A stretch of DNA of 64,000 nucleotides from Promethearchaeota archaeon (GTDB lineage: Archaea > Asgardarchaeota > Hermodarchaeia > Hermodarchaeales > Hermodarchaeaceae): contig JBHLPH010000001.1 in NCBI GenBank assembly GCA_048939625.1, positions 1-64,000 of the forward strand. Reading direction: 5' to 3'. How positions within the stretch are numbered: the first letter of the stretch is position 1; each line of letters opens with the position of its first letter. The notes beneath the pieces are model-generated. The model was not told the DNA's origin and did not search any database. It saw only the letters and a program-made list of their open reading frames with translations. Shown here piece after piece: positions 1 through 64,000 of the stretch. The position numbers and the translations under genes were made by a program.

Positions 1-143
1 CAAAAGCAACTTAGAAGGGTTTCCATGTTGAATAGAATAGTTTACACTTAGTCAATACTTGTGATGGTTGGTCACACAGCGAATATGAGGTTTATTAAAA
101 ATGCATATCTCTAAGAAAGAATTCTGAATTGAAAATCGTGAAA

Positions 144-695
144 TTAGAATGCCATTCCTGCTGCTTCACGAGTTGGATAATGTTCAGCGAGGATTTGGGT
201 TACAACCCTAAAAACTTCCTGTACACCGTGACCGTCTTTTGCTGAAGCTTCGATGAAAGGACCATTATACCGAGCAGCATACTCGATTCCCTCTTGGAGT
301 GTTACCAGAGGTCGAGTTCTTTGAAAAGTGCTTCGAAGGTCAGATTTGTTTCCAACAATCACTACAGGACATCTAGGAACGGATTCGTGGAGGCTGGTTA
401 TCCAATCGTTCAGGCGATCCATAGTATAGCGACTGGAGATATCAAACACTGCAATTGCAAGGCGGGCACCCCTGAAATAGGAAATAGCTAAATCGCGGAA
501 GCGAATTTGACCACCCAGATCCCAGATTTGGAGGGTTGCAGCCCATTCATCTTGTTGAATATTTTTAGCAGCAAAATCGACACCGATCGTGAGTTTCATG
601 TTTTCGTCGAAGGTGTTCCAAGTGTAGCGTTTTAAGAGGCTTGTTTTGCCGACCCCGCCTTCGCCGATTAAGACGATTTTGAGTATCCCTATCAC
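144..695 (-). CDS. Rab-like small GTPase (Ras superfamily)
   Basis: G1 GEGGVGKT, G2 TIGVDF, G3 WDLGGQ, G4 NKSD, G5 EASAK; no C-terminal prenylation Cys. Confidence 0.93.
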   Translation of the reverse strand: MIGILKIVLIGEGGVGKTSLLKRYTWNTFDENMKLTIGVDFAAKNIQQDEWAATLQIWDLGGQIRFRDLAISYFRGARLAIAVFDISSRYTMDRLNDWITSLHESVPRCPVVIVGNKSDLRSTFQRTRPLVTLQEGIEYAARYNGPFIEASAKDGHGVQEVFRVVTQILAEHYPTREAAGMAF

Positions 696-1046
696 CGTTA
701 GTACCTCATGGTGTTAAGCTGTAATTGGTTCGCTCCGAGTTTTCCCTCCTTCAAGGAATCGGTCCAACCACCCTGTAAGGGCAATGAGATTGGAACGAAG
801 GTAATGTGAGCAGGAAAGATTGGCAGGAGCCCTAATGATAATAGATCTTTCGTTTCCTATGTGAGATGTTCTTACTCGACTCTGGCAAGCTTTAATTTAA
901 TACCTTTCTGTCATCTCAAGCGTTCATTACGATTTCTGCAGAAATCGTGGGAGCGAGCTACACTTTTCTCAAGTGCCACATTTTTCTTTAAGTATCCGGT
1001 AATCATCTAACCCTTCAAACAGTCCCAGCAGGTTCTAGTGTCTTCC

Positions 1047-2423
1047 TTAAAGAATTGTCAATTCCTTCAAGGCCGCCGTCAGAGATTCATTGAATACATC
1101 AACTGCCTGATCAGCTTGTTCATCAGAAATGGTGAGCGGAGGCTTAATTTTCACAACATTTCGTTGAAACGTCATGTGTCGCATAAAAGGCATGCTTAAA
1201 TCAAAGATAACACCGCGTTTCAATCCTTCCCGAACAATGGCATCTGCAAGTGAATTAGCGGGTTCCTTTCTATCGCGGTCTTTGACAATCTCAACTCCAA
1301 TGAATAGTCCAGGTCCGCGAACATCGCCTATGTGCTCACTTGATTCTTGAATTTCACGAAGCCGTTTAGTGATATGTTTCCCTAAACGTTCTGCCCGTCC
1401 AGGTAAGTCCAATCGTTGGATGATTTCAATATTAATGAGAGCAGCAGCCATGAGAAGTGGGCTACTACCGAAAGTGCTGTGTTCCTCTGCAGGTGTAAAG
1501 CCTCCGTATTTTTCATCTGCTAGCGTGGCTCCGATGGGTAAACCGCCTCCAAGTGCTTTTGTGAGTGCCATCATATCAGGATTAACTTTGTAAATTTCTG
1601 TAGCGAACATCTTGCCAACACGACCAAATGCTGTTTGGGATTCATCAAAAATAAGGGCGACATTCATTTCAGTACAGAGCGTTCTAGCGCCTTCGATATA
1701 CCGTTGAGGTGCAGCAACCTGTCCTCCTGGCCCTTGCATAGGTTCGATGATAATCCCAGCAACTGGAGTGTTGGTGCCGTACATAATTAGGTTTCGGAGA
1801 TAATCTAAGCATTCGAGGTCACAGTTCTTGGGGTCCTGTTGTCCACGACACCGATAGCAGTAGGGATAGGGGGCCTTCACGAAGTGTTGGAGCCCAAAAT
1901 TAGGAAATCGTATGAGAGGATTGGGCATCCAATTACTTGCCGTGATTGTGGCTAAGGTAGCCCCATGATACCCCAGCCAGTGAGTAACGAAAAGTGAGGC
2001 GCCCGGTTTATGTATCATCGCTAATTTCATGGCTGCTTCAATTGCGGTTGATCCGCCCTGGTTTTGAATTGAAACCTTCTTGAGTGAACCAGGTGCAATT
2101 TCACTTAATTTGTTAACCAATTTGATACGCGGAACCGTCGGGTAACCATAGCGAACATGGGTGAGTCGTTCGGCTTGAAATTGAGTCGCATAAATGACAT
2201 CAGGGTTAACATACCCAACGTTGAGTGTCCAGGCTTGGCTTGTACAATCGAGGTATTCATTCCCATCAATATCCTTTACTGTGGCACCTCCAGGTGTTCC
2301 AACGGTAAGAATCATCTCCTTGAGAGGCGTAAGGATATGAGATTTACATTCTTCAACTTCTTCTTCGGTAACTTTGGTGAGCAGGTCGGCTATTTCAGCT
2401 TCGGTTAAAACCTTCGGTTTCAT
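1047..2423 (-). CDS. Class III PLP aminotransferase (GABA/acetylornithine aminotransferase family)
   Basis: DGNEYLD, GYHG, IIEPMQG, FDESQTAFGRVG, PDMMALTKALGGG (PLP lysine), KIKPPL; start moved to ATG 2423 behind a GGTGAGG SD. Confidence 0.92.
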   Translation of the reverse strand: MKPKVLTEAEIADLLTKVTEEEVEECKSHILTPLKEMILTVGTPGGATVKDIDGNEYLDCTSQAWTLNVGYVNPDVIYATQFQAERLTHVRYGYPTVPRIKLVNKLSEIAPGSLKKVSIQNQGGSTAIEAAMKLAMIHKPGASLFVTHWLGYHGATLATITASNWMPNPLIRFPNFGLQHFVKAPYPYCYRCRGQQDPKNCDLECLDYLRNLIMYGTNTPVAGIIIEPMQGPGGQVAAPQRYIEGARTLCTEMNVALIFDESQTAFGRVGKMFATEIYKVNPDMMALTKALGGGLPIGATLADEKYGGFTPAEEHSTFGSSPLLMAAALINIEIIQRLDLPGRAERLGKHITKRLREIQESSEHIGDVRGPGLFIGVEIVKDRDRKEPANSLADAIVREGLKRGVIFDLSMPFMRHMTFQRNVVKIKPPLTISDEQADQAVDVFNESLTAALKELTIL

Positions 2424-2808
2424 TGTAACCTCACCAGAACTCCATATGTGAGATTCAGGTTCAAAAGACTGTGCATTGTTAAAAAACACACAACAGCAAC
2501 ATTACTGGAAGACTTGCTGAAGAATCATAGAAAAACCTCAGAAACGCTTCTCGTTGTGCTAGAAAGCTATTATCAACACCTTTGAAGAGGCGAAGATGCT
2601 CTAATTCTGCTTAAATTTCGCCTTCAGCATTCATCGTGGTGCGCTCCAAAGGATAGCTACTAAGAATCGAGTCGGATTAGACTAAATAAAGCACTCAAAC
2701 ACAACTGAAGAAATGTACTTCAAAAAAGGCTAGGAGGGGAATTCTTTGTATCAAGATATCCTAGCGAGAGCAGGAAACCTGAAATATTCTTAAATCACAA
2801 GGAAAAGT

Positions 2809-3624
2809 TTGAGCGTGAAAAGAGTGAAGATTGCAGCGGTACAGATGCATCCACGTTTTGCTAACCCCGAAAGAAACCGAAGCATGATGCGCCGATATTG
2901 TGAGAAAGCAGCCCGTCAAGAGGTAGAGTTGGTTATATTTCCTGAGTTGTGTGTGAGCGGGTATAATTTTACATCAATGGCACAGGTGCATTCCCTTGCC
3001 GAGGTGATCCCTGAGGGACCGACAAGCCAGTTATTGATAAAACAAGCAGAACAATATTCCTTAACGATTGTTGCAGGAATTGCAGAACAGGGCATGGAGA
3101 AGAGAGTCTATAATTCTGCAGTAGTTATTGGACCTCAGGGATTCTTAGGTCAGTATCGAAAGATACACCTTTTTGCCAGAGAAAAAGAATGGTTCACTCC
3201 GGGAAATGAACCGCCACAAGTCTGGTCGATACCGAAGGCAGTTATCGGAGTCTTGGTGTGTTTTGATTGGGCATTTCCCGAAGCTTCACGAATCCTAATG
3301 CTAGAAGGTTGCGAGATTCTGTGCCTTCCGTCAAATCTAGTACTACCGTATGCGCAACAGGCTATGATTACACGGAGTATTGAGAATCGAATCTTTACTG
3401 TTGTCGCTAACCGTATTGGAACAGAACGAACACTGACTTTTACTGGACGAAGCCAAATCACCAGTCCCAAAGGAGCTATTCTTGCTCGAGGACAGACTCA
3501 GCGTACAGGTTTAATTGTGGCGAAAATCAACCCTAAACAGGCAAAGGATAAATTCCTTACGAAAACAAATCATATTATTGAAGACCGGCGTATTAAGCTG
3601 TATGATCGGCTTATGCATCGATGA
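2809..3624 (+). CDS. Carbon-nitrogen hydrolase (nitrilase/amidase family)
   Basis: E-K-C triad motifs FPEL, YRKIHLF, VCFDWAFPE. Confidence 0.92.
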   Translation: MSVKRVKIAAVQMHPRFANPERNRSMMRRYCEKAARQEVELVIFPELCVSGYNFTSMAQVHSLAEVIPEGPTSQLLIKQAEQYSLTIVAGIAEQGMEKRVYNSAVVIGPQGFLGQYRKIHLFAREKEWFTPGNEPPQVWSIPKAVIGVLVCFDWAFPEASRILMLEGCEILCLPSNLVLPYAQQAMITRSIENRIFTVVANRIGTERTLTFTGRSQITSPKGAILARGQTQRTGLIVAKINPKQAKDKFLTKTNHIIEDRRIKLYDRLMHR

Positions 3625-3640
3625 ACAATTCACACGGTGT

Positions 3641-4297
3641 TTACACTAGCGTAAATGATTCTCCAGCGATTATAGAAACCGGAAGGATCTCAGTCGTTTC
3701 TGATTTAAGTTGCTCCAAAAAAAGTTTTGTCTCTGCTTCTGAGCCGCTAATTGGTAACACATATCGTGGCTGAATAGTTATAGTGGCATTAATCGCAGCC
3801 TCAGGGGAAAAAGTGCCACCCCTCTTTCCGGCAATTGCTATACAAAGTAGGTCTGGATTGGCCCCGTGAAGAGTTCCTATATCCTTCGCATGTCCAAGAT
3901 GAAGAACTGATCCTTGATCACTTCTTATTAGGAAAGCGCTATTTTTAGGCGCTAAGAACCCACTCCGCGAGAGAGGGTATGAGGTGATGGCAATATTAGC
4001 CCCAATATCGAGTGGTTGATGTGGCTCGATTTCAATGATGACATAGCTGTAGATTCCTTCTTTACGTGCCTGTGTGGCTACGGCATCGTTCCCCACGAGA
4101 ATGCTCCCCTTGGTATTAGCTATTTTGACTGCATTGCCGAAATGTTCAATCGGGGTGTGAGTTACTAGCACATAGGCTGTGTTGATTTTCTCAATATCGA
4201 TGAGAGGTGTCTGGTCAATTATACCAGGATCAATGAGGATGCGTTTTTCAAAGTTCAGTAATAGGGCAGCATGACCAAAATAGGTAAAAGTAAACAT
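3641..4297 (-). CDS. MBL-fold protein (UPF0173-like) with degenerate metal motifs
   Basis: TYFGHA...ILIDP start; THTPIEH replaces THxHxDH; HLGHA replaces HxGDT. Confidence 0.75.
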   Translation of the reverse strand: MFTFTYFGHAALLLNFEKRILIDPGIIDQTPLIDIEKINTAYVLVTHTPIEHFGNAVKIANTKGSILVGNDAVATQARKEGIYSYVIIEIEPHQPLDIGANIAITSYPLSRSGFLAPKNSAFLIRSDQGSVLHLGHAKDIGTLHGANPDLLCIAIAGKRGGTFSPEAAINATITIQPRYVLPISGSEAETKLFLEQLKSETTEILPVSIIAGESFTLV

Positions 4298-4366
4298 CTT
4301 GGATGCACCTCATCAATTAACTCTGTGAGGCAATTTGAGAGTTTAATCCTTTTCCTCAGGGTTTTG

Positions 4367-5704
4367 CTAAGGCGATAATTTATGGCGGAGCCGTGTAGCG
4401 GGAACAGATTTACCCGAAATGATTCGTCTGAGTGTTCCAGGTTTACGTATATCGGTAATAATGACTTCGCAGTTCTTTGGAAGCCCTTTGAAGATTTCTG
4501 TGAGTTTACCACGCATTCCTTCAGTTACATCTGTAGCATCTGTTGCAGTTCCGACTTTAATTTTGTCAAGAATCTGTTCCATTGTTTCAGGTGTAATGAG
4601 ATCGATGCGTTGAGCGGTGGAATCTTCCTTTGGATCTGCAGTAAATAGGCCTGAAACATCTGTGGCAAAGATAACCGTGTGGGAACCGAGGAGTCGAGCG
4701 AGGTACATTGAGATTTGGTCTCCACTCAGTATTGTAAAACCTGTTACGGTATCCGCTGTGACGTCACCAGAGAGAATGGGGATGAAGCCTTGCCGGAGGA
4801 ATTCACGTAACGCTTGTAGATCCATATGGGAGATGCGCCCGTCAAGGGTGACAATAATAGATGATGAGCGAATTGGAATTGCAGGTTGTTGAACCTCAAG
4901 GAAAGCTGAATGAATGAGTTGCCCGAGGTTCGTCATTTCTAAGGCGGTCTCGGTGACACCAACTTTCTTTTTCTTACTCCGACCTCCACGATGGATCTGG
5001 TATTTGAGGGCAGGGAAATGACCGAACGATCCACCTCCATGAACTACAATGACGGGATGCAATTTTGTCGCTGAAATCTCGCTGACTAATTGCCTAATTG
5101 TGGATAACCGAGCTTTGGACCGCTTACTCTTATCCGAAATAATACTTCCGCCCAATTTGACAATAATGGGTGGTGCAAGGATCTTTCGTTCTTCATGACG
5201 CCACCGAGGTCGCCAGTTTCGCAGCCTCTTTGGCCAATTTTTCCAACCAGTTTTTGCAAATTGTTCACGAACCTTAAGATCCTCTTGAATCCATTCTAGT
5301 TGCCGAAAGAAGCGTTCTTTCCCACTAACACGGGGTATACCCTGAATACCAAGTCGCTCCAATGAGGTCACGAAATTAGCTTCGACAAGCTCTTGGAGTT
5401 GGCCTTCGATTTTTGTAGGAATGACTTCAAACCCGTTATCTTTAAGCCCATCCCGGACCCCGTCTAATACTGCCCCTCGACATACCTGAATTGGTTCAGT
5501 TTTAGAAACCTTCAAACAGCTAAGAGCTTCGAGCACCAATTCAAGACCTCGACCGAGGAATGTTTTTCCACCAAAATTGGGATCCTGAAAATGCGTCACT
5601 TCAATCTCTTTGACGACATATTCTCGTGTCTCTATTCGGAAGATTCCAATGAGTACACCGCCAACAGGGTCGCCCCAGCCAGCATCATCGATTTGGATAG
5701 TCAC
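4367..5704 (-). CDS. Isopentenyl phosphate kinase fused to an N-terminal RNase H-like domain
   Basis: C-terminal half has VKLGGS, VHGGGSFGH, LSGD, TDVSGLF, DVTEGMRGK (IPK/amino-acid-kinase fold); N-terminus IQIDDAGWG resembles the RNase HII D-E-A-G-x-G motif. Confidence 0.82.
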   Translation of the reverse strand: MTIQIDDAGWGDPVGGVLIGIFRIETREYVVKEIEVTHFQDPNFGGKTFLGRGLELVLEALSCLKVSKTEPIQVCRGAVLDGVRDGLKDNGFEVIPTKIEGQLQELVEANFVTSLERLGIQGIPRVSGKERFFRQLEWIQEDLKVREQFAKTGWKNWPKRLRNWRPRWRHEERKILAPPIIVKLGGSIISDKSKRSKARLSTIRQLVSEISATKLHPVIVVHGGGSFGHFPALKYQIHRGGRSKKKKVGVTETALEMTNLGQLIHSAFLEVQQPAIPIRSSSIIVTLDGRISHMDLQALREFLRQGFIPILSGDVTADTVTGFTILSGDQISMYLARLLGSHTVIFATDVSGLFTADPKEDSTAQRIDLITPETMEQILDKIKVGTATDATDVTEGMRGKLTEIFKGLPKNCEVIITDIRKPGTLRRIISGKSVPATRLRHKLSP

Positions 5705-5975
5705 AATTGTAACTCCTGCAAGGCACTACGACCTTTTCAGCTTAAATATATCGCAACCCTATATCAGATGAACTTCATCGTAATTGCGCGATAAACTTGG
5801 ACTCTTTTTTTCTAAAAGCGGGTTTTTTCGCGTGAGAAAGGTAGTAGATGGTGATATAAAGCGAGGAAAAGCCATTTAGGGAACTTTGCGCGTTGAGTAG
5901 CCCAGTATTAACATAATTTAAATTTCCTCTCCAAACGACTAGAAAAAAGAATGCTAGAAAGGCGAGCAACCCCCC

Positions 5976-6551
5976 ATGTCACTAAATGAGCATACTTTCA
6001 AACTAGTAATCATTGGGGACCCGATGGTTGGCAAAACCAGCGTCATTAATCGATTCATTTCCAAAACGTTTGAGCATTCATATCACCAAACTTTAGGCAC
6101 CCAACTCAATTGCTCGGAAATCGTTGTGGGGGATGTGCTCATTCGGCTGATCATTTGGGATCTCGCGGGTCAACCCCGGTTTGAAAGTGTGCGAAAACTC
6201 TTTCTATTAGGGAGTGATGCTGTCATCGTAACTTTTGATTTGACAAGAGCCGATACATTCGAAAATGTTGAGGGCTGGTTGCAAGCCTTTCGCCAAGCAG
6301 TGCCTGATGATGCACCCAGCATCTTGGTCGGAAATAAGGTTGATTTAGCCTCAAAACGAGTTATCTCGATGGCTGAGGCCTATCAGCGGCACATCAACCT
6401 CGAATTTGACAATTATTTTGAGACCTCCGCTCGATCAGGAGAAAACGTGGGAGAACTATTTGACCAAGTGACACGTTTGTTGATTTATAATCGGTTGGCG
6501 GAATTAAGAGAGAAATTGCATCCCTTTATTTATTCGTCCTTCGCCTCCTAG
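5976..6551 (+). CDS. Rab-like small GTPase
   Basis: GDPMVGKT, WDLAGQ, NKVD, ETSAR. Confidence 0.93.
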   Translation: MSLNEHTFKLVIIGDPMVGKTSVINRFISKTFEHSYHQTLGTQLNCSEIVVGDVLIRLIIWDLAGQPRFESVRKLFLLGSDAVIVTFDLTRADTFENVEGWLQAFRQAVPDDAPSILVGNKVDLASKRVISMAEAYQRHINLEFDNYFETSARSGENVGELFDQVTRLLIYNRLAELREKLHPFIYSSFAS

Positions 6552-8155
6552 TGAGAATGGATTGGAATCTCGTACTTTTCTATTACCTTTGATGCATTCT
6601 TATCATAATCAATGAGGAGCATATCAGTTTCAGGGAATTGTTGGGTGCAGTCAAGACCCTTGAGTTTGAAGGCTTTGTCTGAATGAATGCGTTTGAAATC
6701 AAAACTCATGAGGGATTTTGCTTGGGCATTTGTGAACGGAATATCCCACAACTCAACACCACTGTCATGGTAAATGGCTTCAGTCAATGAAAATTTTTGT
6801 AATGCAGTGGTAAAATAACCATCTTCTGTTGAAATTGGAATTGGGCGCCCCCATTCTTGTAATTCATCACAGATAGCTAGCAGAAAGAGAAGTGGATAAT
6901 CTTCAAAAGGCAATGGACCTAAATTCTCGATGACATCATGCAGTGCGATAGTCCGAGCGGCCTCGATAAGTGGCCGATCCTTGGGGTTTTCCTGTTCGAC
7001 ATATTCAGGGGGACCTAGGGTCCGCAGGAGGGTGACGGCGGCTACTACGCCATGATCGATTTTCAGAGAGGGAGGTTTGTATTCTCCTTTGTGTTGGTCC
7101 GTTGCTAGATAACGAAAGGCATTTGGAGCTTCTTTCACTTTTCCTAAACCGTTTGCAATGAAGGTGTGCCATTTTTTTGGATAACCTTTGGTTAGAATCT
7201 TTAAGTACCCAACATTTCCTAAGTCTGGATGATTCAATCCTATTTGCAGGGGTGAAAAATCCATTCCTAAGGGTGAGTAACAGCGGGTCATTTCATTTAT
7301 TAGGGACCAGTTTAAAGAAGTCACTAACTTCGCTAGGGGTGTCCCAATATCATGAAGTAATCCTGTGAACCACCAAGTGGTTTGGACCTCCTCTTTCGTG
7401 AGATTCATTTTTTCTCTAAGAAGTTGCTGTAACTCTCCTGCATTACCTTCTTTTTCAAGCAAGTAGTCTCCTAAAGTGGCTACACGTAAGGAATGAGCAG
7501 TATGGTCTCTGTAGAATTTTCGGACATTCATGATATACATGAGGGCTTCGAATTCAGGGAGCGCTTTAATGATTCGGAGAATTTCTTCATTAGTGATACC
7601 CCGCTCCTTCGCTACCGAATACAAGGCGTCTACAAGCGAATCTATCTTGGTACTAAATAGCTGATATGCAACCTGCTGGCCTACGGAGTTCTGTAATTTC
7701 TCTTGATCCGCCTCAAGTTTTGCCAGACGGTGATTGAGTTTGGCTTCATAGGCTTTTTCTTTTTCTTCCATCACAGCTTCGATTTTTTTCTCATATTCTT
7801 TTTCAGCCATTTCTAATTGGGCGTCTAGTCTTTTTTCGTATTGTTCTTCTGCTTTGGCTAGCTTCTCCTGGCTTTCTTTTTGAGCAAGGTCCAATTTCCT
7901 TTGTATTTTTTCTCTTATTGCAGGAGGGATATCCACACCAATTTTTCCGATAATTGATTCAAGGAGAGGTTGAACGAATCCAGGTCCTCCAAAATCGGAA
8001 ACCGTGCGAACAGTATCAAGGCTTGATTTCACAATTTCAGAAAGTTTCGCACCGCCGGTTATTCCTCTGAGAAACCCAGAAAAACTTGTGCTGAATGACC
8101 CGTTTCGTTGTAGAACCCAAGAGTCATTGATAATCAATTTTGGCGACATTTTCAC
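6548..8155 (-). CDS. HD-domain metal-dependent phosphohydrolase with N-terminal coiled coil
   Basis: YRDHTAHSLRV, GLLHDIG, DHG, ALHD, CDELQEWGR; E/K/Q-rich heptad region around aa 80-160. Confidence 0.75.
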   Translation of the reverse strand: MKMSPKLIINDSWVLQRNGSFSTSFSGFLRGITGGAKLSEIVKSSLDTVRTVSDFGGPGFVQPLLESIIGKIGVDIPPAIREKIQRKLDLAQKESQEKLAKAEEQYEKRLDAQLEMAEKEYEKKIEAVMEEKEKAYEAKLNHRLAKLEADQEKLQNSVGQQVAYQLFSTKIDSLVDALYSVAKERGITNEEILRIIKALPEFEALMYIMNVRKFYRDHTAHSLRVATLGDYLLEKEGNAGELQQLLREKMNLTKEEVQTTWWFTGLLHDIGTPLAKLVTSLNWSLINEMTRCYSPLGMDFSPLQIGLNHPDLGNVGYLKILTKGYPKKWHTFIANGLGKVKEAPNAFRYLATDQHKGEYKPPSLKIDHGVVAAVTLLRTLGPPEYVEQENPKDRPLIEAARTIALHDVIENLGPLPFEDYPLLFLLAICDELQEWGRPIPISTEDGYFTTALQKFSLTEAIYHDSGVELWDIPFTNAQAKSLMSFDFKRIHSDKAFKLKGLDCTQQFPETDMLLIDYDKNASKVIEKYEIPIHSH

Positions 8156-8322
8156 TATGCCCCTTGTTTTAGTGAATCGGATTCAAGACGTTACTGGGTT
8201 AGGCTAGAGATAACTAATATACCTTCTTCCATTTCTAGTAGCGCCAAATCAAGCGTTTATACCATTAAGTTTAAGATACTTCTAACCGAAGATACAGACT
8301 AGCTCAACCTCGGGGTGTATGT

Positions 8323-9225
8323 ATGTCAGAACCCAATCTGTCACCAACACCCATCGAAGATAATCCCTCAAGCTTCAAGTCAACCTATTCATGTGCGGAT
8401 TGGTTAGCAAGTGCCACGTTTGGCAGTGCGTTCCAACGAAGCATCTATCTACTTAAGCATGAATTTCGTTGGCTAGTATTTCTATTTTTCATCGGCGGAG
8501 TGATCATGTCGATGATTCTTATCCCCGTTAATGAAATTATCGGGACTATCGAGATTTTAATTACAATAGAACTTTTCGCCCCAGTTCCTGATTTCCTCTT
8601 ACTCTACGACCTCATCATAGCGAGCTTGATGTGGGGACTACTGCAGAAATTTGTAGTTTTTTTTGGATCTTTCATTCTTGGGACAGCCGCAGTGTACCAC
8701 GTTATGAAGGCCATCCCATCCTTACATGTTTTAGTTTCCAATGAGGAGACGGTTGGAATTCCGATTGGGTCTACCCTTGCTGCCGCGGTTATTACAGCAA
8801 GTCTGCTTAGTATAGCAAGTGTGATTCCTTTTGCGGTGCCTTTGCTTCAAGTCTTATTCTTCTTCTTACCAATATTGTTAGTACTTGGACAATTCTCCCT
8901 GAGCCAGTCCTTTAGTCTTAGTATTAGGTTCAGAGTGCAACATTGGGGACGAATTCTAAGTACACTTATCCTCGGATATTTACTGATCTTATTTGCAGGA
9001 CTGCTTGGTCAGACGTTTTATTGGAATATCGAAACCCTTCTCGGAGTGTACGGCCTATCGCTTGGAATATTCAGTCCCATTCTCCTTAGTCTTCTCAATC
9101 AATTGCCCATAGCGATGGTAGCACCATTACTACCTCTTTTTTCCATCGCATTCTTTTCGGGGGCTCGAGGAGCGTATAGAGCTAAACAGCATGAACGATT
9201 TATGCAACTGCATAGTTCACTCTAG
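8323..9225 (+). CDS. Polytopic membrane protein, unknown function
   Basis: About 6 hydrophobic segments in a 300-aa ORF. Confidence 0.65.
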   Translation: MSEPNLSPTPIEDNPSSFKSTYSCADWLASATFGSAFQRSIYLLKHEFRWLVFLFFIGGVIMSMILIPVNEIIGTIEILITIELFAPVPDFLLLYDLIIASLMWGLLQKFVVFFGSFILGTAAVYHVMKAIPSLHVLVSNEETVGIPIGSTLAAAVITASLLSIASVIPFAVPLLQVLFFFLPILLVLGQFSLSQSFSLSIRFRVQHWGRILSTLILGYLLILFAGLLGQTFYWNIETLLGVYGLSLGIFSPILLSLLNQLPIAMVAPLLPLFSIAFFSGARGAYRAKQHERFMQLHSSL

Positions 9226-9365
9226 CTTGATTCATCTTGATATTTGCCTTTTGAGAAGTTAGCTTCTGAAAAATCACCCAGGCGTGTATTGTTTGCAAAA
9301 TAATGAAAGAGAGGTTAACGTTTTGTACACAATGTGGTCAAGCAATAGCAGTTCAAGAAACAATG

Positions 9366-9992
9366 CTAAGTGTGTGAAAGAAGAATTTTCCGAGGAAGAA
9401 AATGCAGAATTAGATTTGAATGAAAAGCAAGTTGCGTTGGGACTACGGATTCAATTCGATGGAACTGTCTACCACCATGATCTGATATTAGTACTGCATA
9501 GCCTTTCTGCGCAAAGGTTTCAGCTGCCTCATATTGAAATTGTAGTCCCTCAGCGGACTGCTTTACTCCCCCCTGAAGGCGCCCAAAAAGTCCTGAAGGA
9601 TCAACGAGGAAGAAACCTGGTGGTCTCCGCTTAGAGGGCGTGTGTTGTTGTAACCGTAAAATTTCATCAAGAGCGTGGTTTTCATCAAGAATGGTGCGAA
9701 GAACAAGGCTACGTAACACTCCTGACACATTACCGGTTCGCTGAGTGAGGAGTTGTTGTAGGTATACTATTTTGATACGACGTTGATAGTCAAATACATA
9801 CACACGGCGTCTTCTTGACAGAAGATCAACTATCAAAAGATGTAGTAAGCGAATATAGTCACTGTTCCCCGCATGGATAACTGTGATGAAATCACCTGAA
9901 CCCATTTGAGCGCTAACATGTGCGGCTAGACAGGTTAAGTCTTTTTGACTCGTTTCCTTCCGCTCAGCAATTCCGGAATAGTGAGACATCAA
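9366..9992 (-). CDS. Degenerate RecA/RadA-fold protein lacking Walker A
   Basis: Colinear with the RadA core: GDFITV~GSMTEF, VYVFD~AAYID, FFLVD~LLVVD (Walker B), YAVLISDH~IAVVTTNQ; no GKT. Confidence 0.6.
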   Translation of the reverse strand: MMSHYSGIAERKETSQKDLTCLAAHVSAQMGSGDFITVIHAGNSDYIRLLHLLIVDLLSRRRRVYVFDYQRRIKIVYLQQLLTQRTGNVSGVLRSLVLRTILDENHALDEILRLQQHTPSKRRPPGFFLVDPSGLFGRLQGGVKQSAEGLQFQYEAAETFAQKGYAVLISDHGGRQFHRIESVVPTQLAFHSNLILHFLPRKILLSHT

Positions 9993-10110
9993 ATCCGTCT
10001 TCCTTTACCAGTTTATTCCTTGATTCTTTGAAAATCTTCCTTTGCTCCCAAAAAAAAGACAAGCGCTTTTATACAAGTACAACTTTCTGAGCAAACGGTG
10101 ACAAATCCCT

Positions 10111-10731
10111 TTGCCAGCTAATGCGGGAACCAAAAAAGACGGAACATTTCTTCGAGCTATGCAGCTAATCACCGATAACATTCAGACAAACATCGATTTT
10201 CTTAGAAAGAATCAGAAAATGGTCGTAGATTTTGTAGATGCCATTGAGAACACTGCGCGTAGAGGCGGATGTATTTTTGTTGTTGGAAGTGGTCGTTCCG
10301 CTATGGTTGGTCAAATGTTTCAAACGCGATTAGAGCATTTGAATGTCCCGGTCTATTTCGTCACAAATAGCCGCTCGGTACCACATCTCGATAAAGGGGA
10401 TCTTGTACTGGTAATTTCAGGTAGTGGTCGTACAGGTATCGTTAAGGCGATTATCGAAAGCTATCTTGATCAGAACCCCCATATTATCTCAATTACAAGT
10501 TACCCCGAAAGCTGGATTGGACGGATGAGTGATCTAGTCGTTAAGCTTCAAGGGCGAACAAAGGTCGATCTAGCCCGCAAGGAAAAAGGGGAAGATGCTA
10601 GCCTTACTCCAGAGGGCACCCAGTTTGAAATTGCGTCCGCAGTCTTTCTTGACGGAGTTATTGCAGAACTTGTGAAGCGATTTAACAAGAGTCACGATGA
10701 TTTAATCGCGGCTCACTCCCAAAGTACATAG
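10111..10731 (+). CDS. SIS-domain sugar-phosphate isomerase, 6-phospho-3-hexuloisomerase-like
   Basis: IFVVGSGRS, ISGSGRT, PEGTQFE, C-terminal His. Confidence 0.85.
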   Translation: MPANAGTKKDGTFLRAMQLITDNIQTNIDFLRKNQKMVVDFVDAIENTARRGGCIFVVGSGRSAMVGQMFQTRLEHLNVPVYFVTNSRSVPHLDKGDLVLVISGSGRTGIVKAIIESYLDQNPHIISITSYPESWIGRMSDLVVKLQGRTKVDLARKEKGEDASLTPEGTQFEIASAVFLDGVIAELVKRFNKSHDDLIAAHSQST

Positions 10732-10823
10732 CATCCTCATGATCGCTATAGTTCGAGTAGCCATGCGATTTCGAAAACTATATGAACGATTGTTAAAGCA
10801 ACATCACTTCGAGGCGAGTACAA

Positions 10824-11540
10824 ATGGCAAACAAATACCAATGTCCCCTCTTTGTTTGGAAAACTGGAAAGCTACTGGCTAACATCCATCAAGCCCTTAC
10901 TGACAAATGGGAAGTTGTCATGCACCCTATCGGCGAAATGGTGGAGATGCGAATTAGTGCTGGACAAAATATCGAACCCCTAACACTGAACCTATATGTG
11001 TCATCTGGAAAAGCTCTCTGGGGGTATATTGATCTCCCAGTGATCGCATCTCAAATTAACATACTTGATGCTGTGACGACCCAACTTAAAACAAAAACTG
11101 GGGCTACGTTGGGACCTGCGAAGCGCCGAGTTAAGTTCAAATTTGAAGGAGAAACCATCGAAACCGAAACCACAACGGCAGAGGTGTACAGCTGGTCGAT
11201 GAATTATGGACTACTTTATTCGCTCCAATCCGTTACTCGATTTTTAACTGCACTGGATGCCGCCCTCAGAGAACATGGCGGGCGAGGTTTGGAGGGTAAC
11301 GAATTTTTTGTGACCTACCGAGAGGGAGGTCTTCAGCTACAAGAGCCTTCGCTAAGTTTTGTCCTTGTCTCGGCTTGGGGCTATTATAGTGCCTTTCTCT
11401 ATCTTGGTGAGGAGAGTCTTGAAATCCAAATCTGTGATGAAGAGAAAGAAAAGTTCTTGGTTGAAGAGTTTGACAAAGTAATAGTCACCGCAAAAGAGCT
11501 CTTCGAGTCTGAAAATGAGATTACTTTGAAAGAAACGTGA
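10824..11540 (+). CDS. Hypothetical protein
   Basis: 238-aa ORF with upstream GAGG; 4-nt overlap with the next gene. Confidence 0.65.
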   Translation: MANKYQCPLFVWKTGKLLANIHQALTDKWEVVMHPIGEMVEMRISAGQNIEPLTLNLYVSSGKALWGYIDLPVIASQINILDAVTTQLKTKTGATLGPAKRRVKFKFEGETIETETTTAEVYSWSMNYGLLYSLQSVTRFLTALDAALREHGGRGLEGNEFFVTYREGGLQLQEPSLSFVLVSAWGYYSAFLYLGEESLEIQICDEEKEKFLVEEFDKVIVTAKELFESENEITLKET

Positions 11541-12127
11541 ATCTATGGTTCGGAGAGAGAGTATTGCCATCTCAGAATCCGACATTTCAATCTTCTTCTC
11601 AAGGAATCCTACCCCTTTCGCTTTGGATAGCCTTAGTAGCGATATTTGCAGCGAGTGGTATTGTCCTTCGCCAGATCGCAATTCCTACCTTCTCACCCTA
11701 TGTTACGCTTACACCGGGATTTTTACTGCCGTTACTTGCAGGTATAGTTTTAGGTCCTATAGGCGGACTCCTTTGTGGCATGTTTGTGGGGATTAGTGGC
11801 GCCTTATGGGAACCGTTCGTGATTCCTTTGATTGGTAATATTGCTCTTGGACTAAGCACAGGGATACCTAGTATTTTCCGTCACAGAATTCACCGGTTTT
11901 CGTGGATTCTAGTTTGTATTCTCTCCGCCGTGATGATTGGAGGATTCTTCCCCACCTTTTGCATTGAAGTTCTCGTTTTCGCAGTACCAACCTTCGTTGC
12001 GATATTAACAGCCAGTGTTGATGCTGTGCAGGCAGGAATTTGGGTAACAGTAGCCATTATTTTAGCACACACTGTGGTTGATCCTCTTTTACTTAGATAC
12101 CGGAGAAAGGATTCAAGCATGGAGTAA
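11537..12127 (+). CDS. ECF transporter S-component-like membrane protein
   Basis: AxxxA helix 1, LAGIVLGPIGGLLCG motif, 5-6 TM segments. Confidence 0.7.
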   Translation: MNLWFGERVLPSQNPTFQSSSQGILPLSLWIALVAIFAASGIVLRQIAIPTFSPYVTLTPGFLLPLLAGIVLGPIGGLLCGMFVGISGALWEPFVIPLIGNIALGLSTGIPSIFRHRIHRFSWILVCILSAVMIGGFFPTFCIEVLVFAVPTFVAILTASVDAVQAGIWVTVAIILAHTVVDPLLLRYRRKDSSME

Positions 12128-12186
12128 AGATTAAGTAGGATTTAGAGGATTAGCGCCTAGATGCACCTACCATTCGCTGACCAATA

Positions 12187-12942
12187 TTGGTGAAATTTAC
12201 CATGCCAGATGAAACCTGGGAAAGTGACGAATCAGCAGTTAGCGCACCCGAAGAACTCGTAGAAAAGCCGTCGATTGAGGTTCAAGAAGTCATAGTTCGC
12301 GAATACCCCAAAACCGTCCTCTTCTATCCAATGCTAATCTTTTCATTGATTCTTGGATTAGTAAACTACCTTATACCCTTCTTTATACTTGATCCAACAT
12401 TGCGTGATAGTTGGCTGTACACCATTTCATTCATATGGTTTATTCTCTTTTTCTTCAACTTACTCATTGTCACCTTTGAATTCGGAAAATCCATCGTCGT
12501 AGCACTAGCCCTTATCCTTGTCATCATAGTATTAGTCATTGTCCTCGTCTTCAATTTTTACGGTTATCTCTTTGTAATTAATCCTTCAACCCTTCGATTA
12601 TTCATAAGTACAGAAGCCCTTCTCGCCTTCTTCTGTGTCTTCCTCTTTGTAATCTTCCTCTCGTGGATAAAAACGCGTATATTCTACTTCAAAATCACCC
12701 CCAACGAAATCATCTACAAGAAAGGTATAATGGGGGATGTAGAACGGTATGGCACAACAAACGTTATGGTCCACAAGGAAATTCCCGACCTCTTCGAATT
12801 TCTCCTTCTGCGTTCAGGTCGATTGACCATATCCGTTCCAGGACGGAAGACAGCAATTATGCTAGATAACGTGCCCAACATCAATGCAGTAGAAACTAAG
12901 ATACTTTACCTCCTTCGCAGAATTGAAGTGGATATCGATTAA
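12187..12942 (+). CDS. Membrane protein with C-terminal bacterial-PH-like domain
   Basis: 4 TM segments then YFKITPNEIIYKKGI...GRLTISV, typical of bPH_2 domains. Confidence 0.6.
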   Translation: MVKFTMPDETWESDESAVSAPEELVEKPSIEVQEVIVREYPKTVLFYPMLIFSLILGLVNYLIPFFILDPTLRDSWLYTISFIWFILFFFNLLIVTFEFGKSIVVALALILVIIVLVIVLVFNFYGYLFVINPSTLRLFISTEALLAFFCVFLFVIFLSWIKTRIFYFKITPNEIIYKKGIMGDVERYGTTNVMVHKEIPDLFEFLLLRSGRLTISVPGRKTAIMLDNVPNINAVETKILYLLRRIEVDID

Positions 12943-12956
12943 TCAATAACATCATT

Positions 12957-13017
12957 GGGCGACAATCCTTCCTCCGCTAATAAAAGAGAAGAGTATCGCC
13001 CCACCCCTTTCCTTTTT
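12957..13017 (+). terminator. Hairpin plus pyrimidine tract
   Basis: GGGCGA...TCGCCC stem followed by CCCCCTTTCCTTTTT just after the stop at 12942. Confidence 0.45.
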
Positions 13018-13042
13018 ACCCTGTGTGATGCCATGATAAACA

Positions 13043-15076
13043 TTGAGTGAGCCCTCAATGTCTTCAGAGACGATTCTTCAGTCATGGTTTAAGAATTCCA
13101 TTCAACCGAGTCAGACTATGCTATGGGTCTCAGCAGTTGCACCAGATACTTTCCAGGGAGATCCATACATTTTAGAAAAACTTCTCAAACGCCCCCTGGA
13201 AATTCCGGACGCAATGGGACAACAACGAGCTCGCGCACGTTATATCTCTTGTTTACTCGCTCGAGCAATTACGGCTTTGAATCCGTCTCCCATGCAGATA
13301 GCTGCTTTTCTCCATGAATTTCATTACTTCCAAAATCCTGACACTCTTGTTCACAAACCACTTCCAGATAAACTCCTTTCGCAAATCAAGAACCTCATTC
13401 GTGATGAATTTGACCCCACCGCGTATTGGCAATATGAGCTTCGAACTCTTACCCAGCACTTTCAAGAGGGATTACACATTCTCCGAACACTCTTTAAAAC
13501 CCGGTTAAGTAAAAAAGAGACACCACAATTGAATTCCTTCTTTGTAAATGAACATGAATGGTGGGGAACCAACTATTACAACGAAGCCAATCTAGTTAAT
13601 ATCCATCCCCCCTTCCTTTTCCTTCCCGCTGTAAGCAAAAATCTTGTACTCCGAGACGCTGTCCGAGTGTTTCTTCCCAGGAGTTTTCGAAGCGCAATGG
13701 ATGTTCAAGAGTTTTCGAACATAATGGTTTCCGAACTCCTTAACCCCACCGACCAGCAACTTTGGTCAACCATCAAATGGAATGGAAGCCAGCCTACACC
13801 TGAACACCAAGAATGGATTTCCACAATAGCTAGTTTGACTCCGAAACTTATTGAGAAAAATCGACTCACGACTCTGTATAAACGGCTTTCAAAGATTGAC
13901 ACTCGTGTGTCACAGGTCCCCACAGGATCTTTCACTATCCTCACTCAACTCGAGCTCTCCGAGAAACTCCCAAGTCCCAGCCTCACAAAAGTCCAGCAAA
14001 CCATATTACTTCATCTTGCAAGAAATCCCTTAGCAAGTGAACGGCAACTCGCAAAAACCACCCAACTAGCCCGCGGAACCGTGAACAGAAATCTCCTAGC
14101 CTTTCAACAACAATTAGGCCTCCTTGTTCCAGGAGAGATGAATTATCATAAGATTGGACTTACACCACTACTTCTGAGGACCCATTCCCTTCTTAGTACC
14201 AAGGAAGAACTTTCCAAATTATCTGACCTGCGCGATGAACTAGAAGCTTTTCCGTATTGTATCCGCTTACATGCTCCTTCATACCAAACCCAGACCATTA
14301 TCCATGCAATTATTTCCTTGCCTGAATCCGCACTAATACACTTTTGTCAATACATGGAACTCTGGAAACAAGAAAGCGGAGTTGCTAGTGAGTTGTATCG
14401 AATTAATCGATTTGAATGGGGATGGGAATTCGATTCCTGGAAAGAATTTCTACCAACTGAATGGAAAATCATGGCAAGTAGCCACCTTCGATCAGAGAAA
14501 TCAGAAACTAGCCTGCATACATCATTGGATTATACAGAACCAAGAATTAAGCTCACTCGTGAAGCTTTACGCATTTTGTTGATTCTACAACACGATATGC
14601 GGATAAGCCAACGTCAGTTAGCAACCCGTGCTGAAACCTCCGTGACCACTGCAGCAAACCATTACAATAAACTAATCCCCCACGTCATAACGCCATTTTT
14701 TACATACGCAAATCCACCTCTCCCTGAGGGATTTATCACTGCAGTGCACAGCTCTTCAATCGAATCCTTAAGGCAATTCTTAGACGGCATTCGTCTACTC
14801 CCCGCATATCAGGCATGGCATCTCTCCTCTCTAGATTCGGAGGAATCAGCCTCAGTTCTACTCAATATTAACTTACCTCAAGGAGGTCTCATCCCCTTTC
14901 TAACAGTCTTCCCTGAAGTTACAAGCTATTATGATTTAATCCCCACTTTACCAGTTCTTACATCCCGATCACTCCCCCAAATACATGGGTTACCACTCGC
15001 CCTTTTCAAAACCGTCGGACAAGAGTGGATGTGTTCGACAAGCCTTCTCGAGTCACTATTTAGGCTTCAATCCTAA
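13043..15076 (+). CDS. Large regulator-like protein: N-terminal helical domain(s) plus tandem Lrp/AsnC-type wHTH modules
   Basis: Two HTHs: LARNPLASERQLAKTTQLARGTVNRNL and LQHDMRISQRQLATRAETSVTTA; NYHKIGL linker typical of Lrp. Confidence 0.7.
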   Translation: MSEPSMSSETILQSWFKNSIQPSQTMLWVSAVAPDTFQGDPYILEKLLKRPLEIPDAMGQQRARARYISCLLARAITALNPSPMQIAAFLHEFHYFQNPDTLVHKPLPDKLLSQIKNLIRDEFDPTAYWQYELRTLTQHFQEGLHILRTLFKTRLSKKETPQLNSFFVNEHEWWGTNYYNEANLVNIHPPFLFLPAVSKNLVLRDAVRVFLPRSFRSAMDVQEFSNIMVSELLNPTDQQLWSTIKWNGSQPTPEHQEWISTIASLTPKLIEKNRLTTLYKRLSKIDTRVSQVPTGSFTILTQLELSEKLPSPSLTKVQQTILLHLARNPLASERQLAKTTQLARGTVNRNLLAFQQQLGLLVPGEMNYHKIGLTPLLLRTHSLLSTKEELSKLSDLRDELEAFPYCIRLHAPSYQTQTIIHAIISLPESALIHFCQYMELWKQESGVASELYRINRFEWGWEFDSWKEFLPTEWKIMASSHLRSEKSETSLHTSLDYTEPRIKLTREALRILLILQHDMRISQRQLATRAETSVTTAANHYNKLIPHVITPFFTYANPPLPEGFITAVHSSSIESLRQFLDGIRLLPAYQAWHLSSLDSEESASVLLNINLPQGGLIPFLTVFPEVTSYYDLIPTLPVLTSRSLPQIHGLPLALFKTVGQEWMCSTSLLESLFRLQS

Positions 15077-15114
15077 AAATGCAAAGAAAGGTATTATTAT
15101 TCGACTAGTTCGTT

Positions 15115-16350
15115 TCAGATCCAGTCGCCTGTTTCGAGTTTAGTGGGGAGATAGGTATCAGCTAAGAATTCAAAGCCGTGACTACTCAGCGCTTGAATTT
15201 CTGCCTTTTCTTTGCGTTTAACCATTAGGTGGATATCAGCTACCCACTTTGGGTTTTGCGCAACGAAAGGTTCTTCCATAACTGCCTTTGCACGTTTGAT
15301 ATCTTGTGGAGTCATGCGTAGACGACACTCCTTGGGAATATTGTATTGGTCGAGGTCTCTACCCAGAACACCGAGTAATTTCAAGTCTGGTGTGGCTAGG
15401 AAAGGGCTTTCATAACTCAACCGCTTACTGCCCCGAAGATAGACGCTATGAATATAATGCCCGAAGGGATCTGCGTCGACAAGAGTGAATGCGGGAAGCT
15501 TCAATTCTTTCGATAGGCGTCGAGCAAAGATGCGACTTGCGATATCAGGAGAACCTTTAGCAGTCAGAAGGATGCAGGGATATTTATTCCACCATTTAAC
15601 CTCACTAAGCCGAAGCATGGCTGCATCCTTTTCAACAATAAGGAGGAATTCAGCATCCGATTCTACGATTTCCACTCGATCCAAGAAAGGTGTAATCGAC
15701 CAACCACCGGTGCCCAGTTGGGTGCAATCAATCCGATCCCCACTATCTTCCAGTACTAATCGACCTAATACCGTGCCTTTCGCACTAGCAACTATATGAG
15801 TTGATTCACGGTTCGTGCCAAGAAGGGGTCCAATATCATCGATAGTCGTGTCTGATTGACGTTGATCCTCGAAGAGTTTAACATCGTTATAGAAGATTTC
15901 TCGTTTCGTCGCATGAATGTTCTTTTCTAAGAGTTCGTGGACGATTTCTAAGACCCGGATAAGTCGGGTTACATCCTTGGCAGTGCGAAGATTCCCTAAT
16001 GAGCGTATTGTTGTTTTTTCGCCAAGTAACAAGAGATCGTTGTCTTCATCCCAAATGATGTTTCCGCTTCCACGTAATGGGAGTTCAAGTGAAGGAGGAT
16101 TCCCCTTCCCAATTTCTTTGATGAGAGTGCGCATTAGCTTATGGATTTCTTCATGTAACTTTTCAGTGTCTTTTTCAGTGACAAGTTTTACACCGCGCGG
16201 TAATTTTGCACCGGTTTGTGTATCTTGAAGGTTTTTACGGAGTTTTTGTACAGCAGCAAATTTATCATTGACAGAACGTTCGGTACCGGGCAGGGATTCC
16301 TCGAGTGTTGAATTTTGAGCCGCTCGACGTCGTCGGCTTCCACTACTCAT
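15115..16350 (-). CDS. top6A: DNA topoisomerase VI subunit A (Spo11 family)
   Basis: TKREIFY (catalytic Tyr), VEKDA, TAKGSPD, VDADPFG Toprim DxD, KAEIQAL. Confidence 0.96.
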   Translation of the reverse strand: MSSGSRRRRAAQNSTLEESLPGTERSVNDKFAAVQKLRKNLQDTQTGAKLPRGVKLVTEKDTEKLHEEIHKLMRTLIKEIGKGNPPSLELPLRGSGNIIWDEDNDLLLLGEKTTIRSLGNLRTAKDVTRLIRVLEIVHELLEKNIHATKREIFYNDVKLFEDQRQSDTTIDDIGPLLGTNRESTHIVASAKGTVLGRLVLEDSGDRIDCTQLGTGGWSITPFLDRVEIVESDAEFLLIVEKDAAMLRLSEVKWWNKYPCILLTAKGSPDIASRIFARRLSKELKLPAFTLVDADPFGHYIHSVYLRGSKRLSYESPFLATPDLKLLGVLGRDLDQYNIPKECRLRMTPQDIKRAKAVMEEPFVAQNPKWVADIHLMVKRKEKAEIQALSSHGFEFLADTYLPTKLETGDWI

Positions 16351-18236
16351 TCTGCAGCCACCTCCTGTGTTTCTTCCATTCTAGCCTTGGCTGAAGGCTC
16401 GATTCCAACAACTTTGGTGATGACTTCTTCCAATTGCTGTGGGAGCGCTTGCAGTTGTTTCTTAGTTATTTTTGAATCGGTTTGTTGAATGTTCACAATT
16501 GATTGGCCAACAATGCGTGAATATCGAAGAAGTACATCTGCCCGTCGTTCTTGTTCACGGCGTGCAATTACTCGAACAATATGGCGACGAAGTTTTCGAC
16601 CTACTTCTTCAAAAGCAAGTTTCAATTCACGAAGCAGGATATCATCCTCGGCGAGAGCTTGCTTGGATTGGGCTTTGAAGATAAGATGGACAAAAGGACC
16701 AACTACATTAGCAAAGAGCCGGACGGAGCCAGTGGGAAGGCCATTACTGGCAACATCCATGCGGTAATTACGCCAATTTACGGATGCTGCTGCTTTCCAA
16801 ATTGCACAATCTGAATTATCTCGAAGTTTGGGAGTTCGATTCACGAATCGGTATAAAACTCCAACTCCGGACTGATTGGAAAGTGCAGAATCATAAACCG
16901 CGGCGACTTCTACTGCAAAAGCCAGACCTTTACTGCTGGTGGGTGGTCGACTAACTGCTTCAACAAATTCCGCTTTGAAAATCTCTTGTAAGGTTTGCCT
17001 GATCACTTCTTCGCCCACTGGAACTACAGTTTCGGTTGGGGGAGCATAATATTTCTCAGAAATGAAGCTGGCATAAAGAGCTTTAATTTGGGCTTGCGTG
17101 AGTTGCTTGGGCGAATGCTTGGATGTAATCGGATCGGTGCGCATACGCTTCGCAGCTTTTGCTAAAATCTGTTGTGCTTTTCTTCGGCTTAATCTGCAAT
17201 AACTGTTGGCAAGAAATTCAGTGAGTGTTTTATTGGTGGTATTTCGAATGAGATCCTGGAAATCTCCGATACTTGTTGATGCTGGATGAGGCATAGCATA
17301 ACTGGGTTCACGTACGAATTCGCGAACTCGCCTTGGATAAATGTAAACATCGCCATATGGGTCGATGAAGATTATATTGACATGGGCATTCAAGTAAGAG
17401 GTTTGACGGACGTATTCATCTGCATACCCGCGTCGATAAGGAAGATTCAGAAAAGAGAGTTGAAGGTAGGTCCCATGATTGAAAGACATGGGAATTGCAG
17501 TTTCTTTTAAGAGGTAATCTTTTTTGTTTTTACTCGTAGTGAAAAAGATTGATGTGTAACCTTGACGTTCAGCCGGGTGCCGCGTGGCTACAATGATCGG
17601 TCGACCGGTTGTATTTTGCGCATCACTAAACGCACTTGAAGCTCCAAAGCCTTGGCTTCCTCGTGTTTGACAGAGTTTGAAGCTTTTGCTACTAGCGAGG
17701 TAGAGCCCATATTGTTGTAGGTCGCGTTTTGTCATCCCAATTCCGGTGTCCAAGGACTCAAAGCTATACATGAGGAGATTTCTTCCTGCGACCTCCGAGG
17801 GAAGGATTTCTGGTTTCTCCAACTCTTGAAGAACCATGAGCAAAATAGGCTCGTGGTGGATAATTCCGCGAATTGGAGATGCCAATAGTTTAATTCGTTC
17901 AGAAATGGCTGTGGCTGAAGTGGGTCGACGAGTGGTCTTTAGCGGTTGAGGGACTTCAGGATAAGAAACAGTCTCTGGTGGCTCGTCGAGTACAATGGGG
18001 GTGGGTGTGGTCTTTTTCGATTTTGAACCACGAGTCCAATAATAGGTTTCGATGGCATCAAGGGCATTATCACTAAACTCTGCACAGTATTGGGTGAATT
18101 TGTGCATTTCCATGGAGAACCCTACAAGTTGAGTACGTTTCCGAAAGAACTCAGCGACTTCCCCACGCCGGATGACACTATTCTTTTCGGATTGGCGAGT
18201 TGGTTCTGCTTTAGCATCTAGTGTAGTTTTTCCCAT
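16347..18236 (-). CDS. top6B: DNA topoisomerase VI subunit B
   Basis: AEFF, EFSDNALDA, DTGIGM, RGSQGFG (GHKL ATPase), H2TH region, RFVNRTP; ATGA overlap with top6A. Confidence 0.93.
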   Translation of the reverse strand: MGKTTLDAKAEPTRQSEKNSVIRRGEVAEFFRKRTQLVGFSMEMHKFTQYCAEFSDNALDAIETYYWTRGSKSKKTTPTPIVLDEPPETVSYPEVPQPLKTTRRPTSATAISERIKLLASPIRGIIHHEPILLMVLQELEKPEILPSEVAGRNLLMYSFESLDTGIGMTKRDLQQYGLYLASSKSFKLCQTRGSQGFGASSAFSDAQNTTGRPIIVATRHPAERQGYTSIFFTTSKNKKDYLLKETAIPMSFNHGTYLQLSFLNLPYRRGYADEYVRQTSYLNAHVNIIFIDPYGDVYIYPRRVREFVREPSYAMPHPASTSIGDFQDLIRNTTNKTLTEFLANSYCRLSRRKAQQILAKAAKRMRTDPITSKHSPKQLTQAQIKALYASFISEKYYAPPTETVVPVGEEVIRQTLQEIFKAEFVEAVSRPPTSSKGLAFAVEVAAVYDSALSNQSGVGVLYRFVNRTPKLRDNSDCAIWKAAASVNWRNYRMDVASNGLPTGSVRLFANVVGPFVHLIFKAQSKQALAEDDILLRELKLAFEEVGRKLRRHIVRVIARREQERRADVLLRYSRIVGQSIVNIQQTDSKITKKQLQALPQQLEEVITKVVGIEPSAKARMEETQEVAAE

Positions 18237-18471
18237 CTGAGATTACCCCGCTTGGAATGAGCACCGACTAAAACCGTTAACCGTGTTGACAAGGAAGAAG
18301 AGACCTTAAATCTTTACCTCAGGGCTAGAAGGCTTCTCCGGTATCTTGAGGATACCTTGAACTGCCTTCTTGTCTCGGTTAATGGAGCTGGCGCCACATG
18401 AATTTCGCGCGGATTGAGTTTTGCGAGAGTATGTGAGGAATTTGGACACCTTATAAGCCTAATGGGGGGTG

Positions 18472-19692
18472 TTAGCGAGAATTGAACTTAGCTGCGGGAC
18501 TCTTACCTAAGGCAATCAGAACGTCTCGCACAATTTTGATATCGTTGAGATAGACGAATTCATTATGGTTGTGATAATTGGTATCATGGCGAATCGTACC
18601 AAAACACACAACTGGTATTCCAGCTTGAGCGAGAAGGGCGCCATCATTCCCTCCTAAATCCGCTGCGATGGGAAGAGTCTCACCGACCACTTCTTGTGCT
18701 AATTGGGAGAAATGACGAATGAATGGATGCTTCATATCTGTGAAATACCCATCCACATTATTGAGAATTTTTACATCCTCAATGACTGTCTTCTCTTTCG
18801 CTGCCAATTCCGAGATATATTTTCGTAGATCAGCTTCGGCTTGTTTAGAATCTTCTTCTGGTATCAGGCGTCGGTCAAACCGTATCTCACATTTGCCAGG
18901 GATGACATTTTCTTTTTCACCAGCGTGTATCATCGTCACGGTGAACCGACCATGAACTTTAGGATAAGGGGCTTCAGGTGGAGCCTTCAATTTACTACGA
19001 ACCTTTGACACGGTGGAATGGTACCGTTTGAGTTTTTCAACAAAAGCAGTAGCTCTGTAAATTGCATTATCGGCTTGTTCAGGATACCCACTATGACCTC
19101 CTTCACCTTTGATAATGATTTGACCCCAGAGTGCACCACTTGCCCCGATGCTAATATAATTGGGAGCACTATCAATGACGACGCCGGCATTTCCATGGAT
19201 ACCAATATCGTCAAATAGATATCCAATTCCTGCTCGTCCTCCAATCTCTTCATCCACTGTGACTAACAGTTTGATATTGACTTCAGGTTCACCTTTGGCT
19301 AGCTCTCCCATAGCACTCATTGCTGCAACTATGTTGGATTTATCATCTGCAGCCCCACGTCCAAAGGCTCGATCACTAGTAACCCGAAGACGAAAGGGGT
19401 GTGTATTCCAGTTTGATTCATCAGCGGGAACGACGTCGAGATGCGTGACGAAGAGTAAATCCACATCTGTGGTTCCATCCAAAGAGACTATCACGTTAGG
19501 TCGTGATTCTCCGTCGATAGTAACATCACGCCCATCTAAGACTTCAGTGCCAAGTCCTAGTTGTTGTGCTGTGAGTCGAATCATCTCTGAGCATTCTGCA
19601 TAACCCATCCGAGATTCATTGGTCACGGTGGTGTTGATTTCAACTAGTTTTCGCAATAGATTCAGTTCATATGCAAGTTCTGTTTCTGCCAT
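18472..19692 (-). CDS. M20 metallopeptidase/deacylase (ArgE/DapE family)
   Basis: THLDVVP, GRGAADDK, DEEIGG, GHSG, GGND, YHNHNE; start moved to ATG 19692 behind GGAGG. Confidence 0.92.
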   Translation of the reverse strand: MAETELAYELNLLRKLVEINTTVTNESRMGYAECSEMIRLTAQQLGLGTEVLDGRDVTIDGESRPNVIVSLDGTTDVDLLFVTHLDVVPADESNWNTHPFRLRVTSDRAFGRGAADDKSNIVAAMSAMGELAKGEPEVNIKLLVTVDEEIGGRAGIGYLFDDIGIHGNAGVVIDSAPNYISIGASGALWGQIIIKGEGGHSGYPEQADNAIYRATAFVEKLKRYHSTVSKVRSKLKAPPEAPYPKVHGRFTVTMIHAGEKENVIPGKCEIRFDRRLIPEEDSKQAEADLRKYISELAAKEKTVIEDVKILNNVDGYFTDMKHPFIRHFSQLAQEVVGETLPIAADLGGNDGALLAQAGIPVVCFGTIRHDTNYHNHNEFVYLNDIKIVRDVLIALGKSPAAKFNSR

Positions 19693-19818
19693 GGCCTGCC
19701 TTACCTCCAAGGTATTACTGCTGGTGTGGAATCTGTAAAAGCCTACCGATACCTCAGCATTTTGATACGATAACATTATTTTTGCGGAGTGATTACGCAA
19801 TTATAGAAAGGCTTCACA

Positions 19819-20250
19819 ATGAGGGACATGATGATTAACGCTGAGAAGTCAAGACGACGGTTATACGCATTTATTCTATTCAATATCATCGAAGAAGTCA
19901 TCATCGCTATAATTGCTTTCATCATTCTGTTCATCTTTCTTCCACAGTTCTTGGTTTTGGGAATGACAATTGTGGCAATCGGATTAGCGGGTTTTACCAT
20001 AGTGAAAATTTATTCATATTGGTCGAGTTCTTCAATTCCTGTTTATGATCCAGTAATTGGACAGCAGGGAACAGCACTTGCCAGCTTTTTCAGAGAAGGA
20101 GAACTTTGGAAAGGAAAAGTAAGTGTCCGGGGAGAAGAATGGAAAGCTCAGGCAAAAGAAGCCATTATAGAAAATAGCCAGATATGGGTCGTTGGCATCT
20201 CAGGTCTTACCTTATTCGTAAGTACAACCCCAGACGCCACAAAGACTTAG
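19819..20250 (+). CDS. NfeD-family membrane protein (C-terminal OB fold)
   Basis: 2 TM segments, then IGQQG...GKVSVRGEEWKA...VVGISGLTLFV. Confidence 0.85.
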   Translation: MRDMMINAEKSRRRLYAFILFNIIEEVIIAIIAFIILFIFLPQFLVLGMTIVAIGLAGFTIVKIYSYWSSSSIPVYDPVIGQQGTALASFFREGELWKGKVSVRGEEWKAQAKEAIIENSQIWVVGISGLTLFVSTTPDATKT

Positions 20251-20852
20251 GTACCATTAAGGATTGGTTTATCACGTTCTCGCATCTGAGAAAATGCTCT
20301 GGTCAATGCATCATTCGTTAATTCAAGAAACGCATCATGAACTCCTGCTGCAGTGGCAGCTGAAGTTTCGATATATGGGATATTCCACCATCTTTGGAGC
20401 ATTTCAGCAGCTTCTGGTGGAACCATTCGTTTCTCCGTCAAGTCTACTTTGTTACCAATGAGGACCACGACACCATTAGGCACTATTCGACGAAAATCAT
20501 TATACCAATTTCGTAGTGTCATGAAAGAACTGGGTTCAGATACGTCAAAAACAAGTAGTGCTCCATGGGCACCACTGTAATAATGACGACGAACTTGGCG
20601 AAAGGAAGGTTGCCCAGCGACGTCCCAGATGACGAGTTTGACATTACGCTCTTGTACATCCAAGTCCTTAACTGCAAAACTAGCTCCAAGCGATTGTTTG
20701 TATTCAGGGGAGAAAGTATTTTGGGTGTATCGGAGCACCAATGATGTTTTGCCAACTGCGCCATCACCCATCATGACTACTTTTAGTCCAAAGTCAGTGG
20801 GCTTTTCTTTGAAACGTTCATGGACATCTGTAGGTGCTAATCTATCTGTCAA
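20247..20852 (-). CDS. Rab-like small GTPase
   Basis: GDGAVGKT, WDVAGQ, YYSGAHG, NKVD, ETSA. Confidence 0.93.
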   Translation of the reverse strand: MTDRLAPTDVHERFKEKPTDFGLKVVMMGDGAVGKTSLVLRYTQNTFSPEYKQSLGASFAVKDLDVQERNVKLVIWDVAGQPSFRQVRRHYYSGAHGALLVFDVSEPSSFMTLRNWYNDFRRIVPNGVVVLIGNKVDLTEKRMVPPEAAEMLQRWWNIPYIETSAATAAGVHDAFLELTNDALTRAFSQMRERDKPILNGT

Positions 20853-20965
20853 TTACACCCTTCCCAGGTGGTACTCTAAGGCAGACAACTCCTGAACGGG
20901 CATAAAGGTTTCGTTTAAGCTCAGGAGTTTTTCCTATTCTTACGGAAAAAAGATTGGTCCATAGA

Positions 20966-21907
20966 TTAGAGAAAGACGCCACCAAAGCCCAAAAAAATAA
21001 GGGCAAGACCAATAGAGATTGGAAGGAGTGCACATAAGAGAGGAATGGGTAACCCAGGAATGACTTGATTGGGTCTCTTTACAACTATTTGTGTATTAAT
21101 TAGACATCCGGTGAGAACGGCAGCGAAGGTCAATATAGCAAAGGTCCAGCCAACATAGCGCAGTGCGTACGACACAAGAGCAGCATAGACGATGAGGTCT
21201 CCTACGCCGATGATGAGAGGTCCGATCACAAAGGTAAAGGCGGCGCGGGCATGCCGTTGAGGATCAGCATCAACGATTGTGGGTCCTAGTCGGATAGCAA
21301 AGATTGTGTCTTGAATAGCTAAGATAACGAGAAGCGCCATAGAGATAACCCAAGTAAAATTAGTCGCAATGAACACTCCGAGAATTATGCCATATATTGT
21401 AAACAAGACGTTTCGTCCCATCATTCCGAGGGCATCCGTAAAGATGAAGACCATGGAAAAGGCGGAAAACATGATGGAGGCAAGCGCTATCATCGAAAGA
21501 TGCAGGTTTGTGAGTCCTTGAAAAAGCAAAACTAGGAAGATGGCTTGTCCAATGAAAACTGTAAGAATGAAGAAAAGGGGCGATATAAAAGCAGCAATGA
21601 TAATGCGATGTAAGGTTTCACTTCCCCGTTGAAAGACCAAGAAAGTGGCAAATGTTGCTACACCACCTACAAGAGCAATCACTAGTAGGGCAATAATCGT
21701 TTCGTAGAGATTAGTTAAAGGAGGGAAGATTCCAATATCGAGGAAGGGATTTGCGATAACGATGAGCAGGGTAATAAACAACGAAAAGACCATGGCGAGG
21801 ATTGGAGCGTACAAATAGGTTATTCGCATTCGCCAGGTAAGAGTATATGATATTGGTTCATTAATCGAAGCATGGGAGAAGTTAGAAGGCTGTTCTTCGT
21901 TGTCCAT
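20966..21907 (-). CDS. Presenilin-like GxGD intramembrane aspartyl protease
   Basis: About 9 TM; AIQD...LGP (YD-equivalent), GVGDLIVY, PGLPI (PAL-equivalent); start moved to ATG 21907 because the longer ORF runs through a terminator. Confidence 0.8.
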   Translation of the reverse strand: MDNEEQPSNFSHASINEPISYTLTWRMRITYLYAPILAMVFSLFITLLIVIANPFLDIGIFPPLTNLYETIIALLVIALVGGVATFATFLVFQRGSETLHRIIIAAFISPLFFILTVFIGQAIFLVLLFQGLTNLHLSMIALASIMFSAFSMVFIFTDALGMMGRNVLFTIYGIILGVFIATNFTWVISMALLVILAIQDTIFAIRLGPTIVDADPQRHARAAFTFVIGPLIIGVGDLIVYAALVSYALRYVGWTFAILTFAAVLTGCLINTQIVVKRPNQVIPGLPIPLLCALLPISIGLALIFLGFGGVFL

Positions 21908-22007
21908 AGGAGCATCATTTATGGATGATTTTATCAATCTGCCGAAAGTGGCAAGAATCAAGGAGTAACTACTTGGCACAGAGCTCTTTTTACCATCAAT
22001 GGCGAGA

Positions 22008-22054
22008 AAAAAATCCCAAAAAAAAGAGAAGGGTAGGTGCCGAGATGGCACCTA
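22008..22054 (-). terminator. Intrinsic-type terminator (8-bp hairpin plus U tracts)
   Basis: TAGGTGCC/GGCACCTA perfect stem at 22034-22054, followed on the minus strand by T8 and T7 tracts, just after the SBP stop. Confidence 0.75.
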
Positions 22055-22082
22055 TTTGGAACAGAAGTTTTGATCTGAACGA

Positions 22083-23990
22083 TTACTTCTTGCGGAGATA
22101 CCAGAAACTGCCGAGGAGTACCACGACAATTACTAGGACACCCACAGCAATGTAGATAGGCAAATAACTGACTTGCTCTCGTTCACCAGCAGCGTGACCA
22201 GTCACACCGTGATGGTAGCGATCCCAGAACTCCATTTCAACGTACTCGCCTTCAATACGGCGATACCACTTGAATGGACCACTGCCAATGGGTTCGGGGT
22301 TCGAGAAGGTTACAGGGCTGACAATACCAGACCAGATGTGTTCTGGAATTACAGTCCATCCACGAAGCTGGTCAAAGGCCCAGTAGCTCTTACCATTGGT
22401 GATGATTCGTACGTGGAAATCGTCGATGGCTTCACAGGAGTTGAGGTATGGAATAGCTGTCACGTAGGTCGGAATGGAGTAGTTGAGGACATAATTGTAG
22501 CTGAAGGCTACATCATATGCTGTCACACGACCATCATAGCTACCACCCATGTCATGCCAGTAGGCGGCAGGATGATCGTCGTCTGCACCCCACAGCGTGA
22601 AGTCGAATTGAAGTCCGTCCGTGAGTTCGGTAATCTCCCAGTCATAGGCGAGACCGTTGCTGTCCATAGTAGGTTCGTGGTTCGGATCATTGAGTCCGGC
22701 AAGGCTGGAATAGACTTGCGAGAGCGGATAGTTTCCGTAGACGCTGGTTGAGGTCAATGGGTTCTGAGAGTCCATGGCGGAGCCAATCAGAGTGTTGAAG
22801 GTGCCACCTGTACCCGTGGTTGGATCACGTTCAGGCTGTCCTTCCTTGAGTTTGACCTTCTGTGGTACCCAGCGGTTCATACCAGCAATACCCCAACCAG
22901 GAATAACGGTGAAGTCCTCCCATTTGTCAGAACGGTAGGCGTTGACTTCCCAGTTGCTGTACCAGACGAGCATGGGTACGTTCTCGATGAAGATTTGCTG
23001 AGCAGACCAGGCAGCATCGAGAACCTCATCAAAGTCAGAGGAGGTGAGCATGATGTCTACCCAGTAGTCGTAGGTGTCATTAGCCCAGTTCAACATGTTT
23101 CCTTCAGGTTCTGCGATGTATTGGGACATCCAGTTCTCAAGGATGAGTGGATTGGGGCTAAGGCCATAAGCAAAGTTTGCGCCATCATAGTTTCGTGGAA
23201 TCGTGTAAACGATGTCCAGGAGGGTGTTGAAAGCGATTGGCATTGGATCTACGGAGATACCAGCCTGATCCCAGTAAACTTGCTGGGAGGTCATAGCAGC
23301 ACCCCATTGGGGAGCTTCGATGGAGTACATCGGACGGAAGGTGAAAGGTTCACCATTCGGATCGTCGAAGTATCCGTCACCGTTGGCATCATAGAATCCT
23401 GCCGCTGTCAGTTCAGCCATAGCTAGCGCAACGTTGGGTTCCTTGTAGCTGGGTGATGTGGCATTATTATGCCAGACACCAGTTGATGCAGGAACTGGGC
23501 TGTCAAGGGCGAAGCCAAGACCACCCCACATGATGGTGGCGACTTCGTGCTTGTCAGCAGCTAAGGCTAGCGCACGTCGAAATGCAGGAATTGCATATGG
23601 ATAGCGCATGCAGTTGATGGCCATAAAACCGAAACCGAGTCGTTCAGTTTGGGTTACTTCTATGTTCGGGTTAGCTTGCAATTCTTCAATGTAGGCTGCT
23701 TCTACGTTGTCGGCAAGACAGTCAATGTCGCCTTGAATTAGAGCAGCTACTTGTACATCTTGCCCTGTAATAACATGGAAGATGATTCTGTCAGCATAAG
23801 GACCAGTCGGATCCCAACCGCCATCCTGTGCTGAAACAGATGGGGATTCACCGGTATAAACAAGGAACATTCCGGCGAGGCCCACAAAGAGGAGAACTGC
23901 AAGTAATTGGATTGTGCGTTTTCGCTCCAATTTAGTTTCAAACCTCTTGGCGTTTTTCCGAATCGTAGCTTGTGCTACGACACCGGTCAA
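22083..23990 (-). CDS. ABC transporter substrate-binding protein, family 5 (oligopeptide type), C-terminally anchored
   Basis: FRRALALA, YWHD...VTAYDVAFS, PIGSGPFK; N-terminal signal and C-terminal TM + RKK; true start probably slightly downstream. Confidence 0.88.
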   Translation of the reverse strand: MTGVVAQATIRKNAKRFETKLERKRTIQLLAVLLFVGLAGMFLVYTGESPSVSAQDGGWDPTGPYADRIIFHVITGQDVQVAALIQGDIDCLADNVEAAYIEELQANPNIEVTQTERLGFGFMAINCMRYPYAIPAFRRALALAADKHEVATIMWGGLGFALDSPVPASTGVWHNNATSPSYKEPNVALAMAELTAAGFYDANGDGYFDDPNGEPFTFRPMYSIEAPQWGAAMTSQQVYWDQAGISVDPMPIAFNTLLDIVYTIPRNYDGANFAYGLSPNPLILENWMSQYIAEPEGNMLNWANDTYDYWVDIMLTSSDFDEVLDAAWSAQQIFIENVPMLVWYSNWEVNAYRSDKWEDFTVIPGWGIAGMNRWVPQKVKLKEGQPERDPTTGTGGTFNTLIGSAMDSQNPLTSTSVYGNYPLSQVYSSLAGLNDPNHEPTMDSNGLAYDWEITELTDGLQFDFTLWGADDDHPAAYWHDMGGSYDGRVTAYDVAFSYNYVLNYSIPTYVTAIPYLNSCEAIDDFHVRIITNGKSYWAFDQLRGWTVIPEHIWSGIVSPVTFSNPEPIGSGPFKWYRRIEGEYVEMEFWDRYHHGVTGHAAGEREQVSYLPIYIAVGVLVIVVVLLGSFWYLRKK

Positions 23991-24263
23991 AAGGGATACT
24001 TATTCCTTAAATCACTTGTTATTGGGGAATTTAGAGAAGGAAATGTGACCTCATCGACAAAGAATATTTTCTCATGATGATGGAAAAAACAACCAACGAA
24101 ACCGAGAATATGTGATTATGTCAGCACGAGTGTATCCAATGGAAAGCAGAAATTATGTTTTGTAAATATCATCAGATGAGGAAATGCTGAGTAGAATTTG
24201 AGTGTCACAAAGAGATACATTAAGGTTTTATTCTTTGCAGGTTCATGAAGCTTCTATCCGAGT

Positions 24264-26126
24264 GTGTTCAATATGTATGGCTGGACGGGCAAGCTCCTTC
24301 GAGTTAATCTTAGCGCTCAGCAAATTCGTGAAGAATCTATTCCAGAAAAAGTGCTTCACCAGTTCATTGGCGGAAAAGGATTAGGCACTTATTATCTCTA
24401 TAGAGAAATCCCAGCTTCCACGGATCCGTTAGGGGAAGAAAATCGTTTCTACCTAGCGGTTGGTCCAGTTCAAGGAACACGCATTCCGATTACAGGTCGA
24501 TGTTCAGCAATCTCCAAAAGCCCTCTAACTAATCTGTATATTGATAGTAACATGGGTGGATACCTAGGACCCGAATTAAAACGAGCGGGATTTGATCTTC
24601 TAGCAATCGAGGGGAAGGCAGAAACACCAGTTTGGATTCATATTAGTGAAAAAGAGTTGGCAATAAAGGACGCTTCGAAGCTCTGGGGAAAAACGACGCA
24701 TGAAACAGAGCTTGCTTTAAGAAAACAAGATCCGAAAACCCAGGTGATTTCCACAGGACCAGCAGGAGAACATCTCGTCCGTTTTGCTTGTTTAACGCAC
24801 AACTATTTTCGGAATTTTGGCCGTGGTGGATTAGGATCGGTATTCGGATCCAAAAATCTGAAAGCTGTTGCCATTCGGGGACCCAAACGGAGGATTCCCA
24901 CACCCGATGACGAGCAGGAACGCAACCTTGTCATACAACTAGCCCAGCGCGCTCGAAAAGCGAAGGAGCGAGGACATTCTTTGCATTATCGTGGAACCCC
25001 TTGGCTAGTTGATTATGCTAATAGCATTGGTATTTTTCCAACCCGTAATTTCCAAACAACTCAGTTTGGTGGACATTCCAAAATCGATGACGAGGCAATT
25101 GAAGCCCAGTATCGAAATGCAAAACAACGAACCCCTTGTGAGGGCTGTGTGATTAGTTGTGCCTGGACCTTAAAAGACCCAGAGTATCCATGGGCTCCAA
25201 AAGCGAAAACGGGCAAGATTGCTGTCCCTGAATATGAGACGCTGGGATTAATGGGTGCGGGTCTTGGTGTCAATGACCTTGATGCCATCATTCAAATGAA
25301 TCACTTATGCAACCTGTATGGATTAGACACGATCAGTGCTGGAAATGTTATCGGGTTCTTCATGGAACTCAAACAACGCAACCGTATCCCACGGCAATTC
25401 CAATCAGAAGCAATGACTTTTGGTGAAGCGAAGAAAGTACTTCAGCTCTTACTAAAAATTGCGACACGTGACGGTGTCGGAGATCATCTGGCGAAGGGGG
25501 TCCGGGAATTTGCTAATGTTGTAGGTAATAGTGCTGATCAATGGGCACTTCACACGAAAGGACTTGAATACCCTGCCTGGGATCCCCGTGGAAAATTAGG
25601 TCTAGGATTGAGCTATGTGACAGCAGCAGCAGGGGCAAGTCATTTACGAGGGTGGCCCTCGACGACAAAGCCCCCTGAAGACAGCGCCAAACTGGTGCTT
25701 GATTCACTTATCGAACAGCAAAACCTGAAAATCCTCAAAGATTCACTTATTATCTGTCATTTCACCCACTCGATTTCTCCGCGACTGAATATTCAAGACT
25801 GTGCTGAAATCTTACAGGTTGCCACCGGCGTGAAGCAGACCAAGAAAGCAGTAAACACCATTGCCAACCGAATTTGGACCCTGGCTCGGATGTTTAACAT
25901 TCGCGAGTATGACCAACCACCACGTAATTATGATGTCTTGCCCAACCGTTTCATGAGAGAGCCAATACCTGATGGACCCACCAAGGGATATACTGCGTTT
26001 ACTAGCCAACAAGATTTTGAAGAATCCCTAACGGAATTATACAAGCGACGTGGATGCACACCCGACGGAGAGCCCACGGAACAATCACTCAAAGCACTTC
26101 AGCTGTCCCCTATTATTACCACCTAG
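24264..26126 (+). CDS. aor: Tungsten aldehyde:ferredoxin oxidoreductase family protein
   Basis: GWTGKLLRVNLS, KSPLT, GRGGLGSVFGSKNLKA, CEGCVISC, PEYET, GLDTIS. Confidence 0.92.
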   Translation: MFNMYGWTGKLLRVNLSAQQIREESIPEKVLHQFIGGKGLGTYYLYREIPASTDPLGEENRFYLAVGPVQGTRIPITGRCSAISKSPLTNLYIDSNMGGYLGPELKRAGFDLLAIEGKAETPVWIHISEKELAIKDASKLWGKTTHETELALRKQDPKTQVISTGPAGEHLVRFACLTHNYFRNFGRGGLGSVFGSKNLKAVAIRGPKRRIPTPDDEQERNLVIQLAQRARKAKERGHSLHYRGTPWLVDYANSIGIFPTRNFQTTQFGGHSKIDDEAIEAQYRNAKQRTPCEGCVISCAWTLKDPEYPWAPKAKTGKIAVPEYETLGLMGAGLGVNDLDAIIQMNHLCNLYGLDTISAGNVIGFFMELKQRNRIPRQFQSEAMTFGEAKKVLQLLLKIATRDGVGDHLAKGVREFANVVGNSADQWALHTKGLEYPAWDPRGKLGLGLSYVTAAAGASHLRGWPSTTKPPEDSAKLVLDSLIEQQNLKILKDSLIICHFTHSISPRLNIQDCAEILQVATGVKQTKKAVNTIANRIWTLARMFNIREYDQPPRNYDVLPNRFMREPIPDGPTKGYTAFTSQQDFEESLTELYKRRGCTPDGEPTEQSLKALQLSPIITT

Positions 26127-26224
26127 CATATAGACGAATATTTTCACTTTCACATTGGGGTGTCTAAGGATTATAAAGTTCTGACACGGAACAGGGCAGG
26201 AAAACCGTTAGAGTTGGGGTCTCG

Positions 26225-26375
26225 TTCGAAAACCGGTAAGCTATAATAGGGAACACCGCACACAGACCTTTACGTGGGACCTCCCTTGCACCACCTCCCC
26301 GAATACTTTCGGTGAGGTCTCCCCGCCCGACGTGTTTCTAAAGCACACACGCATGACCCTTCGGAAGGAAGAACC
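26225..26375 (+). promoter_or_regulatory. radA promoter and structured C-rich leader
   Basis: CGAAAA BRE-like and TATAATA box at about 26227-26248; hairpins ACCTC-CCGAA/TTCGG-GAGGT and CCTT/AAGG before the start. Confidence 0.45.
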
Positions 26376-27314
26376 ATGCCCTCAGAACTTGAAAAAATCG
26401 ATGGCGTCGGACCCACCGTCGCCCAAAAACTCGAAGAATGCGGCTTCCGCACCATCGAAGGAATCGCCGCGGCCTCTGTCAAAGAACTTACGAGCCTTGC
26501 AGGCATCGGCGCAAGTACTGCTCAGAAGATTATCGAATCCGCCCAACGCCTTGCTAGTATTGGGCTTGAAACCGCCGATCAACTCTGGAAGAAACGTCAA
26601 ACAGTTGAACGCATCACCACTAATAGTAGAGAACTCGACGCCCTCCTGGGCGGTGGTCTTGAAACTGGTAGTATGACTGAATTCGCGGGAGCATTCCGGT
26701 CTGGCAAAACCCAGCTGTGCCATCAACTCGCCGTCAATGTCCAACTCCCCGCTGATCAAGGTGGCTGTGACGCCAAAGCTGCATACATTGACACAGAAGG
26801 CACCTTCCGTCCTGAACGAATCATCAACATGGCTCAAGCCAAAAACATCCCACCCAACCAAGCCCTCAAAAACATCATCGTAGGACGCGCCTACAACAGC
26901 GACCACCAAATGCTTCTCGTCCAACAAATCCAAGATAATCCCCAATTCGAAAAAGTTCGACTCCTGGTTGTTGACAGCCTCATCGGTCATTTCCGTGCCG
27001 AATACCTTGGACGTGGCATGCTCGCCGAACGCCAACAAAAACTCAACAAACACCTCCACGACCTCCTCCGCGTCGCCGAAATCAGCAACATCGCCGTCGT
27101 CACCACCAACCAAGTCCACGCCCAACCCGACGTCTTCTTCGGAGCACCGGACCGTCCGACTGGAGGTCATATCGTGGCGCACGCAGCGCAGACACGAATA
27201 TATTTGCGGAAGAGCAAAGCAGAACGCCGAATTGCAACACTGATTGACTCGCCATACTTGCCAGAAGGTGAAGCGTTGTTCACGATTACAGCACCGGGAA
27301 TATCTGATGCATAA
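26376..27314 (+). CDS. radA: DNA repair and recombination protein RadA
   Basis: N-terminal HhH (GVGP, GIG), GAFRSGKTQ, YIDTEGTFRPERI, LLVVDS, GRGMLAERQQKL; no intein. Confidence 0.97.
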   Translation: MPSELEKIDGVGPTVAQKLEECGFRTIEGIAAASVKELTSLAGIGASTAQKIIESAQRLASIGLETADQLWKKRQTVERITTNSRELDALLGGGLETGSMTEFAGAFRSGKTQLCHQLAVNVQLPADQGGCDAKAAYIDTEGTFRPERIINMAQAKNIPPNQALKNIIVGRAYNSDHQMLLVQQIQDNPQFEKVRLLVVDSLIGHFRAEYLGRGMLAERQQKLNKHLHDLLRVAEISNIAVVTTNQVHAQPDVFFGAPDRPTGGHIVAHAAQTRIYLRKSKAERRIATLIDSPYLPEGEALFTITAPGISDA

Positions 27315-27346
27315 CTGAAGCGGGTAATTCTACCCAATTCATTTTG

Positions 27347-27754
27347 CTATATTCTTATGGTCATCCATCGAACACGCTTTTGATGTATTAATTGGGCAAT
27401 TCGCTTTTCGGTTGTGCTTAGTTGAGCATTTCCAGTCTTTATATCGATTAGCACAATTTCTGTTGGGCGATTATGACTATAACCATCAAACACTATGTAA
27501 TCAATTGGAGAGCCAATGAAGCGGGCGTCGGAGGGTTCGAAAGGGAACGCGTCGAGGAGTGGGGCCATTTGCTCACCAATTTTTCCTTTGAGTACAGCAC
27601 GGCTTCGTGAGAGTGCATCTTTGCGGATGCGGTCTTTTTCTTTTTGGACTTGTTCTTGGACACGGATGTTGACCATCCGTTTTTGATAGATGTTGTAGAG
27701 AATCAGGCCAAGGATTACGAGAAGGAGTATTCCGATGGTGAGTTCGAGGAGCAT
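27347..27754 (-). CDS. Membrane-anchored Holliday-junction-resolvase-like endonuclease
   Basis: N-terminal TM; SRAVLKGKIGEQMAP, RFIGSPIDYIVFDG, IDIKTG (PD-(D/E)xK). Confidence 0.85.
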   Translation of the reverse strand: MLLELTIGILLLVILGLILYNIYQKRMVNIRVQEQVQKEKDRIRKDALSRSRAVLKGKIGEQMAPLLDAFPFEPSDARFIGSPIDYIVFDGYSHNRPTEIVLIDIKTGNAQLSTTEKRIAQLIHQKRVRWMTIRI

Positions 27755-27832
27755 GGTGTAACCTCTCGGTGAGGGATATTCCCAAGGGGCTAGATATACT
27801 CCACGAAAGGTAGTTCTGCAAAGGCGTCAAAG

Positions 27833-29059
27833 CTAGTCGAGGAGCCGTTTCTCGCCTTTTAGCGCGCGGATATCTGTGACATCTTGGCTGACTTCAAGGC
27901 AACCGATATATTCGTTCTTACTACTATGAACTGCGAAATAGCGGATGTAGATTAGTCGATCCTTGAGGTTTATCCAAAATTCAGCAGTTTTCCTTTTTCC
28001 AGCACGAAAGTCATCAAGTATTTGCTGGACTTTGTGGATGCTTTTTTGGGGGTGACAAGCTTGTACTGTTCGTCCGATTACAGCTTTAGTTCGAACAAAG
28101 ATGCGCCCCCCAGACTCGCTGTAAAATTGGACTTTATCGTCCTTGTCGACGAATGTGATATCCACGGGTATTATGTTAAAAATGCCTTGGAGCGCTTCTT
28201 GTGATAAGCTACCCGTTTCAAAATTTACGATTCCTTTTATTATTGTTTCAACTTCAGATGGTTTGGTTATTGGTGGTTTAGCCTCGAACGTGACAGGTGT
28301 GAAGAAACTGTAACCAATCTCGTCAAATTCATGACGAATCTGTGGCCAGTCATTTTCGCTTATCACTTTGAGGCCAGTGGGAAAGAGGATATTATTTTCT
28401 TTTTGGAAGTGGCTGGCAAGTTTTTCTGCAATAGCCAAATCAAGAGTCTCAAGGTGAGAAGTGAATTCACTAAATTTGAGTGTTGTAGTATTTTCCATTA
28501 GGGAATAGAGTTGTTTTTCCAATGCCCGAATTTCATCATGTTCAGCCCACATGATTTTAGGAGGCTGGGTAATGCCATATTTTTCCAAGAATGGAAATAG
28601 AACATTTTCCTCTCGGAGATAATGATTCTCTGAATTGCGGAATTTAGAGACTTTGTCCTTCAGAGCATCCCAATGTGGTTTCGCTGCATGATAATCATTC
28701 ATTTCACTGATTTTTGCAACTACTTCACGGAGTTCGATAGCGTTTTTGAGCAATAAATTATGTTCTTCCATGAGAATCCAAATGGGATGACCAGCTTCGA
28801 GGTCTAAATGAGTAGATTCTAAGGCATCTTGGAATGTCGCTAAGTGGATGTCACAGAGGGCACGAATTTCTTCAGCAGGCATACCTTCTTTGATGAGCTC
28901 TTCTTCGATCTGGGCGATTTCAAGAGGACTGCAGCTTGCCAACAACTTTCCGAATTTAGCTTTGATTTTCTGGACCGATGTTCCCTCGTGTAATTGCCTG
29001 ATAATCTGTTTGAGAATTTCTTTCCGTTCGTTATCATTAATTTCCTTACCTTTCATCAA
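27833..29059 (-). CDS. DUF438 + hemerythrin + PAS domain protein
   Basis: EIAQIEEELI..LCDIH; GHPI..EH, HYLREENVLFP, HFQKENNILFP; PVDITFVDKDD..CHP. Confidence 0.88.
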   Translation of the reverse strand: MMKGKEINDNERKEILKQIIRQLHEGTSVQKIKAKFGKLLASCSPLEIAQIEEELIKEGMPAEEIRALCDIHLATFQDALESTHLDLEAGHPIWILMEEHNLLLKNAIELREVVAKISEMNDYHAAKPHWDALKDKVSKFRNSENHYLREENVLFPFLEKYGITQPPKIMWAEHDEIRALEKQLYSLMENTTTLKFSEFTSHLETLDLAIAEKLASHFQKENNILFPTGLKVISENDWPQIRHEFDEIGYSFFTPVTFEAKPPITKPSEVETIIKGIVNFETGSLSQEALQGIFNIIPVDITFVDKDDKVQFYSESGGRIFVRTKAVIGRTVQACHPQKSIHKVQQILDDFRAGKRKTAEFWINLKDRLIYIRYFAVHSSKNEYIGCLEVSQDVTDIRALKGEKRLLD

Positions 29060-29085
29060 GAATCACAAATCCAGATGTTGGATGG

Positions 29086-29745
29086 TTAAGGGGGGTTTAA
29101 AGAGACACCGCATTTGTAACAGTAAACTGACGTTGAATCTATAGCTTTAGCTCCACAGTTCCAGCAAAAACTAATCGTTGTTTTTCCACTTTGTTGGGGA
29201 GAGGGATGGATAACTGTCGGCTCAGCTTCAACCGGGGCTTGTGCAGGAAGAGCAGGGCTTGTTGTTTCAGCTTGCATAATCGCATCGTGGATGATTGTGG
29301 AGATTTTTCGTTGCCCAGTTCCATGCGTAGGGCAGCGTATAGTGAGAATTTTAAATTTGCCTGATGTCTTGGTGTTTTCTAGTGTGACTGGTTCGCCACA
29401 TTTGAGGCATCGGAGAGTGTGTTCTTTGATAACTGGGGCGTAGCTTTGTAAATTTTCGAAGAAAAAAGAGTATTCGCCATCTCCAGGGTGTTCGGGGCAG
29501 CGGAGTTCGAGCTTGACCAGCCCTTCTTTCCGCATCTTGGCTTGAGCCTCTGCAAGTTGGAGATGAACCTCGCGTTGAAATTCATCGGGGTCAGTCTTCG
29601 CTAGTTTACGGTGTTCTTGTTCGATTTTTTCACTCATCGTGCGTTCCATAAAGGGAAGTTTTTCGATTCGAATTGCAGATTTAATTATCTGGGGATTTCC
29701 GCCTTTTGGACAAGCAATTTCCTGTAGCAGCGTTTCTTCACTCAT
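29086..29745 (-). CDS. Multi-zinc-ribbon protein
   Basis: CPKG, CPEH, CLKC, CPTHG and C-terminal CWNC...CYKC. Confidence 0.7.
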   Translation of the reverse strand: MSEETLLQEIACPKGGNPQIIKSAIRIEKLPFMERTMSEKIEQEHRKLAKTDPDEFQREVHLQLAEAQAKMRKEGLVKLELRCPEHPGDGEYSFFFENLQSYAPVIKEHTLRCLKCGEPVTLENTKTSGKFKILTIRCPTHGTGQRKISTIIHDAIMQAETTSPALPAQAPVEAEPTVIHPSPQQSGKTTISFCWNCGAKAIDSTSVYCYKCGVSLNPP

Positions 29746-29821
29746 TGCAATGCACCATGAATGGAATTTAATGGTCGGTCCAGGCTAAAAACAGGTTGGC
29801 TTTTCCCAATTAATTGGAAAT

Positions 29822-31036
29822 TTAGGGATACCGACGTCGAATTAGAACAACTAGAATTGCTGCAACCACGCCCGTCGTGATTACTGCACCAGCGCCAATG
29901 ACTACAGGAATCATGTTAATTGGCTGATTTACTGATGGGAGGATGTAATCCTCAAGCAAATGGATGACATCAAAAGCGCTACTACGAGCCGTAAAGACGA
30001 CGACCATATCTAGGTTTGGCACCACGAATATGTGTTGATTGAGATAGCCATGTGCAGCGTAAGTATCGATGGTTGGATGAATCCACCATTGATACCCGTA
30101 TTCAGTTTCACTATCAACGATTGCTTGGCTTGTGGACGAGGCATCCACCCAGGATGCAGGAAGAATTTGCTGTCCATCCCACGTTCCATTATGGAGGTAG
30201 AGAAACCCAAATTTTGCCATATCGCGGGGACGTAATTGCAGTGATGACCCCCCGTTCACATTTCCTTGAGGATCTCTTGACCAGTAATAGTCCGTGATGC
30301 CAAGTGGAGCAAAGAGATTGGTTTCAGTAAATGCTTGGGTAGACACTCCTGTTGTCTGGTTAATGATTGCTGAGAGGAGATGAGAACCCCCTGTATTATA
30401 AACCCAATGAGTGCCGGGTGAATAATCCATGGGCCGGTTAAGGACGAATTCCACCCAATTTGAGCTGGTGGTCATGCGGTCCCAGTCATTGTTTGGATTC
30501 CCATAGGGGTAAGTCCATTCATCCCAGGGGAGCCCCGAGGTCATGGAAAGAAGGTTTTCGATAGTTATCGCTTCTTTCCGACTGTCCATATTTTGAATTG
30601 TCAGATGCGAAAAGATGTCGACGAGGTGGTCATCGAGGTTGAGGTATCCCTGGTTGATGGCAATGCCAATGAGGGCCGAGGAGACGCTTTTTGTACACGA
30701 ATAGATGTTACTGCGCTGAGTCTCACGATCAGGTACTCCCATGTAATTCTCATAGACAATGTAGCCATGGCGGACAACAAGAATTGATCGCAGCGCAAAT
30801 GCCCAGGTTTGTCCAGCAAGGTATTGTTGCATTTGTAGAAACCGTCCGGAATCCATATCTTGTGATTCTAGGGATGCGGTTTCCCAATCAAGCGTTGGCC
30901 AATAATCTGGTTGATTCATTTGAGCAAAAACTGGATAGTGTAACGGGAGTAAAAATACCGAGACTAGAAGAAGGGGAAGAAATCCTATCAATACAATCCG
31001 TGCACTCTTCATATGCATCAAGCCAAGCAACCTCAC
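29822..31036 (-). CDS. Serine hydrolase, beta-lactamase/PBP-like family, secreted and C-terminally anchored
   Basis: SCTK (SxxK), LLSMTSG, YNT, RDMAKFG, AHGY; signal peptide; TM + RRR. Confidence 0.9.
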   Translation of the reverse strand: MRLLGLMHMKSARIVLIGFLPLLLVSVFLLPLHYPVFAQMNQPDYWPTLDWETASLESQDMDSGRFLQMQQYLAGQTWAFALRSILVVRHGYIVYENYMGVPDRETQRSNIYSCTKSVSSALIGIAINQGYLNLDDHLVDIFSHLTIQNMDSRKEAITIENLLSMTSGLPWDEWTYPYGNPNNDWDRMTTSSNWVEFVLNRPMDYSPGTHWVYNTGGSHLLSAIINQTTGVSTQAFTETNLFAPLGITDYYWSRDPQGNVNGGSSLQLRPRDMAKFGFLYLHNGTWDGQQILPASWVDASSTSQAIVDSETEYGYQWWIHPTIDTYAAHGYLNQHIFVVPNLDMVVVFTARSSAFDVIHLLEDYILPSVNQPINMIPVVIGAGAVITTGVVAAILVVLIRRRYP

Positions 31037-31152
31037 TGAATTGATAGGTATAAAGTTAGAGTTACTTGCGAGTTATGAAAACTGTTTGAAAACTAGAACT
31101 AACTGTCTATTTCTGAAAATGTTGGTTCGGAAATGCGAATCAAAGATCATGA

Positions 31153-31893
31153 TTAAACAAAAACTATCTGTTTTGGAGATTGACCAAAAAGAAGAAGATA
31201 CCGGCTATTTGCTGGAATAGCCCCCTGACTAAGATTGTCTGCTAGCCGTGTTAATCCGGCTTGGTAAGCTTCGGAGGATATCAGATGTAAGCAGGAGAAG
31301 GCTTTGTCCCGGTAGGGTTGAATATCTGTTAAATTATAATTAAACTCAGCAATTTTTTGCTGAAAATTCTGAAACCCAATTTCTTCCATACGTTTGCGTA
31401 AAATAAGAATTGAAGGGTATCGCTGAAGGTCGACGGAGATGGTTTCTGGAAAATAGAAAGCTAAGGGACGCCGGTTTCGAATGATTTCCTCGGAATCTGT
31501 GACAGTGCATATGAAACCACCTCGCCTCAACACCCGGAAGATTTCAGCAAAATAAGACACGATATCCTCCAGGTGATGAATAACATCCACGGAGAACACA
31601 AAATCAAAGAAATGATCTTCAAAGGGCAGAGATCTTGCTTTCCCCTCTTTGAAGATAATTGTGGGTGAAAGATTTTGGGCTTCTTGAAGCATTTTTCGTG
31701 AAGGCTCAAGCCCCCAGCCAGATGCCTTGGTTGCCTTACAGAGTTCACGGATATAATTTCCCGTACCGCAACCCACTTCTAATACCTTTGAACCACGTCT
31801 GACCTGAGTGGTTTCAATAAGTAGTTTTAGTACTTCCGGATGAATGCGACGATGGCGACGATAATCTTCAGCGAGTTGATCATAGTCAATCAT
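31153..31893 (-). CDS. Class I SAM-dependent methyltransferase
   Basis: VLEVGCGTG, LPFED..FDFV, RVLRRGG. Confidence 0.9.
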   Translation of the reverse strand: MIDYDQLAEDYRRHRRIHPEVLKLLIETTQVRRGSKVLEVGCGTGNYIRELCKATKASGWGLEPSRKMLQEAQNLSPTIIFKEGKARSLPFEDHFFDFVFSVDVIHHLEDIVSYFAEIFRVLRRGGFICTVTDSEEIIRNRRPLAFYFPETISVDLQRYPSILILRKRMEEIGFQNFQQKIAEFNYNLTDIQPYRDKAFSCLHLISSEAYQAGLTRLADNLSQGAIPANSRYLLLFGQSPKQIVFV

Positions 31894-32004
31894 GCTGTCC
31901 CATTCTTGAGGTATTGTGCTGAAAAAACGTTTGGGGAAAAAATCGCGGCAATTAAAAAGGCTTAATCCTTTTCATGAACTTGGAAAGTTGAGGGCGAATC
32001 AAAA

Positions 32005-32166
32005 ATGAGTACTCAAGAGCGTCCAAAGGATTCAATAGACTTCGACGAAAAAGAGCCTTCAAGGCGTCGGAAAGCCATGGGTTGTTGTGTGATTTTGATC
32101 ATTATTATTTTTGTTATAGCCCTTTTTGTGGGATATAGTACATGGTTTGTTCCTGTCCTTCCATAG
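32005..32166 (+). CDS. 53-aa single-pass membrane micro-protein (below the ORF-track cutoff)
   Basis: Hand translation MSTQERPKDSIDFDEKEPSRRRKAMGCCVILIIIIFVIALFVGYSTWFVPVLP*; upstream GAGGG; charged N-terminus, RRRK, then TM. Confidence 0.7.
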   Translation: MSTQERPKDSIDFDEKEPSRRRKAMGCCVILIIIIFVIALFVGYSTWFVPVLP

Positions 32167-32203
32167 ATGAAGGCCTAATTTGTTAATAATAAAAAGGAAG
32201 TGG

Positions 32204-32360
32204 AACGGCTCCCAGGACAGCCGATTTGGACCAAGAGGTTGGAGGGGATTGGAGCCATTCGGTCCAAATTTTTCCAATGTTTTCCAATGCTTGGGGGCCT
32301 ACTGCTGGTGGACAACGGATTTCGGAAAGCCGGAAATTCGGATGTCCTGAGGGAGCCGTT
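32204..32360. other. Structured inverted-repeat element (candidate ncRNA or MITE)
   Basis: AACGGCTCCC/GGGAGCCGTT perfect 10 bp, CAGGACA/TGTCCTG, CCGA/TCGG; internal ATTTGGACC/GGTCCAAAT. Confidence 0.7.
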
Positions 32361-32367
32361 GGAGGAG

Positions 32368-33588
32368 TCAGCTTGAAGAGGAAGGAACTTGCCGGCGTCG
32401 ATGGACGAGATATACACTAACCACTGAAACAATTACAATAAGGGCTAATGTCCCTATGATGGCTGCTGTGATTAGTTCTCCATTTGGAGGAATATCTCCA
32501 CCGACAATAACGCCCGCAGCGGGAAGGATATAGTTCTCCAAGAGAATGTTAGGTTGCATGCAATTGGTCGACGCTGTGAATACGACTACCATATTCAATG
32601 CGGGAAAGACATTGATAAATTGGCCAAGGTATCCTCGAGCAGAATATGCACCTATTAGTGGTGAGGTCCACCACTGGTAGCCATATCCTGTGTCCGAATC
32701 GAGTAATTCAAAGCTCGAGGTAGCGGTGGTGATCCATTCCTCAGGGACAACCTGGCTACCGTCCCAGGTCCCGTTGTTGAGGAAGAGGAATCCCAATTTG
32801 GCCATATCACGGGGGGTTAGACGAAGGCTTGCCCCACCAAAAGCATTGTGGTCTGGATCTTTGCCCCAATCGTAGTGGGTGATACCTAACGGAGTGAAGA
32901 GCTTGTCTTCAGCGTAGTCCTGTGTAAATTGACCTGTTGAGATATTGACAAGTGCGGAGAGTAAATGGGAGGCACCTGAGTTATAATACCATACTTCACC
33001 CGGGGTGTGAGCCATTGGCTGGTCTAACACATATTGGACCCAGTCAACACTACTAGTCATCTGTGAGAAGGAGTTAACCCCAGTATAGACGTTTTCATCC
33101 CAGTCGATGCCAGTGGTCATAGTCAGCAGGTGTTCAATAGTCATTGCTTCTTTGCGAGAATCCATATTGGCAATGGTGCGATCACTAAAAAAGTCCAGGA
33201 CATGTTCATCGACACTGGTTATGTAGCCTTCTGTGAGTGCAATCCCAACGAGAGTGGATGTGAAGCTTTTGGTGCATGAAAAGATGTTTCTTCGAGAGTC
33301 GACACCATAACTGCCGTAGTAAGTTTCGTGAGCAATATAGCCATTCTTGATGACAATTGATGAGACCATGGCAAAGCCCCAGTCGATTGTATTAATGTAT
33401 TCGTCCATTGCTTCAAGATAAGCAGCGTTCATGTTTTGGGCTTCGGGTGTTGAAGTTTGCCACCCGGTTGTTGGCCAATAATCGGGAACCCAGGGAGTCT
33501 GTGCTGGTGTTGCATATGTTGGTAGCGCAACTAGCAGTAGTACTAGTGTGGATATGCAAATCAGTGGAGTAAAACGCTTGTTTGTCAT
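32368..33588 (-). CDS. Serine hydrolase, beta-lactamase/PBP-like family (paralogue of 29822-31036)
   Basis: SCTK, LLTMTTG, YNS, RDMAKLG, ARGY; shares PDYWPT and MDSRKEA with the paralogue. Confidence 0.9.
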   Translation of the reverse strand: MTNKRFTPLICISTLVLLLVALPTYATPAQTPWVPDYWPTTGWQTSTPEAQNMNAAYLEAMDEYINTIDWGFAMVSSIVIKNGYIAHETYYGSYGVDSRRNIFSCTKSFTSTLVGIALTEGYITSVDEHVLDFFSDRTIANMDSRKEAMTIEHLLTMTTGIDWDENVYTGVNSFSQMTSSVDWVQYVLDQPMAHTPGEVWYYNSGASHLLSALVNISTGQFTQDYAEDKLFTPLGITHYDWGKDPDHNAFGGASLRLTPRDMAKLGFLFLNNGTWDGSQVVPEEWITTATSSFELLDSDTGYGYQWWTSPLIGAYSARGYLGQFINVFPALNMVVVFTASTNCMQPNILLENYILPAAGVIVGGDIPPNGELITAAIIGTLALIVIVSVVSVYLVHRRRQVPSSSS

Positions 33589-33765
33589 CCGCGTCCTTCC
33601 TTTGGGTACCAGCTGATTTCAGTTTTCGAATTCAGGTGTATATAGTCGTGGAAACCGGCAAGTTCGAAAAGTGGACTACTAATCGGAATCAATAACAAGA
33701 AACCGAACTGGCTGGTTCACTAATACTCGAAAGCCACTCAAAATACTTTCACAGATATTCAAAGG

Positions 33766-34746
33766 CTAGAAGCCAGCCTGAGCTAGCATTTCTTCTAAGC
33801 GTAGTTCACGAAGCCCTTTGAAATGCCGATAGGGGAAAAACACCAATGTTTCGACTGAATCGATCATTGATGCTCGTCGAAGAGCTTGATGGATTTTTTC
33901 AAATGCACCAACATTTTCCACGATGAATGTACTAAAGAGTAGTGGCTCTGAAGCTGAAGCATATGAGTACCAGTGCTCAACGGGATATTTCTCACGGAGC
34001 CAGGCGTCTAGTTCCGCTGGATTTCCTCTGTCTTCGTTATAGGTAATTCGTGCAGCGTATGAAATATTACCACTCGCGTTTAAATTCCAAAAACTTCGAA
34101 AATGCACGGGTTCATTGGAAGCTCTTTCTTCAGGTCGTATATTTTCACGAATTACAAAGGCGCGGGTCGTTGCTTTATTTCCACCGAGTTGATCAAGAAC
34201 TCGACGAATCGTCCGAGCAGTTAATCCTGTTTCTTTGGCCAAATTCACAATGGACATGCGGGCATCTTTCCGAAGCTGGGCTAACACCTTTAGTTGCAGC
34301 GGTGTGAAAGTGACCTTTCCTCCCTTATCCGTAAGTAAGGTGTGAAGCTCTACTGCTGCAACACCCTCATTATTTCGGAGAAACCGGCTTAACTCATTCA
34401 TCCCAGTTGCACCGTTATACTCGCCAAACGCGACGAGGTTCCCATTTGAAAGATATGCCGCTCGATGAATCATTGAGTTATTGCCAATAGTATTAATCAG
34501 AGATTCATCGTCATGGCTTCCATCCGTTTCGATGAACGCAACTAGCATTTCTGCGTCAATCATGCTGAGGCTAAGCCAAACTGTGAAGCGCTTTAGAACT
34601 CCACTTGTTTGGAGTTTTGTCACACGTTTCTTGATTGCGTTGGCGCTGATATCAAAGTCTCGAGCAAGGGCTTCATATGAAACACGGCAGTTTGCGTCGA
34701 GGGCGTAAAAGATACCTTTATCAATTAGGTCCATCTCAGACACCAC
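33766..34746 (-). CDS. Tandem Lrp/AsnC-type wHTH transcriptional regulator
   Basis: MDLIDKGIFYALDANCRVSYEALA..AIKKRV and LRKDARMSIVNLAKETGLTARTIRR. Confidence 0.85.
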   Translation of the reverse strand: MVSEMDLIDKGIFYALDANCRVSYEALARDFDISANAIKKRVTKLQTSGVLKRFTVWLSLSMIDAEMLVAFIETDGSHDDESLINTIGNNSMIHRAAYLSNGNLVAFGEYNGATGMNELSRFLRNNEGVAAVELHTLLTDKGGKVTFTPLQLKVLAQLRKDARMSIVNLAKETGLTARTIRRVLDQLGGNKATTRAFVIRENIRPEERASNEPVHFRSFWNLNASGNISYAARITYNEDRGNPAELDAWLREKYPVEHWYSYASASEPLLFSTFIVENVGAFEKIHQALRRASMIDSVETLVFFPYRHFKGLRELRLEEMLAQAGF

Positions 34747-34896
34747 GCAGCAGGGAAGACCTTGTAACCGAGCAGGGGAAGCCAGCTCACCCTACGAGAC
34801 CAATCGTCCAGTGAAAGCTCTACTCGGAAGCAGCAAGTGTTCAAAGCTCCCTACTTTTAAACTAAATCATAGCTGCATTAAAACTCACGTAACCCC

Positions 34897-35325
34897 TCAA
34901 GGGGGAAGTAACATCTCAAACAATTCACGGCCAGGTGGCTTATCAATCACCTTAGATGCTGTCCAAAGGCAATCATGTTTAATCACATCGAGTGTAAATC
35001 CAGATCGGTGTAGCTGTAACAAATACTGAAGATGAGTGATCATTTGCGCTAATATTATCCCAAGCTTCTCGTGTTCTGAATCCTCAGCAATGTCTTCTGA
35101 AGCTTCGGAGCCGTTGTCTGAAGAGATATTTGGCAGCCACACTTCAACTTCAACTGACACTATGGAAGGAGTTTCTGAAGTCCGAAGCAAGAGAATACGT
35201 AAAGATGGACTTTGGAAGAGGGGTTGGACTGACTCACCCGATTCGTTTTGGATTGAAGGTGAGTTAAGGGGCTTGGCAGTAAGTTGCTGGTATTTTTTCA
35301 TCAATTGTTCGGAGTTCATTTTCAA
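34897..35325 (-). CDS. Hypothetical protein
   Basis: 142-aa ORF filling the gap; globular-looking composition. Confidence 0.6.
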   Translation of the reverse strand: MKMNSEQLMKKYQQLTAKPLNSPSIQNESGESVQPLFQSPSLRILLLRTSETPSIVSVEVEVWLPNISSDNGSEASEDIAEDSEHEKLGIILAQMITHLQYLLQLHRSGFTLDVIKHDCLWTASKVIDKPPGRELFEMLLPP

Positions 35326-35543
35326 TTCCTGATTTTACCATACTTTGGTGTAATATTATTTCATGGCAACCACAGGGTTCGGAAAAAACCCAATGAGCGA
35401 AGGATGGAGGAGAAATTATTATACAATTGGTTCAGATTTCAATCCCCTATCGCAATATTGAAGAGAGTTTGGTCAGTATCCGGATTTTTTAAGGAGAAAT
35501 CATTTGATACTCCTCAATGCATAGTGAGTAAGGAATTGAGAAC

Positions 35544-36029
35544 ATGACGAAAGAAACTGAAAAGCCCTGTTTATCTGATCTGGGAGGAATCTTCCAGTTA
35601 TTTAGCGGAGTGCTTATACTAGGAGCCCAAGTTACCATTTATTTCGCCTTGACACCCTTCTTTGCCCTCATTCCCTCAGTTCCCATTGATATTCGACCAC
35701 TCTATGAGCTGATAGGACAGATGCTTCAGATTATCCTAGTTGTAATGATCCTCTGTGGGATCGTAATCATTATTGCAGGAATCGTATCATTCTTCCGCAG
35801 TGGTACTATCGGGGGATTTCTATCTCTATTCTTTGGCATTCCAGTGATTGTAGCGGGTGTGTGGATGATCTTTGCAGTTGGTTTTTACCCAGGCTTAGCC
35901 CACTTTGCTGGTGCAGTCCTTGCCATGGTTGGAGGAATTGTTAGTATAATTCCAGCTATTCGTGGTCCCCCTAAACCAAAAACCCGCCGAGAAAAGGACA
36001 TTGTGGACAGACAGAAGCGAAAGAAGTGA
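35544..36029 (+). CDS. 4-TM membrane protein
   Basis: Four Gly-rich hydrophobic helices and a basic tail. Confidence 0.7.
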   Translation: MTKETEKPCLSDLGGIFQLFSGVLILGAQVTIYFALTPFFALIPSVPIDIRPLYELIGQMLQIILVVMILCGIVIIIAGIVSFFRSGTIGGFLSLFFGIPVIVAGVWMIFAVGFYPGLAHFAGAVLAMVGGIVSIIPAIRGPPKPKTRREKDIVDRQKRKK

Positions 36030-36104
36030 GAGCCAGATTTCGAACGGACAACTGCGCTTTTGTATAACTTCATAGTAATCAAGAAGCTGTAAGGTGGCCT
36101 ACCA

Positions 36105-37265
36105 TTGGATCTTGACATGATAAACGAGCAAATTGCCCATATCTCCGATGTATTTACAAATATTCTCCTCGATCGAGGCCTTTTAGAATCTCAGCTATTC
36201 CCTGTCAATGCCTACATTTCTCTATCCTGTTACAACACATACGAAACCCAGTACAACATTATGAAACAAGTGTGGGACCGGATAACACCTGAAGACCTTG
36301 CCAAACAAAGCAAAGTCTTACTTTCGGAAGTGCAAGGCCTTTCAATTATGTATCAGTGGCTGTACTACGGACTTGGTCGCATGGGGGTAATCTTCAATCA
36401 GTGTGATAATGATCCAAGGAAAGAACCCAAAACTAAACAAGAGGAATGGCGGTATCTTCTCGAACACTGGTACCGGTTAGGTACCCATTATTTCAACACA
36501 GGGAAACCCACCATTGAAGGGTCTGGATATACTAACTTAGCCTTTGGAGATGATGTGCTCAATTGGCTAAAAGATCGGCTCGAACCAGTATCTAGCCCTC
36601 AGGTGTCCGCTTTGCGGAAAGCCATTGGGACCGTCGACCTTTATGCATTCATGGATGAATGTGAAGCCCGCGCAAAAATCAGCGAACATGGACCCTATCC
36701 TTTAGAAAACAAGGAATCCCTCGTAATCACCGAGTATACACATTTGTATGATGGAAAGGAACCCCTATGGTTACCGTGGTCAGAAACGGAGACTCCGCTT
36801 CCTACAGCCTCCCTAGGTGTAGCGATGACATTGAAGGGTGTGAAAGCGAAGTTCAGTGACACAGGAACCATGACCCTTGATCCAGCTGAATATGGAGAGC
36901 ATGTCCAACAAATGGTAGCCTATACTAAGAGTGGTAATAAATTGAAAGAGTTAGGCCTCGATGAGCTTTCTGTATATGCAACTGCTGCTAACGCCTCTCA
37001 AGAGGAATTATTCATGCGGTTTGCAGACTGGGATAAACAAGAACGACTCATTGCTGGTGCTAAAGCGTATATGCGCGGATTCGCTCGATACACCAATCAA
37101 GTGGGGATTACCGATCAAATTGACTGGGACCTGACCTCGCATTCCACGGAAGAATATGTCCCCTATTTTATGACTCATGATGGGGATAACGCCTTTACCC
37201 GTATGTTTCGCTCTCCAGAAGACCGGGCAAAAGATCCCACCTTCTATAAACTCCCAGAATCTTAA
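36105..37265 (+). CDS. Hypothetical soluble protein
   Basis: 386-aa ORF, enzyme-like composition; no family recognised. Confidence 0.7.
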   Translation: MDLDMINEQIAHISDVFTNILLDRGLLESQLFPVNAYISLSCYNTYETQYNIMKQVWDRITPEDLAKQSKVLLSEVQGLSIMYQWLYYGLGRMGVIFNQCDNDPRKEPKTKQEEWRYLLEHWYRLGTHYFNTGKPTIEGSGYTNLAFGDDVLNWLKDRLEPVSSPQVSALRKAIGTVDLYAFMDECEARAKISEHGPYPLENKESLVITEYTHLYDGKEPLWLPWSETETPLPTASLGVAMTLKGVKAKFSDTGTMTLDPAEYGEHVQQMVAYTKSGNKLKELGLDELSVYATAANASQEELFMRFADWDKQERLIAGAKAYMRGFARYTNQVGITDQIDWDLTSHSTEEYVPYFMTHDGDNAFTRMFRSPEDRAKDPTFYKLPES

Positions 37266-37290
37266 GCGACCCAAAGGAAACCCTCGAAAA

Positions 37291-38181
37291 ATGAAAGCCT
37301 TCAAAAATGAAGATGACTACTTACATAAACCTACTAAACACACTGATTGGCGGGAGAGCTTCTACTTCAATTGGGTAGACCTGAAAGCTCAAGTCAGTGG
37401 ATTCACCACCATTGGAATTGTCCCCAATGTGCCACGCCGAGAATTTGTCTTTGCCCTCTTTGTGGAGGGCAGGCCCGAGTTCTACTTCACAGAAACCAAA
37501 GAACCGATACCCACCGAATTCCATGCCGCCATGGGTGATGAAACCTTGGTCTATGAACTCGTGAAACCGCATACTGATTGGCGAATCCATTATACTAATC
37601 CCCGACTCTCCGCCGAAATCCAGTGGCAAAGCCGATTCCCACCCGGCGATTTTGGGAAAGGAAGTGGCACCAGCTGGGGTCGCCACTTCGAGCAATCCGG
37701 ACATATCAAAGGTCATGTTAAGTATCCTGATGGACGCGTCCACCACTTTGCAGGCTTGGGGCAACGGGATAAAAGCTGGGGAGTTCGCAACTGGCATATC
37801 GACCAGTGGTTTGCCTTACACGCCCAATTCGACGAAATGATGATCGGTCTTCGTATTGACACTGTGAAAGGTAAAACACACCAAGCTGGAATAATCAGTT
37901 CAGAAAAAGAAAACATACCAATAGTCAAAGCATCATTTGAGACTGAATTCGAAGAGGAAGCTATCCAAAAACCCGTGAAAGCAATAACAAAGGTAGTAGA
38001 TACCCAGGATCAAACCTATACAATCATTTCTAAGCCCATTCATCCAAATGCTTTTGCCCGATATGCCCGACCCTATAAGTCCGGAGAAACTGAATTGTTT
38101 GAAATAATGGTTGTCCATGAGTGTGAAGAACTCAACGAAACCGGCACTGGACTCACCGAATGGCTTTTCACCCATCCCTAG
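37291..38181 (+). CDS. CrtC/AttH/tocopherol-cyclase-like beta-barrel protein
   Basis: WRESFYFNW, HFEQSG, GLGQRDKSWGVRNW motifs; start moved to ATG 37291. Confidence 0.6.
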   Translation: MKAFKNEDDYLHKPTKHTDWRESFYFNWVDLKAQVSGFTTIGIVPNVPRREFVFALFVEGRPEFYFTETKEPIPTEFHAAMGDETLVYELVKPHTDWRIHYTNPRLSAEIQWQSRFPPGDFGKGSGTSWGRHFEQSGHIKGHVKYPDGRVHHFAGLGQRDKSWGVRNWHIDQWFALHAQFDEMMIGLRIDTVKGKTHQAGIISSEKENIPIVKASFETEFEEEAIQKPVKAITKVVDTQDQTYTIISKPIHPNAFARYARPYKSGETELFEIMVVHECEELNETGTGLTEWLFTHP

Positions 38182-38192
38182 CCTTAAATCGG

Positions 38193-39593
38193 TTATATCC
38201 CTGAAATTAGTCGTATGAACGAAGACCGTAAAATTAGGAAGACAAGAGGAAAGAATACAAGAATTCCAACGATTATCAAACTGCCAGTCCCCAACGTAAA
38301 GAGTTGAAACTGCGAGAGCATTTGAGGGACACTAGTCGAAATATAATCTACGAAACTGGCATCTACCACCATGGCATTAACTGCGTACGAGAAATAAGAT
38401 GAGCCTAGATAGTAATGAGCTAACTGTCCGGCTTTTCCCACTGATTGTTCCATAACTAAATAGCCATAATTTGAAGCCATCATTACAATTTGCGAATCAA
38501 CCAGATCATTAGGTAATCCTGTTATATGATACCGGGAAACCCAAGAGTAATCAACGAATTTCTGAGTATAGTATTGAAATCCTCCTATCAAGTAATCATA
38601 TTCGGCCCAGAATACTTGTAAATTATCACTTCTATCAATCGATAGGCTAAGACGATAGATGTTTTCGTCTTCTGAGAGAACCCTTCCGTCACAAACTAGG
38701 GCAAGACCATCTTGGCTGTTATAGATTTCATAAGCTAAATGAATATTCTCTTGAGAATCGATTGCAGCAGCCCATGTATCATAAACCTCTGAGATATACA
38801 GGCTAGAAATCGTCCAATTGCCACCAATATTGCTTGCTTGATAAAATTCGTCTTCTGGTTTGAAGAGGATAGAAACACGCCCGTCCCTACCGGGGAGGAG
38901 TTCGAATAAATGTTCAGTCCCATAAGGAAATTCAAGAGCCACAAATACGACCTGGGGCGGATTTTGTGAGCCGACTTCCCAGCACATTAATTGCCAGGAA
39001 TCCCAAAATTCGAGAGGGTCAAGGAATTCAATCCATGCAGCATAAAGGATTCCATCTATACTGTACGCGAGTTGAAAATGTGTAATGTTGAATCGCTGTA
39101 AGAGTTGTTCCGGTTGCCCCCAGACTACACCATCATTTAGAATATAGTAAGCAGAGCCAACCATGTCATAATAGTCTTTTTTCACATCTAGCCAGCCTGC
39201 GGCCATTTCGCCTGAATAACTACATGCCAAGGTTGTCTGTACATCCCAAGGAGGTGAATAGATGAAATAATTGTAGGGATTTGAAGTTCGAACGAGATCT
39301 GAAAGGGGCAGCTCACGAAACCAAGTCTCATCATGATAAGTACGGTGCTTAATAATAGCCCGTAAGGATCCATTCTCGAGTCGTAGGCCATCCGCATAGA
39401 TAGCATGGAAATCACCTCCAGCGTCCTGAGCTATTTGGACATTATTCGGTTGGATGTACGGGAATTCAGATAACCGGTAGAGACTTGGAGAGTAGGTTAA
39501 GAAGAGGAAGAAAAAGAAGGCAATTGCAAGTCCTTGTATTGTTCCATAAGCAAGTTGCTTCTTAGTAGTTTGGGATAGTACAATTCGTCTCAT
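38193..39593 (-). CDS. Membrane-anchored extracellular beta-rich (propeller-like) protein
   Basis: TM at both ends; repeated D-x-x-G/N-x-x-H/Y-x-x-W/Y blades (DAGGDFHAIY, DSQENIHLAY, DRSDNLQVFW). Confidence 0.65.
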   Translation of the reverse strand: MRRIVLSQTTKKQLAYGTIQGLAIAFFFFLFLTYSPSLYRLSEFPYIQPNNVQIAQDAGGDFHAIYADGLRLENGSLRAIIKHRTYHDETWFRELPLSDLVRTSNPYNYFIYSPPWDVQTTLACSYSGEMAAGWLDVKKDYYDMVGSAYYILNDGVVWGQPEQLLQRFNITHFQLAYSIDGILYAAWIEFLDPLEFWDSWQLMCWEVGSQNPPQVVFVALEFPYGTEHLFELLPGRDGRVSILFKPEDEFYQASNIGGNWTISSLYISEVYDTWAAAIDSQENIHLAYEIYNSQDGLALVCDGRVLSEDENIYRLSLSIDRSDNLQVFWAEYDYLIGGFQYYTQKFVDYSWVSRYHITGLPNDLVDSQIVMMASNYGYLVMEQSVGKAGQLAHYYLGSSYFSYAVNAMVVDASFVDYISTSVPQMLSQFQLFTLGTGSLIIVGILVFFPLVFLILRSSFIRLISGI

Positions 39594-40258
39594 TCGTTCA
39601 TTCCCTCCGAAGGTGAATCATTTTCAGTTGGTTCATCTTGGAACCAAGGCGATGCGATACGCCGATTCGACCATAAAAACCATAATAGAACGCCGAAGAC
39701 GATGAGTATGAGAAAACTACCAATAAATATTACAAAGATGAATATCAGATATGAAAACCCTATGAGAAAAATAAATAGAAATGAGCAGGCGTTGGCAATT
39801 ACAACCCCAGCAAGAAGCATGATTGTTGAAAATTGCACTCCAGTGTATTGAATGGTTATTCTGTTGTTAAATACAAACCACCTCCAACCTTGGTGCCAAA
39901 TAAAGAATTCCAAGAGAATGGGAACCATAAAGAATCCAAGAAAAACACCTACAGGATTCCAAAATAGATTCACAGCTTGTTGGAGGATATCAAAGTAATA
40001 TGGCATTGGGAGCACCCAGATTAAAGCCCCGTAGATAACCAAGGCGACACCGAACGAAAGAGGTGTGCTTAGGATTTGTACAAGCCCCATCCATCCGACA
40101 AGTGGCATGAACTGCTGCCTAACACCTTGTCGATACAAAATGACCGTCCAGGCGATTGATTCGAGGAAGGCACTCCATGCCCAACTAGCCAATAGGCTGG
40201 TAAAGAAGATTAAACCAGGTGGGAAACTATACCCGAAATTCAGCATTGCAGTCAGCAA
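39590..40258 (-). CDS. Polytopic membrane protein
   Basis: About 5 TM; ATGA overlap with the downstream gene. Confidence 0.65.
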   Translation of the reverse strand: MLTAMLNFGYSFPPGLIFFTSLLASWAWSAFLESIAWTVILYRQGVRQQFMPLVGWMGLVQILSTPLSFGVALVIYGALIWVLPMPYYFDILQQAVNLFWNPVGVFLGFFMVPILLEFFIWHQGWRWFVFNNRITIQYTGVQFSTIMLLAGVVIANACSFLFIFLIGFSYLIFIFVIFIGSFLILIVFGVLLWFLWSNRRIASPWFQDEPTENDSPSEGMNE

Positions 40259-40359
40259 TCCCCTTATCCCTCAATAAGTGGGTTCGTACATGCTTTTAAT
40301 GGTAATTCCACATTAATTAGTTTATGATTGGGGAAATTCAGCAAGGTCATTGGACGTGA

Positions 40360-40812
40360 TTGGATTTGAGTTTGGATGAGTACAAAAAGAAACGTGATTT
40401 TTCAAAAACCCCGGAACCTGAACCAGAGGTAAAACCAGGTGATGGTCAATTATACGTGATTCAACGGCATCAAGCTCGAAACCTCCATTGGGATTTGCGA
40501 TTAGAGCGGCAAGGAGTTTTGGTGAGCTGGGCTGTACCAAAAGAACCACCTACCAAGAAAGGCATACGACGGTTGGCAATCCAAACCGAAGATCATCCGA
40601 TTGAGTACGGGTCTTTTGAAGGAATGATTCCCGAAGGCGAGTATGGAGCTGGACAAGTCGAACTGTGGGATACGGGGACCTTTGAAGTGGAGAAATGGGA
40701 AGAGAATGAGATTATTGTGTTAATTCAGGGAAAGCGATTAGGGGGACGATATTGCCTGATTCGTTTCAAAAAAGTCGAAGATGGATGGCTGTTCTTTCGG
40801 TGTGGGGAATAA
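40360..40812 (+). CDS. Stand-alone LigD 3'-phosphoesterase domain protein
   Basis: YKKKRDFSKTPEP, VIQRHQARNLHWDLRLE, SWAVPK, RLAIQTEDHPIEY, YGAG..WDTG. Confidence 0.93.
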   Translation: MDLSLDEYKKKRDFSKTPEPEPEVKPGDGQLYVIQRHQARNLHWDLRLERQGVLVSWAVPKEPPTKKGIRRLAIQTEDHPIEYGSFEGMIPEGEYGAGQVELWDTGTFEVEKWEENEIIVLIQGKRLGGRYCLIRFKKVEDGWLFFRCGE

Positions 40813-40895
40813 TTTTTGTCGGAGAATTGTCGTGAGAGGGGCAATCTTTTAGCCTTTGACGCCTCTTTCTGTAATAGGTTCTAGTTAGTTTTCGA

Positions 40896-41768
40896 TTGGA
40901 GAGAAGCTATCAGGTGAAGCTGGTCAGCTACGCAACGGATGCCGGACCGCGTGTTGGATGTTTGGATAATGGAGAGGTAGTACCAACGCCTGGTATTCCA
41001 GATATGATAGATTACCTCAAGGATGCAAGTTTAGAATCAACGATTGAAGCAGCATTGAAAGGTCGAATTGGTGCAAAGCCTGTTGAAGAAATGAAGTTAC
41101 TTGCACCTCTACCACGACCTACGAAAATCATTGCTATTGGGCTAAACTATAAGGACCATGTGAAAGAGACTGGGCGAGAGATACCCCAAGCACCTGTTCT
41201 CTTTTCAAAACCCCCCACAGCAACGATAGGACCCGACGATACCATCATCCTTCCTAATCAGGCCAAGCAAGTCGATTATGAAGTCGAATTAGGAGTTGTT
41301 ATCAGCCAAGGTGGAAGAAATATTCCTCCAGATATGGCCCTGGATCATGTTGGGGGATATACTATCGTAAATGACATATCCGCACGTGATTTCCAATATC
41401 GAGATGGCCAATGGTTCCGTGGAAAAAGTTTCGATACTTTTGCGCCTATGGGTCCCGTTTTGACTCTACCTGATCAACTCCCGGATCCACAAAACCTTCG
41501 ATTGAAGTTACGACTCAATGGGAAAACACGACAAGATAGTTCAACCTCGAAGATGGTGTTCAGTGTTGCGGAGTTAATTGCAGATATTTCTCAAGTACTC
41601 ACCTTAGAGCCAGGTGATGTTATCGCCACTGGAACACCTGCGGGAGTAGGCTTCGCTGCAAAACCCAAACCAGTCTTTTTACAATCAGGGGATGTAGTGG
41701 AAGCTGAGATTGAAGGAATCGGGATTTTAAGCAACCCCGTTACCCGAGATGGCACTCAGGTTGAATAA
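40896..41768 (+). CDS. Fumarylacetoacetate hydrolase family protein
   Basis: IGLNYKDH, DYEVEL, NDISARD, GKSFDTF, GDVIATGTPAG. Confidence 0.93.
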   Translation: MERSYQVKLVSYATDAGPRVGCLDNGEVVPTPGIPDMIDYLKDASLESTIEAALKGRIGAKPVEEMKLLAPLPRPTKIIAIGLNYKDHVKETGREIPQAPVLFSKPPTATIGPDDTIILPNQAKQVDYEVELGVVISQGGRNIPPDMALDHVGGYTIVNDISARDFQYRDGQWFRGKSFDTFAPMGPVLTLPDQLPDPQNLRLKLRLNGKTRQDSSTSKMVFSVAELIADISQVLTLEPGDVIATGTPAGVGFAAKPKPVFLQSGDVVEAEIEGIGILSNPVTRDGTQVE

Positions 41769-41779
41769 GACCAATTCCA

Positions 41780-43744
41780 CTAATTTTCATTCTCATCGCT
41801 TGATGTGTAATCGAGTAGGCGTTTCTGTTGTTTAGGAGGTTTCCGATCGCGTGATTCTAGAGTTTCTTCAGTCGTGTCATTAAATGGCTGTGCAATCTCA
41901 TCGGAGAGATAAGCATCAAGGGGACGAGATTGCTGTTTGGGAAATTCAATATCTAATGGAACAAGAATTTGTTCAAAGGCCATTTCGAGTTTGCGGATGT
42001 AGTCAGGAATATCGATTTCATCTTTGGTAGCCATATGTGTGGGTTTCACTGTGAAAGTGCGTGCGCCATATCGGAAGGGATTAACCTTGACGAAGCGGAC
42101 TTCGTCCCGTTTTTTCACTTTAATTCCTTTATCACTTAGCTGTTGTAGAGCCTGATATGGTTGTGCCAATGCTGTACCTTTTTCCCGCTCTTTGTCCCCT
42201 TTCCACACTTTGACCCGATACTCCATTTCATCAACTGCAAAATCGCGTCGGCGAAGCCGTGTAATTTCTCGTTGCAAGATGCCTACAATTTCTAGTTTTG
42301 CATCTTCCAATTTGGCGGGGTTTTCGACTAAGGCAAGAGGTTTGACGGCTTCTAAGAAGATTTCTCGAAATCGTGGTGGGGTACTGGACTTTCCTAATGT
42401 AATTCCTTTAATGTCAGGTTTCCCATCCTGGAGAATGCCAAAATAGGCTTTTTTCGCTGAGCTGAAAACACAGAGCTTGTATACTACATCGATGGCGAGT
42501 TTGAGTTTCAGTTCATCTTGAACGATTTTGATTAGCCAATCAATCTGCTTTGGGTTGGGATTGTCCAAAAAGATAGAATCTGTATCACCATAGATAGGAT
42601 GCATGCTGTGTTCAATGGCGAAATCCCAAGTTGTGCGTAATGACCATCGACCGTATGCCATCATTGATTCGGCTAATGGAGGACTTGCCAGACCTTGGAT
42701 GCGAATGGTGACCCCGCCACTGCTGACAAGAAGAAATTTCAAAAGATCAGAAATGGTTCTGGCTTGGGTACGTTGCTTTTGAGGTAAATTCATTTGTCGA
42801 CTGCGCGGTTTGAACCAATGGATTCGGAGGTCTTTGAGAGCCCCGATGAGGGCACTGAAAATTCCTCGTCGTTGGTTACATACATAATGAGGTTCATCGG
42901 GAACTGCATGGGTTTTGCAATCATCATGTTCACAGTCCATAGTTTCATAGGAGAGGTTGTATGTATCAATAAGGCTAGGGTAGAGAGATTCAAAGTCTAA
43001 GACGGTCATGTTGTAATAGGTGCCTGGTGTGGGAGCAATGGTTAGAGCCCCTTCGACACGGTGGGGTTTGTGACCTTTGGTTAGGTCATCTGGATTGGGT
43101 ATTAAGATGCCCAGTTTTCGGTAGGTTGTATGAAGCATGGACCGGATCCATTCGGAGACGCTTCGGCTGGTCAGTGCCCGTCTAAAAGGGATGTTAGCAA
43201 TTCTTGCGAGCATGCTTGCCCATAAAATCTTAGATTCATCATAGGTTGTATTCGATGTAAGTAGAGATTGAGGAATTTCAGGCACAGGTTGAACGGCATA
43301 TCGGAAGTATTCTTTCAAGAAAGCAAATTTTAATGGATCTTGGTCCGCAGTCTCTGCGAAGAGAGTATCGAATTCATCGAGCTCTGTGCTGGGAAAATGT
43401 AAATCGAGAGAGTAGCCTCTTTGTGATTTTATATGGGGGCAGCCAAAACGTTGGTTCTGGTCATAGACATAACTTAGACCTGGATCGATGTTTCGTTCCC
43501 ATTCACGGTCTAGGCGAGTCTGAAGAGAGGAAGGGACCCGCGCAACAGTGATGAACTCGTCTTTCATTAGTTCCTTTCGTTGAACAGCTTCCCCTAACGT
43601 TGCCGGTTGAGCATAGAAGTAGGGCTCAAAATCCAATTTGATGGTGGTGAGTTTTTGACTAGCGGAGTCAAGGAAGGTTAGCATAACTGCGTGATCGGTT
43701 TCGGAATAGACCGCGTCTAATAACCAGAAGCGATTATCCGACAT
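41780..43744 (-). CDS. Family B DNA polymerase, PolB1-like, lacking the 3'-5' exonuclease domain
   Basis: DFESLYPS, NLSYET, YGDTDS, KKAYFG, IKG; only 654 aa with no DIE Exo I motif. Confidence 0.88.
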   Translation of the reverse strand: MSDNRFWLLDAVYSETDHAVMLTFLDSASQKLTTIKLDFEPYFYAQPATLGEAVQRKELMKDEFITVARVPSSLQTRLDREWERNIDPGLSYVYDQNQRFGCPHIKSQRGYSLDLHFPSTELDEFDTLFAETADQDPLKFAFLKEYFRYAVQPVPEIPQSLLTSNTTYDESKILWASMLARIANIPFRRALTSRSVSEWIRSMLHTTYRKLGILIPNPDDLTKGHKPHRVEGALTIAPTPGTYYNMTVLDFESLYPSLIDTYNLSYETMDCEHDDCKTHAVPDEPHYVCNQRRGIFSALIGALKDLRIHWFKPRSRQMNLPQKQRTQARTISDLLKFLLVSSGGVTIRIQGLASPPLAESMMAYGRWSLRTTWDFAIEHSMHPIYGDTDSIFLDNPNPKQIDWLIKIVQDELKLKLAIDVVYKLCVFSSAKKAYFGILQDGKPDIKGITLGKSSTPPRFREIFLEAVKPLALVENPAKLEDAKLEIVGILQREITRLRRRDFAVDEMEYRVKVWKGDKEREKGTALAQPYQALQQLSDKGIKVKKRDEVRFVKVNPFRYGARTFTVKPTHMATKDEIDIPDYIRKLEMAFEQILVPLDIEFPKQQSRPLDAYLSDEIAQPFNDTTEETLESRDRKPPKQQKRLLDYTSSDENEN

Positions 43745-43805
43745 TCCTTATACACCTAGCCAGCTTGGAATGGGAGTTCCTTTGGTTTTAACCTTACCCT
43801 AATCG

Positions 43806-45566
43806 CTACAGGTAGATTGGAAGGATGGCGGCCATGAGCCAAGAGAAAAGAAAGGCATTGAAGAAGACTGCAATATAGAAGCGGTTACTTAATCGATAGG
43901 ACCAGGCAAGGTATGTTGTGGAAACAGCGTACATGGGGATGAAAATCCAGAGGAACAGAAGGTAAAAACCCATAAATCCAGAGATAAAGGGACCACCGAT
44001 TATGAAACTCATTACGGTTTGAATGAAAAGGATGAACGCCATAATGAGAACTTTGATGAAAATTGCTTTACTTGTCCACCAGGTCTGAGTGTACCACCAC
44101 TTCTCTTGTGGTTTCGTACGAAGATAGCCCATGATCCAAAGTCCATCAATGAGGGTCACAGGAAGCAAGAGGAAGAAGTATAGTGGAACAAAGAGGGCAC
44201 GCAGAGGTGAGAGGGCTTTCAAGAAAGGGAGAAACACTCGGAAGTCTAAGGCTAAGTATAGGTCAACAGGAATAACCCAAAGGTACAACCAGATAATTCC
44301 GATCAGCCCTAATAGGAAGCCAATAGAGAGGGTCATTATTAGCGATTTGATGCCGCCATTCTTTAAACCATTAAAGCCACCTAAGTCATTCCATGAAGGA
44401 GGATCTTCTTTTCGTTGAAGGAAGAATTTAATGCAGATGAGAAGAAGGAAGGCTACTAATCCCCCCAGAAATAACCCTAAGACAACGGGCAATCCTAGGC
44501 TTTGTGGATAAGTGAAAGGAAGGTTAACCAATAGCATGGCAAATAGGGCTAAAAGACCAAGTACTCCATAAAGAAGACCCATTGCCAGATAAAGTGGTGT
44601 TTTGGCAAAATATCTTGAATTGGGTGAGTGTTGAATTCGACGGAATGGTTTGAATTGAATCAAGATTGTGAAAAGGGCCAGAGTTGATAATACCGCACCA
44701 AGACAGGAAATAAGGCCACCTGCCACCCACATGGGATAAAGGAGAAGGGTGCTTGGAATCCAATAGGCATCAGGGGTTCCCTTCAAACTGGTCATGAGCC
44801 ATTCTGTGGTTGCGCTGATACAAGTTGGATCTATTGTTTCGAACAGATGATTAGTGGGAGGGAGAATGACCATTCGAGCGGTTCCGGTTGCAAAGTTTCC
44901 GTAAAGTTGTCCTGGAATGACAGGTGTAGTGGTGTTAAATGGAGTGGCAAGCGAGTTTAGTAATTCTGGGACATCGAAAAGTTCATCATATAATCCTACA
45001 ACCACAAAGATATTTCGTGGAACCGAAGCATTGGCCCAAGTTGCCATATTACTACTACCGCCTCCAACAAGAACCAAGCTATCGACGGGTGTAGAAGTCT
45101 CGTTTAAGGTCTGGATGGCAATTCCTGCACCCATGCTGTGACCTACCATACCAAGGGTGCTGACATAGGCAAGTCCGTTTAGATAGTCTAGGGCGGCTAT
45201 TCCTCCTTGATCTGTATTTGATCCGACACTGGGTCCTGAATTTCCATGTCCGACAGCATCGATTGTAAGAACCACAAATCCCCGTCGGGCTAGTTCGATG
45301 CCAAAGGCCATTACCCATTCCTTTGATTGAATAACACCATGAATCACTACAACTCCCGGTAATGGAGTCGCAGGTGTAGCAGCAAGAGGTCGCTGGAGAA
45401 TCCCGGAAATTGGGACACCACCGGAAGTCGTTAGGGTAATTTCAGTGGCTTGGACTGTGCCTAAGTTGTTCTGAGCCCCCCAAGCGAGAGCTATTCCACT
45501 TATCATCATAAGGATGCTAAGGATGAAAACAAGATAGCGAGGACGTATTCCTGCCATTGGCTCCAC
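43806..45566 (-). CDS. Alpha/beta hydrolase with multi-TM C-terminal domain
   Basis: VVIHG, GHGNS, GHSMG nucleophile elbow, DE, NH; about 7-8 C-terminal TM. Confidence 0.85.
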   Translation of the reverse strand: MEPMAGIRPRYLVFILSILMMISGIALAWGAQNNLGTVQATEITLTTSGGVPISGILQRPLAATPATPLPGVVVIHGVIQSKEWVMAFGIELARRGFVVLTIDAVGHGNSGPSVGSNTDQGGIAALDYLNGLAYVSTLGMVGHSMGAGIAIQTLNETSTPVDSLVLVGGGSSNMATWANASVPRNIFVVVGLYDELFDVPELLNSLATPFNTTTPVIPGQLYGNFATGTARMVILPPTNHLFETIDPTCISATTEWLMTSLKGTPDAYWIPSTLLLYPMWVAGGLISCLGAVLSTLALFTILIQFKPFRRIQHSPNSRYFAKTPLYLAMGLLYGVLGLLALFAMLLVNLPFTYPQSLGLPVVLGLFLGGLVAFLLLICIKFFLQRKEDPPSWNDLGGFNGLKNGGIKSLIMTLSIGFLLGLIGIIWLYLWVIPVDLYLALDFRVFLPFLKALSPLRALFVPLYFFLLLPVTLIDGLWIMGYLRTKPQEKWWYTQTWWTSKAIFIKVLIMAFILFIQTVMSFIIGGPFISGFMGFYLLFLWIFIPMYAVSTTYLAWSYRLSNRFYIAVFFNAFLFSWLMAAILPIYL

Positions 45567-45674
45567 CTTTTCTGAAGCCCCCCTCCTGTGTGATTTTGTA
45601 TATTACTGTATAGGGAATAGCGAATCTAGGTTGAGAAAGCCCGGCAACTTATATAGCCGAGTGAAACTGGCGAG

Positions 45675-46112
45675 TTGTTGATGATATTGAAGCATGTGTT
45701 GTTTGTCTGTGTTCAGAACGCAGGTCGCAGTCAAATGGCGGGTGCCTTTGCTCAGAAATATGGAGAAGGACGAATCACCGTCTCTACGGGAGGTACACAT
45801 CCGGCAAATCAAGTACATCCCGAAGTTGTTAAAGTTATGCAAGAGAAAGGAATTGATATCTCGGAGAATGTTCCGCGTCGAATATCAGTTGCTGAACTGA
45901 ATGCGGCGGATCAGGTAGTGGTAATGGGATGTGGTGCCGAAAGTTTCTGCCCAGCTCCCCTACTCATTAAGGTCATAGATTGGGACTTGGAGGACCCTGC
46001 TGGACAACCCCTTAAAAAAGTTAGAAAAATCCGAGATGAAATTGAACGTCGTGTTGTTCACCTTATCGATAACATGACCGCGATTGAAACACAAGGTACT
46101 AATTCTACTTAA
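45675..46112 (+). CDS. arsC: Arsenate reductase / low-molecular-weight PTP family
   Basis: FVCVQNAGRSQMA, MGCG...CP, WDLEDP. Confidence 0.85.
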   Translation: MLMILKHVLFVCVQNAGRSQMAGAFAQKYGEGRITVSTGGTHPANQVHPEVVKVMQEKGIDISENVPRRISVAELNAADQVVVMGCGAESFCPAPLLIKVIDWDLEDPAGQPLKKVRKIRDEIERRVVHLIDNMTAIETQGTNST

Positions 46113-46201
46113 GGGAAAAGACCTAAGGAAAATCGGTAAATCAGAGGATTTTATAAAAAGGATAATAGTGGATTGAGTATCGAAAGAAATCTTAGGAGCC
46201 T

Positions 46202-46753
46202 GTGAGTATGCAGCCTTTAGAACACCTAGTGAAAGAGCACCGATTAATTGCTCAGGCAGTCAATGTCACAAAGAGTTTTCGCAAAGAGATTGCTTCTGGT
46301 AGCCCCATTCGACCACGCCGTTATTGGTGGCTCATTGATTTTTGGAGCACCTATGCAGATCTGATTCACCATGGAAAGGAAGAACAATGGCTTTTCCCTT
46401 ACGTAATAGAGCATGGAGGGAGCGCTGAGTTCGGAGACACCATAGATAAGTTAGTGGAGGAGCATATGTACCTTCTTGCATATATTGCAGAACTTCGCCG
46501 ATTTGCACGTCCAATGTTTACTGGAGAACCTTCGGCTCGCGAGAGAGTTATCAGCTGTCTTGATAGGTATGTTGAACTCATCCAACCTCATATCAAGTTA
46601 GAGGATGAAGAACTCTTTCCAGCTGCCAATCAACTCCTATCAAAAACTGAATTGGATGAATTAGCCAAAGAGTTTAAGGCAAGGGATGCACGAACGGGGA
46701 CAAAAGTACAAATCTATTATACCGATCTGGTAAACAAACTACAGGAAAAGTGA
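46202..46753 (+). CDS. Hemerythrin-domain protein
   Basis: EH, HHGKEE..LFP, EEH, HIKLED..LFP. Confidence 0.9.
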   Translation: MSMQPLEHLVKEHRLIAQAVNVTKSFRKEIASGSPIRPRRYWWLIDFWSTYADLIHHGKEEQWLFPYVIEHGGSAEFGDTIDKLVEEHMYLLAYIAELRRFARPMFTGEPSARERVISCLDRYVELIQPHIKLEDEELFPAANQLLSKTELDELAKEFKARDARTGTKVQIYYTDLVNKLQEK

Positions 46754-47181
46754 AAACCATGGCTCACGACCGTTTGATCGAACTGCTTGAAACCCAACTC
46801 ACCTTAGAAAAAGAATCTGCTCGAGCCCTTCGGAAAGAAATGGAAGACATTGATCATTTGGGAATCAAAATCCTCTTTGAAATCTGTGCAGCAGATTCCA
46901 CAAAACACGCTAGCATGGTACAAATGCTGCTTGATGCTTTGAAGAACGAACCGAAACTCAAAGGGCCTGATGAAAAGACCTATGTGAGTACATGGAAACA
47001 GCGGAACCAAGGACTTGAAGCGATTAAACAGCACATTGACCGTGAAGTGAAGATGATCGAACTCCTTAAGGATGAAATTCTCGCTACCGATGACAAAGTC
47101 CTAAAGACGATTCTCAAACACATCGTCAAAGATGAAGAACGTCATCACAGAATCCTTAAAGAAGAAATTTGGGAGCTCTAG
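46750..47181 (+). CDS. Ferritin-like (rubrerythrin-type) protein
   Basis: E...DSTKH / E...DEERHH di-iron pattern. Confidence 0.8.
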   Translation: MKTMAHDRLIELLETQLTLEKESARALRKEMEDIDHLGIKILFEICAADSTKHASMVQMLLDALKNEPKLKGPDEKTYVSTWKQRNQGLEAIKQHIDREVKMIELLKDEILATDDKVLKTILKHIVKDEERHHRILKEEIWEL

Positions 47182-47252
47182 ATCGTTTCTCTGCGAAGAG
47201 GAGAAGTCTTTTTTATAGGTGAATCCCCTTCGGTGTCATTGAAACCCAAGGT

Positions 47253-47684
47253 GTGAACACCATGTCCGAAGGTCCTCACAAAGAACTACTCGAAATGATT
47301 GCACGGGCAATTAAAATTGAAAAGAAAGCCGTTGCGCTTTACAAAGAAACTGCCGCAACTATAGATAATGCTGCAGTTAAGCTTCTGATTGATGAGCTTG
47401 GTATGGATTCGGGTAAACACGCAAAGATGTATCAAACCGTTGAACGTGTCCTCAAAACCCAGCCATACTCATTCAAAGATTTTCATGAAGAGAAATGGAC
47501 GGATAAGTTGGTTGCCAAACGCGACCTCAAACAGCATATTGAAGTTGAAAAACAAATGATCGAACTTCTGGAAGAACAAATCAAAATCGCCAAGCAACCA
47601 ACAGTAAAAGCCATCCTTGAACACATACTTGAGGATGAAAAACGCCACCACAAAATCCTCATGCAAGTCATTGGCGAGCTCTAA
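47253..47684 (+). CDS. Ferritin-like protein (paralogue of the preceding gene)
   Basis: IEK...DSGKH / VEK...DEKRHH. Confidence 0.82.
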   Translation: MNTMSEGPHKELLEMIARAIKIEKKAVALYKETAATIDNAAVKLLIDELGMDSGKHAKMYQTVERVLKTQPYSFKDFHEEKWTDKLVAKRDLKQHIEVEKQMIELLEEQIKIAKQPTVKAILEHILEDEKRHHKILMQVIGEL

Positions 47685-47745
47685 TTCAACTGAGTTTCAT
47701 AAATTTGCCCACTACATGGGCTAGTTCTCATGTGCCAATCCACTT

Positions 47746-48723
47746 ATGTATAAGGCACGCATGAAAACTGATTTTATGGATATTCGGATTCAGCCCTGGG
47801 ATGAAATTAATCCTGAAGAGATAGCCCGTTTCACTCTTCAGACTAGACGAAACGAAGGCTTAGCCACCAATACGGCTAATATAGACACGTATCTCACTGC
47901 CATCCAATGGTGGACCAATCGAAAACACAGTACACCAATCATCGCCTATGATGGTGACCGAATGGTGGGTTGGCTTGTCTTTTTTTCATTCATTCCAACT
48001 ACCTCGACTATTGGTCGCTGGCATCCAATAGTCGAATCTAATCCCCAAAAAGACGAGATTGCTCAGCAACTCCTCCAAGCAAGCATTAATCACGCCAAGA
48101 AGCATCACTTCGAACGACTCGAAGCTGAATTGGTTGGGATTACAGCTGAGAACGAGACTTGGTATAAACGCTACCAAACTTGGTACAAAACCCTGGGATT
48201 CTTTCTAGCGTCTGAAGAAGCCCGTCTAGAAAAAGAGCTTATTGAGCACCAACCACCTCCAGAACTCCCACCAGAATTCGAGTTCCATTCAATCGACCAT
48301 TTTACTAATGAAGAACTCGAGTCATCATTTTTTGAAATGTTTGATAATAGTAAAGACCGGTTTTGGCTTCACCAGACGAATACCCAACGTAAAGAAACCT
48401 ACGAGTTCTGGTTTGATCGGGAAAGACCCTTTGTAGAAGAAGCGACTGCAGTACTGACGAAAAATGAGGAAATTATCGGATTAACGGTTGTACGTCCTGT
48501 TCAAGAGGCAGGGATGCTGGGACCCATAGCAATAGCTCCAAAATATCGTCGCCGCGGATTAGCACGAACCCTAATGCAATACAGTCTACGGGGGGCAAAG
48601 CATTGCGGAATTACTCGAATACAGCTCGAGTTTGACATTACCAATGAACCTGCGATGAATCTCTACAAGGAGCTGGGGTTCACACATGTGCATCGACTCG
48701 CAATCTTTTCTTTAACATTGTAA
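47746..48723 (+). CDS. Tandem GNAT acetyltransferase
   Basis: PKYRRRGLA, NEPAMNLYKELGF; degenerate N-terminal GNAT copy. Confidence 0.85.
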   Translation: MYKARMKTDFMDIRIQPWDEINPEEIARFTLQTRRNEGLATNTANIDTYLTAIQWWTNRKHSTPIIAYDGDRMVGWLVFFSFIPTTSTIGRWHPIVESNPQKDEIAQQLLQASINHAKKHHFERLEAELVGITAENETWYKRYQTWYKTLGFFLASEEARLEKELIEHQPPPELPPEFEFHSIDHFTNEELESSFFEMFDNSKDRFWLHQTNTQRKETYEFWFDRERPFVEEATAVLTKNEEIIGLTVVRPVQEAGMLGPIAIAPKYRRRGLARTLMQYSLRGAKHCGITRIQLEFDITNEPAMNLYKELGFTHVHRLAIFSLTL

Positions 48724-48819
48724 TGGGTGAATTACGGAAAACTTCACTGGTATTCCGTTTAAACTTAAATTTACGGAAAAACAGTTAATTTTATATGGGA
48801 GAATCCCCACATTCAAAGA

Positions 48820-49974
48820 TTGGAGACATCGACTTTGCCTAAACCGTCGAGTTGGTCGCCAAACCGTTTCATTCCTTCCAATCGTCCTATATTGGGTGCA
48901 GAAGAAAAAGCGGCGGTTGCAGAGGTCTTAGAAAGTGGCATGCTCACCAACAAATCTGGTGCAGGCCCCTTCACGCTTCGGTTTGAAGAAGCCTTTGCCA
49001 AGTACGTAGGTGCAAAACACGCCATAGCTGTCAACTCTGGAACCGCTGCTCTTCATACTGCATTATTAGCTTTCGACATCAAGGCGGGCGACGAGGTCAT
49101 TGCACCTCCCTTTAGTTTTATAGCGACCACGAACATGGTTCTCCTCAATGGCGCAAAAGTCGTATTTGCCGATATTTCTCCAGATACCTTTAACCTGGAT
49201 CCGAAGAAGGTAGAGGAAGTAATTACTCCAAAGACTAAAGCCATAATGCCTGTTCATCTTTATGGCCACCCCGCCGATATGGATCCATTATTAGACTTAG
49301 CAAAGAAACATGACCTCAAGATTATTGAAGACGCCTGTCAAGCCCACGGATCAAAGTACCGAGGTCGTGATGTTGGCACCGTGGGTGATGTGGGTTGCTT
49401 TAGTCTATATCCGAGTAAAGTCATTACAACCGGTGAAGGAGGACTCCTCACCACCAATGATGACGCGCTTGCTGAAAAACTACGACAAATTCGAACCCAT
49501 GGCGAAATTCGCCCCTATGAATACGTACAACTTGGGCATAATTACCGAATGCCTGAACTTCAATCGGCAATTGGTCTTGCCCAGGTGAAACGGATCCCCA
49601 AGTTTCTAAAAAACCGACGAGCCAACGCCATGTTTCTTACAGAGCAGCTCCAAGACCTCGATAGCATCGTATTACCCACAGAAGCGACTTGGGCGACCCA
49701 TAACTGGTATTTATACACCATCCGAATTCCTCGCCCCCGGAGTCGAGATGCAGTTCAAAAACGCCTCCTTGAAGCGAAGATAGGTGCCGCAATATATTAT
49801 GAGGTTCCCCTCCATCTCACTCCGATTTATCGTCGACTCTTCCAGTATAAGGAAGGGTTGATGCCTATTTCTGAGCAAGCAGCGAAGGAAGTGTTGTCCC
49901 TTCCAGTTCATCCCGCCCTCACTGAGGAAGAGCTAGAATGGATAGTGCAGCAGAGCCGAAACGCCCTCGTGTAG
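48820..49974 (+). CDS. DegT/DnrJ/EryC1/StrS sugar aminotransferase
   Basis: NSGTAAL, PVHLYG, EDACQAHG, FSLYPSKVITTGEGG, GHNYRM. Confidence 0.94.
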   Translation: METSTLPKPSSWSPNRFIPSNRPILGAEEKAAVAEVLESGMLTNKSGAGPFTLRFEEAFAKYVGAKHAIAVNSGTAALHTALLAFDIKAGDEVIAPPFSFIATTNMVLLNGAKVVFADISPDTFNLDPKKVEEVITPKTKAIMPVHLYGHPADMDPLLDLAKKHDLKIIEDACQAHGSKYRGRDVGTVGDVGCFSLYPSKVITTGEGGLLTTNDDALAEKLRQIRTHGEIRPYEYVQLGHNYRMPELQSAIGLAQVKRIPKFLKNRRANAMFLTEQLQDLDSIVLPTEATWATHNWYLYTIRIPRPRSRDAVQKRLLEAKIGAAIYYEVPLHLTPIYRRLFQYKEGLMPISEQAAKEVLSLPVHPALTEEELEWIVQQSRNALV

Positions 49975-49978
49975 CAAA

Positions 49979-50032
49979 AATATTTCTGCGAGGCCAGGCG
50001 CAGAATATTGCGTTACCGAGGGCTTCGGTACG
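49979..50032. terminator. Twin hairpins between convergent genes
   Basis: AATATTTCTGCG/CGCAGAATATT and TACCGA/TCGGTA. Confidence 0.5.
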
Positions 50033-50044
50033 ATAAGGCGAGTA

Positions 50045-50614
50045 TTAATGATCAATGAGTTCTTGGAGTTTATCCTGGATTTCTTGGGCGAGTGGATGAT
50101 TAGGTTCTTTTTCTAAAAGCTGTTGAGCACGTTCTAGGTCATTGATGGCATCGAAGATAAAACCCGTTTGGCGTTGATGGATAGTTGCAGTCTTGTAGAG
50201 TAGTTCGATAGCCATTGACTCTTGTTCCAAAGCTAAGGAAAGATCGATGGCGTTTTCAACAGCTTGGGTAATATTAATCCAAATATCCTGGTTTTTATCG
50301 CGAACCGCAAAGAAGGAATTGGCAGCCGCCAGAAAAGAATCACGGGCGGCTTCTTGGCGACCAGCCTTTACCTCATATTCAGCGACTCGGAGATAACTTT
50401 TTCCAGCTTGAAGTGGAGCCTCAGCCGCGGTAAATCCAGTGGCTGCGTGGGACCAGAGCTGTTCAAGCTGATTCGTTTGTTGTGCCGCTTCCAGTTTTGC
50501 AGAGGCATTTTCAAATTCCGCGAAGGCGAGTTCGCGTTGCCCTTGGCGAATGAAATCCTCCGCATTTTCAAGATGTGCTTCAAGAACTCGGCGAAGGTCC
50601 TCTTCTTCGTTCAT
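50045..50614 (-). CDS. All-helical TPR-like protein resembling alpha-SNAP
   Basis: AGKSYLRVAEYEVKAGRQEAARDSFLAAANSF has the SNAP helical-repeat pattern; GGAGG SD. Confidence 0.62.
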   Translation of the reverse strand: MNEEEDLRRVLEAHLENAEDFIRQGQRELAFAEFENASAKLEAAQQTNQLEQLWSHAATGFTAAEAPLQAGKSYLRVAEYEVKAGRQEAARDSFLAAANSFFAVRDKNQDIWINITQAVENAIDLSLALEQESMAIELLYKTATIHQRQTGFIFDAINDLERAQQLLEKEPNHPLAQEIQDKLQELIDH

Positions 50615-50744
50615 GATTATCCTCCTTTACAAGGTGGGGTTAGTTACCCTTCCTACAAATAGGTATGGTGTCAGTCGTAAACATCAAATAAAAGAAAAGG
50701 GGAGGTCTGCATAAGAGAAAATACGATCCACGAAGGGAACTCCT

Positions 50745-51836
50745 GTGACACGAATTTGGTTTGATCCATTAACACCAAAACAAGCATTGTTTTGTAGTAA
50801 AATCGGTGAACGATTTGAGACTCAAGGCTTTGATGTCATTTACACCACACGCGATTATCCGGAGGTCACAGGAAAACTTAAACTATTAGGGTTATCCGCT
50901 GAGGTGATTGGAAAACATGGGGGAGCGGATCGCTTTAAGAAATTAATTGCGAGTGCAGAAAGAATCAAAGCCCTTGCTGAGTATGTCAATTCGAAGGCAA
51001 TAGATCTCGCCTTTAGTTTTGCATCTCCTGAAGGGGCGCGGGTTGCTTATGGATTGGGAATACCATATTTCACCGCGAATGATTCACCGCATTCACGTTT
51101 TGTAGCGAATTTGACAATTCCTTATGCTATATCATTATTTACACCCTGGATAATGGTACAGATTTGGTCGGATTTCGAAGTTTCCCCTCACCGAATCATT
51201 CCGTATCATGGACTGGATCCAGTCGCTTGGTTACAGGATTTCACTCTGGATACGAAAGTGTTTTCCGAACTCGGATTGTCACCAAATTCGGAGTACGTGG
51301 TCATTCGCCCAGAAGAGACTCAAGCCTCCTATTTGCATGAACATGCGAATGAACGAGAACCGGTTACGAATCCAGTAATCACAGCCATCGCAAAGGAGTA
51401 TCCCGCCCTCAAGATAGTTGTCTTATGCCGGTATCCTGGACACCGTAAAGCGACACGTGAATGCTTCGGAGATTCCGTAATAATCCCAGATGGTGTTGTT
51501 GACGCTACTAGCCTACTCTCTTCAGCTCAACTTCTTGTGGGAGCTGGCGGAACGATGAACCAAGAAGCCAGCCTTCTCGGAATCCCTGTCATCTCTTGTT
51601 TCCCCGGTGACCACTTGGCTACTGATCAATTCCTTGCGAAAAAGAAACTATTGTACCGAATTCTGAATCCCGACGATGTTGCTCGGAAAGCCGTAGAGAT
51701 TTTAGGTAATATCAAAGAATTCAAGGATGCCCATAGAAAACGTGCACAGAAACTAATGCAAGAAATGGAAAATCCAGCTGAAATTATCTACACTCATCTT
51801 TTATCGTTTGCTACTGAGAAACTAAAAAAGTCTTGA
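50745..51836 (+). CDS. DUF354 GT-B-fold protein
   Basis: IWFDPLTPKQ, IGKHGG, SPEGARVAYGLGIP, GAGGTMNQEASLLGIP. Confidence 0.85.
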   Translation: MTRIWFDPLTPKQALFCSKIGERFETQGFDVIYTTRDYPEVTGKLKLLGLSAEVIGKHGGADRFKKLIASAERIKALAEYVNSKAIDLAFSFASPEGARVAYGLGIPYFTANDSPHSRFVANLTIPYAISLFTPWIMVQIWSDFEVSPHRIIPYHGLDPVAWLQDFTLDTKVFSELGLSPNSEYVVIRPEETQASYLHEHANEREPVTNPVITAIAKEYPALKIVVLCRYPGHRKATRECFGDSVIIPDGVVDATSLLSSAQLLVGAGGTMNQEASLLGIPVISCFPGDHLATDQFLAKKKLLYRILNPDDVARKAVEILGNIKEFKDAHRKRAQKLMQEMENPAEIIYTHLLSFATEKLKKS

Positions 51837-51897
51837 GATTTATGAGGACTTGAGGAATTTAAAAAGAATCTACTCAAACGATGTATGAGGGGTTTAA

Positions 51898-52764
51898 GTG
51901 ACAAGAACCCGACAACATTGGTACACCATCGTTATAATTGTTGGACTTATCTTAGTGTCCAATACTTCCGCTTTAACAACCTCATCCCTAGCAGCATACA
52001 ATCCTAAGGTTGGGGACCTAACAGAGTACAATTATGGCTTCATCAACGTATTAAACAATCAATCAGCATCAGACATCAACTATTGGACTGACCTAGCCCT
52101 AGCAGAAAGCAATTACACTATGAAGTGGCATCAACACGTCAACCTGTCAATCCACGTCTCTCACATCACCTCCACCTGTTGTGATATCCACGCTTTTTAC
52201 AACTTCACTGTGAACATCTTCAATAACATTGTTACAATATTTAACAGCACATGGCAGACGACAGCCACTTTGAATGCGTCGGTGCCCACTCCAGCTCCAA
52301 CTGGCGTTAGCTCTGGATTAGTGGAAAATCCCACAACTCAAGGACTTCCAGGATTTTTCTTAGACGATGGAACCTTAAGCTCAATAATTCCAGGTTCGAA
52401 CATCCTAATCGGATCAAGTCGTTGGCAAACAGTAACCCAAACTAACTTTTCACTTGGGGGAAGTGAGCAGTTAAGTTACCACCTCTTTAACCGGAGCACA
52501 TATCCGAGCCAATTAATTGAAACCACTTTCGTCATTGACCAGGATACAGGGATATACTACCAGGCTAATGAAACAACTATTATCACGATTAACTCTTTGG
52601 ATACTACTCTCACTTACTATTATCAAGTAGTGAATTCATCCGTCGCTCTAGTTCCGCCACCAAGCCCCCTTCCCGCCTACATTGTCATTGCTGTAGCTAT
52701 TGTGATTGTGATCATCGTTGTTCTCTTAATGTTTCGACGATGGTGGCGTCGTCGGACCCAATGA
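51898..52764 (+). CDS. Cell-surface glycoprotein with C-terminal anchor
   Basis: Signal peptide, many N-x-S/T sequons, Pro linker, TM, RRWWRRR. Confidence 0.78.
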   Translation: MTRTRQHWYTIVIIVGLILVSNTSALTTSSLAAYNPKVGDLTEYNYGFINVLNNQSASDINYWTDLALAESNYTMKWHQHVNLSIHVSHITSTCCDIHAFYNFTVNIFNNIVTIFNSTWQTTATLNASVPTPAPTGVSSGLVENPTTQGLPGFFLDDGTLSSIIPGSNILIGSSRWQTVTQTNFSLGGSEQLSYHLFNRSTYPSQLIETTFVIDQDTGIYYQANETTIITINSLDTTLTYYYQVVNSSVALVPPPSPLPAYIVIAVAIVIVIIVVLLMFRRWWRRRTQ

Positions 52765-52892
52765 TGAATTAAGCCGTGCTTGATCCAGTAATCGATTATG
52801 TGTTTTACAGGCTTCATTAGAAGTTTTGCAACTTTTGAAACTGAGTCAAAACCCATTTATACGAACTTACGAACATCAGGACTGGGCTTGCT

Positions 52893-53942
52893 ATGATACA
52901 TTATCTGTATCATTTTCACAAAAGCGGACTCGTTTTGACTTCTATCGGATTTGGGTCCAAGGAAATGAGTGTAAGTCCTGAACTCGTCTCAGGATTTTTG
53001 TCAGCCCTACGAATGTTTGGACAGGACCTCTTAGCCGATGACGTCACAACCATAGAAACCGGTAACTTCCAGTTTGTATGGGACCTTGCCGATCCAGTTC
53101 TCAGCGTAGCGCTGGCTGACCGCGAAGATGATGATGTTGCGATTATGGCGGTTTTGAAAACACTGAACGCCCTATTCTTGGATCGTTACCAAAAAGAACT
53201 TCGCGGCTGGACTGGAGAGGTAGCCCTTTTTCGAGAATTCAATCCTGTTGCACGAGAGGTCGTACAGGACTATTTGCCTACCTTTGAAAAACCACAAGAT
53301 AGTGAGTTAAGACCTGCGATAATCCGGCTCTGGCGCCGCTTTGGACCCGGTCTAGATATTCTATTGTATGGACTGCTTCGAGGTGTCCCGATATTAGCTG
53401 TGGGGCGCAAATCAAGGAATCAATCTGTCATTCGTGCACTCCAAACCCTGCGTCGACGACGAATTCCCGTCATGTATTTCAACGATGCTGGAGCAGCCCT
53501 CCAAGTTTTACAGGATCGACCTGCAAATGTGTCCTTCATTCTAAGTCTTCCTAATCGGGCGTATGAAGACACCTTTGCAGATTCAGCTACAATGGGAATT
53601 CGATATGTCTGCTTATTGGTAGAAGAGCACATTGTATTACCAGTAGGTTTTGAAGCCAAACCCTTGGGTATCTCAGACAATGTAGCTCACGCTGAGAAGA
53701 TTTTAGGTCAAAGCGGTGCAGAGCTTCGTAACATCGCAGAAACTGCATTTATGACTATTTGGAACCGTATTGATGAAGTAGCAAATCTACTTGCTTATTC
53801 GGAAGCCATTCCAGATGACGAAGCAGCTCAACTTTTACGATTATCCAAGAACGATTTTTCCATCTTCAAAGAATTAGCAGTAGAAGGGGGATATGTACGG
53901 CGTGTCGGAAAAAGAGCCGATCAACAAAAACGAACGGAATGA
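52893..53942 (+). CDS. Longin-domain protein with a DENN-like middle domain
   Basis: YHFHKSGLVL...LVSGFLSALRMF (longin-type N-terminus); LLYGLLRGVPILAVG helix-strand motif. Confidence 0.65.
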   Translation: MIHYLYHFHKSGLVLTSIGFGSKEMSVSPELVSGFLSALRMFGQDLLADDVTTIETGNFQFVWDLADPVLSVALADREDDDVAIMAVLKTLNALFLDRYQKELRGWTGEVALFREFNPVAREVVQDYLPTFEKPQDSELRPAIIRLWRRFGPGLDILLYGLLRGVPILAVGRKSRNQSVIRALQTLRRRRIPVMYFNDAGAALQVLQDRPANVSFILSLPNRAYEDTFADSATMGIRYVCLLVEEHIVLPVGFEAKPLGISDNVAHAEKILGQSGAELRNIAETAFMTIWNRIDEVANLLAYSEAIPDDEAAQLLRLSKNDFSIFKELAVEGGYVRRVGKRADQQKRTE

Positions 53943-54438
53943 AGAAGACCCTCTGAGTTTTGAAAAGGTTCATGCCCTCCCCAAACGGTATTTCGAGTTA
54001 ATGAATTCAGGCAGTCAATTAGCCAAACATGGCAAGTTTGAAGAAGCGAAAACACAATTTGCTGAAGCTCGAAAGGAAGTAAGACGGATTATCCAACAGC
54101 TGTTGGAGATGCCAAAGACGAGTTCAGCTCGGATGTGGCAGTTCTTTGGTGTCCTTTGGGCCTTCAAGCTTATTAAAAGCGTGTTTTACTGGTTCCTAGC
54201 AAAAAGTGAAACCGTTGAGACAACTAAACAACGCAAGGAAATCCTAATGGCAGCAGTCGGGGCTCAGCAGATCGGAGCTGATTTGATCCCAGCCTTTGAG
54301 ACCCTGAATCAGAGTTTCAAGGGAGAAGACCTTGACCTACTCCCAATGCTCGGAGAAGCGATTCGAAATTATGAAGAGCGACAACGGATTTTGGTAAAAG
54401 CATTAGAAGAACAGGGACTAGATTTTCGGTTTGAATAG
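53893..54438 (+). CDS. All-helical TPR-like hypothetical protein
   Basis: GSQLAKHGKFEEAKTQFAEA; overlaps the end of the upstream gene. Confidence 0.6.
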   Translation: MYGVSEKEPINKNERNEEDPLSFEKVHALPKRYFELMNSGSQLAKHGKFEEAKTQFAEARKEVRRIIQQLLEMPKTSSARMWQFFGVLWAFKLIKSVFYWFLAKSETVETTKQRKEILMAAVGAQQIGADLIPAFETLNQSFKGEDLDLLPMLGEAIRNYEERQRILVKALEEQGLDFRFE

Positions 54439-54599
54439 GGCGTATTTTTTGAAAAAAACCCGATTTATATAGTTTATAAGGGAAAGCAGGGCGACCCAAA
54501 CCTTTTTAAAGGAGAAGGCGCCAAACCTCATTTTAGCGGCGTTTCTTCTCATTCTTTGAATAAAGGAGAAGCCGTTTCTTCAAGTTGGAGGAAAAAAAA

Positions 54600-54776
54600 T
54601 TGGCTGTTGATAAAATCGTTAAGAAAGCAATCGCTGCTAAGGCCCACAAGATGGGTTTCAACGTTTCGGGTGACGCCTACCAAGCGATCGATGATGCCGT
54701 TGAAGCACTCATCACTAAGGCGACCCATCGGGCCAAAGCCAATAAGCGTAAGACCTTGATGGCTTACGACTTTTAG
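54600..54776 (+). CDS. Short histone-fold protein (58 aa, truncated alpha3)
   Basis: NVSGDA...A..RAKANKRKTLMAYDF (RKTxxxxD); TTG start behind GGAGG. Confidence 0.88.
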   Translation: MAVDKIVKKAIAAKAHKMGFNVSGDAYQAIDDAVEALITKATHRAKANKRKTLMAYDF

Positions 54777-54815
54777 TTAATCCAATGACCGTTATTAACT
54801 AAGAAATTAAGGACT

Positions 54816-54863
54816 GGGACAATCTCGTCGGCGAGTGTGTTGCGGGGATTGTCCTCTTTTTTT
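54816..54863 (+). terminator. Hairpin plus U-tract terminator of the histone gene
   Basis: GGACAATC/GATTGTCC perfect 8-bp stem followed by TCTTTTTTT. Confidence 0.72.
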
Positions 54864-54885
54864 CTCTCCCATATGACCCTGCCAT

Positions 54886-55485
54886 CTATTCAGTCGGGAA
54901 TGAACTGACTCTTTGGGAACGATATCGTATCAAAAGTGGACTGATAACATAGTTACGAAGGAGTAAGTATAACGAGAGAAACGCTCCAACAAATCCAACA
55001 GCAATTGTCCCAAAGTACACAAAAACGGAGAGAAGACTTGGCAAGTAGGAGAAATCCCATGGAATCCCATATTGGTGGAGAAGAAGCAGAATTCCAAATC
55101 CAAAAGGTGCCGCAAAGGGAATAGTAAGGATTGGAATTAAAGTTGCGACGACTAGTAGAATCGACAGTATAACACCTGTAATGGCTAATGAAAGGATAAC
55201 CGGATCGAGGGGAATTCTTCCTAACCCCGAGAGAAAAATGAGGTATTCGTTGATATTCACAACAAGAGTCAACACGACTGTTGCCATGCAGGTACTGATT
55301 ATCCAACTAAAGAGATAACGAACCCAAGACACCTGCTCGGTTTCAATACCAAACAGGGAGAGAAAGGAATCGTTGTATTTGAAGACAAAAGGGATCCTAT
55401 CTCGAAGAAAGAGTAAGATGAAAGAAATAATGGTAAGAATTATCGTCGTGAGAAGCAGCCATAATTGGTGGAGGGCAAGACTCAT
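54886..55485 (-). CDS. Polytopic membrane protein
   Basis: About 5 TM; start moved to ATG 55485. Confidence 0.65.
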   Translation of the reverse strand: MSLALHQLWLLLTTIILTIISFILLFLRDRIPFVFKYNDSFLSLFGIETEQVSWVRYLFSWIISTCMATVVLTLVVNINEYLIFLSGLGRIPLDPVILSLAITGVILSILLVVATLIPILTIPFAAPFGFGILLLLHQYGIPWDFSYLPSLLSVFVYFGTIAVGFVGAFLSLYLLLRNYVISPLLIRYRSQRVSSFPTE

Positions 55486-55659
55486 GCGTAAGCACCTTTT
55501 TTTCTGAAACTCTTGGGGAGATAGGTTAGCTAAAAGCTTACGTGTTGGAAACCTATTCGTTTTTCGAACGAAATATGGGACGCAAGCGAGATTTTTAAAC
55601 TGTTGTACCAATTAAGAAGTACTACAGCGGAGAACTATTTGGATATCGGAGGAACTGGT

Positions 55660-56046
55660 ATGCCCTCAACCCTGGATTCGTTGACAAACATCTTAGAGGA
55701 GTTAAATAAGACTGGTCGAGTCAAAGCAAGTATCGTCGCAACCGATGAAGGATTCGTTATTGCTTCAGCAGTTAGCCGGGGAGTCGATGAAAAGGTTGCA
55801 GCAGCCATGGGAAGCTTTGTTTTCAACACTGCAGACCGGGCAAGAGATGAACTAGAACTTGGCCTGATCCGCGATATCACTATTCGATGCGAAAAAGGGA
55901 CCTTGGTATGTAAATCCACCTTATTAGAGGATAACCGACCGGTAGTTCTAGCTGCACTAGTACCCCGAAAAACCCGATTCTTCATTCGGGAAGTTAACAA
56001 CGCCTTACGAAGAATACGCGAAGTTCTAAGAGAGTTAGAAATTTAA
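55660..56046 (+). CDS. Roadblock/LC7 domain protein
   Basis: ASIVATDEGFVIAS...VAAAM..A.RA..EL.LG; ATG behind GGAGG. Confidence 0.9.
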   Translation: MPSTLDSLTNILEELNKTGRVKASIVATDEGFVIASAVSRGVDEKVAAAMGSFVFNTADRARDELELGLIRDITIRCEKGTLVCKSTLLEDNRPVVLAALVPRKTRFFIREVNNALRRIREVLRELEI

Positions 56047-56084
56047 TCTCACAGAACAGAAGTCACCTTACTAACTTGGGGTGA

Positions 56085-56822
56085 TTGTTTCTGGATAAAT
56101 TAAATGAGGAAGAGCGGATACTCACCTCCCTCAGGGATGGGTCACCACTTCGACAATTGTTGCTTGCAACAAAGGGCGAAACGGCGTTTCAGACAATCCA
56201 ACTCCCCGAAAACATTCAAAATCAAACTTTTTTACACACATTAGAATCAGCTCAGCTTCTTCACAAAGATGCAAATAGCTGGACCTTTCCAGGATATGCC
56301 AAGGTTCAAGTTGCCATTCGCGCTCTCCAGCTAGGAGAACCGAATCGAACAGTACTTTCAGCCTTAACCTGGCAGGAGTTCGAAGAATTTGTCGCTCGCG
56401 TATTAACTTTTCATGAATTCCAAGTGTGCCATCGATTTCGATTCTCAGATACTCGTCGGTATGAGATAGATATCCTAGCAGGTCGACAGCCGGTATTATT
56501 TTGCATTGATTGTAAGCAGTATGGTGTCCGATTGAATAAAGCATCGAGTCTTCGCACAGCAGCAGATGAACAACTACACCGAACCCGAGCCCTGGCAAAT
56601 GCCTTCGCTGAGTTTCAAGTGAAAATTGGCTGTCTTGACTGGTCTAGCCCTGTTCTCATTCCAATGCTTGTTACAATGCTCATTGAAGATATCCAATTTC
56701 ACGAAAAGATCCCAATTGTTCCCGCTTCACTCTTGAACGCTTTTCTTCTCAAATACGAAGAGCGCCTAGATTCTTTATGCACAGTAGAACCAAGTTCTAG
56801 TCGACAACTCCGCCTTATCTAA
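56085..56822 (+). CDS. Mrr-like PD-(D/E)xK endonuclease
   Basis: LTWQEFEEFVA, YEIDILA, IDCKQY, QLHR. Confidence 0.78.
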   Translation: MFLDKLNEEERILTSLRDGSPLRQLLLATKGETAFQTIQLPENIQNQTFLHTLESAQLLHKDANSWTFPGYAKVQVAIRALQLGEPNRTVLSALTWQEFEEFVARVLTFHEFQVCHRFRFSDTRRYEIDILAGRQPVLFCIDCKQYGVRLNKASSLRTAADEQLHRTRALANAFAEFQVKIGCLDWSSPVLIPMLVTMLIEDIQFHEKIPIVPASLLNAFLLKYEERLDSLCTVEPSSSRQLRLI

Positions 56823-57150
56823 GCAGCCGTGGAGTTCCCCCATTTTTCGCAATGGCGCAATTGAGAATCCACAAAAAATCTTCAAGAAGCCTCAGTAACT
56901 GATCGAGATTCTGATGAGATCCAGAAGAAAGCATTGAGCCACTCTCATTGATAATAGAATGGCCTTCTTGGACTAGGAATACGTGGATGTGTTCAAGGTT
57001 GTGAAAGAGCCTATTTAATTCAGTTAGGCGTTCTTGCGTGATACGTTTCTCGCCGATCCCACGACCAGGTCCACGTCGTCGACCTTGTTTTAGATCTGTC
57101 TCACGATCTAATATCGTTGGAGATTTGGCTTGTTTATGGGGTTCTTGCAT
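56815..57150 (-). CDS. Hypothetical protein
   Basis: GGAGG SD; 21 nt downstream of the co-oriented regulator-like gene. Confidence 0.6.
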   Translation of the reverse strand: MQEPHKQAKSPTILDRETDLKQGRRRGPGRGIGEKRITQERLTELNRLFHNLEHIHVFLVQEGHSIINESGSMLSSGSHQNLDQLLRLLEDFLWILNCAIAKNGGTPRLLR

Positions 57151-57171
57151 TTTCTTCCTCCTATAAATTGA

Positions 57172-58935
57172 TTAACCGGTAAAATGCACACTTCCTGTCT
57201 CCTGAATTTCTCGGACCTGTGATTCAAGATGATCAAATGCGGTTGGTAAGTATTCACGAAACCATTGCCATTGCCCCAACTCAGTATTGAATTGACAGCG
57301 TTGTCGAACCTGATTCATGATGAAATCTTTCGCACCACTTCCATAGAATACAGCTGCATCGAAGTCAGTTTGTTCAAGAAAAAGACGATTGAGTTCTCTT
57401 TCTACTTTGAGTGCTAAGCCTATTGGTAAACCAAAAGCAACAATACAGCCTGGAGTTGGATGATGAAATATGGAGCCCCCGTATAGAGGAGCTTCGCGAC
57501 AGCCTGAGAGGAAATTGCGAACTACTTCTTCACTCCCTTCGAGTATGATGAAGAGCGTTTCATTCAGTCCAAGATGATACATTGACAAATCTGGGCGTTT
57601 AAATAACACCTCTTGTGTGATTAATGATTTGAGATGTCGCCGAACAACGTGGACTGATTGACCTAGAATTAAGGCGAGGTCTTCCGCTGTTGTATCAGGT
57701 TTGACCTGCGATAGGATTTGATATGCAAGAGGGTCTAAATCTGCAGGATCGACATTAGGTTCAGCGTACTTGTAAATATAGGGTTGGCTTAGGATCTCCC
57801 CATACCCTTCTCGAATTAGAACATCACGAAGATACCGTACCCAGGCTACCCATCTAAACCTTTCTGACACGGGGACATCTGCTTCGTGGGCGAGATAGCT
57901 TCGAAGGTTATAGCCATTGAAAACGCCACTTAAGGGGTAGAAACGGTAACGGAGAAGATGACCTAACCCTACCAATTCTTGTAACCATTCTTGCAGTCGT
58001 CGAAGGCGTAATCGGGGGAGGGTGTAACTGAGAAGAAAGGGAGCACCACTTCCTCCGAATCTGTGAATTTTCCGGAGGTAGGGACATTGTTCAAAATATC
58101 GTGATACCCTACTTCCAGGGGCAGGATAAGCAAGGACTGCAATATGGTTTAGTCGTATTCGTGGATAGTTTATGCGGAAGTATCGGGAGAAAAGGAGTTT
58201 TTCACGAAAACTGGCCAGGTAGTTGCTTAAGCTTCCTAGAGAATATGATGAAATTTGTTGGAGCTGTCGAAGAGTCGATGTGGGATTTTCGATCATCAAA
58301 TGAAGAACGCGTAATTCTTGTTCGTTCAAGGGGGAGGCATAATTGAGCATAAATGTCTCCAGTAACTCAACATATTCTCGTGAGGTTAGAGGAGTGATCG
58401 CAGGTTCGAGTTCATCGAAATGAGGAAGGATTCGTTTGAGAAATGTTCCTTGGGTTACTCGGTTGAATAGGGGGAAAGAGTACGGTGCATTGTAGATTGT
58501 GTCGCCAAAAAACTGGCGTGGGGAAACTACTTGCCATAATTTCATGAGTTGGCTGAGATTAGGTTGAGCGGTGTGATGATAGGCACATAGGATGCCTAAA
58601 TCCCCACTTTCGGGAACACCCTTTACTACAGAGGGAATCAAGGTTGTGTACATTTCTCGGTAGAGGACTGTTTTAAGAAGGAGAGGACGAGTCAGGAGTT
58701 GAGAAGCGATACGGAATTTTCCCGCTCCGTATGAACCACAGAATCGTGGGCTTGTAAGAGTGTCATCGTCATAAAACTGAATTCGCGTAGGTAGGAGTGG
58801 TGAACGGTCTGTCAACTCAGTGATTTCTCGCTGAATGGTTTTCAATTGCTTCGTGATTTCCTGCCGATGGTGCCGACGTTGATTCGTGGTGAGTTTTTCT
58901 TTTGCAGTATGTTGTGTACGTGCCGTAGTCGCCAA
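57172..58935 (-). CDS. Large regulator-like protein with tandem Lrp-type wHTH modules (paralogue of 13043-15076)
   Basis: LMIENPTSTLRQL..SLGSLS, INYPRIRL, LDPLAYQIL..AEDLALILGQSVHVVRRHL. Confidence 0.7.
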   Translation of the reverse strand: MATTARTQHTAKEKLTTNQRRHHRQEITKQLKTIQREITELTDRSPLLPTRIQFYDDDTLTSPRFCGSYGAGKFRIASQLLTRPLLLKTVLYREMYTTLIPSVVKGVPESGDLGILCAYHHTAQPNLSQLMKLWQVVSPRQFFGDTIYNAPYSFPLFNRVTQGTFLKRILPHFDELEPAITPLTSREYVELLETFMLNYASPLNEQELRVLHLMIENPTSTLRQLQQISSYSLGSLSNYLASFREKLLFSRYFRINYPRIRLNHIAVLAYPAPGSRVSRYFEQCPYLRKIHRFGGSGAPFLLSYTLPRLRLRRLQEWLQELVGLGHLLRYRFYPLSGVFNGYNLRSYLAHEADVPVSERFRWVAWVRYLRDVLIREGYGEILSQPYIYKYAEPNVDPADLDPLAYQILSQVKPDTTAEDLALILGQSVHVVRRHLKSLITQEVLFKRPDLSMYHLGLNETLFIILEGSEEVVRNFLSGCREAPLYGGSIFHHPTPGCIVAFGLPIGLALKVERELNRLFLEQTDFDAAVFYGSGAKDFIMNQVRQRCQFNTELGQWQWFREYLPTAFDHLESQVREIQETGSVHFTG

Positions 58936-59225
58936 GCGTTGATTCGCCCCCTGCTCAGCGGTTACCCTTGAAAGAAATTGAGAGCCCTTGCTTTTTATTT
59001 AAAGTCCACGACGGGGTGTCGATAAATGTTGGAATTCCCTTAGAATTACAATTTAACTGACCTGAATGTTTTTTTTCTATTTTTAGATATTTTTAGGCTT
59101 CTTTAATAAAAAAAGTCGACTTAGACGCCGTTTTATATTATAAATTGAGACGATCCTACTTCTTTACTGGATAAATCTTTCATCAAGAAAAAAATGAAGC
59201 GTGATATTGCTATCAAGAAAAGAGC

Positions 59226-60164
59226 CTATTTTGGAGTACGCCGAGTGAGGGAATGGACTTCGCAGGTTCGGTTTTTGCATTCTGTGCATTCAGAGCTTTG
59301 GTGAACCCAATATTGGTCAAAGCGTTGGATGAATTGTGTGACGAATTCGAGGTTATTGGTCCAGGTGGCTTGCTCGCCGATCCCGGATAGCCCCTTGGCT
59401 GTGAAGTTTGCACTCCCTTCTAGAACCTCTGAATCGTCAATAATGACAGATTTGATGTGCATTTGTGCACAGACAAGAATTTCAATCGATGGAGCTTCTT
59501 GAAGAAGTTTCTCGACGGCTTCTTGGAAGTGCTTGGATGCAGCCCCAAATGCTTCTGGTTCACGAATGATGATTCGAATTTGAACACCTTGGTTAGCTTT
59601 TGTGATTAAGCGGTCGAGGAGGTTTACGTCACAGGATTCCGTTCCAACAGTCACTGTTTTGACATCTGTAAAGTTTTGAACCATGATCCGAATACTTTGA
59701 ATTGCCCGATCTAACATCTCCACTAGGGTGAAGGCAATTGAGATCCCATTAAGGAGTTGATGCTGCATAACTTCTGAACCAGTAGAGGAGGGAAGCGAAG
59801 TTTTTTCATCAGTTAATTCGATTTCTTCGACAGTGTCTGTTTCTGGAGATTCAACTGCTTTTTCAACAGCAGATGCAGCTGGAAGGAGATTTTCGTCGTC
59901 TGGAAAAAAACTGTCAAGGGAGTCAACCATGTGTAATGGGAGGGGTTCTTCACGCCTTAGCGCTTTGGTTATTTCAACGAGACTTCGGGCCCTCTGATAT
60001 GCAAGTTTGGACGCTGAACCTGTAGAATGTTTAGCAAGTTCATTAAACGCTTCGGCAGCCTTTAGAGCAGCGTTGGAGGCTCGTTGAAAATCGCCTTGAC
60101 TCATGAACTTGCGGATCAATTGGAGTGCTTCTTTTGCAACGCGTCCAAGTCGGGCCGTGCTCAT
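59226..60164 (-). CDS. Single-HKD phospholipase D/nuclease domain protein with an N-terminal MIT-like helical bundle
   Basis: HIKSVIID + GSANFT..G; three amphipathic N-terminal helices; acidic linker; C-terminal CxxC...C..H. Confidence 0.8.
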   Translation of the reverse strand: MSTARLGRVAKEALQLIRKFMSQGDFQRASNAALKAAEAFNELAKHSTGSASKLAYQRARSLVEITKALRREEPLPLHMVDSLDSFFPDDENLLPAASAVEKAVESPETDTVEEIELTDEKTSLPSSTGSEVMQHQLLNGISIAFTLVEMLDRAIQSIRIMVQNFTDVKTVTVGTESCDVNLLDRLITKANQGVQIRIIIREPEAFGAASKHFQEAVEKLLQEAPSIEILVCAQMHIKSVIIDDSEVLEGSANFTAKGLSGIGEQATWTNNLEFVTQFIQRFDQYWVHQSSECTECKNRTCEVHSLTRRTPK

Positions 60165-60436
60165 CTTCTAGCCCCATAATTTTGTTCATTTTAGCTACAC
60201 GTCCGAGCCATAAGAAGTTTAGGAACTGGACGCTAATCGGGTGTCAGGGTTGAGGAGACCAGGCCTTTTTTCGTCAGTCAAACTTCACAAGACCCTTCGT
60301 GCAAAACACATTGTTTTCGTGAATTGTCTACGTGGAACTATGTCAAGAAGAATTAAAATTATCGTGAGCGTTTAGTATTCGAATTTGAATGTCGTGTTTT
60401 GTAACAAGGATATTGTGTTTTACACACATTTTCGTT

Positions 60437-60937
60437 TCACTCTAAAAATAAGAGAAGAACAACAGCTCCAAATCCCAGTCCAAATAGTAGACTGCCAAGT
60501 GTTGTGTAGGACTTCAATTCGAAGAGTGCAGGAAGGACAAGGAACGGGAGCGGGATGATGATGGGAACAAGAAGAAGGGTCCAAGCATAGATAAAAGGGC
60601 GAAGAGAATAATTGATGAGAAGAAAGGTAACAGTGAAGACACTGAGTAGACATATACTGGAATTGAACCGGTGATTGCCCTGCTTAGAGGAAGATTGGGC
60701 TAAATCAGTGAGAAGGAGTCTAGAGAGTTGTGGATCGAAATCTGAAATGGGTTGGTCCGTTGGGATTTTTTGGCGTGACTGGGATGGATTTTCAATTATT
60801 AGAAAGGATTGATTTTGTAGGGTTTTGGATTTGTGGTGGCTTCGATATTTTCGATAGATTCGCAGAGTGATGATAATCTCAAGAAAAAAGATAAACAGAA
60901 TCACCATTGTGAGTAGCGAGGAGCAGTTAAGGTTCAC
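60437..60937 (-). CDS. Small membrane protein
   Basis: GTG start behind GGTGAT, overlapping the upstream stop; about 4 TM. Confidence 0.55.
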   Translation of the reverse strand: MNLNCSSLLTMVILFIFFLEIIITLRIYRKYRSHHKSKTLQNQSFLIIENPSQSRQKIPTDQPISDFDPQLSRLLLTDLAQSSSKQGNHRFNSSICLLSVFTVTFLLINYSLRPFIYAWTLLLVPIIIPLPFLVLPALFELKSYTTLGSLLFGLGFGAVVLLLFLE

Positions 60938-63900
60938 TGTGATCACCTGCTTCCTTCTGTGTGAAAGTTGATTCTGAGAGTATTTTGAATAGCGGTTGAA
61001 TGAGTTCTCTGTTATTACCTTGTAATAGGATATGAAGTTCTTGTCCTTTCTTTTCCCAGGCAAGGACTACGCGGTCATTGGAATAGCGGTTCTTGCCACT
61101 CTTAGTTAATTCTAACTTCTGGATAACCTGCGCTAGTTCGTGCTTTATTTGAGGAGTAAGGCGGAATTGGTGTTCGGCATCATCTTTACTTGTTCCCCAA
61201 TGAATTTGCATTCCCTGATCTCCCGGGAGAACGAACCGGGGAGATTGAGAGGTATTAGCCTGGTTTTGGTGCTGAGAACGTTTTCCATTTCTTAACCAGC
61301 AAATCCCAATAATACAGAGTGCGATTAGAAATGCAGGAGGTAGCAGAGTGAGAATGGTGTTCACTGTGGAATAGCCAACATAAATTGGACTTTCAACAGC
61401 AAGGATTCGTTGGTCACTCGAGTACAGAGCGAGGGATAATGAACGAATGCCGGTATCCATGATTGCCGTGGGGACATATTGGAGTTGGAGGATGATTGAT
61501 CGGGTCGTGTTACTTTGGACGATGACTTGGGTGAATCCCAAGAAATTCGAATCTGCCATAATGTCAAAGATACGGGTTTGGGTTCCTAAGTTGGTGAGAT
61601 TCACCATGACTGAGAAAAGTTGATTCTGCAGGGTAGATTCGGGCTTTTCAAGAACTGTAAGGATGAAGGCAGGTTCAACAATGAGGGGAACGTGGTCGGC
61701 CAGTAAGAGTAGTGAGGAAGTTGAAATCTGGAGAGAGAGGTTATAAGTGCGTGGTGTGCAGCTTGGCTGTATTTCAAGTGTAATATGAAAGACGTTTTCA
61801 CCTGGAATGAGTAAGAGATTGGGTATAGATGTGAATCCAACCTCTTCAGCACTGAGACTGAGGTTTACGTATACTGTGGACATCCAAGAGGAGTTAATTT
61901 TACAAAAAATTGTGAGAAGTTCACCCTGTGGGATAGATGGAAGATATTCGAGGTGTGCTGAGCATAATGCGCGGGGAACAAAGAGAAACCAACCTTCTAG
62001 CTCCAATGCGGAGTGTGCGTGAATCAAGTAGGGCAGTGGGACTTTTAAAAAGAGTGAGACAGACGCAACCCCTGAACCATTTGTGATAACCTGGAATTCC
62101 ATTGAGGTCCCTTGGACTGTCAGGTTGAGGTGGACTAGTTGATCTGTAAGACCCGTCCAATTGGTGAAATCGCCAACGAATATATAGAGTGTTAGAGTCC
62201 TTCCTACGACTGGTTCTTGTTGGTCGAGTCCTAGTCCGATTCCCATCATTTTATGTTCAATAAGCCAGGCTAGTCCGTTTTCGGCAATTGTCTGTACAGT
62301 TGGGGTGTTTGGTAAATTGGGCCCTAAGAAAAGAACCGGAATCGATGTTAATGCCGGAGGAAAATAAGCTAGCGATGACCAGATTGTATTCCCTACTAAG
62401 ACGAGACTTGAGTTGTGGACTGAAACTGCGTGAACAGTTGAGCAATTTCGGAATAACTGGGCAGCTGCACCATTAAGGAGTGAAGAACTCTGTATGACCG
62501 GGTGAAATACTTTGAGCCCATTCACTGTTAGCAGATTCGCACCAAGATCTGTAAAGGTGAGATGTGCAGAATGGTGTAAAAATAAAGCACCCCCCTTACC
62601 CAAAGCAAGGAGAGGAAGGGAATGTCGTGTTAAGTGTAGAATCATTGCATCATTAGTGAAGACTAAAGGATCAATGATTAGGGCTTGATATTTTCCCAGT
62701 CGTGGGTCTAAGTAATCAGTGATTGTAATGTTTGCGATTTCCTTGAAAACCGGAACCCAATCCGCTGATTTATTCGGAGGTGTGGGAGGCAGATCAAAGA
62801 CAAAATCGAAAACAAGACCAAGGATTAGTTGAGTCGTATTTATGAGGTTAATGAGCTTGCAGTGTGACACTCCATCATAGAGAGAATGTTTGTATGGATC
62901 CGGATATTGATTAGTTGATATAGTGATAGCAGGAATTCCATTGGTATGAAAGGTCCATTCGGAGATGCACCAACCAAAATCGTGGTGGAGGTCCTCAATG
63001 GTTTCAATTCGTGGAGTTTGCGTATCGACTAGTGGAATGTTCAGATTCACTGATGTTTCGAGAAGGCTTTGCTGAAGAGGGGAAACATAATCACCGGAAA
63101 AATAGTATAGGGCAAGGATGGTGGGCCAGACGAGCCCAGCATATGCAATTTCATCGATATTTAAGATAAATGCTGTTGATGGGTTGATGCCTAGCGTGAG
63201 AAGACCATGAGAGAGGAGTTGGTTTGAGCCCCATAAGGATTGGGTCCCGTTTCCTTCTTCACCCCCTAAAAATGCAAATAACACATTCCACTTATTGAAG
63301 GATCCAGGGCAGGCAACAAGGATATGTAAGGCTTCAAGTAGGGTTGCAATCCCAGCAGCATTATCATTAGCCCCATGAGCGATGGTGGTTGATAGACCTA
63401 GCAAGTCATACCGGGCAGAATCGAGGTGACAAGTGATTATTATTGTGGAGGCCGAGGTATTAATGCTCCAGGGAGTAACATAGAGATTCCGTGTCCAGAA
63501 ATTCTGGTAGATGAATGTAGTTCCTGTCCATGTGGCTTTAGGGATGCAAAACCAGTCACTAACGAATGAAGTTCCAATCGACATTAGATATGATGCAATA
63601 AAATCAATTGAAGCATTTGCATCCGGATGGAAGGGATGTCTACTATTATATCCAGCAAGGAAAGTGAGAAGACCCATTAGACGTGTCGAATTTACGCAAG
63701 TGGCCATTTCTCGTTGCCAGTAGGCTAGACTTGAACTATTGGTCAGATAAGCGACGGATGGAGGGGACAATACGGGTGGAGAAACAGAGCAGGAATTCAG
63801 AGAGGGCAGAGCCGCGACTTGTGACCAAGCATTAGGGGTTGTAAGAGACACAGAAAAACACGGTTCTGTGAAAGGTAGCATTGAGGTGATACTACTAAGC

Positions 63901-63944
63901 AGCAGACAAATGAATACCAGCGAAAGAACTGTGACTCGCCTCAT
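60927..63944 (-). CDS. Large secreted M28 metallopeptidase with Ig-like domains and a C-terminal TM anchor
   Basis: CHLDS, GANDNAAG, GEEG, NIDEI, YKHS..D; beta-rich repeats; TM then cytoplasmic tail. Confidence 0.85.
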   Translation of the reverse strand: MRRVTVLSLVFICLLLSSITSMLPFTEPCFSVSLTTPNAWSQVAALPSLNSCSVSPPVLSPPSVAYLTNSSSLAYWQREMATCVNSTRLMGLLTFLAGYNSRHPFHPDANASIDFIASYLMSIGTSFVSDWFCIPKATWTGTTFIYQNFWTRNLYVTPWSINTSASTIIITCHLDSARYDLLGLSTTIAHGANDNAAGIATLLEALHILVACPGSFNKWNVLFAFLGGEEGNGTQSLWGSNQLLSHGLLTLGINPSTAFILNIDEIAYAGLVWPTILALYYFSGDYVSPLQQSLLETSVNLNIPLVDTQTPRIETIEDLHHDFGWCISEWTFHTNGIPAITISTNQYPDPYKHSLYDGVSHCKLINLINTTQLILGLVFDFVFDLPPTPPNKSADWVPVFKEIANITITDYLDPRLGKYQALIIDPLVFTNDAMILHLTRHSLPLLALGKGGALFLHHSAHLTFTDLGANLLTVNGLKVFHPVIQSSSLLNGAAAQLFRNCSTVHAVSVHNSSLVLVGNTIWSSLAYFPPALTSIPVLFLGPNLPNTPTVQTIAENGLAWLIEHKMMGIGLGLDQQEPVVGRTLTLYIFVGDFTNWTGLTDQLVHLNLTVQGTSMEFQVITNGSGVASVSLFLKVPLPYLIHAHSALELEGWFLFVPRALCSAHLEYLPSIPQGELLTIFCKINSSWMSTVYVNLSLSAEEVGFTSIPNLLLIPGENVFHITLEIQPSCTPRTYNLSLQISTSSLLLLADHVPLIVEPAFILTVLEKPESTLQNQLFSVMVNLTNLGTQTRIFDIMADSNFLGFTQVIVQSNTTRSIILQLQYVPTAIMDTGIRSLSLALYSSDQRILAVESPIYVGYSTVNTILTLLPPAFLIALCIIGICWLRNGKRSQHQNQANTSQSPRFVLPGDQGMQIHWGTSKDDAEHQFRLTPQIKHELAQVIQKLELTKSGKNRYSNDRVVLAWEKKGQELHILLQGNNRELIQPLFKILSESTFTQKEAGDHSEP

Positions 63945-64000
63945 GGGTTCTTCGCTACCCTGGCGAAATTTGGTTCGTTTATATGCGTTATGGTGAGCAA

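Follow-up and report, generated by a model that had tools for sequence, protein, structure and literature searches.

The Top6A gene at 15115–16350 (-) of the window (the whole stretch of 64,000 nucleotides that was analysed, from a Promethearchaeota assembly) encodes a subunit A of topoisomerase VI (TopoVI) of the conserved, eukaryote-like Asgard type, and its product is a relative, but no member, of the eukaryotic TOP6A (SPO11-3) clade. We are confident in reading it as a conserved and vertically inherited TopoVI A subunit of the Asgard archaea (Hermodarchaeota/Thorarchaeota neighbourhood) that, together with the Top6B encoded next to it, very probably forms an ATP-dependent type IIB topoisomerase of A2B2 composition.

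Spo11, the initiator of meiotic recombination, and the topoisomerase VI of plants both have their origin in an archaeal Top6A, and the nearest prokaryotic stand-ins for this ancestor are Asgard copies like the window Top6A. The kinship between the Asgard and eukaryotic proteins is already known, and the window gene adds a further orthologue to a family described before. Brinkmeier et al. (2022, PMC9665070) reported an N-terminal helix common to the TopoVIA of Asgard archaea and eukaryotes, as well as an additional transducer helix common to their TopoVIB. Top6A has also been listed among the eukaryotic-signature proteins of Asgard archaea, with the conserved Asgard Top6A as the sister group of eukaryotic Top6A/Spo11, and with extra copies of Top6A/Top6B, related to those of other archaea, in some Asgard lineages (Nat Ecol Evol 2025, PMC12680538). 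The same article describes a signature motif common to eukaryotic Top6A/Spo11 and the conserved Asgard Top6A. The literature search returned no biochemical study of an Asgard TopoVI.

Domain Architecture and Catalytic Residues of Top6A

The ATG-started open reading frame of Top6A encodes 411 residues, and its assignment is based on Pfam, PDB matches, an AF2 model, and the tree. The sequence-only reading had placed a Top6A here on the strength of a series of quoted motifs, every one of which is present in this frame. The 5Y-CAP/winged-helix domain (Pfam TP6A_N, residues 126–186, 15793–15975 (-), E 1.5e-20) contains R150 and the catalytic Y154, whose codon occupies 15889–15891 (-). It is followed by a Topo VI alpha all-beta domain (Pfam, residues 192–232) and by the TOP6A-Spo11 Toprim domain (PF21180, residues 235–405, 15136–15648 (-), E 2.4e-54), for which the genome search returned the identical span. 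This last domain holds the metal-binding residues E240 (in VEKDA) and D292/D294 (in DADPFG). All these residues—R150 and Y154 in the motif HATKREIFY, E240, D292, and D294—are invariant columns of a 16-sequence alignment of eukaryotes and archaea. The protein thus carries everything that defines a type IIB subunit A, namely PF04406 together with PF21180, the Tyr/Arg pair, and the E...DxD residues.

The AF2 model of Top6A, with a mean pLDDT of 80, gives target-normalised TM scores of 0.84–0.86 to the cryo-EM chains of M. mazei Top6A, and the Foldseek comparison of this predicted model with the same protein yields an E value of 5e-28. In the model, residues 29–43 (codons 16222–16266 (-)) form an additional N-terminal helix, in a block with a pLDDT of about 83, and the predicted B-subunit-binding helix (residues 62–81) lies C-terminal to it. 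Since no solved plant TOP6A is among the matches, the eukaryote-like and classical types are not separable by the fold search.

Similarity to Eukaryotic and Classical Archaeal Enzymes

Both types differ in sequence similarity and in two indels. By BLASTP, the window Top6A is 47–48% identical to the TOP6A of Cryptomeria, Amborella, and Physcomitrium (372–376 bits) and 45% identical to that of the diatom Phaeodactylum, over aligned lengths of about 355–380 residues. The identity is 34% to mammalian SPO11, 31% to a Marsarchaeota (TACK) Top6A, and 30% to a second Top6A of the same genome, located on contig C38 (see below). A HMMER search of 1.84 billion cluster representatives ranked a plant TOP6A (P0123) third, with 395 bits, and the TOP6A of the diatom Thalassiosira fourth, with 373 bits; among the PDB sequence matches, the solved classical archaeal proteins scored 220 (S. 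shibatae), 145 (M. jannaschii), and 129 bits (M. mazei). P0123 is a land-plant representative, 88% identical to the Cryptomeria japonica protein annotated as 'DNA topoisomerase 6 subunit A', and served as the query from which the named plant sequences were obtained, as a diatom TOP6A used as query returned diatoms only. At positions aligned to the window Top6A, P0123 shows TKRDLFYTDVKLF..., KAEIQALSSFGFQYL, and YLPLKL..DWI, so that the plant motifs cited in the sequence-only reading are real.

With respect to the indels, the alignment columns of residues 6–52 of the window Top6A are filled in the Asgard-conserved copies and in eukaryotic TOP6A, and empty in the classical archaeal copies. Together with the AF2 helix at residues 29–43, they give the window protein the additional N-terminal helix described by Brinkmeier et al. 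(2022). Conversely, the catalytic tyrosine is directly followed in classical archaeal copies by an insert of ~8 residues, which is missing in the window Top6A (indel analysis of the motif HATKREIFYNDVKLFEDQ, within the 5Y-CAP/winged-helix domain), as well as in all Asgard-conserved copies and all eukaryotic TOP6A/SPO11 rows.

Phylogeny of Top6A

The 68 rows of a maximum-likelihood tree were chosen among the 150 representatives with the greatest similarity to the query, and the tree was calculated with IQ-TREE under the site-heterogeneous model LG+C20+F+G4 by PMSF, with 1000 ultrafast bootstraps and SH-aLRT (support given as bootstrap/SH-aLRT). The classical archaeal copies, of which one row is named and most are unlabelled, make up one side of the tree (100/100), and the C38 copy falls among them, beside the Marsarchaeota Top6A. 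On the other side, the Asgard-conserved copies and all eukaryotic TOP6A/SPO11 form a clade (98/96). A constraint that unites the window-type and TACK-like clades lowers the likelihood by 60 lnL units, and the AU test rejects it (p=0.001), so that the outcome named as refuting in the sequence-only reading, a nesting among euryarchaeal/TACK copies, fails. The proposal that this Top6A is eukaryote-like rather than classical archaeal therefore agrees both with the identities (47–48% to plant TOP6A versus 30–31% to the Marsarchaeota and C38 copies) and with the tree.

The assignment to the plant SPO11-3 type, on the other hand, holds as a resemblance and not as a position within the eukaryotes. The eukaryotic rows, about 11 out of 26 of which are named while the others were assigned by clade membership, are monophyletic (100/98), and the window protein lies outside them. 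The labelled SPO11 rows belong to a mammal, oyster, tardigrade, and Selaginella, with SPO11-1 and SPO11-2 not told apart by name. The likeness to SPO11-3 specifically is accounted for by TOP6A being the short-branched eukaryotic paralogue: the plant-like look of the window protein probably follows from the descent of eukaryotic TOP6A/SPO11 from the Asgard Top6A lineage, and from both plant TOP6A and the window type having changed slowly. The subclade that includes the window Top6A (100/99) comprises copies labelled Thor-, Hermod-, Hod-, Odin-, Jord-, Baldr-, Hel-, and Loki-, and the row P0130 is an Asgard copy according to the genome search.

In the best tree, the sister group of the eukaryotes is the Heimdall-type Asgard Top6A of about 470 residues (97/89) rather than the window type, which is joined with the P0126 group (95/85), although this arrangement is not robust. 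When all Asgard-conserved copies are forced together without the eukaryotes, the cost is just 7.35 lnL units, and this gene alone does not reject the constraint (AU p=0.30). Eukaryotic TOP6A/SPO11 might consequently stand outside all Asgard-conserved copies or beside the window type, in which case the window protein would be as close to them as the Heimdall type, or closer. By raw similarity, the window Top6A is indeed nearer to plant TOP6A than the Heimdall-type protein is, as the latter reaches only 43–45% identity and 300–309 bits. Nevertheless, published trees and a replisome concatenation also place eukaryotes with the Heimdall clan (PMC12680538), and a position of the eukaryotes outside all Asgard-conserved copies or beside the window type, while possible, seems to us rather doubtful. 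The description of the window Top6A as a close prokaryotic relative of eukaryotic TopoVI-A/Spo11 thus stands at the level of the clade, but the position of nearest sister goes, insecurely, to the Heimdall type.

One further row, P0128 (367 residues, MEE9594130.1 cluster), is labelled Candidatus Hydrothermarchaeales archaeon, is 43% identical to the window Top6A, holds no classical post-tyrosine insert, and ends in DWI. Its branch lies between the classical archaeal side of the tree and the clade of Asgard-conserved and eukaryotic copies, and could reflect a gene transfer, mis-binning of the contig, or a genuine intermediate.

The Top6B Partner and the Operon

The adjacent B subunit announced by the sequence-only reading is a 629-residue Top6B with a GHKL ATPase and a transducer, encoded at 16347–18236 (-). 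Its stop codon and the start codon of Top6A share the 4 nt ATGA (16347–16350 (-)), an overlap that suggests translational coupling of both genes. A Shine-Dalgarno-like GGAGGTG (16359–16365 (-)), placed within the end of Top6B and 8 nt upstream of the ATG of Top6A, may serve Top6A as a ribosome-binding site. In our reading, Top6A is co-transcribed, and probably translationally coupled, with Top6B. The intergenic region upstream of Top6B (18237–18471 (-)) is the presumed site of the promoter of this B-A operon and shows an A/T-rich TTTAAG element ~60–70 nt upstream of the Top6B ATG; a scan for sigma-70 promoters and terminators, unsuited to archaea, gave counts at background level. The arrangement is not particular to this genome, as Top6B lies upstream of Top6A on the same strand in 71/71 Asgard loci with enough upstream DNA.

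In Pfam, Top6B matches the transducer domain with an E value of 3.6e-34 and HATPase_c_3 only weakly, and the protein aligns to M. mazei Top6B (2q2e_B) with an E value of 7e-53, in an alignment that also spans the stretch between the GHKL and transducer domains of the latter. All the ATPase boxes are readable: the N-box SDNALDA (residues 55–61), G1 DTGIGM (163–168), and G2 GSQGFG (193–198). In addition, WRNY occupies the position of the WKxY motif (488–491), and the lysine in AQSKQA (522–527) falls at the conserved SK in the alignment with M. mazei Top6B. With every catalytic motif present in both subunits, the two genes specify a complete topoisomerase VI. A protein-atlas match of the window Top6B to a Streptophyta TOP6B cluster is recorded here as a lead only.

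Top6B also holds an insert of ~75 residues, rich in Pro/Thr/Lys, between the N-box and G1 (residues ~64–162, window 17750–18050 (-)), which brings the spacing of these motifs to 107 residues. Since this spacing amounts to 97–124 residues in 25/25 Asgard-conserved Top6B with both motifs readable (Hermod, Odin, Frey, Jord, Baldr, and Thor), compared to about 26–31 in the Top6B of contig C38 and in that of M. mazei, sequence comparison indicates that the insert is a trait conserved within the eukaryote-like TopoVI-B of Asgard archaea. No mention of an insertion was found in PMC11302465.

Two other genes of the window should be mentioned. Convergent on Top6A, a 677-residue protein (13043–15076 (+)) bears two winged-helix matches (HTH_24/AsnC-type); the remainder has no Pfam match, and no link to TopoVI is evident. 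RadA, which the sequence-only reading had set in the same window as Top6A, is indeed found at 26592–27311 (+), but about 10 kb away and on the other strand, forming no operon with the TopoVI genes and showing no detectable link to them.

Host Genome and Second TopoVI Pair

The assembly of the window is an Asgard metagenome-assembled genome (MAG), whose 83 contigs add up to 2.31 Mb, with an estimated completeness of 87.6% and contamination of 6.3%. The contig of the window measures no less than 64 kb, with a G+C content that is even across the window (43–47%). Among the matches of Top6A listed, the best 120 come without exception from Asgard MAGs, which bear the labels Promethearchaeota, Thor-, Hermod-, or Hodarchaeota (81–94% identity); the closest among species-representative genomes are MAGs of Hermodarchaeota (84–90%). 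Altogether, 400 stretches in species-representative genomes encode a window-type Top6A, and the best 80 of these 400 come almost all from Asgard-labelled MAGs, are all of the Asgard type, and include no named classical archaea; genomes of the same genus also hold the gene. Asgard-type Top6A, 58–61% identical to that of the window, is found as well in three MAGs titled Candidatus Deferrimicrobium sp. (L027), Candidatus Bathyarchaeota archaeon (L031), and Candidatus Nanopelagicaceae bacterium (L047), and these assemblies are probably mislabelled or mis-binned.

The genome search revealed a second, classical-type pair on contig C38 of the same genome (G000, L003:4879–7829 (+)), consisting of a Top6B of 538 residues and a Top6A of 443 residues, which are only 25% and 30% identical, respectively, to their counterparts in the window. 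Given that most genomes of the same genus yield two matches, the C38 copy is not a contamination. The C38 Top6A has ~80 extra residues at its N-terminus, with weak winged-helix matches (HTH_5 and MarR_2, E about 0.003–0.006). The genome, at its completeness of 87.6%, yielded no member of the GyrA/ParC family (PF00521, DNA_topoisoIV), which leaves TopoVI, with its two pairs, as the sole type II topoisomerase family detected.

Proposed Function and Origin

Taken together, we infer that the window pair assembles as A2B2 and has the activity and the cellular role of an ordinary topoisomerase VI. The GHKL domains of Top6B would dimerise on ATP and capture one duplex, while Tyr154 of each Top6A would cut the other duplex, forming a 5'-phosphotyrosyl link, with the assistance of Arg150 and of Mg2+ bound to Glu240, Asp292, and Asp294. 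The captured duplex would then pass through the break, which would be resealed, resulting in the relaxation of supercoils and the decatenation of chromosomes. This reading is best supported by the full set of catalytic motifs, the B-A order of the loci, and the presence of this copy throughout the phylum. Due to the existence of the second pair on C38, decatenation in the cell may not depend solely, or even mainly, on the window pair.

The coexistence of two TopoVI enzymes could also mean that they split roles, with the Asgard/eukaryote-only surfaces of the window type, namely the N-terminal helix of Top6A and the conserved 97–124-residue segment of Top6B, acting as docking sites for accessory factors, which would foreshadow the plant BIN4/RHL1 or the partners of Spo11. 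Such a scenario is speculative and, in our view, unlikely; if true, the Hermod-type pair, devoid of the HhH and ubiquitin-like add-ons of other Asgard lineages, would offer the least elaborate prokaryotic model of the eukaryotic TopoVI/Spo11 ancestor.

A more radical division of labour, in which the window pair would be a dedicated maker of double-strand breaks, like Spo11 and its TopoVIB-like partner, and topoisomerase work would be left to the C38 pair, could draw on the same coexistence, on the presence of the window type in the lineage that gave Spo11, and on the unusual insert in the ATPase domain of Top6B. However, TOPOVIBL proteins are devoid of the H2TH domain and usually of the ATPase boxes, and ATPase-type motifs have been lost in most eukaryotic representatives (PMC9665070), whereas the window Top6B retains its ATP-binding boxes, the conserved lysine, and the WKxY-like motif, and hence is not a partner of the TOPOVIBL type. 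Moreover, the window type is present throughout Asgard, often as the sole copy, so it must supply an essential function there, and RadA is distant and not co-oriented. A role restricted to break formation is thus very unlikely, as the partner of Top6A is a complete Top6B.

Finally, horizontal transfer of Top6A from a eukaryote, or a contig that is itself eukaryotic contamination, might be suspected from the high identity to plant TOP6A and the contamination value of the MAG, but is extremely improbable in view of a eukaryotic clade that leaves out all Asgard copies, the wealth of Asgard-labelled stretches encoding the window type, an intron-less overlapping B-A operon conserved across Asgard, and the length and even G+C content of a contig whose Top6A gene recurs in genomes of the same genus.

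The practical value of the window locus resides in the compactness of an A/B pair free of add-ons, for which the classical pair on C38 provides an internal comparison.

Comparison with Known Systems

Compared to the conserved Asgard Top6A already described (PMC12680538, PMC9665070), the window protein belongs to the same clade, and shares with it the extra N-terminal helix and the B-A operon. The extra classical copy in its genome matches the published pattern (PMC12680538).

Unlike some Thor/Loki or Heimdall-type copies, the window Top6A is plain, with neither an N-terminal HhH arm nor a ubiquitin-like domain. Among such elaborated forms, P0121 (950 residues) and P0122 (746 residues), from Loki/Thor-labelled MAGs, add four to seven N-terminal HHH_5 helix-hairpin-helix repeats to a window-type Top6A core. 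Heimdall-type lineages (L084–L094; G055, G056, G052, G014, G072, and G307) hold a single Top6A of ~470 residues with an extra N-terminal domain of ~100 residues, and their sole Top6B match stands at the start of a giant open reading frame, of 3468 residues in G055 and of 2258–4156 residues elsewhere. In G055, this frame comprises GHKL, transducer, and HhH-like matches, followed by about 2800 residues almost devoid of Pfam matches. A Lys-tailed open reading frame of ~480–496 residues is located downstream of the giant gene and directly upstream of Top6A in these lineages.

Plant and algal TOP6A (SPO11-3) share with the window protein the motifs of the catalytic-tyrosine region and of the C-terminus (..DWI), and they are of the same length class, with the N-terminal extension and without the post-tyrosine insert. 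The window Top6A, however, is excluded from the eukaryotic clade and is encoded in a prokaryotic operon, overlapping with Top6B.

With respect to the classical Top6A of S. shibatae (2zbk_A), M. jannaschii (1d3y), and M. mazei (2q2e/9o0g), the fold predicted for the window protein is the same (TM 0.73–0.86), and the catalytic residues and the B partner are held in common, and presumably the mechanism as well. Both types differ in the N-terminal helix, found only in the window protein, and in the ~8-residue insert, found only in the classical ones, and a branch with full support (100/100) lies between them.

SPO11 proteins (yeast 8urq, as well as those of mammals, molluscs, and tardigrades) belong to the same family and to the same side of the tree, and the mammalian protein is closer to the window Top6A in identity (34%) than the Marsarchaeota and C38 copies are (30–31%). 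Nevertheless, their rows are long-branched. While SPO11 pairs with a degenerate TOPOVIBL and breaks DNA without strand passage, the window Top6A is encoded together with a complete Top6B.

Follow-up and report, generated by a model that had tools for sequence, protein, structure and literature searches.

The gene described here raises the question of whether a PolB1-like DNA polymerase that contains no exonuclease domain is a genuine enzyme, from which polymerase group it descends, and what role it could fill. Archaeal family-B polymerases are currently grouped B1 to B10. To our knowledge, PolB2 is the only archaeal PolB group known as a specialized, nonproofreading enzyme. A sequence-only reading of the window (the whole analyzed stretch of 64,000 nucleotides) had proposed that the gene encodes a PCNA-recruited, low-fidelity or lesion-bypass polymerase that evolved independently of Pol zeta and PolB2.

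Domain architecture and the missing exonuclease

The reading frame is open and intact, and its product comprises 654 amino acids. The gene and the parts of its product are located as follows.

41780..43744 (-), whole gene of the exonuclease-less PolB1-type family-B DNA polymerase, 654 aa plus stop
43304..43744 (-), N-terminal domain with the PolB N-terminal fold, residues 1-147; in the model, alignment with 1S5J starts at residue 3
43229..43303 (-), linker of 25 residues in place of the PolB1 3'-5' exonuclease domain, residues 148-172
41933..43228 (-), post-exonuclease N-terminal helices, palm, fingers, and thumb, residues 173-604
42974..42997 (-), motif A, DFESLYPS, with catalytic Asp250 and steric-gate Tyr255, residues 250-257
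42878..42934 (-), CxHxxC...C cluster (C271, H273, C276, C289), invariant in the family
42713..42739 (-), motif B, KFLLVSSGG, with Lys kept, Asn changed to Val340, and Tyr changed to Gly343, residues 336-344
42575..42592 (-), motif C, YGDTDS, with both catalytic Asp residues, residues 385-390, invariant
41906..41932 (-), PIP-like box 1, QSRPLDAYL, residues 605-613
41807..41827 (-), PIP-like box 2, QKRLLDY, in a disordered acidic tail, residues 640-646

A Pfam search of the protein finds only PF00136 (86 bits over residues 185-594, cut-off 23) and no match to PF03104. Residues 157-602 align by phmmer with residues 381-827 of the 1S5J chain at 221 bits. The AF2 model of the 654-residue protein has a pLDDT of 86 and contains the fingers helices at residues 295-316 and 322-348. 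Alignment A1, built from 33 sequences (17 Asgard and 16 Bathyarchaeia rows), shows 96 invariant columns. In the N-terminal domain, W82, E83, and K139 are invariant, with P41, Y42, Y94, and D95 nearly so.

The roughly 190-residue exonuclease domain of PolB1 is replaced by the 25-residue linker, in which the pLDDT dips to 73. Alignment columns 148-172 hold 24-27 residues in 17 of 17 short-family rows, compared to 205-242 residues in full-length PolB1s; the motifs ExoI (DIEV/DIET), ExoII (NGDxFD), and ExoIII (YxxxD) are present there in all four PolB1s scanned. These counts and the missing PF03104 match bear out the loss of the whole domain, which the sequence-only reading had placed between QPVPEIP (residues 152-158) and MLARIANIP (residues 178-186), ahead of SEWIRS (residues 197-202). 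The same deletion is found in more than 130 homologues from two phyla, with identical boundaries in both, complete chromosomes included, and is therefore not unique to this assembly, a circumstance that the earlier reading had named as fatal to its proposal. Since the deletion and the motif features recur in homologues, they represent neither chance nor an assembly artefact. The possibility that the polymerase is split and has its exonuclease encoded by another gene was rejected, as PF03104 matches only the full-length PolB1 in this genome, the assembly of which is 87.6% complete. The aligned sequences establish that one clean deletion of the exonuclease domain led from PolB1 to the short family.

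Descent from PolB1 and distribution

The protein matches the NCBIfam PolB1 equivalogs NF004417, NF004419, and NF004415 with 343, 297, and 246 bits, respectively, compared to 71 bits for NF004416 and 58 bits for NF004418. The NF004417 score lies below the equivalog cut-off of 780, with only model positions 414-850 matched. When the model is compared with solved structures, the best relative is Dpo1 from Saccharolobus solfataricus (1S5J), with a Z score of 35.7 and an rmsd of 2.9 Å over 500 residues. A maximum likelihood tree of 428 polymerase-domain columns under LG+C20 nests the short family (SH-aLRT 100) in the PolB1 clade (95-100), with a full-length Nitrososphaerota PolB1 as its sister (97) and PolB2 apart (99). 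A FastTree reconstruction that includes the exonuclease columns places the short family outside all PolB1; as long-branch attraction to the PolB2 outgroup probably affects this reconstruction, the mixture-model tree, which uses polymerase columns, was preferred. The family is delimited by a clear score gap, with 407-1017 bits for its members and at most 285 bits for the next matches. Profile, structure, and tree comparisons together establish that the short family descends from PolB1. The PolB1 kinship proposed earlier is thus upheld, and so is the proposed origin independent of Pol zeta and PolB2.

Among the genomes sampled, the short family occurs in 19 of the 19 genomes of one Asgard family (Hermodarchaeota-type), the only one of 27 Asgard families to contain it, and in 16 of 151 Bathyarchaeia. 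Because the N-terminal 175 residues are too insensitive as a query by themselves, the Bathyarchaeia count comes from a search with the whole protein under a strict threshold. A distribution as patchy as this, with one Asgard family and about a tenth of the Bathyarchaeia sampled, suggests that the gene passed once by horizontal transfer between the two lineages. An AU test of the Bathyarchaeia short forms as one clade gives a p value of 0.51, so the tree fits an Asgard clade either nested in or sister to the Bathyarchaeia clade and does not set the direction of transfer. Three contigs with a bacterial label do not support an occurrence in bacteria, which was rejected: L031 and L066 are syntenic with Bathyarchaeia loci, and L053 yields weak matches only. 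The in-frame TGA of genus g2 is just the stop codon.

The short form was seen solely in genomes with a full-length PolB1-type match. Its own genome encodes PolD DP2, a Y-family polymerase, and a PolB1 of 1249 aa that contains both an exonuclease domain and an intein, and each of three complete Bathyarchaeia chromosomes carries a PolB1 of ∼900 aa together with the short form. A Y-family polymerase is present in 11 of 16 Bathyarchaeia with the short form compared to 43 of 135 without it, in a comparison that leaves kinship uncontrolled. The gene neighborhood in the window contains an FAA hydrolase, LigD_N, and a membrane alpha/beta hydrolase. The gene for the LigD phosphoesterase, which lies two genes off, is conserved among close kin only. 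The Bathyarchaeia copies adjoin lipoate synthase and lipoate ligase genes, and the gene neighborhoods at the Asgard and Bathyarchaeia loci show no consistent link to repair or DNA metabolism.

Catalytic residues, nucleotide pocket, and C-terminal tail

The conserved catalytic residues comprise Asp250, Asp387, Asp389, the steric-gate Tyr255, Arg307, Lys312, Lys336, and the KKxY motif, which reads AKKAY in the window protein. The stretch D250-P256 is invariant in the 33 sequences of alignment A1, and none of the 132 family members checked lacks motif A or C, which confirms for the whole family the intact catalytic DFESLYPS and YGDTDS described from the single sequence. Two unsaturated pairs give dN/dS values of 0.096 and 0.102, with 0.04 in the fingers. 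These substitution rates, with a dN/dS of about 0.10 and not the value near 1 that the earlier reading would have counted against itself, establish purifying selection on the short-family gene.

The window protein does not match the canonical motif B, KxxxNSxYG, the Asn and Tyr of which are found in 27 of 27 full-length PolB1s of the alignment. Alignment A1 shows no variation at K336, V340, S341, and G344. A census of variants shows the change from Asn to Val to be nearly family-wide. The change from Tyr to Gly is restricted to the Asgard branch; most Bathyarchaeia members keep Tyr, and one Bathyarchaeia cluster keeps the canonical KxxxNxxYG. The existence of this cluster indicates that the loss of the exonuclease domain probably preceded the motif-B change. 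The altered motif B noted earlier is therefore real, but it arose stepwise and not in a single rewrite. In the RB69 polymerase, triphosphate coordination falls to K560 and N564 and the minor-groove contact to Y567 (PMC3564110); RB69 variants accommodating mismatches use Y567A (PMC3799440). By analogy, loss of the motif-B Asn would remove a water-mediated contact to the β-phosphate of the dNTP, and loss of the Tyr in the Asgard branch would abolish the contact to the minor groove below the nascent base pair. Each of these losses would relax base selection or make extension from distorted termini easier.

The C-terminal tail has a pLDDT below 50 from residue 616 onward in the AF2 model. Box 1, modelled with a short helix at residues 609-613, aligns with the C-terminal L-x-x-W/F-F of the Bathyarchaeia members and follows the thumb with the spacing seen in full-length PolB1 for the C-terminal PIP-like motif (e.g., RRLDTFF). 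Box 2, with the pattern Q[KR][RQ]LxD[YF], terminates 17 of 17 Asgard rows and 0 of 16 Bathyarchaeia rows in alignment A1. Compared with the PIP consensus Qxx[LIM]xx[FYW][FYWL], box 1 (SRPLDAYL) has Ser, not Gln, four residues before Leu, and box 2 (QKRLLDYT) matches at Q, L, and Y but contains a single aromatic residue; both boxes are noncanonical, yet conserved. A predicted complex of the PCNA of this genome (L139:1498-2250) with tail residues 590-654 scores 0.21 against a mark of 0.34, which speaks neither for nor against binding. Two PIP-like boxes are thus present as described, but box 1 is no innovation, as it sits at the position of the C-terminal motif of full-length PolB1. Putative recruitment by PCNA would use this motif inherited from PolB1, to which the Asgard branch would have added a second one.

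Possible function and relation to known polymerases

The features above make it fairly probable that the short family represents a PolB1-derived subfamily of accessory polymerases for gap filling, repair, or mismatch or lesion extension, with predicted recruitment by PCNA. The short protein is predicted to be an active DNA-dependent DNA polymerase unable to proofread, and it probably carries out specialized, nonproofread DNA synthesis. Its role would be accessory and not that of the main replicase. A more far-reaching proposal is tentative: the family may have lost proofreading by a natural route that is the third independent one among B-family polymerases, with outright excision of the PolB1 exonuclease domain, exchange between Bathyarchaeia and a Hermodarchaeota-type Asgard lineage, and then progressive opening of the pocket (Asn to Val and then Tyr to Gly), and it may serve as a PCNA-tethered mutagenic extender paired with a Y-family inserter or have unusually relaxed template and nucleotide tolerance. 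The earlier routes named beside it are those of eukaryotic Pol alpha and Pol zeta and of archaeal PolB2. No description of an exonuclease-less PolB1 family was found in the literature searched, and Kazlauskas 2020, supplements included, is silent on a group of this kind.

It is unlikely that the short protein is a replicative enzyme, for example a primer extender of the Pol alpha kind or a polymerase dedicated to one strand, working without proofreading beside PolD and PolB1. Its derivation from replicative PolB1, the retained position of the C-terminal PCNA motif, and the strong purifying selection are compatible with such a role, and eukaryotic Pol alpha is a case of a replicative B-family enzyme that lacks proofreading (PMC12680538). 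The patchy spread over Asgard families and Bathyarchaeia, however, makes a core replisome role less likely, and a full-length PolB1-type match is always found alongside.

Changed substrate or template use through an enlarged motif-B pocket (an RNA template, ribonucleotides, modified nucleotides, or untemplated addition) is improbable. The changes of Tyr to Gly and Asn to Val do take away two conserved contacts of the nucleotide pocket, but the steric-gate Tyr255 is invariant. The retention of Tyr in most Bathyarchaeia members and of the full canonical motif in one cluster further implies that the family could perform its original function without a changed pocket.

The identification of the short protein as a member of the PolB2 (Dpo2) group, a damage-inducible translesion extender without exonuclease activity, is largely refuted and has very little probability. 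Both groups lack proofreading and share Val in place of the motif-B Asn (KWLLVVSFG in PolB2), and an AU test of the short family and PolB2 as one clade gives a p value of 0.063, so that this grouping is not formally rejected. However, the maximum likelihood tree separates the two, and the profile scores are 343 bits for the PolB1 type compared to 58-71 bits. Motif C reads YGDTDS in the short family and HGIVD[CS] in the PolB2 of congeners and Bathyarchaeia; upstream of motif A, PolB2 carries the D(K/R) motif as GDRGG, the counterpart of which is VEGAL in the short family. The exonuclease domain is absent outright in the short family and decayed in PolB2. iRadA and PPB2 define PolB2 operons (PMC11791011), and neither gene was found near the short-form loci in the window and the Bathyarchaeia neighborhoods examined. 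Moreover, the congeners G060 and G011 and the Bathyarchaeia G151 and G153 encode a bona fide PolB2 separately from the short form. The distinction from degenerate PolB2 drawn in the sequence-only reading is therefore retained.

That the gene is decaying, is an assembly artefact, or encodes a scaffold without catalytic activity, as the missing domain alone might suggest, has next to no probability, and the artefact and pseudogene readings are ruled out by the dN/dS of about 0.10 across all regions, the invariant catalytic residues in 132 members, and the more than 130 homologues with the same deletion boundaries in two phyla, among them complete chromosomes.

If the accessory role holds true, the short polymerase would be a new player in archaeal damage tolerance or gap filling, beside PolB1, PolB2, PolD, and the Y-family polymerase. 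The steps from the canonical motif B through Asn to Val to Tyr to Gly would offer a natural fidelity series for B-family polymerases, and compact exonuclease-free enzymes with an altered nucleotide pocket could be starting points for polymerase engineering. The Bathyarchaeia-Asgard gene exchange suggested by the distribution bears on the use of PolB genes as eukaryogenesis markers.

Of the known systems, Pol zeta (Rev3) and Pol alpha resemble the short family as B-family enzymes that lost proofreading and took on specialized roles, as extender and in primer extension. They differ in the inactivated exonuclease fold that they keep, their Delta-like clade, their B-subunits, and their C-terminal metal-binding domains, and have no direct relationship to the short family.

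PolB2 is likewise a proofreading-free B-family enzyme beside replicative polymerases, with Val for the motif-B Asn, and by analogy a similar accessory role for the short form is plausible. Its own features are the decayed exonuclease domain, a motif C of the form HxxxD with one Asp, the D(K/R) motif, the association with iRadA and PPB2, and kinship with PolB3; at the place of the CxHxxC...C cluster, common to the short family and full-length PolB1, it has CxCC. Sulfolobus Dpo2, without a proofreading exonuclease, copies undamaged DNA with about the fidelity of Dpo1 (PMC8764526), so exonuclease loss alone need not mean low fidelity.

The closest known system is PolB1 itself (Dpo1, 1S5J; NF004417). 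Its palm, fingers, and thumb are 35-39% identical to those of the short protein, and common to both are YGDTDS, KKxY, the CxHxxC...C cluster, the site of the C-terminal PIP-like motif, and an N-terminal domain of the same fold. The short protein differs by the absence of the exonuclease domain with ExoI-III and of the QxxLxxFF N-terminal extension of several Asgard and Bathyarchaeia PolB1s. Motif A reads DFE in the short family and DFA in PolB1 (Glu for Ala), and in motif B the Asn is Val in the short family and the Tyr is Gly in its Asgard members. The short form stands as an extra paralogue beside full-length PolB1.

An exonuclease-less PolB1 paralogue under selection

The polymerase gene (41780-43744, minus strand) is a single unbroken ORF of 654 codons with a GC content like that of its surroundings. 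All strings quoted in the sequence-only reading are present in the protein:

residues 152-158, QPVPEIP
residues 178-186, MLARIANIP
residues 197-202, SEWIRS
residues 250-257, DFESLYPS
residues 336-344, KFLLVSSGG (motif B)
residues 385-390, YGDTDS
residues 605-613, QSRPLDAYL (PIP-like box 1)
residues 640-646, QKRLLDY (PIP-like box 2)

The product is a conserved, selected PolB1 paralogue that lacks the exonuclease domain, retains an intact catalytic center, and occurs in the same genome as a full replicative and translesion set. Pfam matches PF00136 at residues 185-594 and nothing else, with no exonuclease domain in the 654-aa protein, and a separately encoded one was not found elsewhere in the genome. 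The top NCBIfam matches are the PolB1 equivalogs NF004417 (343 bits), NF004419 (297 bits), and NF004415 (246 bits), each over the C-terminal half of the model only, followed by two further "type B" models with 71 and 58 bits. Among the control genomes, the NF004417 cutoff is reached only in Sulfolobus acidocaldarius. The nearest solved relative by sequence is Dpo1 from Saccharolobus solfataricus (1S5J; 221 bits, query residues 157-602 against chain residues 381-827), and the second is 5MDN (113 bits). An AlphaFold2 model built with 33 homologues (mean pLDDT of 86, pTM of 0.80) also has 1S5J as its top structural match (Z of 35.7, rmsd of 2.9 Å), with 500 of the 727 residues modeled in 1S5J aligned. 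This match covers model residues 3-605 and hence includes the full set of N-terminal domain, palm, fingers, and thumb; ∼230 template residues have no counterpart. The tail is disordered from residue 616.

In a 54-row alignment, the stretch bounded by the columns for residues 148 and 172 comprises 24 to 27 residues in the short family (this protein and its homologues without the exonuclease domain), compared to 205 to 242 in full-length PolB1s. The motifs ExoI (DIEV/DIET), ExoII (NGDxFD), and ExoIII (YxxxD) were found in this segment of the four PolB1s scanned for them. The boundaries of the deletion are identical in all 17 short-family rows, a pattern that fits a single ancestral event.

The sequence-only reading named a deletion unique to this assembly as a refuting outcome, and a family of like-sized homologues speaks against it. 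A word-indexed search returns proteins of 645 to 665 aa with 56 to 90% identity, labeled Promethearchaeota or Hermodarchaeota, with Thor- or Hodarchaeota given for some of them, together with a large set from Bathyarchaeia (∼632 aa, 42 to 45% identity). Searched exhaustively with HMMER, 1.84 billion cluster representatives yield seven clusters at 407 to 1017 bits; below a sharp gap follow full-length proteins of 780 to 1300 aa, which reach at most 285 bits and match query residues 160-602 only. Rather than lying near 1, the other refuting outcome named, dN/dS is 0.096 and 0.102 in two unsaturated pairs, with all regions below 0.12 and the fingers at 0.04. Neither of these two outcomes therefore holds.

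Motif B and the PIP-like boxes

Motif B reads LKVxxN[AGS]xYG in all 27 full-length PolB1s of the alignment. Among 132 members of the short family, the canonical KxxxNxxYG is kept in 7, which form the Bathyarchaeia-type cluster P0123; KxxxVxx[YF]G is found in 80 and KxxxVxxGG in 42, all Asgard, with 3 partial members unscorable. The rewritten motif described in the sequence-only reading is present as KFLLVSSGG, and its changes are stepwise across the family. The exonuclease domain was probably lost first, followed by the change of Asn to Val and then, in the Asgard branch, of Tyr to Gly, an order that presumes the P0123 state to be ancestral and not a reversal. Lys and Asn of motif B serve as triphosphate ligands in the RB69 polymerase, with Asn reaching the β-phosphate via a water molecule, and the Tyr touches the minor groove beneath the nascent pair (PMC3564110); Y567A is among the RB69 variants used for trapping mismatches in the active site (PMC3799440). 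The remaining dNTP ligands Arg307, Lys312, and Lys336 and the steric-gate Tyr255 are invariant, so that dNTP binding and rNTP exclusion should both be retained.

Both proposed PIP-like boxes exist, with different histories. In the alignment, box 1 (S-R-x-L-D-x-[YF]-L) falls together with the L-x-x-[WF]-F at the very C terminus of the Bathyarchaeia members, and it lies as far past the thumb as the C-terminal motif does in full-length PolB1s (e.g., RRLDTFF and TKLERFM), indicating that it is inherited. Box 2 (Q-[KR]-[RQ]-L-x-D-[YF]) ends an acidic disordered extension of ∼40 residues and is seen in Asgard members only. A canonical QxxLxxFF near the N terminus of several full-length PolB1s from Asgard and Bathyarchaeia is not found in the short family. 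Examples of such N-terminal boxes are QRQLQEFF, HLDDFF, and ATLDDFF (ORFs at loci L096, L097, L098, L110, L116, and L120); these PolB1s carry a C-terminal PIP-like motif as well.

Distribution and genomic setting

Across 151 Asgard genomes sampled throughout the phylum, matches that span the short form wholly or for the most part are restricted to the GTDB family of the genome studied here, where they occur in 19 of 19 genomes from two genera. The remaining 26 families show PolB1-type matches only, starting past query residue 140, in open frames of mostly ∼830 to 1040 aa. In Bathyarchaeia, 16 of 151 sampled genomes contain the short form. Three contigs with the short polymerase bear bacterial MAG names (L031, L053, and L066; Krumholzibacteriaceae, Acidiferrales, and Acidoferrum). 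L031 and L066 are probably misbinned, since they are syntenic with Bathyarchaeia loci (flanking genes 70 to 94% identical); the flanks of L053 give weak matches only.

One horizontal transfer is suggested by how narrowly the short form is spread among Asgard archaea. With the Bathyarchaeia short forms constrained to one clade (AU P = 0.51), the tree fits an Asgard clade either nested in that of Bathyarchaeia or sister to it. A direction from Bathyarchaeia to Asgard is tentatively favored by the greater diversity of the Bathyarchaeia members (six 50%-identity clusters, compared to one) and by a full-length sister from Nitrososphaerota. No sign of a mobile element was seen around the polymerase gene.

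A membrane alpha/beta hydrolase gene lies upstream of the polymerase on the same strand after a 61-bp gap. Downstream, on the opposite strand, are an FAA-family hydrolase gene and, two genes from the polymerase, a LigD-type gene. This arrangement is repeated in a 75%-identical relative (L005, L006), and the 45675-47181 cluster is likewise kept in L005.

40360-40812, plus strand, stand-alone LigD 3'-phosphoesterase (TIGR02777, 175 bits; PF13298)
45675-47181, plus strand, low-molecular-weight phosphatase or ArsC-like, hemerythrin-like, and rubrerythrin-like genes, upstream of the hydrolase-polymerase pair

The Bathyarchaeia neighbors are lipoate genes. At 16 loci (e.g., L007, L022, L023, L026, and L030), the lipoyl synthase gene LipS2 immediately precedes the polymerase gene on the same strand (median gap of 17 nt), with LipS1 nearby, and at 6 others (L024, L025, L028, L035, L057, and L061), a lipoate-protein ligase gene is directly downstream.

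The genome encodes three other polymerases: a full-length PolB1 (contig C45), PolD DP2 (C36), and a Y-family polymerase (C67). The 1249-aa PolB1 (∼15700-19300, L121) includes an exonuclease domain. An insertion of ∼350 residues, of intein size and presumably an intein, splits its NF004417 match at model positions 614/615; many related PolB1s of 1200 to 1700 aa from the protein search look likewise split. A Y-family polymerase occurs in 11 of 16 sampled Bathyarchaeia with the short form, compared to 43 of 135 without it (raw genome counts, uncorrected for kinship or completeness), and this co-occurrence indicates that the short form is no substitute for that enzyme.

We infer an active, nonproofreading accessory polymerase with a predicted PCNA tether, used for filling gaps, for repair, or for extending imperfect termini, with a nucleotide pocket that would be most relaxed in the Asgard branch. 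The main rival is a Pol alpha-like replicative role, against which the patchy distribution argues.

Comparison with PolB2

Archaeal PolBs are classed as B1 to B10 (PMC7544198). The openly searchable literature treats PolB2 in depth; a search of it found no PolB1 subgroup described as lacking the exonuclease. PolB2, known as the archaeal family-B polymerase that lacks a proofreading exonuclease, is a translesion extender (PMC8764526). Its motif C has only one Asp, together with an invariant His; further marks are a D(K/R) motif and an exonuclease domain that has decayed (PMC7544198). Its operon partners are iRadA and PPB2 (PMC11791011).

Genes with PolB2 marks (HGIVD[CS], GDRGG, and KWxLVxxFG) accompany the short form in the congeners G060 and G011 (735 aa) and in two chromosomes of Bathyarchaeia, G151 and G153 (∼770 aa); none was found in the 87.6% complete assembly studied here. 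The congener genes (L124:1411-3618 in G060; L125 in G011) read HGIVDC in motif C, GDRGG, and KWLLVVSFG. Their 735-aa products have no Pfam exonuclease match, and the flanking genes encode a clostripain-like peptidase and an aminotransferase, with no iRadA or PPB2 apparent. PolB2 with an intact DxD motif is reported from TACK archaea only (PMC11791011). A 758-aa Asgard PolB (L133, G038:C1:413500-416900) groups with PolB2 (SH-aLRT of 99) and has an intact motif C, YADTDC, and the motif B KMMLVVIYG.

A tree of 428 polymerase-domain columns (LG+C20 PMSF mixture model) was given its root by two candidate PolB3-type sequences, in which Asn, Tyr, and DTD are still canonical. In this tree, PolB2 is a separate clade (99) and the short family groups with PolB1 (100). 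The short family (100) lies within PolB1 (95), adjoining a PolB1 of Nitrososphaerota (97). Val at the motif-B Asn position is common to the short family and PolB2, and forcing the two together costs 33 log-likelihood units, yet the AU test gives P = 0.063 for the joint clade. Profile scores, the state of motif C, the PolB1-type CxHxxC...C cluster, and structure all favor PolB1 and, with the tree, bear out the earlier proposal that this polymerase is distinct from PolB2.

Follow-up and report, generated by a model that had tools for sequence, protein, structure and literature searches.

A short SNAP-like helical protein from a narrow clade of Asgard archaea

SNAP, NSF and the SNAREs are characteristic of membrane traffic in eukaryotes. 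The basic residues of SNAP face the acidic SNARE bundle, and an acidic C-terminal tail with a penultimate Leu (L294 in alpha-SNAP; an LL end in Sec17) stimulates the NSF ATPase. Heimdallarchaeia are reported to have SNARE-like proteins, and Cdc48-type ATPases are common in archaea. The residues by which alpha-SNAP contacts the SNAREs are the basic R116, K122 and K163 and the hydrophobic L197, L198 and Y200 (PMC6457932). The N-terminal hydrophobic loop of SNAP, between alpha1 and alpha2, is described as inserting in the membrane (PMC5540461, PMC8143792). According to a 2026 preprint, the SNARE complexes of Heimdall archaea resist murine NSF; an archaeal Cdc48-like disassemblase is proposed there, its adaptor is not named, and the disassembly of archaeal SNARE-like bundles is explicitly left open (10.64898/2026.10.19.760048). 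The searchable literature on Asgard archaea, Lokiarchaeota and Heimdallarchaeia yielded no account of SNAP-like proteins in archaea, and SNAP goes unmentioned in the main text of two structure-based surveys of Asgard proteomes from 2026.

Here we describe a SNAP-like gene in the window (the whole stretch of DNA analyzed, 64,000 nucleotides of a Promethearchaeota contig). The gene lies on the minus strand at 50045..50614, an open reading frame of 189 codons, and its 189-aa product (P0001) is acidic, with a computed pI of 4.6 and a net charge of -17. A GGAGG (50625-50621, minus strand) stands 6 nt ahead of the start codon ATG, and further upstream the same strand carries two TATTTG boxes (50690-50685 and 50661-50656). 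All three lie in the 130-bp region (50615..50744) between the gene and a DUF354 gene transcribed divergently from it, a region whose sequence suggests a promoter role. The SNAP-like gene runs opposite to all its neighbors, converging on a DegT-type aminotransferase gene on its other side, and is thus a single-gene (monocistronic) unit. An overlapping plus-strand reading frame (50264-50662) was considered and is unsupported as a gene. The SNAP-like gene itself is genuine, and purifying selection on it is strong (dN/dS of 0.06 and 0.13 against its closest orthologues). Homologues in public data form 41 clusters with full-length members of 177-226 aa, and every named cluster comes from 'Promethearchaeota' (Asgard) metagenome-assembled genomes.

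The likeness to SNAP was proposed earlier on the strength of a 32-residue stretch of alpha-SNAP, said to align without gaps. The stretch was quoted correctly: the HMMER alignment to the alpha-SNAP of the PDB contains exactly this string, paired without gaps with AGKSYLRVAEYEVKAGRQEAARDSFLAAANSF (residues 70-101), at 8 of 32 positions identical. Yeast Sec17 is closer over the same segment (12 of 32). The match falls within a longer block, residues 47-101, that comprises helices 3-5 (codons at 50312..50476, minus strand) and is the core of the sequence signal held in common with alpha2-alpha4 of alpha-SNAP and Sec17. The same block also aligns to two other Asgard SNAP-like families discussed below, one of Atabeyarchaeia and one represented by a paralogue in the same genome.

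Among Pfam families only SNAP (PF14938) exceeds its cut-off on the protein (34.2 bits, E 2.5e-8, cut-off 25), pairing residues 17-185 with profile positions 2-163 of 282; no TPR_x family was reported in that search at E<=10. All 22 members of the family examined match PF14938 (best E 5.8e-11). Generic TPR profiles appear among them below threshold, TPR_12 in nine (best 8e-5) and TPR_2 in five, so that SNAP stands ahead of generic TPR in each of the 22, and the earlier note's doubt that generic TPR families might score equally well or better was not borne out. It should be noted, however, that PF14938 is leaky. It gives matches in 10 of 14 control genomes of well-known prokaryotes, over the cut-off in two, and many TPR clusters of archaea (Bathyarchaeota, Methanobacteriota, Thorarchaeota) carry its label. 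On this model a plain TPR protein of the same genome scores 45 bits, against 173 bits on TPR_12. Because it cross-matches prokaryotic TPR proteins, PF14938 alone is insufficient, and the test was therefore run also in the reverse direction.

For this, a profile built from the alignment of the family (A1) was used with HMMER in an exhaustive search, without length limits, of 1.84 billion representative proteins. Outside its own family it found only eight weak matches. Three of these are annotated as SNAP: two genuine alpha-SNAPs of Rhododendron, in which the N-terminal part is duplicated, and one archaeal protein of 1334 aa. The other five are long multi-TPR proteins. In the best single stretch, over 91-162 profile positions, the SNAPs score 26.9, 26.8 and 24.6 bits; the multi-TPR proteins, whose totals are sums of many short repeats, score 8-15 bits over 26-79 positions. 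The strong TPR protein of the same genome scored -2.8. In 200 shuffles of the SNAP targets the highest scores were 4.2-6.1 bits (4.2 for the target whose real score is 26.9). Positions 17-178 of the profile align in one stretch to plant alpha-SNAP, with helices H3-H8 in the order of alpha2-alpha7 over ~160 positions; the later helices thus keep the SNAP register, as the earlier note had read them. In the HMMER alignment the family motif DAIxxLERAQxLL falls on QAIVYYERAADLF of plant alpha-SNAP. Against solved structures, the profile's seven best PDB sequence matches are without exception alpha-SNAP or Sec17, each marginal alone (E about 0.05).

The AlphaFold2 model, made without templates, has a pLDDT of 96.1 and nine helices (residues 3-23, 27-43, 47-63, 67-83, 87-102, 109-128, 132-150, 153-167 and 176-188). 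A Foldseek search with it, the comparison to Sec17 that had been suggested as a check, places Sec17, alpha-SNAP and gamma-SNAP at the top (TMq 0.62-0.71, rmsd 3.2-3.9 Å, up to 21% identity). LGN, kinesin light chain (KLC), NASP and designed TPR proteins fit the model at TMq 0.2-0.5 and rmsd 8-15 Å. In VIA comparisons, Sec17 superposes on 184 of the 189 residues (Z 16.0, rmsd 3.7 Å) and gamma-SNAP on 181 (Z 15.4, rmsd 3.7 Å), vs. rmsd of 6.5-8.8 Å for ordinary TPR proteins. The VIA Z-scores do not part the SNAPs from LGN (17.2, ranked first), NASP and KLC (15-17, and 14-17 across the canonical TPR scaffolds); rmsd alone does. The longest VIA superposition is offset by one hairpin from the sequence alignments, and the structural register is to that extent ambiguous. 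Such ambiguity is usual in repeat proteins.

The SNAP family (alpha-, beta- and gamma-SNAP, Sec17; PF14938; 1qqe, 2ifu, 3j96, 9cru, 9nlu) is therefore the best match to the protein in both sequence and structure. As modeled, the protein forms a flat twisted sheet of antiparallel helical hairpins, like SNAP, with the helices in the order alpha2-alpha8 over about 160 residues, and the two have motifs in common (A-G-x-S/A-Y/F-L ... A-x-x-Y/F-L/V-x-A-A/G-N-x-F; DAIxxYERA). It differs from SNAP in length (189 vs. about 290 aa), in being acidic overall, in having an extra N-terminal helix and in being archaeal. By its predicted fold it belongs to the wider TPR clan, and it shares helix-turn-helix repeats with canonical TPR scaffolds such as LGN/Pins, kinesin light chain, NASP and the designed CTPR proteins. 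These, however, form a superhelix that fits poorly as a rigid body, and their Pfam families are insignificant on the protein. The resemblance to SNAP exceeds the generic TPR likeness, in sequence and in the modeled fold. Profile searches run both ways and the fold support the description of the protein as alpha-SNAP-like.

On the sequence register the protein corresponds to alpha1-alpha8 of SNAP plus one extra N-terminal helix. The C-terminal bundle that binds the N-domain of NSF (alpha10-alpha14) is absent: the protein ends after helix 9, and the Pfam match stops at profile position 163 of 282, in agreement with the earlier observation that the NSF-activating region is missing. The exhaustive HMMER search, which set no length limits, returned no longer form of the family. 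The acidic tail with its penultimate Leu is absent as well; the C-terminus, KLQELIDH, lies at the end of helix 9. There is no hydrophobic membrane loop in the protein, the turn between H2 and H3 being short and polar (AAQQT, residues 43-47); at this turn HMMER opens a 7-residue insertion in plant SNAP, and in the A1 alignment the family consensus is polar and variable. In alignments to plant and mammalian alpha-SNAP, R116, K122 and K163 map to Q131, E137 and E178 (at the low identity of these alignments), and the positions of L197, L198 and Y200 fall past the end of the protein. A string resembling the VCP-interacting motif (R-x5-AA-x2-R) was also looked for by eye; the nearest one, R91-DSFLA-AA-NS-F, fails.

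The genome, which is 88% complete, has nothing over the cut-off for the SNARE domain (PF05739), and its three Cdc48/VAT-type ATPases are all on contigs (C42, C34 and C53) other than that of the SNAP-like gene. Since what links SNAP with NSF, membranes and SNAREs is missing or replaced, and no SNARE domain was found in the genome, the proposal that the protein is a precursor-like adaptor for AAA+ disassembly is not supported. The distribution points the same way. Among 400 Asgard genomes the family is found in only one family-level clade of two genera, in 15 of 19 genomes including the one described here, with marginal matches only elsewhere. In the four clade members that lack the gene, the locus is at a contig end (two genomes) or missing as a whole (two); as it is cut or unassembled there, these cases show no true absence. 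The limitation to one family-level clade makes 'precursor' unlikely and favors a derived, lineage-specific protein over an ancestral one.

Both genera have the gene order DegT> <SNAP-like (DUF354)> surface protein> longin-like> helical protein>. Unrelated flanking genes over more than 15 kb are equally collinear in both, and the conserved neighborhood was therefore rejected as functional evidence for the SNAP-like gene: it is plain collinearity. The DUF354 gene (50745-51836, plus strand; 181 bits) is present at the locus in some genomes of the genus and missing in others, where the surface-protein gene directly adjoins the SNAP-like gene. A longin-like gene lies 2.3 kb from the SNAP-like gene (52893-53942, plus strand; 349 aa; Fuz_longin_1, a weak match at E 0.0035). 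Across the genus the N-terminal 100-106 residues of its product are 85-91% identical, a higher conservation than that of the SNAP-like gene. It overlaps by 50 nt a gene (53893-54438, plus strand) whose 181-aa product is helical and has a hydrophobic segment. The two products were considered as SNARE-like partners and rejected, having no SNARE match and no significant Pfam or PDB sequence match. Since the whole region is collinear over more than 15 kb, the nearness of the longin-like gene is no evidence of a functional link. Elsewhere in the window, two tandem genes on the plus strand (46750-47181 and 47253-47684) encode paralogues of 143 aa with about 30% identity between them; both are conserved in a relative (G007), and the DxxKH...DExRHH that they share suggests four-helix proteins of a ferritin-like or rubrerythrin-like kind.

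Two further SNAP-like families occur in Asgard archaea. The first, a family of 350-aa proteins in Atabeyarchaeia and Njordarchaeia, is represented by a minus-strand gene in a complete genome (L013:1806-2858 = G029:C1:1118806-1119858; alignment A2). It looks like a full-length SNAP, apparently including the C-terminal bundle. It scores 61.8 bits on Pfam SNAP, its profile matches alpha-SNAP in the PDB at E 8e-9 vs. 3e-3 for the best generic TPR, and its AlphaFold2 model (pLDDT 93) spans the whole chains of gamma-SNAP and Sec17 (275-290 columns, TMt 0.62-0.73). R116 and K122 of alpha-SNAP align in it with E and Q, and the acidic C-tail is absent. The family is found in three of the three genomes of one family, among the 400 Asgard genomes. 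Its gene converges with a KaiC-like ATPase gene. A C-terminal motif of the family resembles that of Sec17 but is only a lead, as it lies in a part left unaligned by HMMER against plant SNAPs. A longin-like homologue 5.5 kb from the gene is a longin+wHTH protein beyond unrelated TldD/PmbA genes, and was rejected as a sign of linkage. The second family is represented by a distant paralogue (BLASTP E 1e-4) in the genome described here, encoded on the minus strand at C34:80763-82040 (L016:679-1956). In this 426-aa SNAP+Ig protein a SNAP-type domain (27.7 bits) at the N-terminus is combined with a beta-sandwich at the C-terminus that matches TRAPPC13_C and adaptin-C2 weakly. A Cdc48-type gene lies about 6 kb from it on contig C34.

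The three families have the block of helices 3-5 in common, all match PF14938 above the cut-off, and each has its own narrow range of lineages. By hhalign, the family profile matches that of the Atabeyarchaeial family with a probability of 82% (E 1e-5), which is credible only for residues 39-103; beyond residue 103 the alignment opens a 13-residue gap and then skips one helix, which makes no structural sense, and it was left unused. Compared with the Atabeyarchaeial proteins, the protein described here lacks a C-terminal bundle and is a far weaker match to alpha-SNAP; compared with the SNAP+Ig family, it has no beta-sandwich domain. Its family is the shortest of the three and stands alone.

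How might such a protein work? We consider it somewhat probable that it is a lineage-specific, stand-alone binding scaffold of the SNAP type that recruits no ATPase in the SNAP manner and has a different, probably basic, partner. It would be a soluble acidic sheet of helical hairpins matching the N-terminal substrate-binding domain of SNAP and Sec17, most likely serving as a passive protein-binding scaffold or a chaperone-like adaptor. It may grip a helical or extended segment of its partner along a conserved surface, for which helices 3, 5, 7 and 8 with the AEAP, VRDKN, ETG and PNHPL loops are candidates, and would do so without recruiting an AAA+ ATPase and without binding membranes. The last of these loops, PNHPL (residues 171-175, between helices 8 and 9 in the model; codons at 50090..50104, minus strand), has no counterpart in SNAP and is a candidate contact site. 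It hardly varies in the family: in the A1 alignment P171, H173 and L175 are invariant, and N172 and P174 stand in 90% or more of the rows. That only the substrate-gripping sheet is kept, with its surface re-charged, leads one to expect a different and probably basic partner, the basic nature being suggested by the net charge of -17. The class II type-III-secretion chaperones IpgC and Scc3, which are likewise small, acidic proteins of all-helical repeats, offer a plausible functional analogy, in which a client segment would be held in a groove. Their fold matches to the protein (Z 11.6 and 10.5) are much weaker than that of SNAP, cover 127-135 residues and come without sequence similarity, and we know of no archaea with type III secretion.

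Three other accounts of the protein deserve comparison with this scaffold. It could be an ordinary repeat protein of the TPR clan, its SNAP likeness being a matter of convergence or shared TPR ancestry and PF14938 merely the best-fitting Pfam model for Ala-rich, loosely packed archaeal hairpin repeats. We regard this as unlikely but as carrying appreciable weight. Repeat folds converge easily (PMC13734099). The cross-matching of PF14938 to prokaryotic TPR proteins, including the one at 45 bits in the same genome, fits it well, as do the language-model look-alikes of the protein, mixed archaeal clusters from several phyla that bear TPR_12/TPR_2 and SNAP labels alike. (Coming as they do from several archaeal phyla, these look-alikes also indicate that SNAP-type repeats are not confined to Asgard archaea.) To these can be added the faint TPR_12 matches in nine of the 22 members, the first rank of LGN by VIA Z-score, and residues 51-84, which, read directly from the sequence, fit the canonical TPR pattern W4-L7-G8-Y11/A20-F24. 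It is harder to reconcile with SNAP scoring above every TPR family in all 22 members, with single-stretch reverse scores of the SNAPs about twice those of generic TPR proteins and the strong TPR protein of the same genome below zero, or with rmsd of 3.2-3.9 Å to SNAPs vs. 6.5-8.8 Å and a helix order of alpha2-alpha7 kept over 160 positions. We infer that the protein and SNAP descend from a common ancestor and did not converge inside the TPR clan.

A far more doubtful idea is that the protein is a primitive but working SNAP-like adaptor that brings helical-bundle complexes (SNARE-like or other membrane complexes) to an AAA+ ATPase of the Cdc48/VAT type. The domain retained is the one with which SNAP grips the SNARE bundle, the genome has three Cdc48-type ATPases, the Heimdall preprint (10.64898/2026.10.19.760048) leaves room for an adaptor, and there is a longin-like gene 2.3 kb away. 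But the C-terminal bundle, the acidic tail and the penultimate Leu are all missing, the SNARE-contact residues have become Q, E and E with the overall charge reversed, no SNARE domain is over the cut-off in the genome, the Cdc48 genes are on other contigs, the family is in one family-level clade, and the longin synteny is whole-region collinearity among close relatives. We think still less of the possibility, drawn by analogy, that the protein serves the neighboring cluster for cell-surface glycosylation (GNAT, DegT aminotransferase, DUF354 and an anchored N-glycosylated surface protein) as a dedicated chaperone or scaffold and keeps a hydrophobic client soluble. The gene does lie between the DegT and the DUF354/surface-protein genes in every family genome examined, with or without DUF354, and the product is small, acidic and all-TPR like IpgC (Z 11.6) and Scc3 (Z 10.5); however, it is transcribed opposite to the cluster, the synteny of more than 15 kb carries no specific signal, and a gene in one clade offers no independent lineages in which co-occurrence could be seen.

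In closing, we prefer the view that this is a derived scaffold built on the SNAP fold. Asgard archaea have a SNAP-type sheet, different from ordinary TPR, as a protein on its own. The case also teaches that a Pfam SNAP match or a SNAP-like fold need not mean a SNAP job, and that a SNAP annotation in prokaryotes should be trusted only after TPR families have been compared. The protein, being narrow in distribution, derived and truncated, says little by itself on eukaryogenesis; for the origin of SNAP, the Atabeyarchaeial family is the better candidate. A more speculative thought, which we hold to be improbable, is that this protein and the other Asgard SNAP-like families are what is left of an ancestral adaptor system of archaea, whose SNAP-type sheets gripped helical bundles on behalf of unfoldases of the Cdc48 type; the protein would then be the substrate-binding module, acting alone or with a separate ATPase-binding partner. 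If true, the origin of the NSF-SNAP-SNARE cycle would become testable in archaea.

Follow-up and report, generated by a model that had tools for sequence, protein, structure and literature searches.

A Hermodarchaeota-specific gene for an MIT-like domain joined to an HKD phosphodiesterase fold, with putative docking on ESCRT-III

The 64,000-nucleotide stretch of Promethearchaeota archaeon DNA analysed here (the window) contains a conserved gene, specific to Hermodarchaeota, which is of interest for the evolution of ESCRT and whose product has a putative function and a putative docking partner in ESCRT-III. The best explanation, to which we assign a probability of about 0.5, is that it is a cytosolic modular enzyme in which an MIT-type adaptor (aa 1–88) is linked, through an acidic and flexible stretch of ~45 residues, to an HKD phosphodiesterase, the whole being docked on ESCRT-III. 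Eukaryotic MIT domains constitute a ‘binding code’ by which kinases, proteases, deubiquitinases, ATPases and MITD1 are recruited to ESCRT-III polymers. The protein is a variant of this theme of MIT adaptor plus enzyme, which is without description in archaea in the literature searched. A full-text search of the published literature found no description of an archaeal MIT-PLD protein, and archaeal MIT is treated only within Vps4/CdvC in PMC10936438, PMC8970359 and PMC7240154.

The gene and the layout of its product

The open reading frame, 59226..60164 on the minus strand, starts with ATG and specifies 312 amino acids followed by a stop codon (ORF list and translation). Its parts are:

59226..60164, minus strand: whole gene, with MIT-like domain, linker, HKD PLD domain and Cys tail (ORF list and translation)
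59949..60164, minus strand: aa 1–72, basic three-helix bundle (pI 11), probably a divergent MIT-type domain (AlphaFold2, HHalign, Foldseek)
59901..59948, minus strand: aa 73–88, helix 4, short, conserved and amphipathic (EPLPxxLVDALDSFYP), part of the N-module (AlphaFold2, conservation)
59766..59900, minus strand: aa 89–133, acidic, disordered, poorly conserved linker (pLDDT, pI, conservation)
59295..59765, minus strand: aa 134–290, PLD-fold domain with a single HKD, of Nuc/NucT/Zucchini type
59406..59459, minus strand: aa 236–253, catalytic motif H-I-K-S-V-I-I-D-D-S-E-V-L-E-G-S-A-N (translation, orthologue alignment)
59469..59471, minus strand: Cys232, probably the Cys cluster’s fourth ligand (superfamily conservation)
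59229..59294, minus strand: aa 291–312, basic C-terminal tail, C293-x2-C296-x4-C301-x2-H304, putative metal-binding knuckle (translation, conservation)

An AlphaFold2 model built on an alignment of 27 sequences has helices at about 3–23, 26–45 and 49–70, disorder over residues 90–132 (pLDDT about 30; 28–32 for the linker), an alpha/beta PLD domain at 135–287, and a C-terminal tail which, modelled without metal, has low pLDDT. Together with the translation and Pfam it bears out the layout given in a preliminary description of this DNA, namely a three-helix N-terminus, an acidic linker, a single HKD domain and a Cys/His tail. A short helix at 77–85 is a feature absent from that description. Charge is very unevenly distributed: the N-domain has a pI of 11.0, the linker 4.05 (13 D+E against 2 K+R) and the PLD domain an acidic 5.0, with the tail again basic. 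Conservation follows the same boundaries, as across 27 orthologues of 50–81% identity the mean frequency of the top residue is 0.79 in the N-domain, 0.80 in the PLD domain and 0.78 in the tail, and just 0.30 in the linker. The gene is thus real and under selection, and no product of chance. No signal peptide or transmembrane segment is found in the 312-aa protein.

The N-terminal domain

Is the N-terminal bundle an MIT domain? The preliminary description had termed it MIT-like, and an MIT-type bundle it appears to be, though one which standard family models miss. The Pfam MIT model (PF04212, cut-off 30 bits) has no match even at E <= 10 in the whole protein or in 21 N-domains, the domain was also missed by a genome-wide Pfam MIT scan, and what Pfam and NCBIfam return for it is noise only, e.g., PaREP1 at E 0.011. 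A profile of the domain set against PDB sequences retrieved nothing except designed helical repeats and a single chance match; a word-indexed search with aa 1–90 gave only its own family, and a paralogue search of its own genome gave no copy of the domain beyond the gene itself.

Comparison of profile with profile gives a different picture. Against 20 Vps4 MIT domains taken from related Asgard genomes, the N-domain profile aligned by HHalign with a probability of 86% (P 5.1e-6, score 32.9) over 60 columns covering all three helices, while 60 column-shuffled controls reached at most a score of 15.0 and a minimum P of 0.031, and the reversed profile scored 16.2. With a single Vps4 MIT from the same genus as the only partner, P was 1.7e-4 at 33% identity. 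The evidence that this yields for sequence homology to bona fide MIT domains is of moderate strength and not conclusive.

Folded alone by AlphaFold2 (pLDDT 90.4, pTM 0.82), the domain is an antiparallel three-helix bundle that can be superposed on solved MIT domains. The check by Foldseek which the preliminary description had advised puts CdvC, VPS4 and MITD1 MIT domains nearest: the top PDB matches are the Sulfolobus CdvC MIT entries 2w2u and 2v6y (TM 0.82–0.84, rmsd 1.8–1.9 A), followed by many entries for the MIT domains of Vps4, SKD1, MITD1, NRBF2, spartin and katanin, with MITD1 4a5x at TM 0.80. Counting against an MIT adaptor, the accompanying E-values are just 0.08–0.7. In a shape search of the ESM Atlas, eight of the ten matches listed come from AAA ATPases about 370–420 aa long, VPS4A among them, whose N-terminal bundle is what matches, and a language-model feature search returned solely MIT-type clusters, at lead-level scores of 0.75–0.79. 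A wide search with VIA-align is non-discriminating, as MIT domains at ranks 2, 7, 16, 25 and 27 are tied with generic bundles.

With profile–profile similarity, fold and, as described below, architecture as three independent lines that point to a divergent MIT, homology of the N-domain to MIT is probable. Helix 4, in which E73, L75, L79, L83, F86 and P88 are nearly invariant in the orthologue alignment, is an extra conserved element, and with it and a one-turn insertion in helix 1 the ligand of the domain could differ from that of Vps4 MIT.

The phosphodiesterase domain and its cysteines

Pfam PLDc_2 (PF13091) matches aa 147–286 over all 132 profile positions (67.7 bits, cut-off 27; E 1.2e-18), and the catalytic motif HIKSVIIDDSEVLEGSAN reads H236-x-K238-x4-D243-x6-G250-S-x-N253. 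The 27 orthologues show no variation at K238, G250, S251 or N253 and almost none at H236 or D243; the intact HKD motif claimed earlier is thus confirmed. The domain has a Nuc-like alpha/beta fold, for which a structure search gives NucT and Nuc as nearest. A profile search of PDB sequences gives MitoPLD/Zucchini (1.8e-5), Nuc (7.8e-5) and PLD3 (4e-3), and a NucT model in NCBIfam/PADLOC also matches, below its threshold. That the enzyme is a catalytically competent single-HKD phosphodiesterase of Nuc/NucT/Zucchini type is put forward as a component of the best explanation.

Two other assignments were considered and rejected. Homologues are annotated at source as cardiolipin or phosphatidylserine synthase, enzymes with two HKD motifs; here there is one PLDc_2 domain, and cardiolipin-synthase models score 11.5–13.5 bits, near noise, against cut-offs of 281–290. 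The defence nucleases DpdK (Dpd) and DrmC (DISARM) score 39.3 and 31.9 bits in NCBIfam, sub-threshold to cut-offs of 100 and 133, and neither DrmA, DrmB or methyltransferase genes nor Dpd genes are adjacent.

The tail, SECTECKNRTCEVH, carries C293, C296, C301 and H304, and its motif is kept in orthologues and, as C-x2-C-x4-C, in a related clade of Asgard PLD proteins. C232, four residues before the catalytic His, is invariant in all 12 members of the wider superfamily (the window’s protein and 11 others), as are C293 and C296, with C301 present at 90% or more. The conservation of four Cys across the wider clade implies a metal site, and C232 with CxxCx4C is a putative one that would staple the tail to the catalytic strand.

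Distribution, locus and relatives

Forty-six full-length homologues of 49–82% identity were found, all in Asgard metagenome-assembled genomes, and all of them fall into one 50%-identity cluster plus fragments when a library of 1.84 billion representatives is searched. At species level, its carriers bear the label Hermodarchaeota or Hermodarchaeum, apart from one Thorarchaeota and some given only as Promethearchaeota. Among 201 sampled Asgard genomes, full-length orthologues occur in the protein’s own taxonomic family only, in 17 of its 18 genomes and in both genera, and to that extent the protein family is confined to Hermodarchaeota. In that sample no ESCRT-bearing Asgard lineage outside Hermodarchaeota has this exact protein, which therefore does not belong to the core of ESCRT.

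Gene order at the locus is conserved: after the PLD gene come one for a protein of 549–587 aa with a double winged helix-turn-helix (wHTH) and one for a protein of 110 aa, and then two more, Mrr_cat-like (convergent) and Roadblock/LC7. The wHTH gene lies downstream in the same orientation in four of five loci and is missing at the divergent one (P0042). In the window it encodes 587 aa and is ~290 bp from the PLD gene, whose neighbours there are wHTH, Mrr-like, Roadblock and M28 peptidase genes. No ESCRT genes are near the PLD gene in any of the five loci, the window included.

The architecture of relatives bears directly on the identity of the N-domain. Proteins of Jordarchaeia and Freyarchaeum share the module of PLD plus Cys tail (profile A1, E 4.7e-35) and have, at the N-terminal position, a canonical Pfam MIT domain (35.9 bits, cut-off 30, full length) that HHalign relates to Vps4 MIT at 97.4% (P 1.3e-11). 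The genome also encodes an MIT-like-PLD paralogue whose N-domain matches Vps4 MIT at 90.7% (P 1.3e-6); it has a degenerate HKD and adjoins an XPB helicase gene, a pairing found in three assemblies. In the sister genus the same N-module, helix 4 included, is fused to Transglut_core (35% identity over 84 aa), and for this reason the module is regarded as a portable adaptor. Relatives in the PLD clade adjoin XPB/Bax1 or RPA-OB/PCNA/Hjc genes.

In a phylogeny of the PLD-plus-Cys-tail module the active form of Hermodarchaeota, the inactive paralogue, the MIT form of Jordarchaeia, P0054 and MIT-less forms make up one Asgard clade (support 94/87) with a polytomy as its interior. One of the MIT-less forms is labelled Heimdallarchaeota and one Helarchaeota. 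The tree neither demonstrates nor contradicts a fusion to MIT that arose only once.

A candidate partner in ESCRT-III

What might the adaptor bind? The genome has two adjacent Snf7-family genes. The product of one, 203 aa long, is Vps2/24/46-like by sequence pattern and has at its end an acidic helix that is conserved, LPEPEKRVSELEKEIERLKEEG, its spacing L-x3-I-x2-L-K being MIM1-like. Such ESCRT-III tails are bound by the MIT domains of Asgard Vps4 (Lu et al., PMC7240154). The acidity of the available tail, set beside an N-domain with a pI of 11, counts for docking. Vps4 was not found in the protein’s own assembly (87.6% complete), either beside the ESCRT-III pair or elsewhere, the best candidate being CDC48/PAN-like at 41–45% identity; it is present in 13 of 14 genomes of the same genus.

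The preliminary description had proposed co-folding with ESCRT-III tails of the host. The N-domain alignment and the last 55 residues of the Vps2/24/46-like protein gave an ipSAE of 0.48 (runs 0.53, 0.47 and 0.48, agreeing in at least 1% of contacts), with 0.00 for the best of three controls and a partner pLDDT of 55–68. By the method’s own grading this passes the ipSAE mark as weak support. Of 80 solved complexes 58 reach the mark, as do 2 of 110 mismatched pairs, and at 0.60 or below lie 7 of the 80 and both those mismatches, counts that are rough as the alignments used were self-made. Because MIT–MIM complexes are among those solved, the score may reflect likeness to them. The co-fold is compatible with ESCRT-III docking, no more, and is counted as evidence neither way. 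For binding of ESCRT-III by the N-domain in vivo, we put the chances at roughly one in two.

Relation to MITD1

The likeness to human MITD1 had suggested that the protein could be an analogue of it or represent its ancestral state. MITD1’s MIT domain binds the tails of CHMP1A/1B/2A/IST1 and brings MITD1 to midbodies (PMC9477494). Its C-terminal domain is Pfam MIT_C (PF16565), which has no HKD but a site of its own with D/E and HDR and which groups with the bacterial BrxL-C and PB-PLD1 (PMC12065111). Could the archaeal protein be an orthologue, or the ancestral active state from which eukaryotes later lost the HKD? The order of modules, MIT-type domain and then PLD-superfamily fold, is the same, and the degenerate HKD of the paralogue in the same genome shows that inactivation happens in the clade. 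Against this, MIT_C has no match at E <= 10 among the 12 superfamily members and none above cut-off in the 201 Asgard genomes, and the site and groupings of MIT_C differ from those here. A profile search of PDB sequences did not retrieve MITD1 at E <= 10, nor is MITD1 among the best 50 matches listed for the PLD domain by Foldseek and VIA (lowest Z listed 11.8), which leaves room for a match of lower rank; NucT and Nuc are nearest. Orthologues were found only in Hermodarchaeota and the canonical-MIT form in Jordarchaeia, with no detection in other sampled Asgard families, and so narrow a distribution argues against vertical descent into eukaryotes. Ancestry to MITD1 is thus highly improbable; ‘analogue’ fits and ‘ancestral state’ does not, and the likeness is best read as convergent domain architecture, the protein probably not being the ancestor of MITD1.

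Mechanism, substrate and competing explanations

In the Nuc family, one active site is built from two HKD motifs in a homodimer. Here the PLD domains would homodimerise in the same way, and so two MIT-like adaptors would be presented. In pair, these may dock on acidic C-terminal MIM1-like helices of polymerised ESCRT-III (Vps2/24/46-like) and thereby enrich the phosphodiesterase at membrane necks or division bridges, with the Cys site (C232 and CxxCx4C), if it indeed binds metal, bracing the enzyme.

As to substrate, nucleic acid is more likely than lipid. The chances that the enzyme is a nuclease are about even, and that it is a lipid phosphodiesterase is possible but doubtful. A nuclease is favoured because of the likeness to NucT, Nuc, Zucchini and PLD3 and to DpdK and DrmC, and because of the XPB/Bax1 and RPA/PCNA/Hjc gene contexts of clade relatives. 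A caveat is that an acidic PLD domain (pI 5.0 here) is unusual for a non-specific DNA binder. Phosphatidic acid generated by PLD acts in eukaryotic fission, and the same docking on ESCRT-III could instead serve a head-group phosphodiesterase or transphosphatidylase that alters the shape or charge of membrane lipid at the neck. The acidic surface, which speaks against avid DNA binding, suits that reading, as do membership of the PLD superfamily, the deposition of the best PDB sequence match, MitoPLD/Zucchini, as ‘mitochondrial cardiolipin hydrolase’, the cardiolipin-synthase-like annotation of homologues by JGI and, according to Hadders 2012 as cited in PMC9477494, the membrane binding of the PLD-like domain of MITD1. 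It is nevertheless unlikely: the protein has just one HKD and lacks a membrane segment, models of cardiolipin synthase remain at 11–14 bits beneath cut-offs of 281–290, a basic tail rich in Cys is a more usual feature of enzymes that act on nucleic acid, and the clade relatives lie in DNA-repair or replication contexts.

The pairing of the inactive paralogue with XPB lends something to a different proposal, that the MIT-like fold is used for self-association, for nucleic acid or for another partner such as the 587-aa wHTH protein, in a DNA/RNA-processing or defence nuclease with no membrane role. The wHTH gene downstream, the nearby Mrr_cat-like gene and the lack of adjacent ESCRT genes are in keeping with it, DpdK and DrmC are the best PLD models in PADLOC and NCBIfam, an N-domain as basic as this could bind nucleic acid, and structural likeness to MIT is non-discriminating. 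However, the DpdK and DrmC scores are far under their cut-offs and have no Dpd or DISARM partner genes beside them, and a syntenic locus, single-copy in 17 of 18 family genomes, is unlike a defence island. The wHTH gene is not constant, and is separated by ~290 bp where it occurs in the window. The profile similarity is specifically to Vps4 MIT, and canonical-MIT versions of the same enzyme exist. We consider this proposal rather unlikely, a little less so than the one involving lipid at the neck.

Returning to an MIT-type adaptor docked on ESCRT-III, a broader and speculative version of it, which we think improbable as a whole, is that an Asgard MIT–MIM code would recruit several effectors, i.e., an active HKD nuclease, an XPB-paired pseudo-PLD and a transglutaminase-like protease, with the present protein an ESCRT-III-tethered nuclease that clears away nucleic acid caught in the bridges of division or the necks of vesicles. 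In this version helix 4 (LxxxLxxxLxxF) might act as an intramolecular pseudo-MIM, the adaptor staying closed until polymerised ESCRT-III is met.

Significance

The protein hints that enzymes were tethered to ESCRT-III before there were eukaryotes. If the binding is true, recruitment of effectors to ESCRT-III would predate eukaryogenesis, a case helped by the sister proteins, whose different catalytic or pseudo-catalytic domains are attached to this adaptor or to a canonical MIT. There would also be a first clue to what, apart from membrane, is processed at Asgard ESCRT sites, whether DNA/RNA or lipid. Were the tethered nuclease real, it would correspond in function, within a prokaryote, to the midbody nucleases of eukaryotes, and the coupling of ESCRT to chromatin would be older than eukaryotes. 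Further, the analysis corrects an attractive inference, that of ancestry to MITD1, which is probably wrong.

Comparison with known systems

Human MITD1 (4a5x, 4a5z, 2ymb) is alike in having an N-terminal MIT-type three-helix bundle and then a PLD-superfamily fold. It differs in that the protein described here has a canonical HKD PLDc_2 domain with a Cys tail, a long acidic disordered linker and a Pfam-MIT-negative N-domain with helix 4. Nuc of Salmonella (1byr), NucT of Helicobacter (6ehi) and Zucchini/MitoPLD (4ggj) are without an MIT-type adaptor or acidic tether, and the cluster of C232 and CxxCx4C is, relative to them, peculiar to the Asgard clade. Unlike the present protein, Zucchini is anchored in a membrane and the two bacterial nucleases are secreted or periplasmic.

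Among archaeal proteins, the MIT-PLD form of Jordarchaeia and Freyarchaeum (e.g., P0194, 272 aa, a ‘phospholipase D-like domain-containing protein’) has the same PLD plus Cys tail, an intact H-x-K...GSxN and the same order of modules. Its linker is short and basic and its MIT canonical, in contrast to the divergent MIT-like domain with helix 4 and the 45-residue acidic linker here; identity overall is ~25%, and the N-domains are related only weakly by HHalign (P 0.015). The MIT of Vps4/CdvC (2w2u, 2v6y, 2jq9) is the best match for aa 8–71 by both structure and profile, with a G at the turn between helices 1 and 2, AAE in helix 2 and A...V...K-LR in helix 3 in common. Here, unlike there, no AAA ATPase follows, helix 1 has a four-residue insertion, helix 4 is extra and the domain is much more basic.

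In eukaryotic fusions of MIT to an enzyme (calpain-7, AMSH, USP8, spastin, ULK3), the MIT delivers the enzyme to ESCRT-III polymers (PMC9477494). The fusion in the sister genus to a transglutaminase-like Cys-protease fold parallels that of MIT to calpain-7. However, the archaeal fusions appear to be independent and belong to a narrow lineage, and their docking is a prediction.

Gene neighbourhood and ESCRT components

The MIT-like + PLD gene is flanked in the window by the following:

55603-56046, +, Roadblock/LC7 protein
56085-56822, +, Mrr_cat/NERD-like protein
56815-57150, -, unannotated 111-aa protein
57172-58935, -, 587-aa protein with two winged-helix domains
60927-63944, -, 1005-aa surface protein with an M28 peptidase domain

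Four orthologous loci were compared, and in three of them synteny extends over the block that runs from the 587-aa winged-helix gene as far as the Roadblock gene. Among the same four, only the divergent locus that encodes P0042, which lacks the winged-helix and 110-aa genes, has an M28 peptidase gene adjoining the orthologue.

Two ESCRT-III genes, for products of 203 and 210 aa, lie side by side elsewhere in the genome (L001:828-2076, contig C56). A Vps4 orthologue was not found in this assembly, which is 87.6% complete; a 387-aa Vps4 is present in 13 of 14 genomes of the same genus, and its absence here is most likely an assembly gap.

Active-type and degenerate relatives

Loss of the catalytic residues is seen within the family itself. 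P0043 (L089, 292 aa), a Hermodarchaeota member, has IQNK in place of MHIK, so that the catalytic His and Lys are gone, and it has no Cys tail; its N-domain is retained at 77% identity, and from its sequence it looks like an independent inactivation.

A second protein of the same genome, of 278 aa and encoded on contig C78, also combines an MIT-like domain, a PLD domain and a Cys tail. This paralogue and its further copies are at:

L015:1438-2274, +, MIT-like + PLD + Cys-tail paralogue
L094:3294-4136, further copy
L013:8001-8840, further copy

Its N-domain matches the Vps4 MIT (HHalign 90.7%, P 1.3e-6). The catalytic motif is degenerate, H-x-K having become H-F-N, with GTAPLT where GSANFT is expected, and judged by these motifs it is probably an inactive pseudo-enzyme. 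Divergently adjoining it is an XPB-type helicase gene, whose product has a ResIII domain in all three assemblies and ERCC3_RAD25_C in two of the three; the pairing spans at least two genera, and in one assembly DUF790/Bax1 is close by.

P0054 (256 aa; L012:8001-8771, on a metagenome contig) is a GC-rich, thermophile-looking relative with a predicted active-type PLD domain and a Cys tail, and its MIT match is sub-threshold (E 0.0034). Its neighbours are RPA-OB-like, PCNA and Hjc genes together with many small ORFs, and the gene is possibly on a mobile element.

A canonical Pfam MIT domain (35.9 bits), an intact HKD PLD and a Cys tail are together in the Jordarchaeia/Freyarchaeia proteins P0194-P0209 (272-289 aa), a form present in all six genomes of that family. 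One such gene (L054:1583-2410, +) is from a closed genome of 3.58 Mb that bears the label Candidatus Freyarchaeum deiterrae. At two loci a DUF2070 membrane protein gene is immediately upstream. Public annotation goes no further than ‘phospholipase D-like domain-containing protein’.

MIT and MIT-like modules in other contexts

Besides Vps4, numerous Pfam-MIT matches occur in other Asgard genomes (e.g., G026:C5:76116-81296; G026:C33:255-3992; G024:C1:464616; G034:C4:58932), with 15 in a single genome. They include proteins of 1044-1060 aa, a 2130-aa ORF in which MIT-like stretches number at least five, and one of 1578 aa that has four. From such matches, MIT proteins other than Vps4 may be widespread among Asgard archaea.

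In the sister genus the N-terminal module, including its short conserved helix 4, is joined to a transglutaminase-like domain:

L052:96-929 (G018:C44), +, N-module + Transglut_core fusion
G015:C143; G016:C121; G017:C287, other such fusions

The module has 35% identity to that of the window’s protein across 84 aa; the Transglut_core match has an E of 3.2e-6, and the Cys, His and Asp positions are apparently all there. The fusion is present in all four sister-genus genomes and was not found in the window’s own genus. Its domain arrangement is similar to that of the eukaryotic MIT-calpain-7.
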